This document shows positions 1-64,000 of a stretch of DNA of 64,000 nt, piece by piece (the stretch's first letter is position 1; the number at the start of each line of letters is the position of its first letter). Location: assembly GCA_036351455.1 (NCBI GenBank), contig JAZBPC010000077.1, forward strand, positions 1,387 through 65,386. Reading direction: 5' to 3'. The notes beneath the pieces were generated by a model. It saw only the letters and a list, made by a program, of their open reading frames with translations, ran no database searches and was not told the origin of the DNA. The stretch comes from Desulfuromusa sp. (lineage in GTDB: Bacteria > Desulfobacterota > Desulfuromonadia > Desulfuromonadales > Geopsychrobacteraceae). The translations under genes were made by a program, and so were the position numbers.

Positions 1-432
1 TCGAAGTTGCTCCAAGAAATTATTGTAATTATTGGCAAGGTCCCGGTATTCATCATGGGTTTTTACCTGAAGCTGGTTGGTGAGATTCATGTCTCCACTG
101 TTCATCTCCGTAAGCTGATTATTTAAATTCCGAACCGGTCGCACGAATAAATAACGTAAGAAAAGAAGTGAGCCAATAACTGCAAAAACTGATAAGACGA
201 AGAGTGTCGTTGCCTGCCACATGGCCCGATCAGCAATATTGTTAATCAGGTCAGCTTCCAGGTTGGTTCCTGACGTGATGAGGGTTCGTAAACTACTGAT
301 ATTATAGTAAATACAGATAAAAAATAATATTTGTAATGAAAACAGAAAGGTAATGTTTCCAATCAACTTACGCGTCAACGTGTTAAAAAAACTTTTTTCT
401 AGACTTGTGTAAATGCTACTGAGAAATAACAT
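1..432 (-). CDS. Probable methyl-accepting chemotaxis protein or HAMP sensor, N-terminal part only (runs off the left end)
   Basis: Translated by hand from ATG at 432: MLFLSSIYTSLEKSFFNTLTRKLIGNITFLFSLQILFFICIYY...TM2...LRYLFVRPVRNLNNQLTEMNSGDMNLTNQLQVKTHDEYRDLANNYNNFLEQLR. Two hydrophobic helices followed by a HAMP-like segment. Absent from the ORF track because no stop falls in the window. Confidence 0.65.
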   Translation of the reverse strand, partial: MLFLSSIYTSLEKSFFNTLTRKLIGNITFLFSLQILFFICIYYNISSLRTLITSGTNLEADLINNIADRAMWQATTLFVLSVFAVIGSLLFLRYLFVRPVRNLNNQLTEMNSGDMNLTNQLQVKTHDEYRDLANNYNNFLEQLR

Positions 433-793
433 GGGTAATCCTTGTGTTTTTTGGCCTCGTTGCCCAAACTACAGAATTGGCTTGTAAATATAACATGGTT
501 CTAAATTTATACCCCATAATAAATATATTTTAAGAATAAAATCAAGATTTTTTTCTTTGGTTTTGTCAAAAAGCAAATAGTCGTTTTAAAAGTTTTGAAT
601 ATTTAGAATACTACGAATATATGTGTACTGGTTCTTGGGAATTATGAAAGGTCTACCAATCTTGAGCAGATTATTCTGTCAGTCGGGGTACACTCACTAT
701 TATGAAAGCGTGTTTAGAAGGTGGGCGGTAAGAGCCCATATTTAGAGGAATTTTTGCTATGCAAGATCGGAAATTTTAAACCGCTGGTTGACA

Positions 794-1177
794 TTATTTC
801 TTGTTTTTCATTTTTTGTGCCAGAGCAGCAAAGGGAGAGTGGGAAAGTTTCTCGCTTTCCTGCGGTTCATCGGGATCTCCTTCCATTCGTGCTTCCTGTA
901 TCCCTCGAGTATGTTCATGGTCGTGGCAATAGATGCAAAGTAGTTCCCAATTACTCCCATCCTGAGGGTTGTTGTCGTGGTTGTGGTCTATATGGTGAAC
1001 TGTTAACTCACGTATTTTTTTCCCTTCAAAGTCTCGACCACAACGACCACAGACATGGGGAAACAGTTTCAAAGCCCGCTCTCGATATCCTGCCTGACGC
1101 TGCTGTTCTTCCTGACGCATTTCAGCAACGAGCTGATTACGTTTTGTTTCACTTAATTTGATCTTGTTACTGGTCAT
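794..1177 (-). CDS. yajD: YajD-family HNH nuclease
   Basis: GYRERALKLFPHVCGRCGR, LTVHHIDHNHDNNPQDGSNWELLCIYCHDHEH: HNH motif with CxxC zinc pairs, typical of YajD. Confidence 0.85.
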   Translation of the reverse strand: MTSNKIKLSETKRNQLVAEMRQEEQQRQAGYRERALKLFPHVCGRCGRDFEGKKIRELTVHHIDHNHDNNPQDGSNWELLCIYCHDHEHTRGIQEARMEGDPDEPQESEKLSHSPFAALAQKMKNKK

Positions 1178-1287
1178 GATTTAGCTCCTTTTATGATATT
1201 TTACGGTATCTTCTTTACAGTTGTCATGTTTTTGTTAAAGTTAACCTACCTGATTTCATAAAAAAATAAATGAATAGGAGCAAAAAT

Positions 1288-1776
1288 ATGAATGTTTTTG
1301 ATTATGCTTTAAAAATGGAACTTGATGGTAAAGCTTTCTATGAAAAATTGGCGAAGGAAACAGAATCTGAGGGGCTGCGGAAAATATTTAACGAATTAGC
1401 AGAAGATGAACAAAAGCACTATGATATTTTCTCTCAGCTTAAAGAAAATAAGAACATAAAATCAATGCCTGATAGTGTTGCCCTTGAGGGTGCAAAAAAT
1501 GTTTTTACTGAAATGCAGAAAGATGTGTCCTCGCAGAAGTTACTGAAGACAAACCTTGATGCTTACCAGCAAGCAATGAACGCTGAAAAAGAAAGTGCTA
1601 AGCTATATCGTGACGCTGCTGCAAAAGAAGAAAATACCGAAGTTAAAGCATTGCTTCTTAAGATTTCCATAGAAGAAGAGAAACACCTTAACATTCTGGA
1701 AAATATTTTTGATTTTGTAAATGCACCGACACAGTTACTGGTTTGGGGGGAGTTCAGCAATCTTAAAGAATATTAG
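1288..1776 (+). CDS. Ferritin-like/rubrerythrin family protein
   Basis: Duplicated E-x(29-32)-EE-x2-H diiron motifs (ELDGKAFY...AEDEQKH; EKESAKLY...EEEKH). Start moved from 1270 to ATG 1288, which follows AGGAG. Confidence 0.85.
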   Translation: MNVFDYALKMELDGKAFYEKLAKETESEGLRKIFNELAEDEQKHYDIFSQLKENKNIKSMPDSVALEGAKNVFTEMQKDVSSQKLLKTNLDAYQQAMNAEKESAKLYRDAAAKEENTEVKALLLKISIEEEKHLNILENIFDFVNAPTQLLVWGEFSNLKEY

Positions 1777-1810
1777 CAGGTCGTAGCTGCCTGCAGCGAT
1801 TCTGGAGTCA

Positions 1811-1850
1811 GAAAAAGCCCCGACTATCTTACTAAATAGTCGGGGCTCTT
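1811..1850. terminator. Rho-independent terminator between convergent genes
   Basis: AGCCCCGACTAT / ATAGTCGGGGCT inverted repeat with an A-run on the left and TCTT on the right. Confidence 0.75.
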
Positions 1851-1872
1851 ATTATCAATATGCAACGTTATA

Positions 1873-3408
1873 TTAATGGCTGTGTGTAAAACAATCAAAC
1901 CATGAACCCTCTTTTGCATAGTTTTCAGTGAAATTCGTGGAATTCTTTGTCGTAAAACCACCCATCAATAATGAAATTTCCTGGTAAATATTTTTTAAAC
2001 AGTCTTCTATCAATGATTTATTAAAGCCTGTGATGGCTAATTTTAAGACCATATTCATCGCGACGACCCGACTGATAATGCTGCCTAGTTCGGTCAGTTT
2101 ACGCTGTGATAGTTGTTGTTCAAGGTTGAAATCAAATATTTTTTTGAGTCGATCGGCTGCATGTTTGGTTAAATCATGTTGGCTTAGAAACTGATACAGG
2201 TTTTGTTGTTTTGATCTTTGCATCTGTTTCTGTATGGCTTCGGCAATCTGAATATACAAGATGTCATTTGAGCCTTCAAAAATTTGGAATGGGCGACTAT
2301 CGACTATGGCGCGTCCAGCAATATGATTCAATCGGTATCCCTTGGCTCCAACAAGTTGCAACAGCGATTGGGCTGAATTCTGCATGAGATCGGTGACATA
2401 GGTCTTGACCGAATTAGCTTCAAGGCCGTGTGGTGCCAGATTATTTTCAACACCAGCCTTTTGACTGCTGTTAAAACACATGGCGGAACAAATTGTGTAA
2501 GCTGATTGCAAGCGGGAGATCCGTTGTTGCACCTGGTCGTAAGTAAAGAGGCTTTTGCCCCCCACGTAGCGTTGTTTGCAATGTTGTACCGCTTCATCCA
2601 ACATCCGCTGCAAAAAGCCCATCCCCATACCAGGAAATTGCATCCGGCTACGGTGCAGGAGGTCCAGCATCATTTTGATACCCGTGCTTTCCGGCTGTAA
2701 TTTATGGACTGCGGGGACCTTAACATCAATTCGATTACGTCCATAAGGGAGAAGATAAATACCAAGGTTTTCGTAGAATTCTTCAACTTCAATATTTTGT
2801 TCCGGACCATTGGCATCGCATATAAAAAAGTCGATGTCACGCTTTAACTCCCCATCAGAATTTTTATGTCTGGCGGTGAGTAACCAATAGTCGGCCCAAC
2901 CCGTTAAGCCTGCCCAATGCTTGGTTCCCTGGATGTGATATTTCCCATTTTCATGGGTATACGAGCTCTTCATATGCAGGGCGTCACTCCCATAATCTGG
3001 CTCGGTAATCATTAATCCTCCCATTTTTCTGTTTCTGAGAAAGTCATCAAAAATTACCGGTTTAATCTCATCTTGGCCGTACTTGCCGGTCGGTTGCAGA
3101 AATAGGGCCCAATTGATCCCGAATCCCAGGGATAGAGGGAGGGATTCATAACTGGCTGCAGCGGCAAGAGCAAGACCTTCGTGGATATGGCCACCACGCC
3201 CACCATATTGCTCCGGAATATAGGTCGCAAGCGGATTGCTAGACATGATTTCACGAAGAATAAATGGCGGCATGCCACGTTTAATACTCAACTGATTAAT
3301 ATCACTACGGACATAAAAAAGATGTTTGAGTTGCGTCTTGAATTCTTCAATGAATTGAGCGAAAGGCTTGTCGTTGTATCTTGTCGCGGGTGCGTTATGG
3401 TCGGTCAT
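1873..3408 (-). CDS. Acyl-CoA dehydrogenase family protein
   Basis: GGLMITEPDYGSDA, IQGTKHW and GAKGY...IFEGSNDIL ACAD motifs. Confidence 0.85.
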   Translation of the reverse strand: MTDHNAPATRYNDKPFAQFIEEFKTQLKHLFYVRSDINQLSIKRGMPPFILREIMSSNPLATYIPEQYGGRGGHIHEGLALAAAASYESLPLSLGFGINWALFLQPTGKYGQDEIKPVIFDDFLRNRKMGGLMITEPDYGSDALHMKSSYTHENGKYHIQGTKHWAGLTGWADYWLLTARHKNSDGELKRDIDFFICDANGPEQNIEVEEFYENLGIYLLPYGRNRIDVKVPAVHKLQPESTGIKMMLDLLHRSRMQFPGMGMGFLQRMLDEAVQHCKQRYVGGKSLFTYDQVQQRISRLQSAYTICSAMCFNSSQKAGVENNLAPHGLEANSVKTYVTDLMQNSAQSLLQLVGAKGYRLNHIAGRAIVDSRPFQIFEGSNDILYIQIAEAIQKQMQRSKQQNLYQFLSQHDLTKHAADRLKKIFDFNLEQQLSQRKLTELGSIISRVVAMNMVLKLAITGFNKSLIEDCLKNIYQEISLLMGGFTTKNSTNFTENYAKEGSWFDCFTHSH

Positions 3409-3503
3409 GGTGGGGCTCCCAGTAACGGATTTAAGGAAATAGTCATTACAAAAAAGTTACTGTAATCAATATAGCAGTTTTTACCGTGCTGTGCGCATCG
3501 GGC

Positions 3504-3539
3504 ACAAAAAAGCCCCGATAAATATCGAGGCTTTTTTGT
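3504..3539. terminator. Bidirectional intrinsic terminator
   Basis: ACAAAAAAGCCCCGAT-AAAT-ATCGAGGCTTTTTTGT hairpin with A and T tracts on both sides. Confidence 0.75.
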
Positions 3540-3701
3540 CCATATTGATAGAGTTAACTAAAAAATAAGGTTATATGTTCTCAAATCATTAACTGTTACA
3601 TGCTGTGGTGGTTCAGAAGCAATCATATCTCACTCCCTCTGTAAGTTGTTAACTAAAGAATACCACCCTTAATCTCTTGGTGCAAGAGGTTGGGTTGAAT
3701 T

Positions 3702-5174
3702 TTAAGCGATGGCTTTCATCCCTTGCATAGCATCCCGTAAAACTTCGCCAACTTCTTCAACCAGGTGGTTACGAATTTCGGCATTGATTTCTACCAGTTC
3801 CTGATTGTTGACTTGATTATCTTTGTTGTTTAGCCCTTTGCCAATAACATCCGTCTCGATAGAGGACATGAAATCTTTCAAAAGTGGGACACAGGCATGG
3901 GCAAATAGATAGCAACCATATTCTGCTGTGTCGGAGATGATACGGTTCATTTCATAAAGCTTTTTGCGGGCAATGGTGTTGGCAATCAATGGTGTCTCAT
4001 GGAGTGATTCGTAATAGGCTGACTCCGGTTCTATTCCTGAAATCACCATGGTTTCAAAAGCGAGTTCAACACCAGCTTTTACCATAGCAACCATCAGAAT
4101 TCCTTTGTCAAAATACTCCTGTTCAGAAATCTCGCCAGCACCTTCAGTTTTTTCAAAGGCGGTCTGCCCGGTTTCTTCACGCCATTTCAGGAGATTTTTA
4201 TCGTCATTCGCCCAATCTTCCATCATGGTCTTAGAAAACTCACCAGAAAGAATATCATCCATGTGCTTTTCAAATAGCGGACGCATGATCTCTTTGAGTT
4301 CTTCAGCCAGATCAAAAGCTTCCATTTTTGCCGGGTTGGAGAGGCGATCAAGCATATTGGTGATTCCACCATGCTTGAGAGCTTCGGTAATGGTTTCCCA
4401 CCCTTGTTGGATCAGTTTAACCGCCCAGGCGGCATCAATTCCATCTTCTACCATTTTATCAAAGCAAAGCAGTGAACCTGCCTGCAACATTCCACAGAGG
4501 ATTGTCTGCTCACCCATCAGGTCAGATTTGACTTCTGCGACGAATGATGATTCCAGTACTCCGGCACGATCACCGCCTTGAGCAGAGCAGAGTGCTTTGG
4601 CAATTTCCAGACCATCGCCATTGGGGTTGTTTTCGCCATGGACAGCTATCAGGGTCGGGACACCAAATCCACGTTTGTATTCTTCACGGACTTCAGTGCC
4701 AGGACATTTTGGGGCAACCATGATGACTGTCAGATCTTCGCGGATCTCAGTCCCTTCTTCAACAATGTTAAATCCATGAGCATAGGAAAAGGTTGCTCCT
4801 TGACGCATCAATGGGACAACGGTGTTGACAACATCCGTGTGCTGCTTGTCAGGAGCCAGGTTCATGACAATATCAGCAGTTGGGAGCATCTCTTCGTAAC
4901 TGCCGACTTTGAAACCATTCTCTGAAGCATTGATGAAGGACTGACGTTTTTCCGCAATAGCATCTTTGCGCAGGGTGTAAGAAACATCCAGACCACTGTC
5001 ACGCATGTTCAGACCTTGGTTCAGTCCTTGGGCTCCACAACCAACGATGACAATTTTCTTCCCTTTTACGTATTCGCAACCGGAAGAAAATTCGTTAGCA
5101 TCCATAAAACGGCAGGTGCCGAGTTCCTGCAATTTGCGGCTGAAGGGAAGTGAATTGAAATAATTCTGGCTCAT
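3702..5174 (-). CDS. ilvC: Ketol-acid reductoisomerase, long (class II) form
   Basis: NYFNSLPF...[39 protein letters not shown]; 490 aa with a duplicated C-terminal domain, like E. coli IlvC. ATG at 5174 after an AGGAG RBS. Confidence 0.95.
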
Positions 5175-5254
5175 CAAATTTCTCCTTATTTAAGTGGGTG
5201 TTTTAAACAAAATAATATTTACATTAGCAATATAGCACAAACTACCCTAGACAA

Positions 5255-5306
5255 TAGTGTTGCGTAAATTGATTTATTGTATATATTGTGTTGCGTGAAA
5301 TGAAAC
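5255..5306. promoter_or_regulatory. Candidate tandem IlvY operators in the divergent ilvC/ilvY promoter region
   Basis: TTGCGTAAATTGAT (5260-5273) and TTGCGTGAAATGAAA (5291-5305), both preceded by GTG(T), 31 bp apart; LysR-type T-N11-A boxes. Confidence 0.55.
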
Positions 5307-5324
5307 ATTGTGCGGGAGGTGCGT

Positions 5325-6209
5325 ATGGATATTCAGGAACTCAAAATATTTTTGACAACAGCCGATCTACTTCATTTTGGTCGCGCCAGTCAAGCCTGCA
5401 ATTTAAGCCCATCAGCATTAACTCGGACCATTCAAAGGTTAGAGGAGCAGTTAGGCCAAGTTTTGTTTGAGCGGGATAACCGTACTGTACGCTTATCGTA
5501 TGCTGGGAAACAATTTTACCATTATGCCAGGAAAGCTTTGCATGATTATATCAGTTTTCAAAGTTCGCTTACGTCTCCTCGAGAAATAGCAGGGACTCTC
5601 TCACTTTATGCATCGATTACTGCTGTCTACAGTCTGCTCCCTGATCTCCTGGAGGCTTTTCGTAAGGCATATCCGGATGTTCACCTGGAGTTACGGACTG
5701 GCGCTGCAGAAAAAGCGGTGATTCAGGTGGAGTCAGGAGAAATTGATATTGCAGTTGCCGCGCTACCTGATCGTCGCAACGTAGGGGTTGAATTTCTCCC
5801 TATTATGACGACACCACTGATTTTTATAGCCGGAAAATCTCTTGCGAACTCGATAGTTGAAAGAGGCGATGGCACTCTTGATTTAAATCAGCTTCCGCTG
5901 GTACTGCCTCAATCCGGGTTATCCCGGCGGCGACTGGATAAGTGGTTAAAGAAAAATCGAATTGTCCCTAATGTTAGTTCAGAAGTGTCGGGAAATGAAG
6001 CTATCATTCCTATGGTACATCTGGGTTGCGGAGTTGGGATTGTTCCACAGTTGGTGCTTGAGCGCAGTCCCTTCCGAACTGATGTTGTTGTCTTGAAGCA
6101 GGCTCCACAGCTGGAACCGTATATCGTCGGGCTGTGTTCAACAAAAAGAAATTTGCAAAAAGCGGTTGTAAAAGCACTATGGCAACTTGCTGAAAATCAA
6201 CCTGTTTGA
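5325..6209 (+). CDS. ilvY: LysR-family activator IlvY
   Basis: LHFGRASQACNLSPSALTRTIQRLEEQLG LysR HTH, and SLYASITAVYSLLP similar to IlvY. Divergent from long-form ilvC. ATG 5325 follows GGAGGT. Confidence 0.9.
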   Translation: MDIQELKIFLTTADLLHFGRASQACNLSPSALTRTIQRLEEQLGQVLFERDNRTVRLSYAGKQFYHYARKALHDYISFQSSLTSPREIAGTLSLYASITAVYSLLPDLLEAFRKAYPDVHLELRTGAAEKAVIQVESGEIDIAVAALPDRRNVGVEFLPIMTTPLIFIAGKSLANSIVERGDGTLDLNQLPLVLPQSGLSRRRLDKWLKKNRIVPNVSSEVSGNEAIIPMVHLGCGVGIVPQLVLERSPFRTDVVVLKQAPQLEPYIVGLCSTKRNLQKAVVKALWQLAENQPV

Positions 6210-6231
6210 AGTCTCATCTATCCCAAATTTA

Positions 6232-6453
6232 TCAATTTGATCTTAGGATGTCCAAAATTCTTTGTTCAGTTGGGAACTCTCCCGTCTTTTTTTTCGAATA
6301 GACCAGTTTTTCATCAACAACAATCTCAAATACTCCGCCACTGGAAGGAATCTGTTCAGCCGTAACCTGAAACTGCTGTTGTATTTTTTCTGCCAGACTG
6401 GCAGCACGTGGGCGGTAGCCTCAACTATTACAATATTCAATACTAATTTTCAT
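6232..6453 (-). CDS. SelW/SelT/SelH (Rdx) family selenoprotein, 73 aa, CxxU motif
   Basis: Translated by hand: MKISIEYCNS(U)GYRPRAASLAEKIQQQFQVTAEQIPSSGGVFEIVVDEKLVYSKKKTGEFPTEQRILDILRSN*. In-frame TGA at codon 11 (6423-6421). The Rdx motifs I.IEYC..U and GG.FEI..D..L.YSKK..G.FP flank the TGA. AAGGA RBS upstream. Confidence 0.9.
6390..6404 (-). promoter_or_regulatory. Candidate bacterial SECIS hairpin
   Basis: On the minus strand CUGCC-AGUCU-GGCAG begins 16 nt after the UGA and resembles the apical hairpin of the E. coli fdhF SECIS (UGCAGGUCUGCA). Confidence 0.65.
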
Positions 6454-6474
6454 CTAGTTGTCCTTATCAGGGTT

Positions 6475-7146
6475 TTAGCCAAAGAGATTTCCCGTTCTAC
6501 CAATCTGATGAGTTCGTGAATCTTCGGCCTCTTTTTGCAAGAGATCAAAAGCAATGTCTTTATTCATCTTGCCAATTTTTTTTATCAGATCAAATGGAAT
6601 ATGTTCAAAATCGAACTGTGATTTTAAATCATCGATAATCTTAACCAAGAGCTGCGCAGCCATTTCTGCATCAGCCAGCGCCCGATGGAATTGGCTGTTT
6701 ACAGGTATCTCTTTGTAGCGCACCAGAGTTTCAAGCTTGTAGTTGATGACATCAGGATAAAGTCTGCGTGCAACTTGTAAGGTACAACCAAAATTTAATG
6801 GCCGTTTTTTACCAATATGTTCAAGTTCTGCTTCGAGGAACGACCGATCAAATGAAGCGTTGTGAGCAACCAGAGGGCGGGCGCTGATAAACTTTAGAAA
6901 TTGCCCCATGACTTCTGGTGCAGGGGGGGCTTCATCCAACATGGCATTGGTAATTCCGGTGATGGTTTCTATTTCACGGGTGACGAGGAAGCCCGGATTG
7001 ACGAGGCTCTGAAAGCGGTCAACAATGACCTGATCACGGAGTAACACGGCCCCGATTTCAATAACTTTGTCCCCGTTGGCCGGGTAGAGGCCAGTTGTTT
7101 CAAAATCGAGGACGATGATGGGTTCTGCTTGGTTGAATGATTGCAT
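6475..7146 (-). CDS. DEDDh 3'-5' exonuclease (DNA polymerase III epsilon-like)
   Basis: ExoI LDFETTG, ExoII VAHNASFDRSFL, ExoIII HRALADA. Confidence 0.9.
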   Translation of the reverse strand: MQSFNQAEPIIVLDFETTGLYPANGDKVIEIGAVLLRDQVIVDRFQSLVNPGFLVTREIETITGITNAMLDEAPPAPEVMGQFLKFISARPLVAHNASFDRSFLEAELEHIGKKRPLNFGCTLQVARRLYPDVINYKLETLVRYKEIPVNSQFHRALADAEMAAQLLVKIIDDLKSQFDFEHIPFDLIKKIGKMNKDIAFDLLQKEAEDSRTHQIGRTGNLFG

Positions 7147-7293
7147 AGCTATCCTTTTTTATCAGTGTAGATATTAATTTGCGCTGACAAGGTTGTTGCT
7201 GTCAATATTCAGGTATAATCTTTTTCCTTGTTGTAACCTTTTTCCTTGCGTAGATTGTCTGGATATTGAATCAAAGATAAATTTTTCTAAAAA

Positions 7294-8310
7294 ATGGATT
7301 TATTGATGGCTACAAAGCGTAAGCTTGGGCGTATGCCTAAGAAATATAGTCAGGCAGCCCGGTTACATGATTTGATTCGGATTCTTGAGGCTCGTTATGG
7401 AGCTACCGTGGATGAATTGGTGGAAGAATGTCAGGTGACCAGGCGGACTATTTACCGTGATCTCCAGGCAATCTTGGATGCAGGTTATCCTCTGATCAGT
7501 GAACGACAGGATGATGGGCACGTTCTCTATAGCTTTGTTTCTGGTTTTAGTAAGATCCCACCAATTACTTTTTCACTTGAGGAATTGATGACCCTCTATC
7601 TGTGCCGTGGTCAATTGGCTTTTTTGCATGGAACCCCTTTTCAGGACGATCTTGAGGAAATTTTTGCCCGGATTCGTTCCAGTATGCCACCGCGGAGTGT
7701 GGCCCATCTGGAGCGGATTGCTGAAGCTTCGTCGCCAAGATTTCTTGGTTTTAAAGACTATTCTCAAAAGTATCAACTGCTTCAGGATTTGCGTCAGGCA
7801 TTGTTGTTACAACGCCGCTGCGTGATTCATTACTTACCGGCAAGACGAGAGCAATGCTCTTATCAGATCGACCCGTACACGCTACTATTTTTTAAAAACG
7901 GACTCTATATCGGAGGCTATGCTCATAATCGACAGGCACTGCGGTTATTCGCTGTCGAACGGATAGAAAAAGTAGAATTGCAGCCTGAAAGATTTGAGGT
8001 CCCAGAAGATTATAGGGTTGAGGATCTGACCGGAACAGCTTTTGGTTTGATTGCTGAAGATGAATCGCAGCAACTGGAATTGTTCTTTGATAAAGAAGTT
8101 GCTCATCTTATCCGTGAGCGGGTTTGGCACCCTGATCAGATGATTGAGGAACAAGAAGATGGCGCTCTGGTTATCCGTTTCAGTGCCAGTGGAGATAAGG
8201 AAATTCTTGCCTGGCTCTATTCGTTTATCCCTTTTGTCCGTGTTGTTGGTCCAGAATCGCTGCGAAAGAAATTTGCTGCAGGCCTGAAGGGCGCTTTATC
8301 TTTTCAATAG
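7294..8310 (+). CDS. WYL-domain transcriptional regulator (HTH_11 + WYL + WCX, YafY/PafB-like)
   Basis: N-terminal wHTH ELVEECQVTRRTIYRDL; IDPYTLLFFKNGLYIGGY...RLFAVERI WYL core; C-terminal WHPDQ...WLYSF WCX region. Confidence 0.9.
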   Translation: MDLLMATKRKLGRMPKKYSQAARLHDLIRILEARYGATVDELVEECQVTRRTIYRDLQAILDAGYPLISERQDDGHVLYSFVSGFSKIPPITFSLEELMTLYLCRGQLAFLHGTPFQDDLEEIFARIRSSMPPRSVAHLERIAEASSPRFLGFKDYSQKYQLLQDLRQALLLQRRCVIHYLPARREQCSYQIDPYTLLFFKNGLYIGGYAHNRQALRLFAVERIEKVELQPERFEVPEDYRVEDLTGTAFGLIAEDESQQLELFFDKEVAHLIRERVWHPDQMIEEQEDGALVIRFSASGDKEILAWLYSFIPFVRVVGPESLRKKFAAGLKGALSFQ

Positions 8311-8393
8311 GATAAATAATAGGTGTGACATATTCTGACATATGTTTGTGCAAAGTTAGGTGGTAACTCGATGTCTTTCTAAAGGAGGAAGCA

Positions 8394-8771
8394 ATGATCT
8401 GGTTATCCCCGGCAAATGGTACAAAAGAATGCAGCATCTACTTTGACATCCGTGATATAGATTTGCAATTCTCTGAAGGTAGATCAACGGGCATTGTTCG
8501 CGGACTGGTCGGCAATGGATCCTGTGAGCTCTGGGGGGAGGTTTTTCTGGGGCATAAGGAATTCGCCCAGATTCTCCCGGTATGGACTGAAACAGGAGTG
8601 ATGGAATCTTTTTCCGATGAGGTTGATGAGACGTTGCTCCTGCATGAGATGTTATCGGCTGTGAAAAACATGCTTCTCAGGGTAGGTTCAATAAGAGAGA
8701 ATATTTCATACAATTCGGTGCAAAACTCAGAAGTTTCTGCGCACCCTTTAACTCATCATCTGGCCGCTTAA
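8394..8771 (+). CDS. Hypothetical protein
   Basis: 125-aa ORF with a strong AAGGAGG RBS; no family recognised. Confidence 0.6.
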   Translation: MIWLSPANGTKECSIYFDIRDIDLQFSEGRSTGIVRGLVGNGSCELWGEVFLGHKEFAQILPVWTETGVMESFSDEVDETLLLHEMLSAVKNMLLRVGSIRENISYNSVQNSEVSAHPLTHHLAA

Positions 8772-8808
8772 CATTTTAAGTACAGCTGGTTGAAATATAG
8801 GAATCCCG

Positions 8809-9396
8809 ATGAGACAAATCATTCTGGCTTCAACCAGCCCTTACCGAAAGCAGCTTTTAAAACAGTTGGGTTTATCATTTGTGACTGCAGCACCTCAATT
8901 TGTTGAAGAGATTGATGCAAATGTGGCTCCGGCATTGCTGGTCCGTCATCTTGCTCTTGGGAAGGCGCAAAGTTTAGCAGAATCTTATTCTGATGCCTTG
9001 ATTATCGGTTCTGACCAGGTCTTTGTTGATCAGCGGAAGCGACCCATTGGTAAGGCCGGAAATCTACAAGCGGCATTGCAACAATTGAAACAAATGGTTG
9101 GCCAAACCCACTGCTTTTACACCGGGTTGGCATTATTGGATAGCCGTAGCGGAGCAGTGCAAACAGATTATGCGACTTTTTCGGTCAGTTTCAGGCAGCT
9201 GACGGATGAGCAGATTTATAGTTATTTGCAGCGGGAGAAACCATTTGATTGCGCCGGATCCTTCAAGATAGAGGGTTTGGGAATTGCTCTTATGGAGAAA
9301 ATGGATGGTGAGGACTATAATTCTCTTATTGGGCTCCCTTTAATAAAGTTAGTCAGTATGCTGGAAGTCGCAGGGGTCAATATTTTAGAGGGATAG
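8809..9396 (+). CDS. maf: Maf-family nucleotide pyrophosphatase, YceF-like (m7GTP)
   Basis: ILASTSPYRKQLL, IIGSDQV, CAGSFKIEGLG, SLIGLPLIKL. The aromatic residue after SP and the Q after D point to the YceF subtype. Confidence 0.85.
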   Translation: MRQIILASTSPYRKQLLKQLGLSFVTAAPQFVEEIDANVAPALLVRHLALGKAQSLAESYSDALIIGSDQVFVDQRKRPIGKAGNLQAALQQLKQMVGQTHCFYTGLALLDSRSGAVQTDYATFSVSFRQLTDEQIYSYLQREKPFDCAGSFKIEGLGIALMEKMDGEDYNSLIGLPLIKLVSMLEVAGVNILEG

Positions 9397-9475
9397 AAGA
9401 TGAGCTCCCTTTCATTTTTCTCTTGATTTATTTCTTTTTCCTAACTAGTATAGACTACAAAATATAGCGCATAGC

Positions 9476-9560
9476 TATCTACCGAAAGGGCAAAGCTGGA
9501 GAGATCCAGTGACGCAAAGCCACGGGTCCTCATTTTAGGATAGCCGGGTTGCCGAAGAAG
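9476..9560 (+). promoter_or_regulatory. c-di-GMP-I (GEMM-I) riboswitch aptamer 1
   Basis: CGAAAGGGCAAA-GCTGGA-GAGA-TCCAGT-GACGCAAAGCCACGGGTCCT...AGGATAGCCGGGTTGCCGAA: P2 with GNRA tetraloop, GACGCAAAG junction, P3 and 3' GGGTTGCCGA. The G20-equivalent (9489) is G. Confidence 0.92.
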
Positions 9561-9603
9561 ATTCAGCGGACTTCTTCAAGCCTTTTGTATATAATGTCTT
9601 GGG

Positions 9604-9639
9604 AAACGCTCACTTCGGCAACGTAGTGAGCGTTTTTTT
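9604..9639 (+). terminator. Intrinsic terminator, expression platform of riboswitch 1
   Basis: AAACGCTCAC-TTCGGCAACGTA-GTGAGCGTTTTTTT. Confidence 0.85.
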
Positions 9640-9715
9640 GTGGCTGCGATATATTTATTGTAGAGCATACATTTTAGAAGTTGTGCAAAAAAAGGTGTAT
9701 AAACAAAAGAGGAAC

Positions 9716-9800
9716 ATTGTCTCCGAAAGGGCAAAGCCAGAGAAATCTGGTGACGCAAAGCCACGGGTCCTGATTTCAGGATAGCCGGGTTGCTGAAGGG
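9716..9800 (+). promoter_or_regulatory. c-di-GMP-I (GEMM-I) riboswitch aptamer 2
   Basis: CGAAAGGGCAAA-GCCAGA-GAAA-TCTGGT-GACGCAAAGCCACGGGTCCTGA...TCAGGATAGCCGGGTTGCTGAA. Compensatory stem changes relative to copy 1. The G20-equivalent (9730) is G. Confidence 0.92.
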
Positions 9801-9841
9801 AATGCAGCGTAAGACTTCCATCTGTTTGGTATGGTCTACAG

Positions 9842-9878
9842 TGCGCTCATCTTCGGCAACGGTGGTGAGCGCATTTTT
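9842..9878 (+). terminator. Intrinsic terminator, expression platform of riboswitch 2
   Basis: TGCGCTCATC-TTCGGCAACGGT-GGTGAGCGCA-TTTTT. Confidence 0.8.
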
Positions 9879-9913
9879 GTACAGACACTCACGAAAAGGC
9901 ATCGGGGGTACAA

Positions 9914-12900
9914 ATGAAAAAACTGATAACCATAAAATTTATTCTACTTATTCTGTCTTCCGTAGTTTTTTCGACCCATGTGTGGGGAAAAACAGTCACC
10001 CTTTCTTGGGACGCCAGTCCGAGTACTGTTACCGGTTATAAGGTTCATTATGACACCGAGTCCTCTGCTTCGTTGTTAGGTACTGGAGCTGATGAGGGTA
10101 ATTCACCTATTACTGTCGGAAATGTTTTGACCTACGTGATTCATGGTTTGCCGGATGACTCTGATCATTATTTTGCGGTGACAGCCTATGATAGTACTGA
10201 CAATGAAAGTGTTTATTCGAACCTTGTCCATAGTCCAATAGTCAGTAATAGCAATACTCCCCCCGTTCTTGCATCTATCGGAAATAAAACAGTTCTGGAA
10301 GGTGCAACCTTAACTTTCACCCTTTCTGCGACCGATGCTGATGGTGATTCTTTAACTTATGCCGTTAACAATTTACCTGATGGTGCTGGATTTAATAACT
10401 CAACGGGTGCATTCAGTTGGTCCCCTGAATTCGACCAATCTCAAATTTATGCAGTGACTTTTTCAGTGAGTGACGGCAGCGATACCGATACGGAAACAAT
10501 TAATATTACGGTCTCGGATATCAACCAGGCGCCAATACTCAATACGATCGGGACAAAGACTATCGGTGAAGGATTCCCACTGGCGTTTACTGTCTCAGCT
10601 AACGATTTAGATAATGATGCTTTGAGTTACAGTGCGGAGGGTTTGCCTGAAGGAGCTGAATTTGACTCTACTACCCGCTCATTCAATTGGACCCCAGAAG
10701 TCATGGCTTCTTCAAACGCTCGTGTTTACCCGGTTATTTTCATAGTTAGTGATGGTGCGGCAGACGATTCAGAACTTGTTACCATAAACGTTACAAATGT
10801 TAATCAAGCTCCAGTTCTAACGCCAGTTGGAGCAACAAGTATTACCGAAGGTGATATTTATAATTTAATTATTGAGGCTGTTGATCCAGACAATGATGCG
10901 CTGACTTACACGGCTAGTGGTCTTCCGGAAGGTTCGGTTTTTACCCCTTCAACACGTTCCTTCAGTTGGATACCGGGGAATGACCAGTCTGGTAGTTATC
11001 AGGTGACATTTAACGTCAGTGATGGGTTTCTCAGTGATTCTGAAACAGTTCCGTTTACCGTTAATAATGGTAACGAAGCCCCTATCCTGGATGCTATTGG
11101 GGCCAAGTCAATTGCAGAAAATTCTTTGCTGTCATTTGTGATATCTGCCAACGACATAAACGGTGACAGTCTTAGCTACAGTGCTTCTGGACTTCCACCT
11201 GGAGCAGTATTTGATGCTGCTCAGCAGCGTTTTAGTTGGACCCCTGATTACACGCAAGCAGGTAACTTTACGGTGGTCTTTAGTGTTACCGATGAGTTGT
11301 TCATTGATTCCGAAACTGTCGAAATAACAGTTACGAACTACAATCGAACGCCTGTTATCAGTGGTACCCCTGGGGGGGCGACTATGGCAACAACAAGCTA
11401 CTCTTTTACTCCGATCGCCAGTGATCCTGATGGCGACCCTCTTACCTTTTCCATCGTGAATAAGCCGAACTGGGCTAGTTTTAGTTCGTCTACCGGAGAG
11501 CTGAGTGGTACGGCGACAGCAGATCAGGTTGGCACAAGTTCAAATATAATTATCAGTGTCAGCGATAGTATCGGCAGTACCTCTCTGTCGCCATTCTCAA
11601 TTGACGTAATTGCCTATGTTCAGCAGGATTCTGACGGTGATGGAGTTCTAGATCATTTGGATGCATTTCCTGATGATATTAACGAATGGGTCGATACCGA
11701 TGGCGATCAAATTGGTAATAACAGCGATCTGGATGATGATAATGATGGAATAGCTGATATTCGTGATGGTTTTCCGCTCGACAGTACTAAGTCTGGATGG
11801 ATTATTTCAGCGACTGCAGGAACAGGTGGATATCTCACTCCAGAGGGGAATACCTCGGTACTTTATGGCGGTTCACAGGGCTATCAATTAACGCCAATGG
11901 CAGGATATTACATCCATGATTTATTGGTTGACAATGTTTCGGTTGGTTTGGTTGAGAATTATGTTTTTGAAAATATAGGAGATCATCACAGCATTACAGC
12001 AGTTTTTGCACCAATCCCAACAGGCCTCAGCCAGAATCCGATTTCGTCTGGGCTTATTGGAGTTGAAAGGGTCGATGGTGGTGATGACAGCAGCAATCTG
12101 GTTGATGGTAAACCAAAGCAGGATCTTGATTACCGCTTCCGGGTTGTATTCCGTGATTCGGTTGCTGCTGATCAACGCAAGGTTTTCTTGATCTTGGATA
12201 ATTATAAATACGAGATGCAAAATGCTGGCGGTGCACTTACTAGCGGTGCTGATTATACCTTTACAACCCGTTTGGGAGCTTCATTCTCGCATCGATTCTA
12301 TTTCACTGTCGAAGATGCGTCAGGCACGCAACTGTGGCGTTATCCGGGGAGTGGTGATTTTCCCGGTCCTGCGGTATCACTCCTCGATGGTAAGAATGTT
12401 GTTGGAATCGCCGCAAAGATTAATGCTTATGCCTTGGATGCTATTGAGGCATTTAACGAAAAGCTGGTGTATCGCTGGGATCCTGAAGCTGGACCTAAGG
12501 GGCAATTTGAACTGGTTGGCTTCGGTGCTCCTGTTGCGTCTGGAGAAGGTTATGTCTTAAAGCGTTCTACAGATACGACTCTGCCTGATCTTAGTATCTA
12601 CGGCACAATTACTGATTCTACCTATGAATTTCAAGTTAAACCGGGGTGGAATATTATCAGCAATCCTTACGGGGGAAATATCTCTCTGTCTGACATCGAA
12701 GTTCGTTCAGGGGATGATGCACCTGTCTCTTGGTTGCTAGCCGCTGAGAACAATCTGGTTGTTGATGTGATTTATTCCTATCTTGGAAAAGATTGGGGTA
12801 ACACAAACGAATTTTCAAGTGCAACCGGAACTAAACCAGCGGTCCTTATTCCGTGGATCGGTTACTGGATTTATATTAATCAGACAGATCAGCCCGTTTC

Positions 12901-12928
12901 TCTACTGATTCAAAAGCCTTTGCAGTAA
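9914..12928 (+). CDS. Secreted surface/adhesin-like protein: signal peptide, FN3, five Ig/cadherin-like repeats, Ca-binding TSP3-like repeats, InlB-B-like repeat, unknown C-terminal domain
   Basis: Sec-type signal peptide; VTLSWDASPSTVTGYKVHY...YFAVTAYD (FN3); five N.aP.L..ig...D.DgD.L.Y...LP.GA.F...F.W.P repeats; DSDGDGVLDHLDAFPDD and DTDGDQIGNNSDLDDDNDG. Confidence 0.8.
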   Translation: MKKLITIKFILLILSSVVFSTHVWGKTVTLSWDASPSTVTGYKVHYDTESSASLLGTGADEGNSPITVGNVLTYVIHGLPDDSDHYFAVTAYDSTDNESVYSNLVHSPIVSNSNTPPVLASIGNKTVLEGATLTFTLSATDADGDSLTYAVNNLPDGAGFNNSTGAFSWSPEFDQSQIYAVTFSVSDGSDTDTETINITVSDINQAPILNTIGTKTIGEGFPLAFTVSANDLDNDALSYSAEGLPEGAEFDSTTRSFNWTPEVMASSNARVYPVIFIVSDGAADDSELVTINVTNVNQAPVLTPVGATSITEGDIYNLIIEAVDPDNDALTYTASGLPEGSVFTPSTRSFSWIPGNDQSGSYQVTFNVSDGFLSDSETVPFTVNNGNEAPILDAIGAKSIAENSLLSFVISANDINGDSLSYSASGLPPGAVFDAAQQRFSWTPDYTQAGNFTVVFSVTDELFIDSETVEITVTNYNRTPVISGTPGGATMATTSYSFTPIASDPDGDPLTFSIVNKPNWASFSSSTGELSGTATADQVGTSSNIIISVSDSIGSTSLSPFSIDVIAYVQQDSDGDGVLDHLDAFPDDINEWVDTDGDQIGNNSDLDDDNDGIADIRDGFPLDSTKSGWIISATAGTGGYLTPEGNTSVLYGGSQGYQLTPMAGYYIHDLLVDNVSVGLVENYVFENIGDHHSITAVFAPIPTGLSQNPISSGLIGVERVDGGDDSSNLVDGKPKQDLDYRFRVVFRDSVAADQRKVFLILDNYKYEMQNAGGALTSGADYTFTTRLGASFSHRFYFTVEDASGTQLWRYPGSGDFPGPAVSLLDGKNVVGIAAKINAYALDAIEAFNEKLVYRWDPEAGPKGQFELVGFGAPVASGEGYVLKRSTDTTLPDLSIYGTITDSTYEFQVKPGWNIISNPYGGNISLSDIEVRSGDDAPVSWLLAAENNLVVDVIYSYLGKDWGNTNEFSSATGTKPAVLIPWIGYWIYINQTDQPVSLLIQKPLQ
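10253..11615 (+). repeat. Five tandem ~90-aa putative Ig/cadherin-like repeats (protein level)
   Basis: Units start NTPPVL, NQAPIL, NQAPVL, NEAPIL and NRTPVI. They are diverged at the DNA level. Confidence 0.8.
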
Positions 12929-12935
12929 CAGGAGA

Positions 12936-14177
12936 ATGACCATGAACAGATTCCTTGCGATAATTGTATCTCTGTTTGCCTTGCTCTCCTTATGCCTGTT
13001 GTCAGCCTGTGGGGGAGGTGGGGGTGGGGATTCAAGCGGAACCAGCAGAACAGCGGATGATGGAGGACCTTCTGTGGTAACAACTTTATCCGGGACAGTT
13101 GCCGATGGTTATCTTCGGGATGCGCGAGTCTTTCTCGATCGGAATAATAATCGTGTCTATGACAATGGAGAACCGACGGCACAATCAACAACAGGAGGGA
13201 GCTACTCTTTAAATGTAAATCCTGGTGATGGAAACCTGTATCCTGTTGTAGCACAAGTTGTCGCGGGGCAAACAATTGACGAAGACAGTGGAGCACCAGT
13301 TGTTCATAGCTATTTGCTGGAATCATTACCCGGCCACTGGCAGTTTGTGTCTCCTTTGACGACCTTGGTAACGTTGGAGAGGGATAAAAACCCATCCTTT
13401 TCTCAACAGCAGGCTGAAATTTCAGTTCGGTCTCAGCTTGGGATCGCAGACTCCGTTTCCCTTTTTGCTGATTATATTACTTTCGGGAGTGTTGATGCTG
13501 ATTTAGCTGCAGAATACAATCGCACCCACAGGGTAGCGCAAACTGTTGCCAATCTCATGGGGAGTCTGCGAGCCAGTATCTCTCGGAATCTGGGTGGGGT
13601 CATTAATAATTCTGAACAGCGGTTGGTCTCTTATATGGTGAGTGATCAGATCCTCTGGCAGTCGGCGCTGATCGAAGAGGCCTTCAACAACGAACGCAAC
13701 CTGGGTTCGTTGGTCGATGTTGTTTCTTTAACCAATGATATTGCTGGTGAAATTAATACAGTAAGTTTGGACATCGCTTTGTTAGCTCTTTATCAGCAGA
13801 GGGTAGAGCAAAACTTTGATATCTGGGATATGTTGCCTCCTCAAGTTCAAAGTCTATCTCCGCCAGCAGGCGATACGGCTTCAGTTGGGACGATTATTTC
13901 TCTCTCTTTTGATGAATTTCTTGATGAGACTTTATTGGATGACAATTCCATTGAACTATCAGGTCCTAATGGCCTGGTTTCCGGCAGTCTGAATTATGAC
14001 TCTGAGCATAAGAGGTTGACATTCATACCGGGCCAGCTTCTGATACCTTTCAGTAATTATCAGGTGACAGTCAATGGGCGGTTAGCCGATATCCTTGGTA
14101 ATTCCCTAGGAGAAAACATAACCTGGACGTTTACAACAATCTTTGATCAAATGCCGCCGCCACTTCCGGATTTCTGA
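12936..14177 (+). CDS. Lipoprotein with an N-terminal SdrD-B/carboxypeptidase-regulatory-like domain and a C-terminal Ig-like (Big_5/SbsA-type) domain
   Basis: Lipobox LLSAC followed by a Gly run; LSGTVADGYLRDARVFLDRNNN...GEP; ISLSFDEFLD...LTFIP...YQVTV...DILGN...WTFTT. Starts 7 bp after the adhesin stop. Confidence 0.75.
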   Translation: MTMNRFLAIIVSLFALLSLCLLSACGGGGGGDSSGTSRTADDGGPSVVTTLSGTVADGYLRDARVFLDRNNNRVYDNGEPTAQSTTGGSYSLNVNPGDGNLYPVVAQVVAGQTIDEDSGAPVVHSYLLESLPGHWQFVSPLTTLVTLERDKNPSFSQQQAEISVRSQLGIADSVSLFADYITFGSVDADLAAEYNRTHRVAQTVANLMGSLRASISRNLGGVINNSEQRLVSYMVSDQILWQSALIEEAFNNERNLGSLVDVVSLTNDIAGEINTVSLDIALLALYQQRVEQNFDIWDMLPPQVQSLSPPAGDTASVGTIISLSFDEFLDETLLDDNSIELSGPNGLVSGSLNYDSEHKRLTFIPGQLLIPFSNYQVTVNGRLADILGNSLGENITWTFTTIFDQMPPPLPDF

Positions 14178-14273
14178 TGATTCATGTTCGAATTTCTCCT
14201 TTAGCCGAGCGATTGTCCTGACTTCTGTTCATCTGGAAATGGTTGCATATGACGATGGTGCCGCCATTTCCAG

Positions 14274-15599
14274 TCAACATCCATCTCCCTCATTTGTTTC
14301 CTGATCCTGGATCAGCCGACGCTTGATCCGACGGGTAACAAACCAAATTGCCGTCAAAACAATAGGTATCGAGCAGGCAAGCAAGACGTCTTTATCCAGG
14401 TTCCATTGCCTGAGGGGCAGGCCCTTGAATAAATAGCCGAGCAGGCCGATAGCATAATAACTGATAGCAGCAATAGATAATCCTTCAACTGTTTCTTGCA
14501 GTCGGAACTGCAACCGGCTACGCCGGTTCATAGCTGAGAGCTGAGATCGGTTCTGTTCCTGCAAGTTAAGATTAACTCTGGTCCTCATCAAATCACTTGC
14601 CCGTTCAATCCGCTTGGACAGGTCTTCCATCCATTTCTGTACTGATTCACAGGTACGTAGAGCTGGATTAAGTCGCCGATTCACAAATTCACCAATTGAG
14701 AGGTACCCATCTATTTTTTCTTCATTGATACGTTCCAGGCGATCTTTAACCAGTTGATGATAGGCTTGGGTGGCAGAAAACCGTTGTGTTGTTTCCGCTC
14801 GATAGGTCTCGAGCTGGGCTTCTATTTTGGTGATTTTTTCAAGCAACATTCGTTCACTGCTTGCAGCATCCAACTTGGCAACAACAGTAAGAAGTTCAGC
14901 CATTTCTTTGTCCATGTGGAGTAAATGGGGGGCAATCCTTTTTGCGATTGGGAGCGCAAGGAGAGAAAGTAACCGATAGGTTTCTAAATCGATTAAACGT
15001 CTGGTTAATCGTCCCGTTTGTGAGCTGCTCATCCCCTTATGGCAGATCATGAAGCGTCCGTAGCCATCTCCATGAAGTTTAAAGGCAGTATGAATTTGAG
15101 TCTTACCACCATAAGCACTGCTCATCATCACCGGGTGACCTTCAAAGTTGTGGGCCAGAGAGTTTTCATCGTATTTAAGTTGCTGGTCATCAATAATGAT
15201 GTGAAATGCTGCAATCATTTCCCCCGGGAGTTGTTTTAACCAGTCAGCAGGAAGCAAATCAACAGCTGTGTATTCAAATGGTTTTCCTTGAGGAGGAGCC
15301 GGCTGCATAATTGTTAATGAATAAAATTCAACATGACGCTCCCAATTAATTGTGAAGTTGCCAAAGTTCTGATAAAAGGTTACAGCATCCGCTTGAGGAG
15401 GATTGACCTCGTAGCGTTTGCATAATTCCGTTATGAGCTCGTATGATTTTTCAAGTGCTTGCGGATTTGAGCAGCAGGCGGCCAGGTGAGTCACCTGTTG
15501 AGGTGATTCCAGAGCGTGAAAAGGTCTTATATGTAATTCGTTATACAGGGCTTCACGCAATGGGTGAAGCTGATATTCGATGCCGCCACATTTACTCAT
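14274..15599 (-). CDS. DUF3422-family membrane protein
   Basis: HPLREALYNELHIRPF, WERHVEF, GRLTRRLIDLETYR, RFSATQAY...FVNRRLNPALRTC, QFRLQETVEGLSIAAISYY, two C-terminal TM helices. Confidence 0.8.
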   Translation of the reverse strand: MSKCGGIEYQLHPLREALYNELHIRPFHALESPQQVTHLAACCSNPQALEKSYELITELCKRYEVNPPQADAVTFYQNFGNFTINWERHVEFYSLTIMQPAPPQGKPFEYTAVDLLPADWLKQLPGEMIAAFHIIIDDQQLKYDENSLAHNFEGHPVMMSSAYGGKTQIHTAFKLHGDGYGRFMICHKGMSSSQTGRLTRRLIDLETYRLLSLLALPIAKRIAPHLLHMDKEMAELLTVVAKLDAASSERMLLEKITKIEAQLETYRAETTQRFSATQAYHQLVKDRLERINEEKIDGYLSIGEFVNRRLNPALRTCESVQKWMEDLSKRIERASDLMRTRVNLNLQEQNRSQLSAMNRRSRLQFRLQETVEGLSIAAISYYAIGLLGYLFKGLPLRQWNLDKDVLLACSIPIVLTAIWFVTRRIKRRLIQDQETNEGDGC

Positions 15600-15666
15600 G
15601 TTTGCTTTCCTTGATTCATCACTGTTCAGGTGTCACTAGAGTGCCATTTTTCTGTTAAGATTTTGT

Positions 15667-16704
15667 TTAAGAAAAGGTTTTATTTTCCTGTTCCTGAACC
15701 CGAATGAATGTTGTTCGTTTGGTCAGTTCTTTCAGCGCTGAGGCTCCCACATAAGTACAACTGGAGCGGACGCCACCAAGAATGTCTTTTACTGTTGTTG
15801 CGACGGGACCTCGATAAGGGACCTCCACTGTTTTTCCTTCTGAGGCCCGATATTCAGCAACACCACCCGCGTGCTGTTCCATTGCTGTTTCTGAACTCAT
15901 ACCATAAAATTGTTTAAATTGTTTGCCCTCCCGTGTAATTAACTGGCCACCGCTTTCATCATGGCCGGCAAACATTCCCCCTAGCATGACAAAATCAGCG
16001 CCACCACCAAAAGCTTTAGCCACATCCCCGGCACTGACACAGCCACCGTCTGAAATGATGCGCCCCCCTAGCCCGTGAGCTGCATCGGCACATTCAATGA
16101 CTGCTGAGAGTTGCGGGTACCCGACCCCGGTCTTAACTCGTGTGGTGCAGACAGAGCCTGGGCCGATCCCAACTTTGACGATGTCAGCTCCAGAAAGGAG
16201 CAGTTCTTCAACCATTTCACCTGTCACCACATTACCTGCAACAATGGTTTTGTCAGGGAAACTCTCACGGCAAAGTTTGACAAAATCGACAAATGACTCG
16301 GCATAGCCATTGGCAACATCAATACAGATGAATTCAAGCTTTGGGTGGTGGGACAGGATGTTTTTTAAATGGCTAAAGTCAGTATCAGCCGTACCGGTGC
16401 TCACCATAACCCTCTGATAAATAGAATCGTTTTGTTTTTCAAGAAAACTATTCCATTCTTGCAGGTTATAATGCTTATGGATTGCTGTTAATAGTCCGAA
16501 ATCTGCAAGAACCTGTGCCAGCTCGAAAGTTCCAACAGTGTCCATATTGGCAGCAATGACCGGAGTTCCAGTCCACTCCCTCTGGCTGTGTAAGAAACAA
16601 AAATTCCGCACCAGATTAACTTGAGAGCGACTTTTCAGGGTTGATCGTTTCGGACGAATAAGGACATCTTTAAAGCCGAGCTTTAAATCAGATTCTATGC
16701 GCAT
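15667..16704 (-). CDS. guaC: GMP reductase (E. coli-type)
   Basis: [58 protein letters not shown]. Confidence 0.95.
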
Positions 16705-16965
16705 TTATTTTCCTTTTTGGATTTAAGATCATGGTTATTATTATCTTTAAATTGCTCGCTACTTAGGGAAAATAGCGCAAATTAAGTTTCATGGAAAGAG
16801 GGGATAATTCATTTGAAGATTATTGACCAGTGAACTCTGGCGGTGCTAATCTTTTGCCGCTGGTAGTGCAGTCTGATTTTACCCTTGGTCGTCTGCTCTG
16901 TAAGACCAGATTTTCCCCCGGACATTTTACTTTCGACCTTTTCCTTTTCGGATAATAGATCACTT

Positions 16966-19900
16966 ATGGAACACTCCAACTTTGTACATCTTCATCTTCA
17001 CAGCCAATATAGTTTACTGGACGGGGCGATCAAGCTTGATGAGTTAGTTTCCCGTGCTAAAGAATTCAAGATGCCCGCAATCGCAGTGACCGATCATGGC
17101 AACATGTTTGGAGCTGTTGAATTTTATAGCAAAGCAATGAGTGCTGGGATCAAGCCTATTGTTGGCTGTGAGGTTTACGTTGCTCCCGGATCCCGTTTTA
17201 CCAAAGGTAACGCTCGTGGTTCCTCAGAGGCGTCCTATCATCTGGTTCTGCTTTGCATGAATCATGTTGGCTACAGGAATATTTGCAACCTGGTTTCAGC
17301 GGCCTATCGCGAAGGGTTTTATTATAAGCCACGGATTGACTGGGAGCTGCTAGCTGAGCATAACGAGGGGTTGATTGCTCTGTCTGCTTGCCTCGGTGGC
17401 GAATTGCCGACACTGATTAATCTCAACCATCCTGAAGAGGCGTTAGCCCGTGCTGGTCAAATGGCACAAATTTTCGACAATCAACGTTTTTATCTGGAAT
17501 TACAGGAAAACTATCTACCGGAGCAAGCGAAAGCGAATGCTGGCCTCATTTCGATTGCCAAAGAACTGGATCTACCGCTGGTGGCGACCAATGATTGCCA
17601 CTATTTATCTCGCGAAGACTCTTTCGCTCACGAGGTCCTGCTTTGCATTCAAACCGGTAAAACCATGGATGATCCGAACCGCATGCGATTTTGCAATGAC
17701 GAGTTCTATGTCAAATCACCACAAGAGATGATGCAGTTGTTTCCTGAACAACCTGAAGCGATTGCCAACACGATTCGCATTGCTGAACGTTGCAACCTTG
17801 AGCTTGATTTTGATACCTACCACTTTCCTCAATACGAAAAGCCCGCAGAGAAAACCCTTGACGACGTGTTGGAAGAGAAAAGTCGCATTGGATTGGAAGA
17901 ACGCCTCCACGAGATTCGTAAACTACGTGATTTAAGTGAGGCTGATCTTCAGGTTTATACTGACCGCCTGGAAGAGGAACTGACCTGTATTAAGCAGATG
18001 GGATTTCCTGGATATTTCCTGATTGTTGCCGATTTTATTAACTGGGGGAAAGATCAAGGGATTCCGGTAGGCCCAGGGCGGGGGTCTGCCGCTGGAAGTC
18101 TGGTTGCTTACGCTATTCGAATTACCGATATTGATCCGATACCCTACAATCTTCTGTTTGAACGTTTCTTGAATCCTGAACGGATATCGATGCCTGATAT
18201 CGACGTCGATTTTTGTATCTATGGTCGTGAACGGGTAATCGAATACGTGCGACAGAAATATGGTTCAGAAAATGTTGCTCAGATTATTACCTTTGGAACG
18301 ATGCAGGCAAAGGGTGCCTTGCGTGATGTTGGCAGGGCACTGAATATCCCTTATGGTGAAGTGGATAAAATCGCCAAACTGGTACCAAATGTTCTTGGCA
18401 TTACCCTGAAACAAGCAATTGAACAGGAACCACAATTAAAGGCTCTTATTGAAAAAGATGCCAAAATAAAAGAATTGGCAACGATTTCGCTGGCTCTGGA
18501 GGGGTTGACCCGTCATGCGTCCACCCATGCGGCCGGCGTTGTGGTAACTCCTAAACCGCTACCTGAGTATCTTCCTCTCTATGTTGATCCTAAGTCTGGC
18601 GGACAGGTGACTCAATACCCGATGAAATATGTGGAACAGATCGGGCTGGTCAAGTTTGATTTTCTTGGTTTAAAAACTCTGACGGTTATAGAAAATGCTG
18701 TGCGAATCATTCGTGAAGGAAAAGACGAAAAATTTGATCTGCAATTGATTCCTAATGATGACAAGGCAACATTTGAGCTTTTAAGCCATGGAGAAACAAC
18801 TGGAGTTTTTCAGCTTGAGTCGAGCGGAATGAAAGAATATCTGGTTAAGCTGAAGCCGAACTGTTTTGAAGATTTAATCGCGATGGTGGCTTTGTACCGT
18901 CCTGGCCCATTGGGTTCTGGAATGGTTGATTCATTTATCAAAAGGAAACATGGCACTGAACAATTTAAGTATGATTTCTCTCAGCTTGAGCCAATTCTGA
19001 AAGATACTTACGGGGTCATTGTCTATCAGGAACAGGTTATGTTGATAGCCCAGGTCCTCGCAAATTACAGCCTTGGTGCTGCAGACCTATTGCGTCGGGC
19101 AATGGGGAAGAAGAAGCCTGAAGAGATGGCAAAACAGAAGAAAATCTTTCTTGCTGGTGCTGCTGAAAATAAGCTGAACCTTAAAAAAGCAGAATCTGTG
19201 TTTGACTTGATGGAAAAATTTGCTGCTTACGGCTTTAATAAGTCCCATTCAGCAGCCTATGCCCTGATTGCCTACCAAACAGCCTATCTAAAAGCGCACT
19301 ATCCCGTTGAATTTATGGCCGCTCTTTTAACAGAGGATATGGAAAATACCGATAAGGTGATTAAAGATATCGGTGAAGTCCGTGCTATGGGTGTTGAGGT
19401 TCTTCCCCCAGACATCAATGCTTCAGCGCGTTCTTTTACTGTTGCTGAAGATGTTATGCGTTTTGGCCTCGGTGCAGTTAAGGGGGTTGGTGCTGCTGCC
19501 CTTGATTCTATTCAGGAGGTGCGGAAAGATGAGCCCTTTACTTCATTGCAGGATTTTTGTGAGCGTGTCGATTTACGTAAAGTGAATAAAAAGGTTGTCG
19601 AGGCATTGATCAAGTGTGGGGCCTTTGATTCCCTCGGTGGGAAACGGGCGCAGTTTTTTGCTGGTCTGGAAGAAGCCATGGATGTCGGGCAGCGCCTGCA
19701 GCGCGAGCAGGACTCGGGTCAGGAATCACTGTTTGGTACTCAGGAAATTTTATCTGTTGGTGGCAATGGGTATGGAGTCCTTCCCGATATTGAAGAATGG
19801 GATGAAAAAACCCTGTTGAGCTATGAAAAAGATATCCTCGGATTTTATGTAACTGGGCATCCACTGGCTCGCTACAGTGATTCTATCAAACGCTTTGCCA

Positions 19901-20436
19901 CCTGTGGCGCTTCAGAATTATCAGAGAGGGCGGATAAAGAACAGGTAAGGGTGTGTGGAATTATCTCGGGGATTAAAGAGTTAATCACCAAAAAAGGCGA
20001 CCGCATGGCGTTTGTTACTCTGGAAGATTTAAGCGGTTCCGTTGAAGTGATTGTTTTTCCCGAGGTCTACACGGCTTCAATGGATCTTCTCAAGGGTGAT
20101 GACCCGTTGTTAATAAATGGGGAACTTGACGTGGGGGAGGAGGCTTGCAAAATTCTGGCAACGGAAGTTGCTTTGCTCCGTGATGTTAAAGAGACAATGG
20201 CTAAGCGGGTCCATATAAGATTGACAACTCCCGGGCTTGATGAGATGCAAATGCGTCAACTTAAAGGAATTGTACAGCGCTACAGAGGTAACTGTGAAGT
20301 GCAATTGCATATTGTTATTCCCAATCGTAGTGAAACCGTTATTGCTTTACCGGATCAGTTGAAAATGTCAGCGACTGATGAGGCCATGGATGATGCCAAA
20401 GCTTTGTTTGGTTACAGTGTTATGAATTTTGAGTAA
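16966..20436 (+). CDS. dnaE: DNA polymerase III alpha subunit
   Basis: PHP domain FVHLHLHSQYSLLDG, GPGRGSAAGS, SMPDIDVDF, FNKSHSAAY. Start moved to ATG 16966. Confidence 0.97.
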   Translation: MEHSNFVHLHLHSQYSLLDGAIKLDELVSRAKEFKMPAIAVTDHGNMFGAVEFYSKAMSAGIKPIVGCEVYVAPGSRFTKGNARGSSEASYHLVLLCMNHVGYRNICNLVSAAYREGFYYKPRIDWELLAEHNEGLIALSACLGGELPTLINLNHPEEALARAGQMAQIFDNQRFYLELQENYLPEQAKANAGLISIAKELDLPLVATNDCHYLSREDSFAHEVLLCIQTGKTMDDPNRMRFCNDEFYVKSPQEMMQLFPEQPEAIANTIRIAERCNLELDFDTYHFPQYEKPAEKTLDDVLEEKSRIGLEERLHEIRKLRDLSEADLQVYTDRLEEELTCIKQMGFPGYFLIVADFINWGKDQGIPVGPGRGSAAGSLVAYAIRITDIDPIPYNLLFERFLNPERISMPDIDVDFCIYGRERVIEYVRQKYGSENVAQIITFGTMQAKGALRDVGRALNIPYGEVDKIAKLVPNVLGITLKQAIEQEPQLKALIEKDAKIKELATISLALEGLTRHASTHAAGVVVTPKPLPEYLPLYVDPKSGGQVTQYPMKYVEQIGLVKFDFLGLKTLTVIENAVRIIREGKDEKFDLQLIPNDDKATFELLSHGETTGVFQLESSGMKEYLVKLKPNCFEDLIAMVALYRPGPLGSGMVDSFIKRKHGTEQFKYDFSQLEPILKDTYGVIVYQEQVMLIAQVLANYSLGAADLLRRAMGKKKPEEMAKQKKIFLAGAAENKLNLKKAESVFDLMEKFAAYGFNKSHSAAYALIAYQTAYLKAHYPVEFMAALLTEDMENTDKVIKDIGEVRAMGVEVLPPDINASARSFTVAEDVMRFGLGAVKGVGAAALDSIQEVRKDEPFTSLQDFCERVDLRKVNKKVVEALIKCGAFDSLGGKRAQFFAGLEEAMDVGQRLQREQDSGQESLFGTQEILSVGGNGYGVLPDIEEWDEKTLLSYEKDILGFYVTGHPLARYSDSIKRFATCGASELSERADKEQVRVCGIISGIKELITKKGDRMAFVTLEDLSGSVEVIVFPEVYTASMDLLKGDDPLLINGELDVGEEACKILATEVALLRDVKETMAKRVHIRLTTPGLDEMQMRQLKGIVQRYRGNCEVQLHIVIPNRSETVIALPDQLKMSATDEAMDDAKALFGYSVMNFE

Positions 20437-20582
20437 AAGATGCTGATGTTGGGTCGATTATTGGGGGGCAGATACGGTCTAATGCTTGACCTCTGGTTGG
20501 CGAGGATTTATGGTTAGCATTTATTTAAAGAATAGTAGGTTTTATATATACCAGTGTCCTTTTAGGGATAGGGAGAATCTTG

Positions 20583-21542
20583 ATGAATCAATATCTTGAC
20601 TTTGAACAACCTATTGCAGATCTTGAAACAAAAATCGGTGAATTACGTGAGTATTCGACAGATAATGTTGACTTTTCCAGTGAAATAAAAAAACTTGAAA
20701 AAAAAGCCGATAAGCTAAAAAAAGAGGTCTATTCCAATCTTAGCCGTTGGCAGAGAACTCAATTGGCCCGACATGCCAACCGTCCTTATAGCCTTGATTA
20801 TATTAAACGGATTTTTACCGACTGGTCTGAAGTTCATGGTGATAGAAATTACCGTGATGATCCTGCCCTGGTTTGTGGTTTTGCCAGGATTGATGGAAAG
20901 CCCTGCTGTGTTATCGGCCACCAAAAAGGGCGCAATACCAAGGAAAAAGTTCACCGGAACTTTGGTATGCCCAATCCGGAAGGGTACCGTAAAGCACTAC
21001 GTGTCATGCAGTTGGCCGATCAGTTTGGGTTGCCGATTTTTACTTTTGTTGATACCCCTGGAGCTTTCCCGGGTATCGGTGCTGAGGAGCGTGGACAGGC
21101 AGAAGCTATTGCGCGAAATTTGCGGGAGATGGCTATGCTGCGTGTTCCTGTCATCGTCACAATCACTGGTGAAGGTGGATCCGGTGGGGCTCTGGCAATT
21201 GCCGTTGGGAATCGGGTGTTGATGATGCAATATTCGGTCTATGCTGTCATCTCTCCTGAAGGTTGTGCTGCAATCTTATGGAATGATGGAACTAAAGGGG
21301 CTCAAGCCGCGGAAGCGTTGAAGTTGACAGCCCAGGATGTAGATAGTTTGGGAACCGTTATTGATGAAGTTATTCCGGAACCTCTTGGAGGTGTTCATCA
21401 GGATCATGACCAGGCGGCAGTTACGCTCAAGGAATATTTACTCAAGCATCTTGGGGAGTTGGAAGAGTATTCCCCTGAAGGTTTGATAGAACAACGCTAC
21501 CAGCGTTTCAGAGCTATTGCAGAATTTGAAGAACCAAAATAA
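20583..21542 (+). CDS. accA: Acetyl-CoA carboxylase carboxyltransferase alpha subunit
   Basis: [50 protein letters not shown]. Confidence 0.97.
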
Positions 21543-21555
21543 TCTGGGAATTCAA

Positions 21556-22314
21556 TTGATTAGTATTTATCGTCCAGCGATATATTTTGTTTTAGCATTC
21601 TTTCTTTCGAGTTGTGGTGGACATACCACAAGAGTGATTGATACACCAGAAACCCGAGAGCTGGAAGGGTGGCAAAAGCCTTATGAGGTGGATGGGCAGC
21701 GCTACCAGCCTTTGCGCGACCACCAAGGATTTCAGCAACGTGGGGTGGCTAGCTGGTATGGACGCAAGTTCCATGGACGTAAAACCAGTAATGGCGAAGT
21801 GTACGATATGTACGGCATGAGTGCAGCACACAAGACTTTGCCGATGGGTGTTTATGTCAAGGTGACCCATCTGGGAAATGGTCGCCATATCCTTGTGCGA
21901 GTTAATGATCGAGGCCCCTTTGTTGCTGGTCGTATTATTGATCTCTCCTATGGGGCAGCAAAACAATTGGGAATTATTGAATCAGGGACAGCGCAGGTTG
22001 AAGTGCAAGCTCTAGGCTATCGCTCGACAGGTAACAACCAGCGTCCATCTTTTAGTCCCCCAAAAGACTATGACTCCGGCAGTTTTGCTGTCCAGATTGC
22101 GGCATTTTCAATATCTTCAAATGCTTACAGGTTGGCAGAGAAGATAGGTCAAAGGTATGGTAAAATTGTGGTTTCAAAAGGAATGAACAATCGTGGTCAG
22201 CGAATGTATCGTGTCCGTGCTGGGCATTTTAAGTCTTTGGAATCCGCAGAAACTGCGGCAAGGGATTTAGTGGCGGCAGGGTTTTCCGGGAGCTATGTTG
22301 TTGCTTTTGAATGA
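21556..22314 (+). CDS. rlpA: Septal ring lytic transglycosylase RlpA lipoprotein with SPOR domain
   Basis: Lipobox LSSC; GVASWYGRKFHGRKTSNGE...AAHKTLP...VRVNDRGPF...IIDLS; C-terminal SPOR (FAVQIAAF...YRVRAG). Start uncertain; TTG 21556 is preferred to 21517. Confidence 0.9.
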   Translation: MISIYRPAIYFVLAFFLSSCGGHTTRVIDTPETRELEGWQKPYEVDGQRYQPLRDHQGFQQRGVASWYGRKFHGRKTSNGEVYDMYGMSAAHKTLPMGVYVKVTHLGNGRHILVRVNDRGPFVAGRIIDLSYGAAKQLGIIESGTAQVEVQALGYRSTGNNQRPSFSPPKDYDSGSFAVQIAAFSISSNAYRLAEKIGQRYGKIVVSKGMNNRGQRMYRVRAGHFKSLESAETAARDLVAAGFSGSYVVAFE

Positions 22315-22582
22315 TCCCGGCTTCTTAGAGTGTCTCTATGTTCACGACGATATTATCGCTATTGGAGTACAATTCTTTTAAAAAAATGATCTGAAGGGTT
22401 GATTTAACACTTTAGTCATGCTAACGTGCGGTCGTATCAGATCCAGTTTGTGTAGATTATTTCACTGTATAAGTCAGATAAGAACCGCACAGACCGATAG
22501 GGCTGAGTGGTTTTTTTTTGACATGCAGGCGCTGGTCTGCGTCACGTAACTCCCGCAGGGGACCTAGTAAGGAGAAAGTAAA

Positions 22583-22783
22583 ATGGCAGAAGGAACAGTT
22601 AAATGGTTTAATGATTCTAAAGGGTTTGGCTTTATCGAGCAGGATAACGGCCCAGACGTTTTCGCGCACTTTTCAGCAATTACTGGAGAAGGCTTCAAGT
22701 CTTTGTCAGAAGGCGCACGCGTTAGCTTTGATGTAGTTGATGGTCAAAAAGGACCTCAAGCGGCCAATATCCAACGGCTCTAA
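22583..22783 (+). CDS. csp: Cold-shock protein (CspA family)
   Basis: [15 protein letters not shown] and [11 protein letters not shown] motifs, 66 aa. Long untranslated region upstream. Confidence 0.95.
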
Positions 22784-22805
22784 GATATATCAATTGTTTA
22801 ACATT

Positions 22806-22839
22806 AAAGGCTCCATGGGTAACCATGGGGCCTTTTTTT
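22806..22839 (+). terminator. Intrinsic terminator after csp
   Basis: AAAGGCTCCATGG-GTAA-CCATGGGGCCTTTTTTT. Confidence 0.85.
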
Positions 22840-22937
22840 GTTTCAGATAGAACTGAAACGGGTCTATAATCATTCATTATCAAATTCATGAACTAGAGCC
22901 AGAATCTTGATTTTATAAACTTTGAAAGGATCCGGTT

Positions 22938-23159
22938 ATGCCATATGTTGAGCTTAATTTAACCACCGGTGCGACAAAAGAGCAAAAGGAACAACTTGTC
23001 GAAGGAATTACTGATTTGCTGGTCAATATTCTAGACAAGAATCCCTCATCCACACAAATCGTTATCAAGGAGTTTGATGCCGATAGCTGGGGTATCTCTG
23101 GCCGTTCGGTCAAGAAATTACGTGCAGAAGGCGAAACAGCAAATATTTCTAAAAAATAA
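22938..23159 (+). CDS. 4-oxalocrotonate tautomerase family protein
   Basis: N-terminal catalytic Pro (MPYV...), TKEQKEQLVEGITD, WGISG. Confidence 0.85.
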   Translation: MPYVELNLTTGATKEQKEQLVEGITDLLVNILDKNPSSTQIVIKEFDADSWGISGRSVKKLRAEGETANISKK

Positions 23160-23424
23160 CCGTAGCTCACGGATGTGAAATTCTTATTAAGTCTTCAGGA
23201 GCCTTAAGGAGGCATTTCTCTCTATCTTATTATCCATGCGGTAGAATTTATAGCTGTAAGTTAGTTGTCTTATGGGCCTCTTTATTTGCTCTGATGCCGC
23301 TTTCTGGATAAGGTTACATGGTTTCGTGATTCATAAAACACTTTACATTTATAAAACCATATATATAATAAATAGATTAACTGCACGTTCTCATCTTAGA
23401 TTAATGGAAAAGGGGTAAAGTACT

Positions 23425-24840
23425 ATGGCAAATTATGATTACGATATTCTTACTATCGGAGTCGGGCCTGCGGGAATGGTTATCTCAGCAATGGGCGCTG
23501 AGATGGGTTTAAAAGTATGCGCAATCGAGAAAAACAAACTTGGTGGTGAGTGTATGAATGTTGGCTGCATTCCAAGTAAAGCATTGTTGCGAATGGCAAA
23601 AACGCGACATACCGTGACCAAATTTGCCGATTTTGATATTGCAGAAACTGAGCTACCTAAAGTTAATAGTCCGTTTGCACATATCCAGGAGAAACTGACT
23701 TTTATTAATGAAAAGAAGTATGCTGTCAAGTTTGCCAAGGTTGATCAGATTACCCGACAGGGAGCTGCCAGTTTTGTGGATTCACATACTGTTGCCGTTG
23801 GTGACCGAAAAATTACAGCAAAAAGAATTTTTATCTGTACTGGAACCAAGCCTTCAAAACCCCCAATTCCCGGTCTGGATACTATTGAAAACGTTTTGAC
23901 TAACGAAAATCTTTTTCATTTGGAAAACATACCCGAAAGTATGTTGATTGTTGGTGGTGGTGCGATTGGGACTGAAATGGCTCAGGCTTTCTCCCGTTTG
24001 GGTTGTAAAACGACTATCGTACAAATGGACCCGCATCTATTGCCGTTTGCCGATAAATTTGCCGGTGATATTCTCGAAGAGACTTTAACGAAAGAGGGGG
24101 TCGAGGTTTACAATAGTCGGGCGATCAGTGAAATTTCATCTCAGAATGGCCGTGTCATTCTCAAAACCAAAGAAGGGGAAACTCTAGAGGCTGAACGTCT
24201 CCTGATGGCTGCAGGTCGGGTTCCTGCCCTTGATGGTTTGAAGCTCGAAAATGCCGGGGTTAACTACACTCCTCGGGGGATTCCTGTGAATGGAAATTTG
24301 CAGACCAATGTCAGCCACATCTATGCGGTCGGTGACTGTAACAGTAACTTTCTTTTTTCCCATGCAGCTATGCATCAGGGGATGATTGCGTTGATGAATA
24401 TTATGCGCCCCTGGCCGTTTAAAAGAGATTTTCGAAAATATGTTGTCCCCTGGACAGTTTTTACCGAACCGCAGGTATCTTCGGTCGGTATGCAGGAGTC
24501 GGAGTTAATCGCGGCTGGAATTAAATATGATGTTATTGAAGCCAAACATAGTGATTATGGTGCTGCAATTGCTGAACAAGTGACGACGGGTATGGTTCGG
24601 GTCCTTGCTAGTAAGACGGGTAAGATCTATGGAGCATCAGTTATTGGCGAAGGTTCTGCAGAGATGATTAACGAGTGGGGACTGGCTATTCAAAAGAAAA
24701 TCCGCCTTGCTGATATTATGTTGCTGCAACATTCTTTTCCGAGTATGTCGTTTATGAACAAGTCTATCGGCGAGAGTTGGATGATGAATCTGTTGAAAAT
24801 TTCCTGGATGAAGAGAATGATGGGATTTATGATGCGTTAG
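23425..24840 (+). CDS. Class I pyridine nucleotide-disulfide oxidoreductase (Lpd/MerA-like family)
   Basis: IGVGPAG, GGECMNVGCIPSK redox-active CxxxxC, IVGGGAIGTE, IYAVGD. No HMA domain and no C-terminal CC. Confidence 0.85.
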   Translation: MANYDYDILTIGVGPAGMVISAMGAEMGLKVCAIEKNKLGGECMNVGCIPSKALLRMAKTRHTVTKFADFDIAETELPKVNSPFAHIQEKLTFINEKKYAVKFAKVDQITRQGAASFVDSHTVAVGDRKITAKRIFICTGTKPSKPPIPGLDTIENVLTNENLFHLENIPESMLIVGGGAIGTEMAQAFSRLGCKTTIVQMDPHLLPFADKFAGDILEETLTKEGVEVYNSRAISEISSQNGRVILKTKEGETLEAERLLMAAGRVPALDGLKLENAGVNYTPRGIPVNGNLQTNVSHIYAVGDCNSNFLFSHAAMHQGMIALMNIMRPWPFKRDFRKYVVPWTVFTEPQVSSVGMQESELIAAGIKYDVIEAKHSDYGAAIAEQVTTGMVRVLASKTGKIYGASVIGEGSAEMINEWGLAIQKKIRLADIMLLQHSFPSMSFMNKSIGESWMMNLLKISWMKRMMGFMMR

Positions 24841-24869
24841 GATTGTTGTCGCTTGCTTAGGTCATTTTG

Positions 24870-24905
24870 AAAGGGTGGACTGAAGAATTCAGTCCACCCT
24901 TTTTT
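24870..24905. terminator. Intrinsic terminator between convergent genes
   Basis: AAAGGGTGGACTGAA-G-AATTCAGTCCACCCTTTTTT inverted repeat. Confidence 0.8.
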
Positions 24906-24970
24906 ATTTTACCAACCTGCTCTTTTTCTAATATTGTGACGATGTTAAGCAGGATCTCTCAGCTGAATAT

Positions 24971-25420
24971 TTAGTCTTGAATGCGAAGAATCTTGTTTCT
25001 GGCAATGTAAAGAATTCGATCGTCCCGAAGCAGTAACAAAAAACGTTTTTGTTGGTTTAAAAAGTCTTTGACGCGATTGCACCCCCCAGGAAGATTCACA
25101 AAAATATGAACATCAAGGACGTCACCAGCGACAGGTTCGACCGTGATCTGATGCTCTTCACCAAGAGCTAAAAGCGGATCGAACTCTTCATTGGCTGCAA
25201 CTTCAACAGATACAATTTGTTCCAGGCTAATCAGTTCAACTTTACCACTATGACGGACCGGTAAAAAGATATCTTCCCCGTTGAGGATTTCTTCAACGCG
25301 TTGAAGACCAGTTAAGTGCTCACCGTGAAGCTGAAGAAACGTTTCGCCGTTTATCTGGGTACCGTTTGACAGGGTTAATTTTATATGGCGCTTTGCAACG
25401 CTGATTCTTTGATCTTCCAT
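24971..25420 (-). CDS. Hypothetical protein with an internally duplicated beta-rich domain, downstream of pilT
   Basis: The two halves are similar (GETFL...RVEEILNGEDIFLPV / VHIFV...RVKDFLNQQKRFLLL). Ends 14 bp from pilT on the same strand. Confidence 0.65.
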   Translation of the reverse strand: MEDQRISVAKRHIKLTLSNGTQINGETFLQLHGEHLTGLQRVEEILNGEDIFLPVRHSGKVELISLEQIVSVEVAANEEFDPLLALGEEHQITVEPVAGDVLDVHIFVNLPGGCNRVKDFLNQQKRFLLLLRDDRILYIARNKILRIQD

Positions 25421-25434
25421 TGTCGTCTCCGGTT

Positions 25435-26487
25435 TTAGCTTTGAGGTGAAAACAGACCCTTGTTGACAGCAAATCGAGTGGCTTCATCAATACTGATTTT
25501 TTCAGCTTTCACCAAATCTTGAAGCGCTTGGTCCATCAACTGCATTCCATCTCTACGGCCGGTTTGCATAATTGACGGCAATTGAAATGTTTTTCCCTCG
25601 CGGATCAAGTTTGCAGCAGCAGCGTTGACTTTCAAAACTTCGAGGGCTGCACAACGCTTACCATCAGTGGTGCGCAATAATTGTTGGGCAACAACTCCAC
25701 GGATTGATTCCGCCAGCATGGTGCGAATCTGTTCCTGCTGGGTTGTTGGAAAGACGTTAATCAGTCGATCAACGGTTTTAGCAGCACTGCTGGTATGAAG
25801 TGTACCAAAGACAAGATGACCAGTTTCAGCAGCGGTAATGGCAAGTTCAATTGTTTCCAGATCACGCATTTCCCCAACCAGGATGATGTCTGGATCTTCC
25901 CTGAGGGCGGCTTTTAGTGCCGAAGCAAAGCTGTTGGTGTGAACCCCAACCTCACGCTGGTTGATCAAGCTCTTATGAGCTTGATGGACAAATTCAATCG
26001 GATCTTCTACGGTCAAAATATGTTCATTGCGGCTACGGTTTATGTGGTCAATCATTGCCGCGAGGGTGGTTGATTTTCCACTGCCAGTGGGACCGGTGAC
26101 TAAAACCAACCCTTTTTTATATTCGGTAAAGTCTAAAACTGACTGTGGTAATCCAAGTTGCTCAGCGGTCAGTATTTCCGCAGGAATTATTCTGAAAACG
26201 GCACTGATTCCCAGTCGACCCATGAAAATATTTGCTCTGAATCGTGCTTTAAGGGCAGGGACTTCATAGGCAAAATCAAGGTCATGACGTTCTTCAAATT
26301 CCAGCCGTTGAGCTTCACTCATAATTTCATAAAGAAGTGCCTGATATTGTTCATTGTTCAAGACCTGATCAATTGCTCGACGAAGCTGTCCTGAGGCTCG
26401 AATCATTGGAGCATTGCCAGGGGAGAGGTGTAAGTCAGATCCACTGTTCTGCTGAAGAATTTGAAATAGTTTATCGATCTTTGCCAT
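25435..26487 (-). CDS. pilT: Type IV pilus retraction ATPase, PilT/PilU family
   Basis: SDLHL, GLVLVTGPTGSGKSTTLAAM, TVEDPIE, ALREDPDIILVGEMRD, GTLHT. Start moved to ATG 26487 (MAKIDKLF). Confidence 0.9.
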   Translation of the reverse strand: MAKIDKLFQILQQNSGSDLHLSPGNAPMIRASGQLRRAIDQVLNNEQYQALLYEIMSEAQRLEFEERHDLDFAYEVPALKARFRANIFMGRLGISAVFRIIPAEILTAEQLGLPQSVLDFTEYKKGLVLVTGPTGSGKSTTLAAMIDHINRSRNEHILTVEDPIEFVHQAHKSLINQREVGVHTNSFASALKAALREDPDIILVGEMRDLETIELAITAAETGHLVFGTLHTSSAAKTVDRLINVFPTTQQEQIRTMLAESIRGVVAQQLLRTTDGKRCAALEVLKVNAAAANLIREGKTFQLPSIMQTGRRDGMQLMDQALQDLVKAEKISIDEATRFAVNKGLFSPQS

Positions 26488-26655
26488 GGAATACCTCTCG
26501 GGGGGCACGAACTGCATAAAAGATGCATTCTGTTTATTGTGCAAGAGTCGCAGCTTAACTGTCTTTGAAATTATAAAACAAGTTGAAAAAAATGGATGCA
26601 GGAGCCGCATATATAACGTTTTATGCGGTCGTGATAGCATCTACTCAGAAACGAA

Positions 26656-27768
<1,113 letters not shown>

Positions 27769-27859
27769 TCAGTTGTTCTCCCTTATTGCTTGCATTAGGA
27801 TGGTTACGTTTAGGATATAGCAAAATCTTACTCAAGGTGCAATCTTATCGGAGGTTTAA

Positions 27860-28813
27860 GTGGGATACTATGCTCCGTTTCCTACAGAGCTGCAACAAGT
27901 AGAATATGTGAAATTGTATTTTCACTTGGAAAACAGCAATTATTTCGATCTGCCGGTTCTTGGTTTGTTGCAGCTACGGCGTGAATTGTTACAGGCACTT
28001 AAAAGCCTCACCGCTCAGGTCGAGTGTGATTGTGCTGCTGAATTGACGCAAATGTTACAGCCGGACCTTCCCGATGATCCTGTCTTGTTGCGGCAGATTC
28101 AACGACCAACGCCACCTCTGATCATTTCACCAGATATTTCTCAATATGGGTTAATTGAACCAAAACAACGGATTATTCTTCCCGTACTTTTTGTCGGTTC
28201 TGGAATCAATGCTATTGATCCATTTATATCTCTGTTGCAGCATTTAGGAGCTCAAGGACTCTACCATGGTTCAGGACAGTTTGTTTTGGAGGGGGTTGAA
28301 GCTGAAGATGGCAGTGGGGTGAGATCAATGCTCTGGAGCGCTGGTCAACAGAGCAGCAGGTTGAGTCCTCCCATTTGCCGTTTATCCTGGTGGCTGGAGC
28401 GACAGCCCTCTCTTGGAAAATCTGTCCAGGTAGAAATTATCACACCCCTGCGGTTGCTGCATCAGGGGAAACCTCTCTTTAAAGCCGAATTCGCACATAT
28501 CTTCCCTTTTCTCCTGCGCCGGGTTACTGCGTTATTGGCTGGGCATGCTGAGGTTGAACTGAATCTCGATCCTGTGTATTTGATTTCCATCTCAAGACAG
28601 GTAGAATTATATGAAAATCACCTGTGCTGGAAAGACTGGCGTGCTCTGAAAAGAAATTCTGGTGATCAAAACCTAGGGGGTCTGATAGGACGTTTATGCC
28701 TTGAAGGAGAGGCGTTGACAGAACTTCTTTGGGTTTTACAACTTGGCAGTCTTTTCAATTTCGGCAAGGGATCTACCTACGGGGCTGGACAATATCGATT
28801 GAATTATAGTTGA
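27860..28813 (+). CDS. Stand-alone Cas6-like RAMP protein (diverged)
   Basis: ITPLRL, LLRRV, WKDW...LGGLIG, and a C-terminal G-rich loop LGSLFNFGKGSTYGAGQY (28763-28789), all characteristic of Cas6. GGAGGT RBS before the GTG start. Confidence 0.75.
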   Translation: MGYYAPFPTELQQVEYVKLYFHLENSNYFDLPVLGLLQLRRELLQALKSLTAQVECDCAAELTQMLQPDLPDDPVLLRQIQRPTPPLIISPDISQYGLIEPKQRIILPVLFVGSGINAIDPFISLLQHLGAQGLYHGSGQFVLEGVEAEDGSGVRSMLWSAGQQSSRLSPPICRLSWWLERQPSLGKSVQVEIITPLRLLHQGKPLFKAEFAHIFPFLLRRVTALLAGHAEVELNLDPVYLISISRQVELYENHLCWKDWRALKRNSGDQNLGGLIGRLCLEGEALTELLWVLQLGSLFNFGKGSTYGAGQYRLNYS

Positions 28814-28863
28814 ATGGCAATTTTCAGTCTTGAGTGGATTTAGCTTTAAAGTGGGGACATTGT

Positions 28864-29160
28864 ATGACAGATGCTTGGGATGACCGAAAAAAAGCTCTTG
28901 AAAATGAATACTTCCATAAAAAAGAGCGGGAAGCTTTGGCAAAAATGAAACAGGCCGAAATTGAAGCTGCCAGTTTAGGGCATTGTCCTAAATGTGGCAA
29001 AGTTATTGAGCCGATAACTTTTCATGGTGTCCCTCTCGATCAGTGCCCCGACTGTGGTGGTGTCTGGCTTGGGCCAAATGATCTGAAAATTCTGGCGGCA
29101 AAGGATCACCGTACCTGGTTTGAACGCTGGTTCAATCGGGATGATGAAAACTCAAATTAA
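28864..29160 (+). CDS. zf-TFIIB-type zinc-ribbon protein with a charged N-terminal helix
   Basis: CPKC...LDQCPDCGGVWL zinc ribbon. Start moved to ATG 28864. Confidence 0.8.
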   Translation: MTDAWDDRKKALENEYFHKKEREALAKMKQAEIEAASLGHCPKCGKVIEPITFHGVPLDQCPDCGGVWLGPNDLKILAAKDHRTWFERWFNRDDENSN

Positions 29161-29173
29161 TCTGGAGGTTTAA

Positions 29174-29578
29174 ATGTTCTGGTTTATTGTTCTGTTATTG
29201 GTTGTGGGCGCAGGTTTCTATTTTTATCAGAAAATGATGGCTATAGAGCGAGAAATTCGTGCTGAACAAGTAGCGGCGAATGAACATGTTTCTCCAGTGC
29301 AAGAATCAGAACCAGAAAATTCTGCTGTTGATGCTGTGAATCCAACAGTGCCTGATAGAAAAAGTAGTCCCGCCGCTGCAGTTCAAGGGCGGACTGCCAT
29401 TGAAGAAGCTGTTATTTCTGCCGTGGCTGAAAAGCCGGGCATCAAACAGACCGACCTCTATCTTCTTTTTACGGACACAAGCAAAAAACAACTTCAGAAG
29501 CTCATTAAAAATATGTCGGATAATGGCGTATTGAGACGGGAAAAACAGGGGAGCAGTTATTCGCTTTATTGTGTTTGA
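29174..29578 (+). CDS. Hypothetical single-TM protein with a C-terminal winged-helix-like domain
   Basis: N-terminal TM FWFIVLLLVVGAGFYFY, a low-complexity linker, then PGIKQTDLY...KQLQKLIKNMSDNGVLRREKQGSSYSLY. Confidence 0.65.
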   Translation: MFWFIVLLLVVGAGFYFYQKMMAIEREIRAEQVAANEHVSPVQESEPENSAVDAVNPTVPDRKSSPAAAVQGRTAIEEAVISAVAEKPGIKQTDLYLLFTDTSKKQLQKLIKNMSDNGVLRREKQGSSYSLYCV

Positions 29579-29622
29579 TCGACCTGGGGACGGAATTAAA
29601 TTCCATCCCCAGGCTCTCTTTT

Positions 29623-30924
<1,302 letters not shown>

Positions 30925-31128
30925 TCAGCTGTGAAAAGTTACCGTTCCCTTTTAAAGAGAGCAGTTGATTTTAATATACATAGATATTTATAGCACAAGA
31001 TTTGTTTTAATAAAGACATTTTATGGTATTTTCTGGCAGCTAAATTTGGGCGTGGCTTGTTTGATTTGATCAAATTGTGCTAAGAAGACCTTAAGATTGT
31101 TTATATTCATTCAAAGGAGAGAAATTAA

Positions 31129-32568
31129 GTGACAACTTTTTCTGATTTTAAAGTTAAAGACTTAACTGCAGCTGAATGGGGACGTAAAGAAATTTTGCTT
31201 GCTCAGGAAGAAATGCCAGGATTGATGGCTCTGCGTGAAGAATATGAAGGCCAATATCCACTTGAAGGTGCACGGATTTCTGGTTCACTGCATATGACAA
31301 TTCAGACAGCTGTCTTGATCGAAACTCTAGTGGAGTTGGGAGCACAGGTTCGTTGGTGCTCTTGTAACATTTTTTCCACTCAAGACCATGCAGCAGCAGC
31401 AGTGGCTGTCGGCCCAAAGGGATCTGTTGTGAATCCTCAGGGAGTACCAGTTTATGCGTGGAAAGGGGAGTCACTTGAAGAGTACTGGTGGTGTACGGAG
31501 CAAGCATTAACCTGGCCTGATGGTGAATTCCCAAATATGATTCTTGATGATGGTGGTGATGCAACCATGTTTGTTCTCAAGGGCAATGAATGGGAAAAAG
31601 GCAGTGTTCCTGAGCTTTCTGAGGATGATCCCGAGGATTGGAGTGAGTTGGTAAAAGCGTTGGGTAAATCTATTGCTAAGAATCCTGGAAGATGGGTTCA
31701 GACTGCTGTTTCGATCAAGGGGGTCACTGAAGAGACAACGACTGGAGTGCACCGCCTTTATCAAATGGCGGCAGATGGTAGCTTGCTGTTCCCCGCAATG
31801 AATGTTAACGATGCTGTAACCAAATCAAAGTTTGATAATGTTTATGGCTGTCGCCACTCTCTGGTTGATGGCATTATGCGTGCTACTGATGTGATGATTT
31901 CCGGAAAAGTTGCTGTGGTTTGTGGCTATGGTGATGTTGGTAAGGGTTGCTGTCAATCTCTACGCGGGCAAGGCGCCAGAGTGATCGTCACGGAAATTGA
32001 TCCGATATGTGCTTTACAGGCGCTGATGGAAGGTTATGAAGTCAAACGGGTTGAAGATGTGCTCGATTATGCCGACATCTATGTCACAACAACCGGCAAT
32101 AAAAATGTCATCACCCTTGAGCATATGCGGCAGATGAAAAACAATGCCATTGTTGGTAATATTGGTCACTTCGACAATGAAATAGAGATGATTGCTGTTG
32201 AAAGAGATGCTTCTGTCACCAGAGAAAATATCAAACCACAGGTTGATCGATGGATCTTTGAAGATGGCCATGGGGTTATCGTTCTAGCCGAAGGGCGCTT
32301 GCTGAACCTCGGTTGTGCAACAGGTCATCCAAGCTTTGTCATGTCTAACTCATTTACCAATCAGGTCATGGCGCAAATTGAGTTGTTCAGCCATTCGGAT
32401 AATTATGAAAACAAAGTCTATGTTTTACCGAAACTTCTTGATGAAAAAGTGGCAAGGTTACATCTGGACAAGTTGGGGGCCAAATTGACGGTCCTGACAG
32501 AGGAACAATCTAAATATCTGGGCGTGCCGACATCGGGACCATTTAAGCCGGACACCTATCGCTACTGA
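31129..32568 (+). CDS. ahcY: Adenosylhomocysteinase
   Basis: [47 protein letters not shown]. Confidence 0.97.
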
Positions 32569-32653
32569 AATTTTGCAATACTTTGCAATACAATAAAATC
32601 CAAAAAAACAAAAAATCCTTGGCACTGGTCGGGGATTTTTTGTTTGTAGATGA

Positions 32654-33736
32654 CTACTCTTTGACATTCAGGAGTAGCCATATTCCTGTTAACAAAAAGA
32701 TGAAATTAGCGGTCCAGGCAGCAAATACTGGCGGAAGGGCGTTTGAGTAACCGAAAGCGGTGACTAGCGATTGAATAATAAAGTAGGCAACACCAATCCC
32801 CAAGCTAAGCCCGATACCGAGGGCAATATTGCTGTTTCGGCCTCTTTGAAGCGCAAAAGGAATTCCTAAAAAACCCATAATCAGGCAGGTGAATGGAGCG
32901 GCAATCCGATTGTGCATATCAACCCGTTGACGCGTTGAATCGTAGCCCTCTTGTTCCAGTTTTTGGGCTGCGGCTAAAAGTTGTCGGAAATTTAACTCAT
33001 TGTTTATGTCTTCATTGCCGGAAAAATCTTCGGGTGAACGATCGAGATTCAAAACGACATTTTTAAGCTTATTTACCTTCAGCATGTCGCCTGAAAGTGG
33101 ATCGAAAAGTCTTTCCACCAAATTGTTCGCCAGCCATATCCCATTCTCAAAAATTGCGAGGGGGATGTCTTCCCTTTTTGTGATTTTCTGCTTTTCGTCA
33201 AAGGTAAAGATGACAATACCTTGCAGGCGTTTTTTATGTGGTTGTGCAATGGCGATATTGATGATTTTATCATTGCTGCGATACCAGATTTCATTCCGGG
33301 TTAGCTGAACTTGAGGCTTACCCTTAGGCTTGAATTCTAAAAGTGTGTTCAGCTGTTTGGTATTCCAGGGAATGACAAATTCATTCAATAATAGAAGTAG
33401 AAATGAAAGAAGCAGAGCCAGGGACATTAACGGTTGCACGATCCGCCAAAGGCTGATGCCACAAGATCGCATAGCGGTAATTTCGTTGGTTCGACTGAGC
33501 CCTCCAAGAGTCAGAACCATGGTTGTCAGAATTGCCAGTGGCAGAATTTGAACAAAGATGACAGGAACGCTATTGGAGAGATAAATCAAATAGTTTCCAA
33601 TTGTCGCTTGGTGATCAATAAAGTCATCGACCTTTTCAAAAAAATCAATCAACAGGTAAATGCCAATAAAGGCAGAAGTACAAAGAATCAGAATACGGAG
33701 GAAGTGTTTCAATAGAAAACGGTTGAAAATTTTCAT
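32654..33736 (-). CDS. lptG: LPS export ABC transporter permease LptG
   Basis: LSRTNEITAMRSCGISLWRI, multiple TM helices, overlaps lptF by 4 bp. Confidence 0.88.
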   Translation of the reverse strand: MKIFNRFLLKHFLRILILCTSAFIGIYLLIDFFEKVDDFIDHQATIGNYLIYLSNSVPVIFVQILPLAILTTMVLTLGGLSRTNEITAMRSCGISLWRIVQPLMSLALLLSFLLLLLNEFVIPWNTKQLNTLLEFKPKGKPQVQLTRNEIWYRSNDKIINIAIAQPHKKRLQGIVIFTFDEKQKITKREDIPLAIFENGIWLANNLVERLFDPLSGDMLKVNKLKNVVLNLDRSPEDFSGNEDINNELNFRQLLAAAQKLEQEGYDSTRQRVDMHNRIAAPFTCLIMGFLGIPFALQRGRNSNIALGIGLSLGIGVAYFIIQSLVTAFGYSNALPPVFAAWTANFIFLLTGIWLLLNVKE

Positions 33737-34923
33737 GAATCGTCTCTAGGTTTATCGGAGCGTGATAGCAACTGCTTCAGAATTCTCTGGGGTATGCGCA
33801 AAAGTTGAAGCGGTTTTTCAATAGCAGTACAGTGCAGAAACCAAGCTCCTCCAAGAAGAAAACAGAAGTTTGGCAGCCAGAGAATGATTGCTGCTGGTAA
33901 TATCCCTTTATCTGCAATGGTAACAGCGAAGCTTAATAATACGTAGTAGATAAGAAAAACTACCAACGCCAGTGCGAAACCGGCACCTTTGCCTGAACGT
34001 TGAGATTGTAATCCGAGAGGAACACCCACAAGAATAAGGACGAGCGGAGCCAGTGCAATGGCGATGCGAGAATGTTTTTCTGTCTGATAATAAAATCGGG
34101 ATTTGTCGTCAGTTGCTTTGTCAATTGCAGTTTTTAACTCCGACCAGGACAATTCCCCTCGTGAGCGGCGACGCTGATTGTTGCTGTTTAACTGATCTCC
34201 AATAGCAAGATTTATATCATAATTGGTGAAACTGATAATCTGGTAGGTTGACTTTTTTTCTTTGGGAGGGCGGCGGTGAATACTCCCCTGACTTAGCCTG
34301 AGAGTCAGGCTGTATTGATTGGGATCAGAAATAAAACGACCTTGCTGGGCGATAATAACTGCAGGTGTTTCTCCTTCACGTTCATCGGAGATGAAGACGT
34401 CTTGCATAATTCCGCGGTTTTCATCCATGCCACGGGCATAGAGAACAATTCCTTTAAAATCGTCATTAAATATTCCCGGTTTGACACTGATGCTGGCACT
34501 GCTGGATGCTATCTGAAACAGTTTGCTGCGGAAGGCCGTTTTGCTGGCGGGTTCTATACTGATAGTGATCCATGCTGTCAGTAGGCTAAACAAAACTGCC
34601 AAAAAGAAAACTGGCTTTACCAAATTGTACAAACTGACACCCGATGCTTTCAGAGCAATAAATTCACTGTCTGCAGAAAAACGCCCAAATGCCAGAAGGA
34701 TACCCAATAAAAAGGAGAGGGGGATGGTGACGCTCAAAAAAGTTGGTAGCAAAAAGCTGAAAAGCTGGAAAATTTCTGCAGCTGGAACTTCCTTGTTAAT
34801 AACAAGTTCAGCCACTCGAGGAATTTTCCCCATCAGAAGAACAAAAGTGAAAATCAGTAAGCTTAAAAAAACAGGGATACTGATTTCCTTGATGATATAT
34901 TTATGGATACGGAGATTCGACAT
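33733..34923 (-). CDS. lptF: LPS export ABC transporter permease LptF
   Basis: GRFSADSEFIALKASGVSL, IKPGIFN, multiple TM helices. Confidence 0.88.
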   Translation of the reverse strand: MSNLRIHKYIIKEISIPVFLSLLIFTFVLLMGKIPRVAELVINKEVPAAEIFQLFSFLLPTFLSVTIPLSFLLGILLAFGRFSADSEFIALKASGVSLYNLVKPVFFLAVLFSLLTAWITISIEPASKTAFRSKLFQIASSSASISVKPGIFNDDFKGIVLYARGMDENRGIMQDVFISDEREGETPAVIIAQQGRFISDPNQYSLTLRLSQGSIHRRPPKEKKSTYQIISFTNYDINLAIGDQLNSNNQRRRSRGELSWSELKTAIDKATDDKSRFYYQTEKHSRIAIALAPLVLILVGVPLGLQSQRSGKGAGFALALVVFLIYYVLLSFAVTIADKGILPAAIILWLPNFCFLLGGAWFLHCTAIEKPLQLLRIPQRILKQLLSRSDKPRDDS

Positions 34924-35149
34924 GGTGGCGCATGTTAGTACGATGGCTTGATCCTGTAAACTATCTTTAGCGATTATTCAGCATTACAGCTGGCAACACT
35001 AGAGGCGGCTGTTAAGCGAAAGAGATTCCCAGTAGTCTCCTTCCTTGTTGGTGAAAAATGATTGTATTCCAGCGAGTTGATAGTTTTTTGAAAGTACTTT
35101 TTCACTTGCCTGTTTTAGTTGAGAAGTGGTATATGTCCGCAGTTAACCA

Positions 35150-35236
35150 ATTCACACGCTTCAGGATTTGGACAGGATGGTTCTCCTTCACTGATTGAGA
35201 CCTGCCAAAGATGATTGGAGCGGAGGAACTAAACCA
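35150..35236 (+). promoter_or_regulatory. rpsB 5' leader (S2 autogenous operator, t44-like)
   Basis: TCACACGC at the 5' end and GGAGG...AAACC at the 3' end, upstream of rpsB. Extended -10-like TGGTATATG at 35127-35135. Confidence 0.6.
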
Positions 35237-35254
35237 GTAACTGAGGAGCAAAAA

Positions 35255-36079
35255 ATGGCACAAATTACCATGAAACAAATGCTTGAAGCTGGCGTACACT
35301 TTGGTCATCAGACCAAGCGCTGGAATCCGAAAATGAAACCATACATCTTTGGTGCACGCAATGGTATCTATATCGTTGATCTGCAAAAAACTGTTCGCTG
35401 TTTCAAAACGGCCTATCAGTTTGTCCAGGATACGGTAGCTAACGGAGATAAAGTTCTTTTTGTTGGCACCAAGAAGCAGGCTCAGGATGCTATCAAAGAA
35501 GAATCTCTGGGAGCAGATCAATATTTTGTTAATAACCGTTGGTTGGGGGGGATGTTGACCAACTTTACAACCATTAAGGCCAGTATTGATCGTTTGAAGA
35601 AAATTGAAGCAATGGTGACTGATGGTACGATGGAACAGTACACCAAAAAAGAAGCATTAGAGCTTGAGCGTCAGCGCGAAAAACTGGAAAAAAACCTTGG
35701 TGGAATCAAACATATGACCAAGCTTCCAGGCGCCATATTTATTATTGATCCAAAAAAAGAAGCCATTGCGGTTCAAGAAGCAAATAAACTTGGAATCCCA
35801 GTCGTTGCCGTTGTTGACACTAATTGTGATCCTGACAATATCGATTATGTTATTCCCGGCAACGATGATGCTATCCGTGCGATTCGTTTATTTGCCTCAA
35901 AAATGGCGGAAGCTTGTGTTGAAGGCGAGCAACGGCGTAAGGAAAAGAAGCAGACTGCAGCAGAAGGCAAGGATGAGCCCGCAGTAGAAGTTGTCTCAGC
36001 TCCTGCCCCTGAGAAGGAAGCAGTTCCTGAAGCTGCAGTCCCTGAAGCTGCAGCTGCGGAAAAACCAGTAGCGGAATAA
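35255..36079 (+). CDS. rpsB: 30S ribosomal protein S2
   Basis: [42 protein letters not shown]. Start moved to 35255. Confidence 0.98.
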
Positions 36080-36198
36080 AACAACATGGTTTAAAACTAT
36101 ATGCACAGGCCTGCGGCCGGGCTTAGGTCCGGCCTTTGGTTTAACTGGGAAGAGTCGTGGGGAAAGTTGCCCACCTATCAAAATATGGAGGAATGATC

Positions 36199-37110
36199 GT
36201 GAGTATTACAGCAGCAATGGTCTCCGAGTTACGTAAAAAAACCGGAGCAGGAATGATGGATTGTAAAAAAGCTTTGACTGAAACTGGTGGCAATATGGAT
36301 GAAGCTGTTGATTTCCTGCGCAAAAAAGGTCTCTCGGCTGCCGCAAAGAAATCTGGACGGGTTGCTTCTGAGGGGGCAGTTGTCGCAGCATCTAAAGGCT
36401 CTGTTGGTGCTATAGTTGAAGTTAATGCCGAGACCGATTTTGTCGCTAAAAATGAGGCTTTCAAGGCTTTTGTTAAAGATGTTTGTGATATTGTCCTCGC
36501 TGAGGATGTTGCCGATGTTGAGGCTCTTAAAAATTCTGACTACCCAGGCACCGATCGCACTGTTGCCGCAGAATTGACCCACCAGATTGCGACAATTGGC
36601 GAAAATATGGGGATTCGTCGATTGGCCCGAGTTGATGCCGGCCAAGGGTTTGTCACGTCTTATATTCATGGTGCAGGAAAAATTGGCGTGCTGGTGGAAC
36701 TACAAACAGGATCAACCGATGCAAAGGTGGCTGAATTGGGAAAACAGCTAGCTATGCACGTTGCTGCCGCTGCCCCACAATATTTGGATCGTGACAGTGT
36801 ACCTGCAGATATTGTTGAAAAAGAAAAAGAAATTATGCGGGTAAAAGCTCTCGAGAGTGGCAAACCAGAGAATATCGTTGAAAAAATCATTCTTGGTCAG
36901 ATCAATAAATATTTTGGCGAAGTTTGTCTCATGGAGCAGGCCTTTGTTATTGATCCTGACCAAAAGGTTGGCAAACTTGTTTCCGCTCTGGGCAAGGAAC
37001 TTGGTACAGATATCAAGTTGAACAGTTATGTGCGCTATCAACTTGGCGAAGGCATTGAAAAGAAAGAGGATGATTTTGCTGCAGAAGTTGCGGCAATGAG
37101 CAAACAATAA
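36199..37110 (+). CDS. tsf: Elongation factor Ts
   Basis: [39 protein letters not shown] start 36199 after GGAGG. Confidence 0.97.
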
Positions 37111-37138
37111 TTCACACTTCAGATTTTCAGGAGCTATT

Positions 37139-37870
37139 GTGGCTACGATTAAATATCGAAGAATTTTATTGAAGCTTAGTGGCGAAGCCCTGGCAGGTGA
37201 GCAGGGTTACGGTATCGACCCTGATGTTATTAGCGGGATTGCTGCTGAAATCAAAGAAGTCATTGATCTTGGTGTTGAGGTTGCCGTTGTTATTGGTGGT
37301 GGTAATATTTTCCGCGGTTTAGCGGCGTCCTCCAAGGGGATGGATCGTGCCAGCGCTGATTATATGGGGATGCTGGCAACAGTCATGAACAGTCTTGCAA
37401 TGCAAGATGCTTTGGAAAAACAGGGCGTTGTCACCCGGGTTCAGTCTGCAATTGATATGCAACAAATTGCCGAGCCGTATATCCGCCGCCGAGCAGTTCG
37501 TCACCTGGAAAAAGGTCGTGTTGTTATTTTTAGTGCGGGCACTGGTAACCCATATTTTACAACTGATACGGCAGCCAGTTTGCGAGCTATGGAAATCAAT
37601 GCCGAGGTTATTCTTAAGGCAACTAAAGTCGATGGCATCTACTCGGCAGATCCAAAGAAAGACAAGAGTGCTGTTAAGTTGCCAACATTGACTTATCTGG
37701 AAGTTTTGCAGAAAGGGTTGCAGGTTATGGATGCTACTGCAACCTCATTATGCATGGATAACAATCTCCCGATGATTATTTTTGACATGACTCATCGAGA
37801 TAATATTAAAAAAGTTGTGCTTGGCGAAAAAATCGGAACAATTGTCCAGGGAGGTGAAGGCAATGGTTAA
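37139..37870 (+). CDS. pyrH: UMP kinase
   Basis: [32 protein letters not shown]. Confidence 0.97.
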
Positions 37871-38420
37871 AGAGGTTTTGAGTGAAGCTCGTACCGCTAT
37901 GGATAAGGCGGTTAAGTCTTTAAAAAAAGACATGACTAAAGTTCGCACCGGCCGGGCGAGTATTTCTTTGCTGGATGACGTCAAGGTTGAGTATTACGGA
38001 GTCCCGACTCCGCTCAGTCAGGTCGCCACTCTTTCTGTTCCCGAAGCACGTTTGATTACAGTTCAGCCATGGGAAAAGAATCTCATTCCTGACATTGAAA
38101 AAGCAATCTTTAAGGCTGATCTTGGTTTGACTCCTTCATCTGATGGGGTTTTGATCCGTCTACCGGTTCCGGCATTGACCGAAGATAGACGTCGGGAAAT
38201 GGTGAAAATTGTCAAGCGGATGTCAGAAGATGCCAAAATTTCGGTGCGTAATGCTCGCCGTGATGCCAATGAAAACCTGAAAATGCTGGAAAAAGAGAAA
38301 GAAATAACTGAAGACGACCTAAAACGTAGTGAAAAAGATGTCCAGCAGGTCACGGATGAATTTGTCGGAACCATTGACTCCATAGTGCAGAATAAAGAAC
38401 AGGAAATTATGGAGATTTGA
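37863..38420 (+). CDS. frr: Ribosome recycling factor
   Basis: [33 protein letters not shown]. Start moved to 37863. Confidence 0.97.
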
Positions 38421-38456
38421 TCTGCAAATCAGCCTTTTTAGTAAGAGGAGAGATTG

Positions 38457-38621
38457 ATGGCTCTAAGAATCAATGAAGAGTGCATTGGCTGCGGTACTTG
38501 TGTTGAGGCATGTCCTCTGAGCGCAATTGTCGAATCAGGAGATATTTATATGATTACCGATGAATGTACTGAATGCCGTGCCTGTGTAGATAGTTGTCCG
38601 GTTAATGCTATCGTTGACTAG
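38457..38621 (+). CDS. 2x[4Fe-4S] ferredoxin, 54 aa (below the ORF-track cutoff)
   Basis: MALRINEECIGCGTCVEACPLSAIVESGDIYMITDECTECRACVDSCPVNAIVD*: two CxxCxxCxxxCP motifs. AGAGGAG RBS. Confidence 0.92.
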   Translation: MALRINEECIGCGTCVEACPLSAIVESGDIYMITDECTECRACVDSCPVNAIVD

Positions 38622-38642
38622 TTGAAGATATTCTGATTTGTG

Positions 38643-38673
38643 AAAAAGGGCGTTTTAGAAACGCCCTTTTTTT
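38643..38673 (+). terminator. Intrinsic terminator after the ferredoxin gene
   Basis: AAAAAGGGCGTTT-TAG-AAACGCCCTTTTTTT. Confidence 0.85.
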
Positions 38674-38792
38674 ATTCTGACGCAACAATATAAGAGAGCA
38701 AATTGTTGCTGTTCTGATATCAGTCGTGTTATTTTTCTAATCTTGCTCCTGGTGAGTATAGATTCTTAACCTGTTTTTTGGGGATGTAGAAA

Positions 38793-39530
38793 TTGACTGC
38801 AACAACGAAAGTTCCCATCCTTGATCACCTTGCCATTATTATGGATGGAAATGGCCGTTGGGCTCAGCAACGTGGCTTACCAAGAGTTGCAGGGCATCAA
38901 CAGGGTGTTGAGACGGTTGTTCAGATTGTCGATGAATGTGTTTCGCAGGGGATCCGTTTCCTTAGCTTGTTTGCGTTCAGTTCAGAAAATTGGGGGCGTC
39001 CTCGCGAAGAAATTGACGCATTGATGGGACTTTTGCTGCAATTTTTAGCCTCGCAGCGGCAGCGAATGTTAAATGATGGTGTTTGTTTACGGGTTATAGG
39101 AGACCTTTCTCGTCTGTCTGAACCCATACAATCTGCATTGGCTGATGCTGAAAAGGCAACTTCGCATGGGCAGGAATTAACTTTGGTTTTGGCCTTGTCA
39201 TACGGTGGGCGGGATGAGATCATGCGGGCGGCCAGGCAGGTCGCTCAGAGTGCGCTAGCTGGTGATTTGGATATTGGTAAACTCGATAACAAATCCTTCT
39301 CCAGATTTCTGGACACAGGAGATATCCCTGAACCAGATTTATTGATTCGCACTAGCGGTGAAGTAAGAATCAGTAACTTTCTGCTATGGCAAGCCGCTTA
39401 TGCCGAATTTTATTTTACAGATGTCCTTTGGCCTGATTTTGATGCCGCTGAATTGCGTAAAGCCTTGGATGAGTATCGACAACGTAAACGCCGATTTGGA
39501 CTTACAGATGATCAGCTTGAAATGCAATAA
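38793..39530 (+). CDS. uppS: Undecaprenyl diphosphate synthase
   Basis: HLAIIMDGNGRWA, FAFSSENWGRP, LALSYGGR, IRTSGEVRISNFLLWQ. Confidence 0.96.
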   Translation: MTATTKVPILDHLAIIMDGNGRWAQQRGLPRVAGHQQGVETVVQIVDECVSQGIRFLSLFAFSSENWGRPREEIDALMGLLLQFLASQRQRMLNDGVCLRVIGDLSRLSEPIQSALADAEKATSHGQELTLVLALSYGGRDEIMRAARQVAQSALAGDLDIGKLDNKSFSRFLDTGDIPEPDLLIRTSGEVRISNFLLWQAAYAEFYFTDVLWPDFDAAELRKALDEYRQRKRRFGLTDDQLEMQ

Positions 39531-39541
39531 GGAGAAAAACG

Positions 39542-40342
39542 ATTAAACAACGTATTATTACCGCTATTATTGCATTGCCATTACTGATTTTGCTGCTTGG
39601 ATATGCTAATCCTGCAATATTTTCTGTATTTCTCGTGTTGGTTCTTTTCTTGAGCTTGGTTGAGTTCAATCGTATGGGGCTGGGAAGTGAACATCGTTTA
39701 GAACAATGGCTTGCCTCTGTCATTGGAGCGACTGTTATCCCACTTTTATTCTATGAGAAGTTCACGCTGATATTCCCTTTATTCACTGCTGCAATGTTAC
39801 TGCTCGCTTTATTATTTCTGTTTCGCCTTCCTGAAATCACTGAGGTTCATCATCGCCTGGGTTGGATCATCCTTGGCTTGATCTATATCCCTTTTCTCTT
39901 AGGCCACTTAATGTCGCTGCGATTGTTGCTTGATGGGCGTCAATGGATATTTATGACCCTCATTGTTATCATGAGCTGCGATTCTTTTGCCTACTTTGTT
40001 GGCCGCAAGATTGGTAAGCGCAAACTGTATCCAGCTGTGAGTCCCAATAAAAGCATTGAAGGAGCACTTGGAGGATTGGTTGGGTCGGTTTTTGCCATAA
40101 TGATTGTTAAGTTCACTTTTTTGCCGGTTCTTGGTTATTTTGATGCTGTGCTGATTGGACTACTTCTCGGGGTTATGGGGCAGCTTGGAGACTTGTTTGA
40201 GTCGCTGTTGAAACGCGCCTGTCAGGTTAAAGATTCTGGAAATATCATTCCGGGGCATGGTGGGATGCTGGATCGTTTGGACAGTTTGCTGTTTGCTTTT
40301 CCGGTTGTTTATTATATCGCACGATATGGTTACGGAGGCTGA
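39542..40342 (+). CDS. cdsA: Phosphatidate cytidylyltransferase (probable ATT start)
   Basis: [40 protein letters not shown]. An in-frame N-terminus (M)[12 protein letters not shown] starts at ATT 39542, 7 nt after AAGGAG. Confidence 0.9.
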
Positions 40343-40350
40343 GAGCACGG

Positions 40351-41511
40351 TTGAAGAATATAGCAGTTCTTGGCTCGACCGGGTCAATTGGCGTCAGTAC
40401 CTTAGAAATAATTAAAGCGTTTCCTGACCGATATCAAGTTGTTGCCTTAACCGCAGGCAATAACATCGAATTGTTGCGGAAACAAATTAAAATTTTTGCT
40501 CCGCAGATTGTCTCAGTCGTCTCCGAGCAGGAGGCACAAAAATTAAGGCGTCAACTTGAAGGCGTTGATGTCGAAGTTTGTTCTGGTATTGAGGGAATGA
40601 TCCGTTGTGCGACAGCGTTTGAAGTTGAGATAGTTGTTGCAGCTATTGTCGGTGCTGCTGGGCTAATGCCAACAATGGCGGCAATTAAGTCGGGTAAGGA
40701 TGTTGCTCTAGCCAATAAAGAAACTCTGGTGATTGCCGGTAGTTTAATTATGGCTGAAGCTAAACGTCAGAAAATAAACTTGTTTCCTGTAGATAGTGAG
40801 CATTCAGCAATTTTTCAATCTCTGGCTGGTCATCGCCGTGAAGATGTCCAGCGCCTCATCCTAACAGCATCCGGTGGCCCATTTCGAGAGTATGGATTAG
40901 CCCAATTTGCAACGATCACACCAGCAGATGCTTTGGCTCATCCTAACTGGGATATGGGACGAAAAATCTCTATTGACTCAGCGACCATGATGAACAAAGG
41001 ACTGGAAGTCATAGAGGCCCGCTGGTTGTTTGATTTTCCCGCCACGATGATTGATGTTCACATCCACCCTGAAAGCATCGTCCATTCGTTGGTTGAATAC
41101 CGGGATGGAGCGGTTATTGCGCAATTGGGTATCCCTGATATGAAAACACCGATTGCATATGCATTGTCCTGGCCCGAGCGATTACCGTTGTCTCAACAGC
41201 CCCTTGACCTGTGTCGGTTAGGTCAATTAACATTTTCTGCACCCGATACAGAGCGTTTCCCTTGTTTGCGACTTGCGTATGAAGCACTGGCTGTTGGCGG
41301 GACAATTCCAGCAGTGATGAATGCGGCTAACGAAATTGCTGTTGACGCTTTCTTAAATAAACGGCTCAGCTTTATGGGAATCCCGCAAGTTATAGAAAAA
41401 GTTATGCATCAGCATAAGAGCAGGGATCTTACCTCTGTGGAGCAGGCTTTACATGCTGACCTGTGGGGCAGGCATAAAGCACAAGAATTCATTAGCGGAG
41501 GATTGGTATGA
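40351..41511 (+). CDS. dxr: 1-deoxy-D-xylulose-5-phosphate reductoisomerase
   Basis: [51 protein letters not shown]. Confidence 0.97.
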
Positions 41512-42827
41512 TAACAATTATAGCTGGCATTTTGATGCTGGGTGTCCTGGTTTTTGTTCATGAATTGGGTCACTTTGCAGTTGCCAAAATGTGCGGCGTT
41601 AAGGTTTTGAAGTTTTCCCTTGGGTTTGGTCCGAAATTGGTGTCGCGGCGTCGTGGCGATACCGAATACCAGATTTGTGCAATTCCCCTTGGTGGATACG
41701 TACAAATGCTCGGTGAAGGGACTGGCGAGCAGGGGGATGAAGTCGAGCTGAATGCTGAGGAAAAGAAACGTTCTTTTGCGGAACAATCAGTAGCCAAGCG
41801 GTTGGCAATTGTGTCAGCTGGCCCGATAATGAATTTGATGCTGCCACTATTAATTCTTCCGATCTCTTTTATGGTTGGGATCCAGATGCCGACCTATTTT
41901 GAAGAGCCGGCCTGTATTGGATATGTAGTTCCTGAATCAAATGCCGCGACGGGAGGTTTTCAGGCTGGAGACTGCGTCACTGCGGTGAATCAGCAAAGGG
42001 TTGAAAGCTGGAATGATGCGAATAAGAGTTTCATTTCTCAAGCTGGTGAATCGCTGCTGTTCCAGGTAGAGCGTCAAGGAAAAGAATTGCTGTTGGAGGT
42101 CTCTGCCGAGAATGAGAGTTTGCAAGGGATGCAGGCCTTAGGGTTGCTCCCCAGGCAGGATGCCCGTATTGGTAGTTTGGCTGCGGATATGCCCGCGGCC
42201 CAAGCAGGCATGTTGGCGGGTGACTTGATCCTGCAAATAGGAGAATATCCGGTTTCTTCCTGGTATGATCTTAAGGGCGTGATTCAAAACATAGGAAGTC
42301 AAGTTGTCCCAGTGCAACTGGAACGTGCAGGAAAGCGACTGAGTGTGAATTTGACCCCCGCACAGCGTAACGGTGAAGGAGAATATTTACTCGGTATCGC
42401 ACCTTTGTATCAATCAGAACTAAAATCTTTTGGATTTATTGATGCTGTTCGGGAAGGAGCATCCAGAACCTGGGAGTTGATAGAGCTTACAGTTGTCTTT
42501 GTGCAGAAATTGTTTTCTGGCAGCGTCTCAGCTAAAAATATTGGCGGGCCCATTACTGTTGTGCAAATTGCCGGACAGGCAGCACAGACAGACCTGTCAG
42601 CAATTCTATCTGTGCTGGCATTTATTTCAATTCAGCTGGGGATCTTGAATTTGCTGCCAATTCCAATTCTGGATGGTGGTCATATCCTTTTTTATCTCAT
42701 TGAACTGATTATTCGCAAGCCCGTGTCAATTCGAGCCAGAGAGATGGCTCAACAGGTTGGTATGGCCATGTTGTTGATGTTGATGGTTTTGGCTTTTTAC
42801 AATGATATTATAAGGTTATGGGGTTGA
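41508..42827 (+). CDS. rseP: RIP metalloprotease RseP
   Basis: VHELGH, AGPIMN, two PDZ domains, [11 protein letters not shown]. Confidence 0.95.
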
Positions 42828-43543
42828 TGACGAACGTCGAAGGAATAAGAATCCTGACTGTTGATAGTTCCTCTTTTGCGGGCAGCGTTTCTTTGTGCTG
42901 TGGGGACTCTTTGGTTGCAGAATCTCTTTTGAACGTTCGCAGTACTCACAGTGAAAAATTGCTGAAACAAATTGATCTTCTTCTGAATGAGGCGGACTGG
43001 TGTCTTGATGATCTGGACCTTTTGGCTGTGGTGACTGGTCCCGGTTCTTTTACCGGACTGCGAATTGGCATTGCTACTGTCAAAGGGTTGGCTCAGGTGT
43101 TAAACAAACCGGTTGTTGCTGTTTCTGCTTTGCAAACTGCAGCAATGAATCTACCCCTGTCACCCGTTCCAATATGCGCCTTTCTGGACGCACGTAAGAA
43201 AGAGGTCTATAGTCAACTGTTTGAGTGGCAAGATGCTGTCGGTCCCGTTGCAATTGGAGAGCCTTCTGTTTTACCTCCAGAACAGTTGTTGAGACTGTTG
43301 CCTGATAAGGTCGCTTTAGTTGGTGATGGAGTTGCCATCTATCGCCAACATATTGAAACAATTCTTGGTGATCATGCATTAATTCCCGTTTCTACTGCGC
43401 ATCAGTTGAGAGCTTCTCATGCCTCCTGGTTAGCGCTTCAGGCCTGGCGATCTGGTTTAGCTCAGAGTGCAGCTGCAATACTTCCAACTTATATTCGTCC
43501 CTCTGACGCTGAATTGAATTTATCTTCAAAGCAGAACATTTAA
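42827..43543 (+). CDS. tsaB: tRNA t6A biosynthesis protein TsaB
   Basis: ILTVDSS, HSEKLL, GPGSFTGLRIG, DARKKEVY, PTYIRPSDAE. Confidence 0.93.
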   Translation: MTNVEGIRILTVDSSSFAGSVSLCCGDSLVAESLLNVRSTHSEKLLKQIDLLLNEADWCLDDLDLLAVVTGPGSFTGLRIGIATVKGLAQVLNKPVVAVSALQTAAMNLPLSPVPICAFLDARKKEVYSQLFEWQDAVGPVAIGEPSVLPPEQLLRLLPDKVALVGDGVAIYRQHIETILGDHALIPVSTAHQLRASHASWLALQAWRSGLAQSAAAILPTYIRPSDAELNLSSKQNI

Positions 43544-43635
43544 CGCCGGGTTAATTGTTGACAACTTTGCATCAATTTGGTTACTTTATCTTAGAATTTA
43601 AATAGTAAAAACCACTTACATGCGCGGAGGTGCCC

Positions 43636-43854
43636 ATGGACATTGATCAGACCCTTTTGCAAAATCTTACCGAGACTAACCCCCGTTTTCGCATGCTCTA
43701 CGAGGAACATACCCTGTTTGAGAAGCAACTTTCAGAGTATGACAAAAAGGGCTATTTGTCTCCGGAAGAAGAAATTGAAAAAAATACTGTTAAGAAAATG
43801 AAACTTGTCGGTAAAGATGAAATGGAGAAAATTATCCAGACCGTTACCACCTGA
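43636..43854 (+). CDS. YdcH/DUF465 family coiled-coil protein
   Basis: NPRFRMLYEEHTLFEKQL...VKKMKLVGKDEM. ATG 43636 after GGAGG. Confidence 0.8.
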   Translation: MDIDQTLLQNLTETNPRFRMLYEEHTLFEKQLSEYDKKGYLSPEEEIEKNTVKKMKLVGKDEMEKIIQTVTT

Positions 43855-43980
43855 ACCCGTTTTGTAACAACGGGAAGTTTCGATACAGCAAAGGGTTTAA
43901 GCGGATGCTTAAGCCCTTTGCTGTATTTAATGTGTGATAATTTGCAGATGTTTGATCTAATGAATATTGAGGAGGAGCAG

Positions 43981-45678
43981 ATGGAATTGACCGGGTCGCA
44001 GATTTTGCTTGAATGTTTAAAGCTTGAAGGGGTTGATACCGTATTTGGATACCCTGGTGGAGCAGTCATCAATATTTATGATGATCTCTTTGACTCTCCC
44101 ATTAAGCATGTTTTGACCCGGCACGAACAGGCTGCGGTTCATGCTGCTGATGGTTATGCCCGTTGCACTGGAAAGGTTGGTGTCGCTATTGCGACCAGTG
44201 GTCCGGGAGCGACAAATACTATTACCGGAATTGCAACAGCTTACATGGATTCAATTCCGATGGTTATTATTTCTGGTCAGGTGCCAACCCCACTCATCGG
44301 CAACGATGCTTTTCAAGAAGCTGATATGTGCGGCATAACCCGCCCCTGTACCAAACATAATTATCTGGTTAAGGATATTCGTGATCTGGCGAGAACCCTC
44401 AAAGAGGCTTTTTATATTGCCCGAACTGGTCGTCCAGGGCCGGTTCTGGTTGATCTACCAAAAGATGTTCAGATCAGTACGTGTAAGTTTAGCTATCCAG
44501 AAGAAGTGAGTTTGCGCGGTTATAAACCGACCTATAGTGGAAACATGCGTCAGGTTGAAAAAGCAGCAAAAATGATTTTAGCAGCGCGTAAGCCGGTTCT
44601 CTATGTCGGCGGTGGGATTGCTTTATCAGGGGCTGATGATATATTGCTTAAACTGGCAGAGCTGACCCAGATCCCTGTTACGACAACTTTGATGGCAATG
44701 GCAGCTTTTCCTCAGCGACATCCGCTGGCCTTGGGAATGTTGGGAATGCATGGGACTTTTTATGCAAATATGTCAGTTACCGAATGTGACCTGCTCATTG
44801 CCGTTGGTTCCAGATTTGATGACCGGGTCACCGGTCGAATTGATAGCTTTGCTGAAAAGGCAAAAATTATTCATGTCGATATTGATCCAACATCAATCGG
44901 AAAAAATGTTGGTGTTGATCTCCCGATCGTTGGTGATTTGAAAGATGTCCTTGGTAAGCTGCATGGGTGTTTGAATAATAAGCCCGAGCTGGTCGAAGAC
45001 TTGGTTGAAGCGACCGATGATTGGCGATCGATGATTAGCGAATGGAAAGAACATCATCCGATGACCTATCGTTCCTCTAAATCTGTGATCAAGCCCCAGT
45101 TTGTTATCGAAAAGATCAGTGAAATGACGGATGAAAATGCCATTATCACGACTGAAGTTGGACAACATCAGATGTGGACAGCGCAATTTTTCACTTTCAG
45201 ACAACCCCGAACTTTCTTAACCTCTGGTGGTTTAGGGACTATGGGTTTTGGTCTTCCTTCTGCGTTGGGTGCTCAAGTCGCTTTCCCTGGTCGTCAGGTC
45301 ATTGACATTTCCGGGGATGGTTCTTTCCAGATGAATTCACAGGAACTCGCAACATTGGTGCAGTATCAGCTGCCAGTAAAAATAGCTATCCTTAATAATA
45401 ATTATCTGGGAATGGTTCGTCAGTGGCAGCAGATGTTTTTTGAAAAACGCTATAGCCAGACGGTTATGGAATTGCCGATTGACTTTATTAAGTTAGCTGA
45501 AGCCTATGGTGCGACAGGCTTAGAGGCAACAAAAGTTGATGAAGTTGAGGCGACGATAAAGCAAGCTCTTGAAACGCCCGGCCCTGTTTTGATGAATTTT
45601 AAGGTTTCTCGGGAAGAGAATGTTTTGCCGATGGTTCCGGCTGGCAAGGCAATTCATGAGATGGTTCTTGCTTCTTAG
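43981..45678 (+). CDS. ilvB: Acetolactate synthase large subunit
   Basis: [28 protein letters not shown]-binding GDGSFQMN...[12 protein letters not shown]. Start moved to 43981. Confidence 0.96.
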
Positions 45679-45725
45679 CAAGGTGTTATGTTGATCGGCT
45701 AACTTTTGCTCGGGAGGATGAATAA

Positions 45726-46217
45726 ATGAAGCATACAATTTCAGTTCTGGTGGAGAATGAATTCGGTGTTCTTTCCAGAATATCAGGATTATTTTCCGGT
45801 CGTGGTTTTAATATCGAAAGCCTCTCTGTCGCTCCAACGATGGACCCAGATCTTTCTCGAATGACTCTGGTAACGCGGGGGGACGATCGTATTCTGGAAC
45901 AAATTACCAAACAGTTGAATAAGCTGATTTCTACGATTAAAGTTGTCGATTTTACAGATGGGGAATACATTGAGCGTGAATTGGCTTTGATTAAAGTATC
46001 AACCGATGCTGAATCCAGGGCTGAAGCTTTACGGATTGTCGATATCTTTCGGGCAAAGGTTATCGACGTTACCCCGAAGTCTTACACAATTGAAATCACT
46101 GGCGCTCCAGCAAAAATAAATGGTATTTTGGAGTTGCTGCGGCCAATGGGAATTAAAGAGGTTGTCCGCTCTGGTCCCGTTGTTATTGGACGTGGCCCCA
46201 AAGGGGTTGTAGGTTAA
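45726..46217 (+). CDS. ilvN: Acetolactate synthase small (regulatory) subunit
   Basis: SVLVENEFGVLSRISGLFSGRGFNIESL ACT domain. Confidence 0.95.
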   Translation: MKHTISVLVENEFGVLSRISGLFSGRGFNIESLSVAPTMDPDLSRMTLVTRGDDRILEQITKQLNKLISTIKVVDFTDGEYIERELALIKVSTDAESRAEALRIVDIFRAKVIDVTPKSYTIEITGAPAKINGILELLRPMGIKEVVRSGPVVIGRGPKGVVG

Positions 46218-46237
46218 TTTTAAAGACAGAGGACGTC

Positions 46238-46882
46238 ATGCAGAATAGAAATCAACCGATTGCTCGTGAAGGCTACCCGTTTATCGCTTTATTTGCCTTT
46301 ATCACCTTGGTATTTGCCCTCTTGGGTTGGGTTTTTCTGACCCTTTTACTGTTGGCTTTAACTCTCTTCAGTATCTATTTTTTCCGTAATCCTGAAAGGC
46401 AGGTTCCTGTCGGTGATAATCTGGTTATTGCTCCAGCTGACGGGAAAGTTATTTTTGTTGGTGACGTGCAGGAAGATCGCTATTTCAAGGAACGGGTGAC
46501 CAAAGTCAGCATCTTCATGTCGGTGTTTAATGTTCACGTTAACCGGGTTCCCTGCGATGGGAAAATTGTTGATATGTACTATAACAAAGGACAATTCTTA
46601 AACGCCTCCTATGATAAGGCGAGTGAATGTAATGAGCAGGCAGGAATACTTTTGGAGACAAAAGGGGGACCACAAATTCTATTTGTGCAGATTGCTGGAT
46701 TAATAGCGAGACGAATCGTTACTTATCCTGTGGTTGGAGATTTGTTGCAACGGGGGGCTCGCTATGGGTTGATCCGATTCGGCTCTCGTGTCGATATCTA
46801 TTTTCCTGAAAACTCTAATGTTACTGTCCTCCTTGGTGAACGGACTGTTGCTGGAGAGACTGTGCTGGGGACATTGCCTTGA
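46238..46882 (+). CDS. psd: Phosphatidylserine decarboxylase proenzyme
   Basis: FFRNPER, APADGKV, SIFMSVFNVHVNR, IRFGSRVD (GS autocleavage site). Confidence 0.92.
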   Translation: MQNRNQPIAREGYPFIALFAFITLVFALLGWVFLTLLLLALTLFSIYFFRNPERQVPVGDNLVIAPADGKVIFVGDVQEDRYFKERVTKVSIFMSVFNVHVNRVPCDGKIVDMYYNKGQFLNASYDKASECNEQAGILLETKGGPQILFVQIAGLIARRIVTYPVVGDLLQRGARYGLIRFGSRVDIYFPENSNVTVLLGERTVAGETVLGTLP

Positions 46883-47652
46883 GTGAAGATTGTTTGAGAA
46901 GTGAAAAACGTGAAAACCTCCGCAAAGGTGTTTATCTCTTACCCAACCTGATTACCGCCGGGGGGATTTTTGCTGGATTTTATGTTATTATTGCCGCTAC
47001 AGATGGCCATTATGAACGGGCAGCTTGGTTTATCCTGCTGGCTGCAATTTTTGATGGATTAGATGGCAAGGTTGCCAGATTGACGGGAACCAGCAGTAAG
47101 TTCGGGGTTGAACTTGATTCTCTGGCAGATGTCATCTCCTTCGGAGTGGCTCCGGGAGTTCTTTTGTACCTATGGGCTTTACGACCATTTGGTAAGTTGG
47201 GATGGTTAGCTGCTTTCTTATATGTGATCTGTGGTGCTCTACGGCTGGCTCGTTTTAATGTGCAAGTTTCCACCGTGGAATCGAGGCGTTTCATTGGCAT
47301 GCCGATTCCTGCAGCAGCATGTATTGTCGCTACCTGCGTATTGCTTTTTTATGAGCTGGGCGGAACTGGCACAATCAAAATGGTGTCTATGGTCTTTCTG
47401 GTATTCTTGCTGGCCTTTTTACTTGTCAGCAATATCGAGTACATTTCTTTGAAAGATCCTGAACTGTTTAAACGACAACCTTTTGTGATGCTGGTTGTTG
47501 CGATTATTTTACTCATCGTGATCGTTGCGAAACCGCAAATCATGCTGTTTTTGATCGGAATTTCCTATTTGCTCTCTGGCCCGATTGCCTACTTTCTTGG
47601 TTGGAGAAAGAAACGCCGGGGAGATCATGACTCAACAACAGAGCAAGTTTGA
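46879..47652 (+). CDS. pssA: CDP-diacylglycerol-serine O-phosphatidyltransferase
   Basis: LPNLIT, DGLDGKVAR...FGVELDSLAD CDP-alcohol motif, RLARFN. Confidence 0.93.
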   Translation: MSEDCLRSEKRENLRKGVYLLPNLITAGGIFAGFYVIIAATDGHYERAAWFILLAAIFDGLDGKVARLTGTSSKFGVELDSLADVISFGVAPGVLLYLWALRPFGKLGWLAAFLYVICGALRLARFNVQVSTVESRRFIGMPIPAAACIVATCVLLFYELGGTGTIKMVSMVFLVFLLAFLLVSNIEYISLKDPELFKRQPFVMLVVAIILLIVIVAKPQIMLFLIGISYLLSGPIAYFLGWRKKRRGDHDSTTEQV

Positions 47653-47762
47653 TCCGATCAGAGCATCAATGATTGGTTTACTAAAAGACGATAGAATTTT
47701 TTTTGTTGGATTAATTAACTTGACTTAGTCAGCTATTTTCGGTTGAATCTGTTTCAGTTTAA

Positions 47763-48010
47763 AAGCATTGAAGAGGAGTAGTAAGCTTTTTCTCCGTTTC
47801 AGAGAGTCGGTGGTTGCTGCAAACCGATACGGGAAGAGTTGAACTCGCCTTGGAGCTGCAGGGGTGAAACCATATTGGGTCTAGCTTCTGTCGTGAGCCT
47901 GCGTAAAGGGATAATTAAGATTTGTCTGTTTCTAGGACAAATGAACCAGGGTGGTACCGCGAAGCTTAAAGCTCTCGCCCCTGTTTACAGGGCGGGGGCT
48001 TTTTTTATTT
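47763..48010 (+). promoter_or_regulatory. T-box riboswitch, Leu specifier (CUC), transcriptional
   Basis: Stem I AG box and distal loop AGAGAGTCGGTGGTTGCTGCAAACCGA; specifier loop GAA-CTC-G (47844-47846); T-box AACCAGGGTGGTACCGCG (47944-47961); terminator AGCTCTCGCCC...GGGCGGGGGCTTTTTTT. Lies directly upstream of leuA. Confidence 0.9.
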
Positions 48011-48160
48011 TTAGCAACGAATAACAAATAAATGGAAAGGGGGTGGTTCTGAGTGGAATCTGACCTAGGTGACCTAAGAGAAAAACGACGTCTAAACAAA
48101 GAAATCGATACGAACTGCCCCGATTTGAATTGATCAGAAAACACTATTGAGGAGTTTATT

Positions 48161-49702
48161 ATGAGTAAAGCAGAAAACATTATTATTTTTGATACCACTT
48201 TGCGTGATGGTGAACAATCTCCGGGCGCTAGTATGAATATTGATGAAAAATTACGGATCGCTCACCAGTTGGAACGGTTGAATGTCGATGTGATCGAAGC
48301 CGGATTTCCTATTGCATCTGATGGTGATTATGAAGCTGTCAAAAAGGTTGCACAGACAATTCAGGGCCCTCAAATTGCCGGGTTGTCACGCTCTAACAAT
48401 ATGGACATTGACCGGGCTTGGGATGCATTGAAGTATGCTGGCGAGCGGGGCCGGATTCATACCTTCATTGCGACCAGCGATATTCATATGAAATACAAGT
48501 TGAAAATGAGCGAGCAGCAAGTCCTGGACACTGCTGTCGCTGCTGTAACACGTGCTGCCGGGTATACCCCCAACGTTGAATTCTCAGCGGAAGATGCCGT
48601 GCGGACTCAATTGCCGTTTCTGGCAAAAGTAATTCAAGCCGTTATTGAGGCTGGAGCAACAACGGTCAATATCCCGGATACCGTTGGCTACACAATTCCA
48701 TCAGAGTATTATGACATCATCAGTTATCTGAAAAAGAATGTCAGCAATATTGATAAAGCGATTATTTCGGTTCACTGCCACAACGATCTTGGTCTGGCTG
48801 TAGCAAACTCATTAGCCGCGGTCCAAGCCGGGGCGCGTCAGCTTGAGTGTACTATTAACGGTATCGGTGAACGTGCTGGAAACTGCTCTCTTGAAGAAGC
48901 AGTAATGACCTTGCGAACTCGACAGGATATTCTGCCCTATGTAACAAATGTCGTCACTGAACAGATTACGCCAGCGAGTAAGTTGCTTTCAACTATTACC
49001 GGCATTCAGGTTCAGCCTAACAAGGCGGTTGTGGGTACAAATGCTTTTGCCCATGAAGCAGGAATTCATCAGCATGGGGTGCTGATGGATAAGTCTACCT
49101 ATGAAATCATGACTCCGGAATCCGTTGGATTGAACCAGAACAAGTTGGTTCTCGGTAAGCACTCAGGACGGCACGCTTTTATCGACCGCTTAAAGCAGCT
49201 GGGCTATGATCTTTCCAAGGATGAAATTCAGAAGGCTTTTGTCCGTTTCAAAACTCTTGCTGATTTAAAAAAAGAGATTTTTGATGAAGATCTTGATGCC
49301 ATTGTCGCAGACGAAGTTTTACGTGTTCCTGAAATCTATAAACTGGAGCAGATGAATGTCAGTTCTGGTTCCTTTGCAGCCCCGACAGCGACTGTTGCTA
49401 TGGAAATCAACGGTAAGCTCAAAAGAGCTGCAGTGATGGGTGATGGGCCGGTGGATGCGACCTTCAAGGCAATCAAGAAACTTGCCAAAAGTAAAGCGAC
49501 ACTGCTCAACTTTTCTGTTGGTGCCATTACCGGAGGAACGGATGCTCAGGGAGAATGTAGCGTTCGTTTACAATCTGCTGAGGGACGAGAGGTTCTTGGC
49601 CAAGGTGCCCACTCTGATATTATTGTCGCCAGCGCTAAAGCCTATATTAACGCATTAAACAAGTTGGCTGTTGCTGAAAAACGTTCTCATACAAACATTT
49701 AA
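48161..49702 (+). CDS. leuA: 2-isopropylmalate synthase
   Basis: IFDTTLRDGEQSPG, SVHCHNDLGLA, GIGERAGN, AFAHEAGIHQHG, C-terminal regulatory domain GDGPVDA. Confidence 0.96.
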   Translation: MSKAENIIIFDTTLRDGEQSPGASMNIDEKLRIAHQLERLNVDVIEAGFPIASDGDYEAVKKVAQTIQGPQIAGLSRSNNMDIDRAWDALKYAGERGRIHTFIATSDIHMKYKLKMSEQQVLDTAVAAVTRAAGYTPNVEFSAEDAVRTQLPFLAKVIQAVIEAGATTVNIPDTVGYTIPSEYYDIISYLKKNVSNIDKAIISVHCHNDLGLAVANSLAAVQAGARQLECTINGIGERAGNCSLEEAVMTLRTRQDILPYVTNVVTEQITPASKLLSTITGIQVQPNKAVVGTNAFAHEAGIHQHGVLMDKSTYEIMTPESVGLNQNKLVLGKHSGRHAFIDRLKQLGYDLSKDEIQKAFVRFKTLADLKKEIFDEDLDAIVADEVLRVPEIYKLEQMNVSSGSFAAPTATVAMEINGKLKRAAVMGDGPVDATFKAIKKLAKSKATLLNFSVGAITGGTDAQGECSVRLQSAEGREVLGQGAHSDIIVASAKAYINALNKLAVAEKRSHTNI

Positions 49703-49733
49703 TCAATATTGAAATAGAGCAATAGGAGTTTCC

Positions 49734-51014
49734 ATGGGAAAAACATTAGCAGAAAAGATTTTTGACAGTCATCTGCGCGATGAGCCATTTGCGGGGACTA
49801 AAGTCCTCAATCTGGATCGTGTTCTCTGTCATGAAATTACCACGCCAATTGCTATCGCTGATTTGGTCTGGAGAGAGAAAGACCGGGTTTTTGATCGTGA
49901 TAAACTGAAAGTTGTGATTGATCATGTGACTCCCTCCAAGGACACTAAAACGGCAACTCAAGCCAAAATCTTGCGGGATTGGGCCCGTCGCCATGAAATC
50001 CCTGATTTCTTCGATGTTGGCCGCAATGGTGTCTGTCACGCAATATTTCCTGAAAAAGGTTATATAAGGCCTGGATTTACAGTCATTATGGGAGATAGTC
50101 ACACTTGTACTCACGGCGCTTTTGGCGCTTTTGCTGCGGGTGTTGGAACAACAGATCTTGAAGTTGGAATTCTTAAAGGTGTTTGTGCGTTTCGCGAGCC
50201 GGCAACCATTCGGGTGAATCTGAATGGAACATTGTCCAAAGGGGTCTACGCTAAAGACGTTATCCTCCACGTAATAGCCACACTGGGTGTTAATGGTGCG
50301 ACCGACCGTGTTGTTGAATTCCGTGGGCCAGTTGTTGATGCGATGGATATGGATGCGCGCATGACCCTTTGTAACATGGCTGTTGAGGCCGGTGGAACAT
50401 CCGGAGTCTGTATGCCTGATATGACGACGGTTGATTATCTTTGGGATTTCATCAAGGATGATTTTGCTGATAAGGACGCGGCACTTGCTGACTACAGTCA
50501 GTGGGTTTCCGATGAAGATGCCGTTTATGCTTCAATTTTGGACCTCGATGTCTCCAATCTAACACCACAAGTGACCTTCGGTTTCAAACCTGATTGCGTC
50601 AAGCCCGTGGCTGAAATGGCTGGAACTCCGGTCGATCAGGTCTATATCGGTAGTTGCACAAACGGCCGCCTTGAAGACCTGCGACAGGCAGCTGAAGTGC
50701 TTAAGGGGAAGAAGATTGCAGACAGCGTGCGTGGCATTGTTTCCCCCGCAACGCCGAAGATCTTTCAGGACGCTTTGGCCGAAGGTATTATCCAGATCTT
50801 TATGGATTCCGGGTTTTGTGTTACCAATCCGACCTGTGGCGCCTGTCTGGGAATGAGTAATGGTGTTCTGGCTGAAGGAGAAGTCGCTGCTTCGACAACC
50901 AACCGGAACTTCAATGGACGTATGGGCAAAGGCGGTATGGTTCACCTTATGAGCCCGACAAGTGCAGCGGCAACCGCTCTAACGGGTGTCATCACTGACG
51001 CCAGAACCCTTTAA
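49734..51014 (+). CDS. leuC: 3-isopropylmalate dehydratase large subunit
   Basis: GDSHTCTHGA, IGSCTNGR, CGACLG, TTNRNFNGRMG. Confidence 0.93.
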   Translation: MGKTLAEKIFDSHLRDEPFAGTKVLNLDRVLCHEITTPIAIADLVWREKDRVFDRDKLKVVIDHVTPSKDTKTATQAKILRDWARRHEIPDFFDVGRNGVCHAIFPEKGYIRPGFTVIMGDSHTCTHGAFGAFAAGVGTTDLEVGILKGVCAFREPATIRVNLNGTLSKGVYAKDVILHVIATLGVNGATDRVVEFRGPVVDAMDMDARMTLCNMAVEAGGTSGVCMPDMTTVDYLWDFIKDDFADKDAALADYSQWVSDEDAVYASILDLDVSNLTPQVTFGFKPDCVKPVAEMAGTPVDQVYIGSCTNGRLEDLRQAAEVLKGKKIADSVRGIVSPATPKIFQDALAEGIIQIFMDSGFCVTNPTCGACLGMSNGVLAEGEVAASTTNRNFNGRMGKGGMVHLMSPTSAAATALTGVITDARTL

Positions 51015-51031
51015 CGATCAGGAGCAGAAGA

Positions 51032-51562
51032 ATGCAGAAAAAATTCGGTGGATCGGCAATCTTTCTTGATCGGTCCGATATCAATACAGATGAAATTATT
51101 CCGGCCAAGTACCTCACTGAGGTTACAAAAGAGGCCCTGACGCCGTATATCCTTGAAGATCTTAAGCTGGATGGTTTTGATCCCAAGGGTGAAAAATTGA
51201 AGAACGCCACTGTTGTTGTCTCGCGTGAGAACTTTGGCTGTGGATCATCTCGTGAGCATGCACCATGGGTGTTTGAGGTCAACGATATTCACACGGTTAT
51301 CGCTGAAAGCTATGCGCGGATTTTCCGCCAGAATATGTTCAATGGCGGCATGCTGGCGATTGAATTACCCAAAGCCGATATTGATCAGTTAATGGCAATG
51401 CATCAGCAGGGTGATGTTGTTGTGTCGGTTGACCTTGATGGTGAATCTATCACTGCTAAAGCGGGTCGTGATGAGAAGCAGTTCAGTTTTGAAATCAGCC
51501 AGTTTGACAAAGCCCTGGTTGAAGCTGGCGGCTGGGTTGAGTTTGCTGACGCACGTTATTGA
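51032..51562 (+). CDS. leuD: 3-isopropylmalate dehydratase small subunit
   Basis: DINTDEIIPA, NFGCGSSREHA, AESYARIFRQN. Confidence 0.93.
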   Translation: MQKKFGGSAIFLDRSDINTDEIIPAKYLTEVTKEALTPYILEDLKLDGFDPKGEKLKNATVVVSRENFGCGSSREHAPWVFEVNDIHTVIAESYARIFRQNMFNGGMLAIELPKADIDQLMAMHQQGDVVVSVDLDGESITAKAGRDEKQFSFEISQFDKALVEAGGWVEFADARY

Positions 51563-51586
51563 TGATTTGAAAGTCTGATGAATGAT

Positions 51587-51626
51587 GAAGAGGGGCGCAA
51601 ACATCAATTTGCGCCCCTCTTTTTTT
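51587..51626. terminator. Intrinsic terminator after leuD
   Basis: GAAGAGGGGCGCAAA...TTTGCGCCCCTCTTTTTT. Confidence 0.85.
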
Positions 51627-51641
51627 GAGAGCTAGCTTTTA

Positions 51642-54464
51642 TCAATCTTCTTTATTGAAACTATCCAGAACATTTCTGATGATTTGAGATAGTTCACTTA
51701 AACGGATAGGTTTGGGGCAAAAAGCCGCGATGCCGAACTGTTCAATCTCATCTTTGCCAATTTTGGAACTGTATCCGGTGCATAAGATGATTGGAATACG
51801 CAGTCCGGATTTTTGGATTTCTACAGCTAACTCCTTACCTGTCATTTCCGGCATTGTCTGATCGGTTATAACCAGATCAAAATATTTCGGAGCTTTATGG
51901 ATAAAATCCAGTGCCTGCTTACCAGTGGATGCAGATGTGACGGTATATCCTAAATCGGTGAGCATTTCTTCTGCGATATGGATCAGATTTTGTTCATCGT
52001 CTACAAAAAGAATTTTTTCTGAGCCACACAAGGTTTGAACCATATCATTGTCTTCCACAGGGAGATCGTGATGATCTGTGATGATGGGGAAATAGAGTTC
52101 AAAAGCTGTTCCTTTGCCTTCTGCGCTGATAACGTTGATGAAACCATCATGCTGGTCAATGATCCCCTGTACAGTCGATAACCCCATGCCTGTCCCTGTG
52201 CCAACTTCTTTGGTCGTAAAAAAGGGATCAAAAATTCTGTTCTGGGTTTCAACCGACATCCCACAGCCATTATCCTTGATGCAGAGCTTCGCATAACCGC
52301 CTGGCGTTCTATTGTATTGCGCAGGAATGTTGTTCTGGTTAATTGTTGCGGATTCAAGGGTGATGTCAATCACACCTTCTTCATTAGTTGCATGCAGCGC
52401 ATTCGTATAGAGGTTTATCAGGGTCTCCTGAATTTGTTTGCTGTCAGCAAAAATCTTCAATTGTTTGTCTTCGTCTGCAACGGAATAATTGAGCTTAAGA
52501 GTGGCAGGATTTGTGGAACGAAGGAGCTTCAGAGTTTCTTCGATAATGATAGACAGTTCAACCGTTGTTTTCTCATGGCTCCCTTTACGACTGTAGATCA
52601 TAATTTGATTAATCAGATTGCGCGTGTTCAAGACAGCATTGTGGGCGTTGCTCAGATAGCTTTCAAGCTTTTCCGGTTGTGACAATTTGCGCTGGGCCAT
52701 TTCCATGTTCCCAAGAATAATAGCAAGACTGTTGTTAAAGTTATGTGCCATTCCTCCTGCCATCAGTCCTACTGCTTCCATCTTATATTTCTGGCGTAAT
52801 TGATTCTCCATTTCCAACTGCTGCTGTTCCAGTTTTTTTTGTTCTGTCAGGTCGCGTTCAATGGCAAACAGAAAAGATTCGCCATCGATCTGCACCATTT
52901 TGATGATCGATTCAACAGGAAATGTGCTTCCGTCTTTGCGTTGATGAATGACTTCAAAACGGATGGTATCCCCTTGCTGCAGACGAGACAGGCGCTCATC
53001 ATCGTTGGGAACATCTTTCTCAAATGGGTCAAGAAAAGTAATAGGCTGGCCAATTAATTCTTCTCTCTCGTAACCATGCATCTTTCCCGCGGCTTCACTC
53101 ACATCAACGATAACCATTTTATCCACTTGATGTTGTAAAATCAGAACGTAGTCAGAAACGTGTTCAAAGAGGGTACGGAATTTGAGTTCCTCAGATTTCA
53201 AAAATACTTCAGCTTCCCTGCGTTTTTCAACCATTTGATTAGCATCTACAGCCAGCTGCTGAAATTCAATGAACTTTTGTTGGTTGGGGTCGAGTGGAAT
53301 GGCATTGACAGCAGCATGGTTAAAAAAATCACGAAAACTATCAAAACTGCAGGTGATCTGTTTGTTGAAGTGTTTGGATACATAAGACAGCAGGATTAAA
53401 AAAAGAATGAGAACAGAGAAGATCGTCATCATTCTTTCAATCAGCTCAGTCTTTCTTTCTTTAAGCATTGCAGCAACTTCAGCATCAAGATCAGCAATGA
53501 AGTCGCCAGTGCCTAAATACCATCCCCATTTAGGGAAACCAGCAACATAGCTTATTTTTGGTTCAGGCCGTTCCCCTGCAAGGGGGGGCATCACATATTC
53601 CAGGAACCCTTGTCCTTTTTTTGATATCGCTATCATTTCCTGGACAATTTTCAAACCGTTGTTATCCTCAACCTCATACATGTTGCGCCCTTTCGCCGGG
53701 AAGGAAAGGGATACTCCTGAAAAATCGGTCACAAAAACATAGCCATTGTTGTCGTACCTGATTTTTTCAATCCGCTCTATCAGTTTTGTTTGCAGATCAC
53801 CAATGCTGTCATCGACATACTCTCCCGATCCAACAATCCAGTTCAGGGGTTTAAAATATTTGATGTAGGCAACTTTTTGGTATTGATTTTTCAGATCATC
53901 GGGTTTTGTCCAGGTATATTCGTAAGGTCCTTCACCTTTTTGACGGGCAATATTGATCATGTCCTGTACAACAATTTTGTTATTTAAATCGCGAATATTT
54001 AGGAAACTTGTCCCCTCCAGTTGCGGTGCTGGAGGATAAACCTGTTCTATCCCATCCAGACTCAAAGCAAAATAATAACCGCGCGTTCCGTTAAAGCGCA
54101 TGGCCCTCAAAACACTTCTTATTTCAGCAGTGATCTGATCAAGACTTGAATTGGTTTTGTGATTATTATAGATTTCTTCGATAATGGTATATGCTTCATT
54201 GGTCCGCTGTTGAACTTCATCATAGATATGCTCTTGAAAAATCTCTTCTTCATATTTGACCATATTCAGCACATGCAAGGTTCGTTCTTTAAGTTCCTGC
54301 CGCTGTTGCTGAATGGCTTTTTCTTTGAGAATTTCCGTTGTTGTGGCCAGCTGATGATAGCTGTTGATAAACCAGAATGCGCCTAGGAAGAAAACCGAGA
54401 GGAGAAGACTCAGGAAATTACGCAGATAAAAACTTCTGGTTAGACTTTGAGAACTCTTCAGCAT
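51642..54464 (-). CDS. Hybrid sensor histidine kinase (2x Cache_2, PAS, HisKA/HATPase, receiver)
   Basis: Two Cache_2-like repeats (YYFALSLDG...WIVGSG; YVFVTDFSG...WYLGTG), PAS (HQRKDGSTFPVE), H-box GGMAHNFNN, DNGCGM, FFTTKEVGTGTGMGL, receiver ILFVDDE...VITDQTMP. Confidence 0.93.
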   Translation of the reverse strand: MLKSSQSLTRSFYLRNFLSLLLSVFFLGAFWFINSYHQLATTTEILKEKAIQQQRQELKERTLHVLNMVKYEEEIFQEHIYDEVQQRTNEAYTIIEEIYNNHKTNSSLDQITAEIRSVLRAMRFNGTRGYYFALSLDGIEQVYPPAPQLEGTSFLNIRDLNNKIVVQDMINIARQKGEGPYEYTWTKPDDLKNQYQKVAYIKYFKPLNWIVGSGEYVDDSIGDLQTKLIERIEKIRYDNNGYVFVTDFSGVSLSFPAKGRNMYEVEDNNGLKIVQEMIAISKKGQGFLEYVMPPLAGERPEPKISYVAGFPKWGWYLGTGDFIADLDAEVAAMLKERKTELIERMMTIFSVLILFLILLSYVSKHFNKQITCSFDSFRDFFNHAAVNAIPLDPNQQKFIEFQQLAVDANQMVEKRREAEVFLKSEELKFRTLFEHVSDYVLILQHQVDKMVIVDVSEAAGKMHGYEREELIGQPITFLDPFEKDVPNDDERLSRLQQGDTIRFEVIHQRKDGSTFPVESIIKMVQIDGESFLFAIERDLTEQKKLEQQQLEMENQLRQKYKMEAVGLMAGGMAHNFNNSLAIILGNMEMAQRKLSQPEKLESYLSNAHNAVLNTRNLINQIMIYSRKGSHEKTTVELSIIIEETLKLLRSTNPATLKLNYSVADEDKQLKIFADSKQIQETLINLYTNALHATNEEGVIDITLESATINQNNIPAQYNRTPGGYAKLCIKDNGCGMSVETQNRIFDPFFTTKEVGTGTGMGLSTVQGIIDQHDGFINVISAEGKGTAFELYFPIITDHHDLPVEDNDMVQTLCGSEKILFVDDEQNLIHIAEEMLTDLGYTVTSASTGKQALDFIHKAPKYFDLVITDQTMPEMTGKELAVEIQKSGLRIPIILCTGYSSKIGKDEIEQFGIAAFCPKPIRLSELSQIIRNVLDSFNKED

Positions 54465-54749
54465 GATGAATCTCTATACAAAAAGGGAAGATCTTCGTTC
54501 CGCAAAGAATTATCTGGTGCAATAATTATGATTATTGTTCACCAATGAATATTTACTATACAGAAGAGGGGGGCTGTTGGGAAGAGATTTATCTATTATT
54601 AGGTATGGATATGGCTAATGGCCAGCGACAGATCATGACATGATCTATTGACCTATGTTAGTATCCGCAAAAAAAACTCACGCAAGGATGGGTGGTTTAG
54701 AGGCGATCTTCAATCAATATTTTTTAAACATCTAAGTAAAGAGGACATT

Positions 54750-56606
54750 ATGCCAGTTTATCGATCTGCACAATCAGTTCAGGGGAAAAATATGGCCGGG
54801 GCTCGTGCCCTGTGGCTGGCAACGGGGGTGAAACCAAAGGATTTTGGCAAGCCCATTATTGCTGTCGTGAATTCGTTTACCCAGTTTGTCCCGGGCCATG
54901 TCCATTTGAAGGATTTAGGTCAGCTGGTTGCTGCTCAGATCGAAGAGCACGGCGGGATTGCAAAAGAGTTTAATACCATGGCGATCTGTGATGGAATTGC
55001 GATGGGACATCAGGGGATGCTTTACAGCCTTCCGTCACGCGAGTTAATTGCTGATACTGTTGAGTACATGGCAAATGCTCATTGTGTTGATGCATTGGTC
55101 TGTATCTCCAACTGTGACAAGATCACACCTGGGATGTTGATGGCCTCGATGCGTTTGAATATCCCGACAATTTTTGTCACTGGTGGCCCCATGGAAGCCG
55201 GCCGTGCAACTGTTCAGGGACAGGATGTTGCACTGGATCTTGTCGACGCCATGGTTGCTGCTGCAAACCCGGATGTCAGCAATGAAGATGTTGCCGTTTA
55301 CGAGCGGAGCTCCTGTCCAACTTGTGGCTCTTGCTCGGGGATGTTTACCGCCAATTCGATGAACTGTCTGGTCGAGGCCCTGGGAATGGGGCTGCCAGGA
55401 AATGGCAGTCTTGTTGCGACTCACGCAGACCGGAGAGATTTGTTTCTGCAGGCAGCAAGAAAAATCATGGATTTGACCAAACGTTGGTACGAGAACGATG
55501 ATGAGCGGGTTTTGCCGCGATCCATCGCCAGTTTTGGTGCCTATGAAAATGCTATGCGACTCGATATTGCTATGGGTGGATCAACAAATACTATCCTTCA
55601 TTTGCTGGCAATTGCGCGTGAGGGTGAAGTTAACTTTACCATGGATGATATTAACCGTCTTTCTCTGCAGACTCCAAATTTGTGCAAGGTTGCTCCAGCT
55701 GTGCAGCATTATCACATGGAGGATGTCCATCGTGCCGGAGGTATCTTCGCTATTCTCGGAGAGCTCGATCGTGCTGGGTTGATCCAGCGTGATGTGCCGA
55801 CAGTTCATAGCGCTACCATGGGTGAGGCGATTGAAGAGTGGGATGTTGTGCGTACGGATGACTCTGCTGTGCAGCAGTTTTATCGCGCTGCCCCTGGTGG
55901 TGAGCGTTGTGTCGAGGCTTTTGCCCAGAATAAGCGTTACTCCTCTCTGGATCTGGATCGCGAAAATGGCTGTATCCGGGCGCAGAAACACGCCTACAGT
56001 CAGGATGGTGGGCTCGCCGTCCTTTATGGGAATTTGGCGGATGATGGTTGTATCGTTAAAACGGCTGGCGTTGATGACTCCAACCTTACGTTTACTGGTC
56101 CTGCCCGTATTTTCGAGAGCCAGGAAGATGCGATAGACGGGATCCTTGGTGATACTGTTCAAGCAGGCGATGTCGTGGTGATCCGCTATGAAGGTCCAAA
56201 GGGTGGACCCGGAATGCAGGAAATGCTCTATCCGACCAGTTACCTGAAGTCAAAAGGTTTAGGGAAGGCCTGTGCGTTGATTACTGACGGCCGTTTTTCC
56301 GGGGGAACTTCAGGACTGTCGATTGGTCATATCTCGCCAGAAGCTGCAGAAGGGGGAGCGATTGCTTTGCTGGAGGAAGGTGACCTGATTGCTATTGATA
56401 TTCCTGCACGCAAAATCTCCATGCAGGTTGATGACGAGGTTCTACAGCAACGCCAGACGGAGATGTTGGAAAAAGCTGATCAGGCATGGCAACCGGCTAG
56501 TCGGCAACGGCAAGTCAGTCGTGCCTTGCAGGCTTATGCGGCAACGACCACCAGCGCAGCAAGAGGGGCTGTACGTGATCTGGAGCAGTTGAAGAAAAAA
56601 AGCTAG
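54750..56606 (+). CDS. ilvD: Dihydroxy-acid dehydratase (E. coli-like long type)
   Basis: [58 protein letters not shown]. Start moved to 54750. Confidence 0.96.
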
Positions 56607-56628
56607 TTGTCCAAGTTGGATTTGATGA

Positions 56629-56672
56629 AAAACAAAAGAGCCGATGCATTGTTGTATCGGCTCTTTTGTTTT
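56629..56672. terminator. Bidirectional terminator between ilvD and dsbC
   Basis: AAAACAAAAGAGCCGAT...ATCGGCTCTTTTGTTTT. Confidence 0.85.
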
Positions 56673-56679
56673 CTGTGAT

Positions 56680-57441
56680 CTATTGGGGGGCTACTTGATT
56701 TTCGTCAATCAGTTTTAAAAGGGGCTCCAGTGGGCGGAAACCAGGAGAGATCTGTCCATTGGGTAAAATCAGCGCAGGAGTTCCGCGAATTCCCAGCTTT
56801 TGGGCAAGGGCCAGATTCTCCTCAACGATGTCCGATTCGCAGGTGGGCTCAGGGAGTGCTTGCCCTGAAAATGCCATTTCAAGTTGTTCCATCGATTTAT
56901 TACAGATGATGGTTTGGGTGATTTTTTTGGAGCTCTGTTTGAAGGGAATCAGTTTAATATAAAACGCAAGATCCGGGTTGGCTTTAATTGCCTCATGGAG
57001 AACATTGTGAAGTTGGCTACAATAGGGGCAATGTGGATCTGTAAATACCAATACCCGCACTTTCGCATCTGGATTGCCAAGGATTAAAGCGTCTTCCAAT
57101 GGAATGGTTGAGATATCGACAGGATTGAGTTCTTGGCGATATGCTTCGGTCAGATTCTTGCGATCTTTGATGCGGATGAGGCTACCAGTAAATAGATAAG
57201 AGCCGCTGGCATCGAGATAGATAGGGACAATTGTTCCCTGCATTCTCATGGCCACCCGAAATAATCCTGGAACTTCAGCAGGACTGACAGATACAACTTC
57301 TCCTTGAATCCCTTGCAGGGCTTTGATTGCAGACTCTTTAGTGAGAACCTGTGCTGATTCACTGCTCACAGGGGCACTGGCCGCATATGCGGGTAGCGCA
57401 CTTAAGATGAAGATCATACATAATGGTAAAATGAGACGCAT
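56680..57441 (-). CDS. dsbC: DsbC-family thiol:disulfide isomerase
   Basis: Signal peptide, N-terminal dimerisation domain, VFTDPHCPYC, GIRGTP. Start moved to 57441. Confidence 0.85.
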   Translation of the reverse strand: MRLILPLCMIFILSALPAYAASAPVSSESAQVLTKESAIKALQGIQGEVVSVSPAEVPGLFRVAMRMQGTIVPIYLDASGSYLFTGSLIRIKDRKNLTEAYRQELNPVDISTIPLEDALILGNPDAKVRVLVFTDPHCPYCSQLHNVLHEAIKANPDLAFYIKLIPFKQSSKKITQTIICNKSMEQLEMAFSGQALPEPTCESDIVEENLALAQKLGIRGTPALILPNGQISPGFRPLEPLLKLIDENQVAPQ

Positions 57442-57583
57442 AATGTCCTCCTGGTTACAGTTCATAATTGTTGATCAACCGTTTTTTTGAATTGCTCCTG
57501 AAACGCATTGGGGTGGGACAATAACATATTCTCCCCCCTGCTTCCAGCAGTCTAATTGATGGTTTTTGTCGGGGAGAAATGGT

Positions 57584-57612
57584 TTGACAAAAAAGTTCCC
57601 TTTTCCTATAGT
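57584..57612 (+). promoter_or_regulatory. Sigma70-type promoter upstream of leuB
   Basis: TTGACA-N17-TATAGT. Confidence 0.7.
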
Positions 57613-57616
57613 TTAG

Positions 57617-58768
<1,152 letters not shown>

Positions 58769-58834
58769 TAGTCTGTCCGGGAGGCACGTATTTGCTATGT
58801 GACTCCCGGATAAGCGTTTGTGTGAATTATCGAT

Positions 58835-59587
58835 ATGACTGAAGGTGCTTACCGTCCCGGCAACAGTTTTCTTCACCGAGCTGACCCGCGAGTCAAGTTG
58901 CTGCTGCTGCTTGGCTTGGTTGTCTGTCTGTTTTCCGCCTCCAACCCACAACGATTACTGCTGATTTCCTGCCTCTGGTTTGTCGCTGCAGGGGGCTCTG
59001 TTAAGGGTTTGTATGATGTCTGGCGGATCATCAAGTTGCTGCGTTGGTTATTGTTCTTTACCTTGATTGTCCATCTTTTCTTTACCCCAGGGCACACGTT
59101 GTTTGGTACCCGCTGGATCTCTTATGATGGATTGTTGCGTGGGTTGATGATTAACATGCAACTTGTTCTCGCTGTTCTGTTTTCCCTGCTTCTTGCTTGG
59201 ACCACCAGTCCTGAGGCTATGGCTTCAGGGTTGACAAGCCTTTTGGCGCCTCTCCAAAAATTGCGGATTCCTGTGAAAGAGGCAGGAGGGATGCTGATGC
59301 TGGTTCTCCACTTCTTTCCCCTGATTCAAGGTGAAGTTGCTATGTTGAAATCTGAGCGCAAGCAGAAAGGTTCAGGTGTGATGTCAGGGTTTCGGGGGTG
59401 GGTTGAGAACCTGGAGCCTTTGCTGAATCGGTTATTTGATCGTGCCGATCAATTGGCAAAAGATATCGTTTCAGGAACTCAGTCGCTGGAAACTACGAAC
59501 AATCAAGATAACCTTGCGCTTGATCGTTTATCTCTGCTGATGTCGTTTCTCGGGCTATTGACTGTTCTGGCTCTTTGGCGGGTTTGA
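58835..59587 (+). CDS. Energy-coupling factor transporter transmembrane component (EcfT/CbiQ-like)
   Basis: GAYRPGNSFLHRADPRVKL, several TM helices, TTSPEAMASGL...LRIP. Confidence 0.8.
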   Translation: MTEGAYRPGNSFLHRADPRVKLLLLLGLVVCLFSASNPQRLLLISCLWFVAAGGSVKGLYDVWRIIKLLRWLLFFTLIVHLFFTPGHTLFGTRWISYDGLLRGLMINMQLVLAVLFSLLLAWTTSPEAMASGLTSLLAPLQKLRIPVKEAGGMLMLVLHFFPLIQGEVAMLKSERKQKGSGVMSGFRGWVENLEPLLNRLFDRADQLAKDIVSGTQSLETTNNQDNLALDRLSLLMSFLGLLTVLALWRV

Positions 59588-59588
59588 G

Positions 59589-60323
59589 ATGTCGAGGATC
59601 AAGTTGATTGTCGCATATGACGGCACGGACTATGTTGGTTGGCAATTTCAACCCAATGGTATATCCATCCAGGAACGATTAGAACAGGGACTCCATCGAT
59701 TAACAGGTAGCATCCATCGAGTGTATTCGTCTGGACGAACCGACTCGGGGGTTCATGCCCGGGGGATGGTTTGCCATTTCGACACCGAGAAAGAGTTGCC
59801 ATTGACGGCCTGGCGGGAAGGGCTGAATCGTTTTCTCCCTGATGATATTGCCGTCCGCGAGGCAGAACATGTCGATGATCAATTTCATGCGCGCTTTTCA
59901 GCACGGGGAAAACGTTATCGTTATACGATTTTGCGTGATTCCGTGCGCTCTCCCTTAGAGAGAAAAACCAGCTGGCAAGTTAAAAAAAAACTTGATTTGA
60001 CAAAAATGCAAACGGCTGCAAAGAGTTTTGTTGGTCAGCATGATTTTGCGGCATTCCGTACTTCAGGTTGTTCCGCGGGCACGACTATCCGGGAAATCTA
60101 TTCCATTACTTTTACTGAAGATGGAACTCTGCTCCATATCGATGTCTGTGGGAGTGGTTTTTTAAAGAATATGATCAGAATGATGGTTGGAACGTTGGCG
60201 CAGATTGGTCGTGGTAAACGGTCCGTTGTTTCAATTCAGGAGCTTTTGGATGGTGCTGAATCTGTATTTTCCCCATTAACTGCTCCAGCACAGGGCCTCT
60301 GTTTGATGGAGGTGTGGTTTTGA
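59589..60323 (+). CDS. truA: tRNA pseudouridine(38-40) synthase
   Basis: YDGTDYVGWQ, SGRTDSGVHA, HARFSA, GFLKNMIR, APAQGLCL. Confidence 0.96.
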   Translation: MSRIKLIVAYDGTDYVGWQFQPNGISIQERLEQGLHRLTGSIHRVYSSGRTDSGVHARGMVCHFDTEKELPLTAWREGLNRFLPDDIAVREAEHVDDQFHARFSARGKRYRYTILRDSVRSPLERKTSWQVKKKLDLTKMQTAAKSFVGQHDFAAFRTSGCSAGTTIREIYSITFTEDGTLLHIDVCGSGFLKNMIRMMVGTLAQIGRGKRSVVSIQELLDGAESVFSPLTAPAQGLCLMEVWF

Positions 60324-60378
60324 TTGAAAAATTGCCGGTAGAAAAGGAAACAAAGCTAATATGTTCTGTCGAATTTTC

Positions 60379-60407
60379 TTGACAGTTAAAGGTGAGTCAG
60401 ATAGATT
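60379..60407 (+). promoter_or_regulatory. Sigma70-type promoter of rplM-rpsI
   Basis: TTGACA-N17-TAGATT. Confidence 0.65.
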
Positions 60408-60460
60408 GTCCGCTTTGTGAGCCCTACAACCTTTTAGTCATAAGTTCAGAGAGGAACGCG

Positions 60461-60889
60461 ATGAGCACTTTGATCGCTAAAGAGCAGGATATTATAAGAG
60501 ATTGGTATGTTGTAGACCTTGAAGAAGTTGTTCTTGGTCGTGCTGCAACTGAGATAGCTCGTGTTTTGCGTGGTAAACACAAGCCTATTTATACTCCAAG
60601 TGTTGATACCGGAGACTTCGTAGTTGTTCTCAATGCTGATAAAATCCGGTTGACCGGAAACAAACTGGCCGATAAGAAATATTATCATCACAGTGGTTTC
60701 CAGGGCGGCATTAAAGAGATCAGTGCTGAGAAATTACTTGTAAAGAAGCCTGAAATGTTGGTGGAAGCAGCTGTCAGAGGCATGCTGCCAAAAAATAAAT
60801 TAGGCCGTAAAATGTTTCGTAAACTCAAGGTTTATGCCGGTGGTGAACATCCTCATGCCGCACAGCAACCTAAAGAACTGAAGTTTTAA
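60461..60889 (+). CDS. rplM: 50S ribosomal protein L13
   Basis: WYVVD...LGR...[33 protein letters not shown]. Start moved to 60461. Confidence 0.98.
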
Positions 60890-60906
60890 TATCGGGAGAT
60901 AGCTAG

Positions 60907-61299
60907 ATGGCTGAGCAGAAGTATTATGCAACTGGCAAAAGAAAAACCTCAATCGCTCGTGTTTGGATGAAACCTGGTACGGGTATGATTACTGTTAACA
61001 AACGTCCTTTGGATGAGTTCTTCGGTCGTGAGACTTCCAAAATGGTGATTCATCAGCCATTGGAGTTGACTGAGAACCTCGGGAAGTTCGATGTCTCCAT
61101 TAATGTTTCTGGAGGTGGTATGTCTGGTCAGGCTGGTGCAATCAGACACGGGATAACTAAAGCTCTTCTTGATGTTAACCCAGAATTGCGGGCCACTTTG
61201 AAGCAAGCCGGTTTTATCACTCGCGACAGCCGTATTAAAGAGCGTAAGAAGTACGGTCGTAAAGCTGCTCGTGCGAGTTTCCAGTTCTCCAAGCGTTAA
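60907..61299 (+). CDS. rpsI: 30S ribosomal protein S9
   Basis: [46 protein letters not shown]. Confidence 0.98.
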
Positions 61300-61339
61300 T
61301 TCCATTTATTGGCAATTATCTGCTGGATGCACAAAAAAG

Positions 61340-61372
61340 AAAAAGGGAAGCCCCAGAGGGTTTCCCTTTTTT
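61340..61372 (+). terminator. Intrinsic terminator after rpsI
   Basis: AAAAAGGGAAGCCC-CAGA-GGGTTTCCCTTTTTT. Confidence 0.8.
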
Positions 61373-61421
61373 CGTCTGGATATGCCTGAGTTAATATTTG
61401 GCATTGATTACGGAGATTTCA

Positions 61422-62459
61422 ATGTTGAAAGTTGCTATTGTAGGAGCCAGTGGATACACCGGTGTTGAGTTATTAAGGATTTTGGTCGGTCATCCAGAAG
61501 TTGAAATTTGCTGTGTAACTTCACGACAACACGAAGGGCTGCCGATTAACGAAGTGTTTCCTTCTTTGTCGGGATTCTGTGAGTTACTCTGTGAACCTCT
61601 TGATATAACAGCAATTGCTGCTCGTGCCGACTTGGTTTTTACTGCGTTGCCGCATAAGTCGGCGATGGAAGTTGTTCCCGGTTTCCTTAATGCCGGATGT
61701 AAGGTTATCGACCTTTCTGCCGACTACCGATTGAAAAATCAGGATGTTTATCAGCAATGGTATCAACCTCACACCAGCCCGGAATTATTTTCTGAGGCCG
61801 TATATGGACTGCCTGAACTTTATGCTGAGCAGCTCCGTTCTGCTCGCTTGATTGCTAATCCTGGTTGTTATCCTACCAGTGTGATTCTTGGGTTAGCTCC
61901 GTTACTGGAAAAACAGTTAATTGATCCGAAAAGTCTGATCGTTGATAGTAAATCCGGGGTTAGCGGTGCGGGGCGTGGAGTTAAGCTGGGCAGTCTTTAT
62001 TGTGAGGCTAATGAAGGTTTCAAGGCTTATGGAATTGCCAGCCATCGGCACACCCCAGAGATCGAGCAGGAGTTGTCAGGGCTAGCCAATACCGGTGTTC
62101 GCCTGAACTTTACCCCCCACTTGCTCCCTGTTAACCGGGGAATCCTTTCCACCTGCTATGCGGATCTCGTTGAGACGAAATCGACAGAAGAATTGATAGA
62201 TTTATATCGACAGCGCTATGTCAATGAAAAATTCGTGCGCATCATGCCCGGTGACCAACTTCCCAATATTGCTTATGTTCGCGGAACGAATTTTTGTGAT
62301 ATTGGTCTTGTCAGCGATCAACATACGGGTCGGGTTATCGTTATTTCAGCGATTGATAATCTGGTCAAGGGGGCTGCTGGTCAGGCTGTGCAGAATATGA
62401 ATATCATGTGTGGTTTTCAGGAAGCTCTTGGATTAGGTATCGTTCCTACTTTTCCTTAG
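61422..62459 (+). CDS. argC: N-acetyl-gamma-glutamyl-phosphate reductase
   Basis: [42 protein letters not shown]. Start moved to 61422. Confidence 0.97.
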
Positions 62460-62563
62460 TGGATAGTGGTTTATAGCGCTATTAGTATGACTTGCTTTTT
62501 AAGTCCAGTCTTCTTATTATGACCGCTTAATCTGTAGGTTAATGTATAACTCTGGGGAGCTAT

Positions 62564-64000
62564 ATGCTTGAAAGCGGTTACACGGTGTTTGACTGTCAGA
62601 TAGTCAAACCGTTATCAGAAAATAAAGTCTATCAAAGTTACCTGGTCCGTTGCCCCGATTCCAGGGATGCAAAGCTGTTTGTACTTTTTCCTGACCCATT
62701 GCTGGATCCGCAACAGCAGAAAACCTCTATAGATCGTGCGAATTGGTTAGCGAGCCAGACTATCCCCGGTATTGGCTCTCCCCTGCAAGCAGGTTTGCTC
62801 GATGGACAGCTTGCCTACCTCTATCCGCATCCGCATGGTGAGTCACTCCTATCTGCTGATGGGGATAGCTTTACAGTCGCGCAATCTGTTGATCTGATTC
62901 AGAAAATTGCTACCAGTTTGAGTGCAGCCCACAGTGCTGGTGTCTGGCATGGAAGTCTCTCTCCGGATAACATCTTTACTGAGGCTGATTCTCCTTATCT
63001 TGCTGACTTTTCTTTGAGCCAACTGATCCGGCTGGATTTCCATTCAGGGATTGATCCCCGCTACACTAGCCCTGAACAGGTTCGTGGAGAAACACCTGAA
63101 GCCGCTGCTGATATCTATAGCCTGGGTTGTATCTTCTACCATCTGTTGACAGGAACTCCGCCGTTTAGTGCTGATGAGCCGTTTGCTATCGCCAAGCAAC
63201 ATCTTCAAGATGAATTTCCTGCTCTTCCCGAAGAATTGGAGGTTCTGCAACCATTATTGGCTTCGATGACTGCAGCAGTTGTTGCAGAACGAGCCTCTGC
63301 TGATGAATTGGTGGATCATATTAATCGGCTGTCAAAATCGCATGAACTTGAACAGATCAGTTTTCAAAGGACGACAGAACCTCAGGAAGCCGACGATTCT
63401 GAACCTGTAAAAAATTCTTCCCTTCTTGATGAAGCATTGACTGGTTCTGAGATCGCTGCCCGGATTGAAGAGCGTTTAAAAGAGCATGCTTCTCATTTTA
63501 AGGACCCTGAAGTTTTTGAAACGCAACTTGAAAGAGATAATATTGATGTCGTCGCGGATCTGGATCAAGTGAAGGAGAATAATAAAATCGGCTTCGGTCG
63601 CGTTATCTTAATTTTATTGCTTGGTATTGTCATTGGATCCGGACTCTATTTTTTATTTGCTAATCAGTACACCAATGTCACTCCTGATGCTGGTGAGTCA
63701 AAGGTTGTTCCTGAAGCCATACCTCTGGTTGATCTGGATCATGGCTTACAGCTATGGAGGGGAGATGATTTTAACGGGGCTGAAGCTGAGTTCAAGCAGA
63801 TTATAGCCAATCATCAGAAGGATCCTCGAGCCTATAACAACCTGGCCGCCTTTTATGCCGCCCAGGGAAATTATGAACAGGCCCGTGATTATCTGGAACA
63901 GGCTCTGGCGACAGATGAAAAATATGCCACTATCTATCGCAATTTGGGCTCTGTCTACGCAGAAATGGCAAGAGGTTCCTACGGGCGGGCATTACAGCTG
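62564..64000 (+). CDS. Hanks-type Ser/Thr kinase-like (pseudokinase) domain, TM helix and TPR repeats; runs off the right end
   Basis: Translated by hand, 479 codons open to the window end: AHSAGVWHGSLSPDNI, ADFS, YTSPEQVRG, DIYSLGCIFYHLLTGTPPF; TM VILILLLGIVIGSGLYFLF; TPRs AYNNLAAFYAAQGNYEQARDYLEQAL and YRNLGSVYAEM. Confidence 0.85.
   Translation, partial: MLESGYTVFDCQIVKPLSENKVYQSYLVRCPDSRDAKLFVLFPDPLLDPQQQKTSIDRANWLASQTIPGIGSPLQAGLLDGQLAYLYPHPHGESLLSADGDSFTVAQSVDLIQKIATSLSAAHSAGVWHGSLSPDNIFTEADSPYLADFSLSQLIRLDFHSGIDPRYTSPEQVRGETPEAAADIYSLGCIFYHLLTGTPPFSADEPFAIAKQHLQDEFPALPEELEVLQPLLASMTAAVVAERASADELVDHINRLSKSHELEQISFQRTTEPQEADDSEPVKNSSLLDEALTGSEIAARIEERLKEHASHFKDPEVFETQLERDNIDVVADLDQVKENNKIGFGRVILILLLGIVIGSGLYFLFANQYTNVTPDAGESKVVPEAIPLVDLDHGLQLWRGDDFNGAEAEFKQIIANHQKDPRAYNNLAAFYAAQGNYEQARDYLEQALATDEKYATIYRNLGSVYAEMARGSYGRALQL

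Follow-up and report, generated by a model that had tools for sequence, protein, structure and literature searches.

In the Sargasso Sea data, the SelW-like proteins of bacteria were listed as a known selenoprotein family and outnumbered every other one, with 48 genes that carry a CxxU motif, and a redox function was suggested for the bacterial family in the same study (PMC1088965, 2005). A survey of bacterial genomes added that, among organisms that use Sec, very few Cys homologues of SelW-like proteins occur (PMC1794560, 2006). Solved structures exist for several bacterial members of the wider Rdx family, namely Atu0228 of Agrobacterium (2fa8) and the proteins from Pseudomonas fluorescens (2obk), Vibrio cholerae (2p0g), Streptomyces (SAV_2001, 3dex) and Bordetella (2ojl). 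These share the fold and the place of the redox motif with the protein described here, but they carry CxxC in about 100 residues and are 27-35% identical to it, whereas the present protein has 73 residues and Sec. Mouse SelW (2npb) belongs to a eukaryotic gene with its SECIS in the 3'-UTR, in contrast to the SECIS found here within the coding sequence. Among bacterial elements, the fdhF SECIS of Escherichia coli, GCA-GGUC-UGC, serves as the reference for SelB-binding hairpins, and its G23 and U24 contact SelB.

The window considered in this work, a stretch of 64,000 nucleotides from contig C77 of a draft assembly (3.13 Mb, 244 contigs, 94% complete), contains on its minus strand at 6232..6453 a SelW-like (Rdx family) selenoprotein gene of 73 codons plus a stop, recognized by its translation, by family HMMs and by its predicted fold. 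The gene resembles the known bacterial SelW-like selenoproteins in its match to the family HMMs, in a CxxU motif near the N-terminus, in its small size and in a SECIS with a G-containing loop right after the UGA; it differs from them in nothing categorical, being one order's orthologue in a genus-specific exonuclease context. The preliminary description had named a start, a ribosome-binding site (RBS), a frame, an internal TGA and a hairpin, and all of these are present where it placed them. The start codon ATG (6453..6451) follows a Shine-Dalgarno-like AAGGA (6461..6465, minus strand) after a 7-nt spacer, both as read from the sequence, and the frame runs MKISIEYCNS-TGA-GYRPRAASLAEKI...GGVFEIVVDEKLVYSKKKTGEFPTEQRILDILRSN with a single internal TGA. 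Cys8, the first residue of the CxxU motif, is encoded by TGT at 6430..6432 (minus strand), and codon 11, the in-frame UGA that provides the U of C8-N-S-U11, lies at 6421..6423 (minus strand). The terminal stop is again a TGA (6234..6232) and is immediately followed by TAA (6231..6229); the product, with codon 11 as U, reads MKISIEYCNSUGYRPRAASLAEKIQQQFQVTAEQIPSSGGVFEIVVDEKLVYSKKKTGEFPTEQRILDILRSN.

None of this is visible to mechanical ORF calling, for which the locus offers on the minus strand only an out-of-frame ORF of 65 aa (6243..6440), while the list holds no ORF of at least 40 aa in the true frame; this in itself means that no canonical in-frame start follows the TGA. The public protein collection holds relatives as stubs of 42-54 aa under the name 'selenoprotein W-related protein', and stubs of this length, present in JGI-type annotations of relatives, speak for ordinary termination at the UGA, with a 10-residue peptide as the product or an internal start giving a truncated Rdx domain without the redox motif. 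However, such a reading is very improbable. No ATG, GTG or TTG lies in frame 3' of the internal TGA that would yield at least 40 aa, and the 62 conserved codons beyond it thus could not be expressed another way; moreover, the ten upstream codons are kept along with the downstream part, and so are the RBS spacing, the start codon and Cys8, and a truncated domain would, according to the structural model, lack strand beta-1 and the active site. We therefore return to a frame that is read through at codon 11.

Profile searches, in which the TGA was written as Cys, place this read-through protein in the Rdx/SelW-like family on every in silico feature. The Pfam profile PF10262 (Rdx), proposed at the outset as a search that should read through the TGA, matches both sides of it, with an E-value of 3.5e-22 (78.8 bits against a cut-off of 22.6) over residues 2-71 of 73; the part 3' of the TGA alone gives 2.4e-14, from which it follows that the ten codons before the TGA contribute about 25 bits. 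The NCBIfam model TIGR02174 'CXXU_selWTH' scores 71 bits (cut-off 34.2), and the NCBIfam equivalog NF041051 'SelT/SelW/SelH family (seleno)protein' (SelTWH_Campy) scores 94.5 bits (cut-off 88). Sequence matches to solved Rdx proteins were obtained with 2fa8 (E 3e-10) and with mouse selenoprotein W, 2npb (1.2e-7). The alignment with 2fa8 sets 'YCTQCNW' against 'YCNSUGY'; the TGA thereby pairs with the second Cys of the CxxC that the solved homologues carry, which is the place in the Rdx CxxU/CxxC motif to which the UGA had been assigned.

An AlphaFold2 model, built on ten sequences (pLDDT 92.7, pTM 0.81), predicts a thioredoxin-like beta-alpha-beta-beta-beta-alpha fold in which strand 3-8 is followed by helix 14-28, strands 32-37, 42-46 and 49-53, a short helix 54-57 and helix 63-72. 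In this model the C8-N-S-U11 motif is situated between strand 3-8 and helix 14-28 and aligns with the CTQC of 2fa8. That same structure is the top Foldseek match (TM 0.91, rmsd 1.1 A), and 2fa8, 2obk, 2p0g, 3dex and 2ojl together have TM values of 0.88-0.92 with an rmsd of 1.1-1.6 A; thioredoxins come lower in the list, and mouse SelW (2npb) reaches TM 0.66.

A six-frame search of 40 relatives at E <= 0.001 detected the gene in 28 of them; loci were inspected in 27 relatives (members of the genus, of its family and of further families in the order), and the orthologue alignment comprised 28 sequences. Exactly one in-frame TGA is found in every one of these (28/28, across genus, family and order), always at the CxxU position, and the Cys8 codon is equally invariant (28/28). 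Conservation extends to both sides of the TGA, with residues 1-10 reading M-K-I-S-I-E-Y-C-N-S/Q and residues 12-61 being conserved too; the invariant residues are I5, C8, Y13, A17, G40, F42, S53, K54, T57, G58 and P61. When contigs of other genomes were scanned with a pattern carrying Cys at the Sec position, only two Cys-form loci were returned, both from Streptomyces. The uniform presence of Sec forms in the alignment agrees with the scarcity of Cys homologues noted in the earlier survey (PMC1794560). A Cys codon TGT or TGC is one base away from TGA and the assembly is a draft in 244 contigs, which would allow for an Rdx pseudogene or a sequencing error with no protein made; yet the same TGA recurs in independent assemblies across the order, under purifying selection on both sides, in a genome with the full Sec machinery, and the apex of the SECIS is kept at synonymous sites (see below). 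One shared TGA with conservation on either side of it excludes this explanation for practical purposes, and we attach hardly any probability to it. The significance of the locus as a gene with a recoded UGA thus derives from the protein match across the TGA and from the comparison with 27 orthologues, the hairpin alone being unremarkable in a single-sequence fold.

A Sec-encoding gene implies selA, selB, selC and selD elsewhere in the genome, as had been anticipated, and selA, selB, selD and tRNA-Sec were all found. The genes selA (587 bits), selB (353 bits) and selD (362 bits) are adjacent on contig C67, and a tRNA-Sec with anticodon tca is present on contig C18 (detected by aragorn, and by Rfam RF01852 with 69.3 bits); all four score above their curated cut-offs. 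Across the order, selA was found in 27 of 28 good-quality genomes. It was not found in six relatives that have the TGA form, five of which are 63-84% complete and the sixth of which (G005) is rated complete and consists of 470 contigs.

Reading of the TGA as Trp, or as another standard amino acid, by a reassigned code or a suppressor tRNA might be supposed from the full-length relatives in the database (P0001-P0006, P0009 and P0010), at least six, which bear W at the Sec position. However, these entries stem from short contigs, of 0.6-1.3 kb for six of them and of 0.6-1.6 kb overall, and the combination suggests that gene callers, presumably metagenomic ones, chose a translation table in which TGA is Trp. 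In the organism studied here, 1352 open frames reach 300 codons or more, and 484 of them (36%) stop at TGA. It is thus an ordinary stop, which excludes a reassigned code, and the SelW-like gene itself ends on TGA. Furthermore, both the family profile and the solved homologues have Cys or Sec at this position, and the genome contains a dedicated tRNA-Sec and selB. Decoding as a standard amino acid is therefore extremely improbable, and Sec remains the preferred reading of codon 11. The expectation that annotation pipelines truncate or miss such genes proved well founded, as the database relatives are either stubs or W-bearing full-length calls.

The candidate SECIS is a hairpin, CUGCC-AGUCU-GGCAG, at 6390..6404 (minus strand), 16 nt after the UGA and conserved in 28/28 orthologues. 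On the minus strand it consists of CTGCC (6404..6400), AGTCT (6399..6395) and GGCAG (6394..6390), with the apical G and U at 6398 and 6397, and it codes for A-A-S-L-A. Bacterial SECIS elements have been described as stem-loops that directly follow the UGA and whose apical loop is small and includes a G (PMC1088965), and the AGUCU hairpin has this form. Nevertheless, a single-sequence fold of the 71-nt stretch was not better than those of shuffled sequences (z-score 0.21), and an Rfam covariance search with the hairpin returned no SECIS family, even at E-values up to 10. For want of a significant z-score we relied on comparative evidence; the Rfam result was not counted against a SECIS, because short, clade-specific bacterial elements perhaps fall outside that library.

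Hairpin columns were counted in a gap-free alignment starting at the TGA. Pair 20-34 is C-G throughout (n=28) and pair 23-31 is C-G or U-G. Pair 21-33, which joins the wobble positions of two Ala codons, is U-A in 16 sequences, C-G in eight, U-G in two and A-U in one, and the remaining sequence has a C-A mismatch. The covariation score and the count of two-sided changes lie above those of all 500 shuffles and of all slid controls. This covariation is supportive and not decisive, as it concerns a single covarying pair in related sequences, and part of the shift from U-A to C-G could stem from the relatives' GC content. The hairpin also overlaps the conserved A-A-S-L-A peptide, and its conservation is thus partly at the protein level. 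Stronger evidence comes from the synonymous sites of the apex, which are frozen, together with the recurrence of the same apex in a rhodanese-like gene described below. Codon 18 is GCC in all 19 cases in which it encodes Ala, and its third base is C in 28/28; codon 19 is AGU in all 26 cases of Ser, and the G-U of the loop (G26, U27) is invariant in 28/28. Codons 18 and 19 have zero codon entropy, in contrast to 1.1-2.2 bits at all other four- and six-fold degenerate codons of the gene, the remaining Ser and Ala codons among them. The preliminary description of a SECIS-like hairpin 16 nt after the UGA thus holds, and the hairpin behaves as a conserved RNA element by virtue of its covarying pair, its frozen apex and its presence in a second gene.

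In comparison with the fdhF SECIS, the element found here (GCC-A-GUC-U-GGC) is likewise short, directly follows the UGA and has a G-U-C at its apex that is closed by an A-U pair, and the invariant G26 and U27 have their counterparts in G23 and U24 of fdhF. It differs in that the apex lies 3 nt farther from the UGA, that there is no obvious bulged U and that the stem, with 5-6 pairs in this genome, is shorter.

We scanned the genome ourselves for TGA codons next to Cys in coding-like frames and obtained 26 candidates. Besides the SelW-like gene, Pfam matches across the TGA were found only for a DsbA-like and a rhodanese-like gene. Three other candidates looked, on visual inspection, like ordinary genes extended upstream (resembling hemB, GTP cyclohydrolase and a MarR regulator), a small ORF on contig C111 was without a Pfam match, and the other 19 were dropped on local context and hairpins alone. 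The DsbA-like gene (C121, ~13350-13949, plus strand, 199 codons) matches PF01323 with E 2.9e-31 spanning the TGA and encodes a UxxC motif, IFYDYV-U-PWC. The rhodanese-like gene (C121:15358-15786, minus strand, 143 codons) matches PF00581 with E 9.4e-14, again spanning the TGA, and encodes a protein that begins with a signal-peptide-like segment and contains the motif VTYC-T-U-PSEG.

The rhodanese-like gene carries the hairpin CAGUGCC-AGUCU-GGCACUG. Its 11-nt apex, GCCAGUCUGGC, recurs unchanged in the SelW-like gene, and in both genes it begins exactly 21 nt after the first base (T) of the TGA. The 11-mer GCCAGTCTGGC has four copies in the 3.13-Mb genome (both strands), and two of the four are those behind the TGAs of the SelW-like and rhodanese-like genes. 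Relatives keep the rhodanese-like TGA in at least 15 cases, and the hairpin was read in ten of them, giving 11 loci with the genome studied here. At eight of these 11 loci the apex is intact or has one loop base altered, at the other three (L059, L060 and L062) one change results in a stem mismatch, and two of the hairpins show a compensatory U-A to C-G change. Since A-S-L-A is encoded over the hairpin in both the SelW-like and the rhodanese-like gene, it is the SECIS that appears to dictate the peptide sequence; the order's fixed apex GCC-AGUCU-GGC, 21 nt after the UGA, could be what forces A-S-L-A into both proteins.

The selD gene (C67:9829-10755, plus strand) has an in-frame TGA of its own (...SRSSG-U-AAKIG...), followed after 27 nt by a hairpin, CUGACUCAG-GUU-CUGAGUCAG, the small loop of which also contains G-U. 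The in-frame TGA and the hairpin indicate that SelD here contains Sec; its gene sits in one cluster with selA and selB. The only PF00384 (molybdopterin oxidoreductase) gene in the assembly (C193:26772-28016) is without an in-frame stop, and it thus seems that no Sec-containing formate dehydrogenase is detected in this 94%-complete draft. With the SelW-like, Sec-SelD, DsbA-like and rhodanese-like proteins, the selenoproteome has at least four members, and the Sec trait seems to serve SelD and small redox proteins in this genome.

As judged from its sequence and those of its relatives, the stretch 6453..6232 is almost certainly a true SelW-like gene that encodes Sec by means of a functional SECIS. 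Selenium would be inserted at the UGA at 6423..6421, the hairpin would be bound by SelB, and the protein would be redox-active. By analogy with the established bacterial Sec pathway, from which the individual steps are taken, SelA would make Sec-tRNA(Sec) using selenophosphate from SelD, and SelB carrying Sec-tRNA(Sec) would dock on CUGCC-AGUCU-GGCAG through the apical G-U while the ribosome stands at the UGA, delivering Sec before release factor 2 terminates translation. At the codon-74 UGA, which has no hairpin, termination would take place, with the adjacent UAA as a back-up. In the finished protein, the Cys8-Sec11 pair would cycle between a selenenylsulfide and the reduced Cys/Sec form, and the product is most likely a small thiol/selenol oxidoreductase.

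The neighbourhood of the gene has been conserved over a short evolutionary range. Upstream on the same strand lies a gene for a DEDDh exonuclease of the RNase_T family (6475..7146, minus strand; PF00929, E 5.4e-31), the stop of which is 21 nt before the SelW-like start; no promoter-like site was found in this 21-nt gap, and the proximity of the exonuclease stop makes co-transcription of the two genes probable in this genome. A query with the exact exonuclease sequence returned no database record. A WYL-WCX-HTH regulator gene (7294..8310, plus strand) diverges from the exonuclease gene, and regulators of this class are sensors of DNA damage or phage attack. Downstream of the regulator, an ORF of 125 aa (8394-8771, plus strand) has no Pfam match. 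On the other side, a LysR gene (5310..6209) converges on the SelW-like gene and is paired with ilvC (3702..5177) in what looks like a classic divergent ilvY-ilvC pair. On the plus strand at 6271-6294, inside the 3' part of the SelW-like coding sequence and 62 nt past the LysR stop, we observed a terminator-like hairpin, TGGGAACTCTCCCG, followed by the T-run TCTTTTTTTT; this is a consensus match only, and the hairpin may terminate the convergent LysR transcript.

The exonuclease gene adjoins the SelW-like gene at 18 loci of relatives, 17 belonging to the genus and one (L032) to another genus of the same family, with gaps of 12-342 nt. In two genus members the exonuclease is absent, with the regulator still beside the SelW-like gene. 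At the level of the order this context is not conserved and the surroundings are heterogeneous, so that guilt by association is confined to the genus and the family. To our knowledge, a DEDDh exonuclease and divergent WYL context has not been described for a SelW-like gene. The SelW-like gene would, in this genus, be the second cistron of an operon with the exonuclease gene, and it is tempting to imagine that the SelW-like protein and the nuclease cooperate in a stress or defence response; this proposal, put forward together with that of an order-wide fixed SECIS apex in unrelated genes, we regard as unlikely.

The find is correct and is of an already known kind, as the family and the annotation problem it poses have been known for about 20 years. 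The locus was introduced as a 'hidden' selenoprotein, and this is accurate in the sense that ORF calling missed it, but its novelty was overstated, since a curated equivalog exists and the literature dates back to 2005. Family, motif and recoding mechanism are by now textbook material, and the gene thus raises no new biological question; only two points are mildly unusual, namely that within the genus the gene is linked to a WYL-regulated exonuclease gene and that across the clade unrelated genes share a fixed SECIS apex. Its main importance lies in annotation, the SelW-like gene being invisible to standard ORF calling, and gene calls with TGA as Trp are a systematic source of wrong selenoprotein sequences. 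For the biology of the family, the nuclease partnership, if true, would give the SelW-like proteins of bacteria their first functional handle.

Follow-up and report, generated by a model that had tools for sequence, protein, structure and literature searches.

On the evidence of sequence and predicted folding, the leader of an adhesin-like operon in Desulfuromusa sp. probably carries two independent, complete and canonical c-di-GMP-I riboswitches in series, each with its strands in P-A-T-H order and each acting as an OFF switch of the Cd1 type; we put the probability of this overall reading at about two in three. The leader of ~460 nt lies in the window, a stretch of 64,000 nt to which all positions refer (Table 1).

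In the mechanism that we propose, P1 would be weak without ligand, and its 3' strand would in unit 1 be captured first by a hairpin that forms locally (9554-9577). Once the terminator top emerges, strand A would pair with it and form an antiterminator, consisting in unit 1 of GUUGCCGAAG paired with CUUCGGCAAC together with two smaller helices, and in unit 2 of a helix of 17 bp. Since the antiterminator would leave little of the terminator's 5' half free, RNA polymerase is predicted to read through. With c-di-GMP bound, strand A would be tied up in P1, in P3 and in the pocket around the ligand, so that the T:H terminator could form and stop transcription. Expression would need read-through at both gates, so that repression by c-di-GMP might be tighter and steeper than with a single unit ("pseudo-cooperative"). 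The direction of regulation and the kinetics of switching are those that we infer from layout and folding.

A search against Rfam returned two full-length GEMM-I aptamers on the plus strand with a spacing of 241 nt, and the two units are 81% identical. RF01051 (c-di-GMP-I, GEMM-I), the model against which the earlier note had proposed to check them, matches units 1 and 2 over model positions 1-87, with 70.0 and 72.4 bits at a gathering cut-off of 35. Together with two strong hairpins, this bears out the description of tandem complete aptamer and terminator units about 240 bp apart; the compensatory stem changes that had been described were also recovered, two of them in P2, the GNRA-capped first hairpin of the aptamer (GCUGGA/UCCAGU against GCCAGA/UCUGGU, with GAGA and GAAA as the tetraloops of the two copies). 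The pocket residues G20, A47 and C92 (Vc2 numbering) are canonical in both aptamers, their equivalents in unit 1 being G9489, A9516 and C9552; in unit 2, G9730 corresponds to G20 and C9793 to C92. In both copies a G stands directly 5' of GCAAA, an A follows ACGC and a C precedes the P1 3' strand (contexts AGG-G-GCAAA, ACGC-A-AAG and UUG-C-CG/UG). The mapping of G20 agrees with the G11 mutants of Cd1, and the rule of G versus A at this first position has been given by Sherlock et al. (2022; PMC9481103). P1 of aptamer 1 probably extends to AUCU 9476-9479 paired with AGAU 9559-9562; P1 was absent from every MFE of the folding series, which was computed without a ligand term. Judged by these features, both RNAs are complete canonical c-di-GMP-I (GEMM-I) riboswitches, with c-di-GMP as the predicted ligand. 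A third, vestigial aptamer was considered at 9891-9908 (ACGAAAAGGCAUCGGGGG, similar to the aptamer 5' end) and discarded, as it gave no Rfam match even at E = 1.

Table 1. Features of the tandem leader and of the genes that follow it (positions in the window).
Feature	Positions	Strand	Description
Putative sigma-70 promoter	9423..9451	+	-35 TTGATT 9423-9428, 17-nt spacer, -10 TAGTAT 9446-9451; read from sequence
Riboswitch 1 aptamer (c-di-GMP-I)	9476..9562	+	Rfam match 9480-9557; RF01051 70 bits
A strand, unit 1: GUUGCCGAAG	9548..9557	+	base of P3, ligand-contact C, P1 3' strand; duplex with T -17.2 kcal/mol
Local hairpin GAAGAAG/CUUCUUC	9554..9577	+	9554-9560 : 9571-9577; rival of P1 for its 3' strand; predicted transient ligand-free intermediate
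Intrinsic terminator 1	9601..9639	+	stem 9601-9617 : 9622-9638, GCAA tetraloop 9618-9621, U-tract 9633-9639; found by genome-wide terminator scan
T strand, unit 1: CUUCGGCAAC	9613..9622	+	apical 5' stem, tetraloop, first 3' base; exact complement of 9548-9557
Riboswitch 2 aptamer (c-di-GMP-I)	9721..9801	+	Rfam match 9721-9798; P1 up to ~9801; RF01051 72.4 bits
A strand and extension, unit 2: GUUGCUGAAGG-GA-a-UGCA	9789..9806	+	17 bp with 9842-9860
Intrinsic terminator 2	9840..9878	+	stem 9840-9855 : 9860-9875, GCAA tetraloop 9856-9859, U-tract 9874-9878; T strand 9842-9860
Regulated gene	9914..12928	+	1004-aa secreted repeat protein; RBS GGGGG 9904-9908
Second gene	12936..14177	+	413-aa lipoprotein-like protein, LSAC lipobox, Big_5 domain

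Complementarity between aptamers and terminators

The distance from aptamer to terminator is 44-46 nt, and the full-length MFE holds the aptamer hairpins and the terminator together. Terminator hairpin 1 (9601-9638) amounts to -21.1 kcal/mol and is followed by T7, and hairpin 2 (9840-9875), whose stem is 97.6% paired in orthologues, to -22.6 kcal/mol and is followed by T5. Both contain the same 10-mer, CTTCGGCAAC, at 9613-9622 and 9851-9860, which, as stated in the earlier note, is the exact reverse complement of 9548-9557 and has a one-mismatch partner at 9789-9798, the mismatch being a G-U pair in RNA. The 10-mer had been placed almost entirely in the loop, but in MFE hairpin 1 five of its bases (C9613, U9614, C9616, G9617 and C9622) are paired, which leaves unpaired only U9615, opposite its partner in a 1x1 mismatch, and the four bases of the GCAA tetraloop (9618-9621); it thus occupies the apical 5' stem and the tetraloop, with an analogous situation in unit 2. 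The antiterminator proposed on the basis of this 10-mer holds as a pairing of the aptamer 3' strand with the terminator top, but its predicted extent is larger. In unit 1 further pairing involves AGCG 9565-9568 with CGCU 9607-9610 and UUCU/CAAG 9572-9580 with CUUG/GGAA 9598-9605, and in unit 2 the 17 bp formed by 9789-9806 and 9842-9860 run over the whole 5' half of the terminator. The 10-bp A:T helix of unit 1 makes no contact with the lower terminator stem (9604-9612 : 9627-9635), and this unit may form a strained pseudoknot that still terminates.

The complementarity between the A strand and the terminators exceeds chance. Against 896 terminator-like hairpins of the genome the A strand gave a mean of -9.0 kcal/mol (sd 2.8), compared with -17.7 and -17.3 kcal/mol for its own terminators, which are among the four best. 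Moreover, CTTCGG stands in the terminator top of 39 of the 53 GEMM units of the order versus 7 of the 896 terminator-like hairpins genome-wide, 3 of these 7 being GEMM-associated. The motif could be taken for a plain C(UUCG)G terminator tetraloop, a reading that we rejected because in the GEMM-associated hairpins CUUC belongs to the stem and the loop begins at GG; the only 4 non-GEMM terminators in the genome that bear CTTCGG are all true UUCG tetraloops. The best partner of the A strand within 135 nt is the terminator top in most units, ending 7-12 nt before the U-tract.

Covariation between the two strands is thin, most A and T positions being invariant. A change of G74 to A in strand A is matched by a change of C to U in strand T in 3 of 3 cases versus 6 of 42 for units with G74 (Fisher p = 0.006), a compensatory pair of one type that probably arose in two independent events. 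The 17-bp antiterminator of unit 2 is 95% paired in 13 orthologous sequences, versus 22-53% when the partner is slid, and seven unit-2 orthologues have an A-C mismatch in the helix core (CUCCGG). An apparent covariation of AGCG (9565-9568) with CGCU (9607-9610) in unit-1 orthologues, which came from comparison by eye and in which the register shifts the wrong way, was left uncounted. As far as sequence comparison goes, the A:T complementarity is conserved across the order and specific to GEMM-associated terminators, and the tandem arrangement is kept in at least 15 Desulfuromusa genomes. An orthologous tandem leader is present in Desulfuromusa kysingii DSM 7343.

Stepwise folding and the direction of the switch

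The direction of the switch was examined by unconstrained MFE folding of transcripts with a growing 3' end, a series that is thermodynamic only. When the 3' end lies at 9620-9629 in unit 1 or at 9855-9873 in unit 2, ligand-free transcripts form 7-10 bp of the A:T helix and the terminator is absent from their MFE; the terminator becomes the MFE only from 3' end 9632 onward in unit 1 and 9876 onward in unit 2. The A:T helix, which measures 10 bp in unit 1 and 17 bp in unit 2, is incompatible with P1 as well as with the terminator, and in the same thermodynamic series the antiterminator is favoured before the H strand is made when ligand is absent. The pairing that the earlier note had expected for the ligand-free RNA is therefore the predicted MFE just before the 3' arm of the terminator is made, as it is in Cd1. 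The GAAGAAG/CTTCTTC hairpin, which had been suspected of changing the logic, does exist and forms first, at 3' ends 9578-9617, but is gone once the A:T helix forms, and its displacement in silico leaves the logic unreversed.

At full length the antiterminator and the terminator of unit 2 are within 0.4 kcal/mol of each other, and in unit 1 the terminator is ahead by ~10 kcal/mol, a preference that makes unit 1 workable only as a kinetic switch. A caveat for unit 1 is that the emergence of T and that of H are separated by a few nucleotides only. Among 46 GEMM units, the MFE of the truncated transcript contained none of the six core A:T pairs in 11 and three or four of the six in another 10, and at full length the terminator was the MFE in all 46.

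These figures bear on the alternative that the aptamers are real and the polarity is not OFF, the A:T complementarity merely tuning aptamer folding or hairpin stability, the lower terminator stem forming anyway, via a pseudoknot or by faster folding of the local hairpin, and the units being constitutive attenuators, or ON switches by way of some other pairing. We regard this as unlikely, even though the unanimous full-length preference among the 46 units and the advantage of the terminator in unit 1 speak in its favour and the 10-mer of unit 1 spans only the apical part of the hairpin. Likewise, most characterised Geobacter-type GEMM-I riboswitches, such as pilM, switch ON, which is also the default in the literature for delta-proteobacterial GEMM RNAs. 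On the other hand, binding of the ligand frees no sequence that would block the terminator: an ON logic through CUUCUUC (9571-9577), released from 9554-9560 by the ligand, was rejected, as this strand can pair only with 9598-9605, which is not part of the G+C core of the terminator stem. In unit 2 the antiterminator extends over the full 5' arm and matches the terminator in energy, the complement has no U-tract directly after it, unlike the ON design of pilM, and Cd1, which is OFF by experiment, has the same thermodynamic profile. Pairing of a free P strand, GCUAUCU 9474-9480, with GGAUAGC 9538-9544 was also considered and dropped, since the partner varies among orthologues without compensation.

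An OFF-OFF logic with c-di-GMP, the polarity predicted in the earlier note, is thus the most likely one in these models, and is well supported in silico by the folding series, by the layout and behaviour of Cd1 and by the order-wide complementarity.

Ligand, transcript and regulated genes

It is very unlikely that the ligand is one other than c-di-GMP, whether that of the orphan c-di-GMP-I-GGC variant (RF03167) or the 3'3'-cGAMP sensed by the GEMM-Ib RNAs common among Geobacter relatives. RF03167 was kept by cmscan as the best clan member for both aptamers (65.5 and 65.0 bits, ~6 bits over the cut-off of 59), and the sequences are close overall, probably because the model was built from related delta-proteobacterial sequences. 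This top match to the orphan "GGC" variant is misleading. The name refers to positions 20, 47 and 92, and the defining G of the variant, at RF03167 model position 37 (the equivalent of Vc2 A47), is an A in both copies and a mismatch in the alignment; RF01051 has the higher bit score for both aptamers, and with 65.4 bits RF03167 also matches another GEMM-I RNA of the genome, on contig C84, so that its match is not specific to the tandem units. The missing G47 and the higher score of RF01051 led us to reject the variant, and the annotation of the leader is corrected to canonical c-di-GMP-I. A20-type (cGAMP-like) GEMM-I RNAs are present in the same genome on contigs C84 and C30, but GEMM-Ib needs an A at the G20 position, and the G in both copies led us to reject specificity for cGAMP.

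More tentatively, the CUUCGG-topped terminator might be a clade-wide modular OFF platform in Desulfuromonadales, used on both G20 (c-di-GMP-type) and A20 (cGAMP-type) GEMM-I aptamers; we consider this possible and rather doubtful. The A20 unit on contig C84, which precedes an EAL-HDOD gene, would be an example. If it were true, a large share of the GEMM-I switches of the order would repress, against the ON default for Geobacter-type GEMM, OFF switches for 3'3'-cGAMP would exist, and high c-di-GMP would turn off surface adhesin and pilin genes.

The putative promoter scores under the threshold of the consensus scan; its elements and their spacing (TTGATT, 17-nt spacer, TAnnnT) are kept in orthologous loci, and the scan gave no promoter-like site between the two units, which are predicted to lie on one transcript. 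The 1004-aa protein has a signal peptide, fn3, five He_PIG/Big_9 repeats, cadherin-like domains and Asp-rich repeats of calcium-binding type, and its gene probably forms one operon with the second gene. It is highly improbable that the terminated leaders (~180 nt to ~9639; ~420 nt to ~9878) are functional c-di-GMP-dependent trans sRNAs with downstream control being secondary: riboswitch-derived sRNAs have precedents, the terminators are strong and the hairpin at the 5' end (UAGC...GCUA, 9466-9478), which is conserved, could lend stability to a short RNA, but a candidate target or a conserved single-stranded seed was not found, and in most of the Desulfuromusa genomes that were compared, the two-unit leader stands directly 5' of a secreted or surface-type protein gene, which is the classical cis layout.

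Repression of an adhesin-like gene by c-di-GMP is contrary to the common biofilm logic. The OFF-OFF prediction assigns a concrete polarity to a class of genes for which induction by c-di-GMP is the usual assumption. If it is true, high c-di-GMP makes Desulfuromusa and its relatives silence a large Ig/cadherin-repeat protein that they would otherwise secrete, which would inform on how these sediment bacteria split their surface proteins between lifestyles.

Comparison with known riboswitches

Among the closest counterparts is Cd1 (Cdi1_3), a transcriptional OFF switch of the c-di-GMP-I class that precedes the flgB flagellar operon in Clostridioides difficile (Landgraf, 2022, PMC9262584; Sudarsan, 2008, as cited there). 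We took its sequence from the supplement of PMC9262584 as positive control; UGCCAAAAAG is complementary to CUUUUUGGCA, in the terminator loop and 3' arm, and the same folding analysis gave a transient antiterminator followed by the terminator as full-length MFE. The units described here share with Cd1 the aptamer class with its canonical pocket, a terminator of its own that can form beside the folded aptamer, an aptamer 3' strand (...UUGCC and the P1 3' strand) that complements the terminator top in P-A-T-H order, and an antiterminator that is favoured only transiently before the terminator becomes the full-length MFE. The complement in Cd1 consists of the last base of the 5' stem, a U5 loop and four bases of the 3' arm, whereas here it consists of the apical 5' arm and the GCAA tetraloop, and further helices (unit 1) or the continuous 17-bp helix (unit 2) extend the cover to most of the 5' arm. 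The loop of Cd1 has a U-stretch pause site, none being evident in our units, and Cd1 stands alone before the flagellar genes of a Firmicute, whereas two units precede an adhesin-like gene here in Desulfuromonadales.

The pilM riboswitch of Geobacter metallireducens, a GEMM-Ib RNA that responds to 3'3'-cGAMP and is transcriptionally ON (PMC9262584), has a homologous aptamer fold, comes from a related lineage and also controls through an intrinsic terminator. Its ligand is cGAMP and its G20 position holds an A, whereas both units here have G. In pilM the 3' part of the aptamer doubles as the 5' arm of the terminator, so that the two structures exclude each other, and the complement of this 3' part stands directly before the U-tract; in the units described here, in contrast, the complement is placed otherwise, and the aptamer can fold alongside a terminator that is separate from it.

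Sherlock et al. (2022, PMC9481103) list 347 doublets and 12 triplets of c-di-GMP-I riboswitches in tandem, in which each unit has its own expression platform, and according to Weinberg et al. (2007, PMC1950547) one third of delta-proteobacterial GEMM RNAs are in tandem. Zhou et al. (2016) characterised one triplet, Bc3-5 of Bacillus thuringiensis, according to the papers that cite their work (PMC9481103, PMC12452182). As in these tandems, two complete units of aptamer and terminator for the same ligand stand in one 5' UTR, provided that they are co-transcribed as predicted; a pseudo-cooperative, more digital dose-response would be expected, and the phylum agrees with the reported enrichment in Thermodesulfobacteriota. 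The Bc3-5 triplet reportedly switches ON, and ON is also the default in the literature for delta-proteobacterial GEMM RNAs with terminators, in which the terminator overlaps the aptamer, whereas the units described here have an OFF layout. The wider value is modest, since tandem GEMM-I and the OFF design of the Cd1 type are both established. The device type is well documented, with tandem GEMM-I known since 2007 and the OFF design used by Cd1, and the one mildly new point would be an OFF platform that is dominant across an order in which ON switches are the textbook case.

Architecture and predicted polarity of the two units

The leader of the adhesin-like gene holds two aptamer-plus-terminator units (unit 1 and unit 2), which are 81% identical, are distinguished by two compensatory pairs in the first hairpin and end in strong hairpins, each with a T-run after it. 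The 1004-aa product encoded downstream combines a signal peptide, fn3, five He_PIG/Big_9 repeats, cadherin-like domains and Asp-rich calcium-binding-type repeats. The 10-mer CTTCGGCAAC occurs twice (9613-9622 and 9851-9860), and its reverse complement is exact at 9548-9557 and has one mismatch, a G-U pair in the RNA, at 9789-9798. The coordinates and complementarities given in an earlier note were all borne out by Rfam matches, sequence search and hairpin folding, with one descriptive correction: the 10-mer, there placed almost entirely in the loop, covers in the folded hairpin the apical 5' strand (C-G, U-A, U/U mismatch, C-G, G-C), the GNRA-type tetraloop GCAA and the initial 3'-strand base.

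Features of the tandem leader and of the related single unit (window positions unless a locus is named)
Feature	Position	Strand	Remarks
Maf-family gene	8809-9396		upstream neighbour of the aptamers
Likely promoter	TTGATT 9423-9428; TAGTAT 9446-9451		17-nt spacer; spacing kept in orthologous loci
Aptamer 1, GEMM-I clan	9480-9557	+	Rfam match, full length
Terminator hairpin, unit 1	9601-9638		-21.1 kcal/mol; then T7 at 9633-9639
Aptamer 2, GEMM-I clan	9721-9798	+	Rfam match, full length
Terminator hairpin, unit 2	9840-9875		-22.6 kcal/mol; then T5 at 9874-9878
1004-aa ORF	9914-12928		downstream of the aptamers
413-aa lipoprotein-like Big_5 protein	12936-14177		next after the 1004-aa ORF
Single GEMM-I aptamer, contig C84 of this genome	L003: about 1501-1575	-	A at the G20 position (GAUAAUAGCAAAC)
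408-aa EAL+HDOD protein gene	L003:189-1415	-	after the C84 terminator

The candidate promoter scores under the threshold of the consensus scan, which found none between unit 1 and unit 2. Directly 5' of the start codon, ACGAAAAGGCAUCGGGGG (9891-9908), conserved in orthologues as ACGAAAGGGCAUCGGG, includes the RBS and resembles the aptamer 5' end (CCGAAAGGGCAAAG), and an Rfam search of this element gave no match at E <= 1. A full-length T-box leader at 47759-47985 (+; RF00230, 130.8 bits, cut-off 93) is unrelated to the riboswitch pair.

Growing transcripts were folded stepwise to their minimum free energy (MFE), with no ligand term. In unit 1 the local hairpin GAAGAAG/CUUCUUC (9554-9560 with 9571-9577), which according to the earlier note could change the logic of the switch, forms first and captures the 3' strand of an extended P1 (AUCU-A-C-CG with CG-AA-G-A-AGAU, 9476-9483 with 9553-9562). 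For 3' ends at 9620-9629 the MFE turns to a helix of 7-10 bp between the aptamer 3' strand (strand A, 9548-9557) and the terminator top (strand T, 9613-9622), and the terminator does not become the MFE before 9632. The same order of A:T helix before terminator was obtained in unit 2, where the helix is present for 3' ends from 9855 to 9873, its core pairs rising from 4 to 10, and the terminator overtakes it at 9876 by just 0.4 kcal/mol.

The antiterminator is predicted to be larger than the earlier note saw, in both units. For unit 2, folding gives a helix of 17 bp, with two small breaks, between GUUGCUGAAGG-GA-UGCA (9789-9806) and UGCG-UC-UCUUCGGCAAC (9842-9860); the second of these strands makes up the entire terminator 5' arm. 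The 10-bp A:T helix of unit 1 encloses AGCG 9565-9568 paired with CGCU 9607-9610 and the hairpin UUCU/CAAG (9572-9580) with CUUG/GGAA (9598-9605), and of the 22 positions in the 5' arm (9601-9622) these helices together fill 18.

Since strand A comprises the P3 base, the ligand-contact C and the P1 3' strand, antiterminator and ligand-bound aptamer would be mutually exclusive, and terminator and aptamer are predicted to be compatible with each other. Without ligand, strands A and T would pair, leaving the P1 5' strand (P) and the terminator 3' arm (H) free (P[AT]H); with ligand, aptamer and terminator would both form ([PA][TH]). On this model both units have the layout of a classical OFF switch, and the OFF-OFF polarity proposed earlier, which the folding series and the analogy to Cd1 (the C. 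difficile OFF switch) support in silico, is predicted with a probability of roughly two in three. An ON switch, or no switch at all, is unlikely: at full length the unit 1 terminator lies about 10 kcal/mol below the antiterminator state, this unit has a very short kinetic window and termination from a pseudoknot is conceivable, but ligand binding releases no terminator-blocking sequence, and the CUUCUUC freed when the local hairpin opens has no partner but 9598-9605, which is not part of the G+C core of the terminator.

Riboswitch class and ligand

Clan competition in cmscan picks RF03167 (c-di-GMP-I-GGC, an orphan variant) for both aptamers (65.5 and 65.0 bits; cut-off 59), which would speak for a ligand other than c-di-GMP. 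Such a ligand is nevertheless improbable, as RF01051 (canonical c-di-GMP-I) gives more bits in the same pipeline (70.0 and 72.4; cut-off 35) and the ligand-contact nucleotides G20, A47 and C92 (Vc2 numbering) are canonical in both copies: G directly 5' of GCAAA, A where RF03167 has a consensus G (model position 37) and the C preceding the P1 3' strand. The RF03167 match is, moreover, not specific to the tandem units, because the GEMM-I RNA on contig C84 matches equally (65.4 bits), and the orphan identity was rejected on these grounds. At the G20 position G selects c-di-GMP and A selects cGAMP (PMC9481103), a rule with which the Cd1 constructs G11C and G11A agree (PMC9262584 supplement). By every feature testable in the sequence the two aptamers appear to be canonical c-di-GMP-I, and the tandem c-di-GMP-I identity claimed at the outset is almost certainly correct. 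Clan competition gives canonical aptamers of the Desulfuromonadales clade the orphan label despite their higher RF01051 bits; automated annotation may over-report the GGC variant in these genomes. That the terminated leaders are sRNAs is very unlikely, and we found no evidence supporting it.

Conservation of the leader and of the complementarity

Of 41 genomes searched for RF01051, namely this one and 40 relatives, 36 gave matches, with about 20 tandem pairs spaced roughly 210-270 nt and two more at about 440-460 nt; twenty tandem loci were fetched for comparison. At least 15 Desulfuromusa genomes have the same two-unit leader, mostly between maf and the orthologous gene (MKK...WGKTVTLSWD...), and the Maf orthologues are 78-85% identical in Desulfuromusa MAGs and Desulfuromusa kysingii DSM 7343. 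In L035 (G022:C46) and L036 (G011:C230) the leader precedes a prepilin-type gene (…GFTLVEVLVAL…) instead of an Ig/cadherin-repeat protein, which suggests that the leader is a portable module serving genes for surface structures. Two Desulfuromusa loci (L041, ~270-480; L050, ~270-500) carry an insertion of ~200 nt between the units, both of which are intact. The insertion has inverted repeats at its ends (GAATGGCGCTAGTTTAAGGAA ... TTCCTTAAACTAGCGCTATTC) as well as the internal repeats GGGACAGCCCCC/GGGGACAGTCCC, and resembles a MITE.

CUUCGG is found in only 7 of 896 terminator-like hairpins of this genome, three of them GEMM-associated and the other four true C(UUCG)G tetraloops. Within 130 nt downstream, 39 of 53 GEMM-I units of the order have CTTCGG, and others CTCCGG or CTTTGG; in most units strand A finds its best duplex partner in the terminator top, which ends 7-12 nt ahead of the U-tract. 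When the transcripts of 46 units are cut just after strand T, the MFE contains five or six of the six core A:T pairs in 25, three or four in 10 and none in 11.

A change of strand A position 74 from G to A (GUUACC) is paired with C to U in strand T in 3/3 units, against 6/42 for G74 (Fisher p = 0.006), including both units of locus L040, which differ in exactly that pair; these cases probably represent only two independent events. Across 13 unit-2 orthologues, pairing reaches 95% in the 17-bp antiterminator (slid controls, 22-53%) and 97.6% in the terminator; the antiterminator shows a single compensatory pair and, besides, several single changes compatible with wobble pairing. Seven unit-2 orthologues have an A-C mismatch in the core (CUCCGG), a change that perfects the apical terminator stem instead. 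Divergence is low, and the covariation evidence for A:T pairing is therefore real but thin.

To judge from its A20, the single C84 aptamer would belong to the cGAMP type. The terminator after it shares the CUUCGG top (AAAGCCCCUCUUCGGCCAGAAGUGGGGCUUU); this unit has orthologues in L027 and L029 and possibly forms with the EAL+HDOD gene a cyclic-dinucleotide feedback loop of Cd1-like OFF layout. A second tandem family, present in relatives (L040, L042, L048, L052), has an extra linker mini-hairpin, UCCG-GCAA-CGGA, whose CCGGCAAC is complementary to aptamer GUUGCCG(G), besides the terminator top CUUCGGCA, and thus two candidate antiterminator/anti-aptamer elements per unit; its extension ATGAG:CUCAU vs ATGAA:UUCAU appears to covary.

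Comparison with known switches

In Desulfuromonadales the ON design is the textbook case, and we found no explicit description in the literature of a clade-wide OFF-type platform, which is seen also on A20 aptamers such as that before the EAL-HDOD gene. Tandem units and OFF design are an already-known kind of device. GEMM RNAs in tandem were already described when the motif was discovered, and one third of delta-proteobacterial representatives are so arranged (PMC1950547); 347 doublets and 12 triplets, more than in any other class, are catalogued for c-di-GMP-I and read as pseudo-cooperative, more digital switches (PMC9481103), with enrichment in Thermodesulfobacteriota (PMC12452182), and OFF c-di-GMP-I switches are established through Cd1 (PMC9262584).

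For calibration, full-length sequences of Cd1 (proven OFF) and of Geobacter metallireducens pilM (proven ON) were taken from the supplement of PMC9262584. As in the units described here, the aptamer 3' end of Cd1, UGCCAAAAAG, is exactly complementary to CUUUUUGGCA, a stretch that takes in the last 5' base of the terminator, its loop and four 3'-arm bases. The same folding series for Cd1 gives the antiterminator as a purely transient MFE (length 150) and the terminator at full length; the antiterminator has been described as 'transiently stable', refolding over time into the terminator (PMC9262584). In pilM, unlike the present units, the U-tract directly follows the complement of the aptamer 3' part, so that aptamer and terminator exclude each other. 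On this comparison the two units match Cd1 and not pilM.
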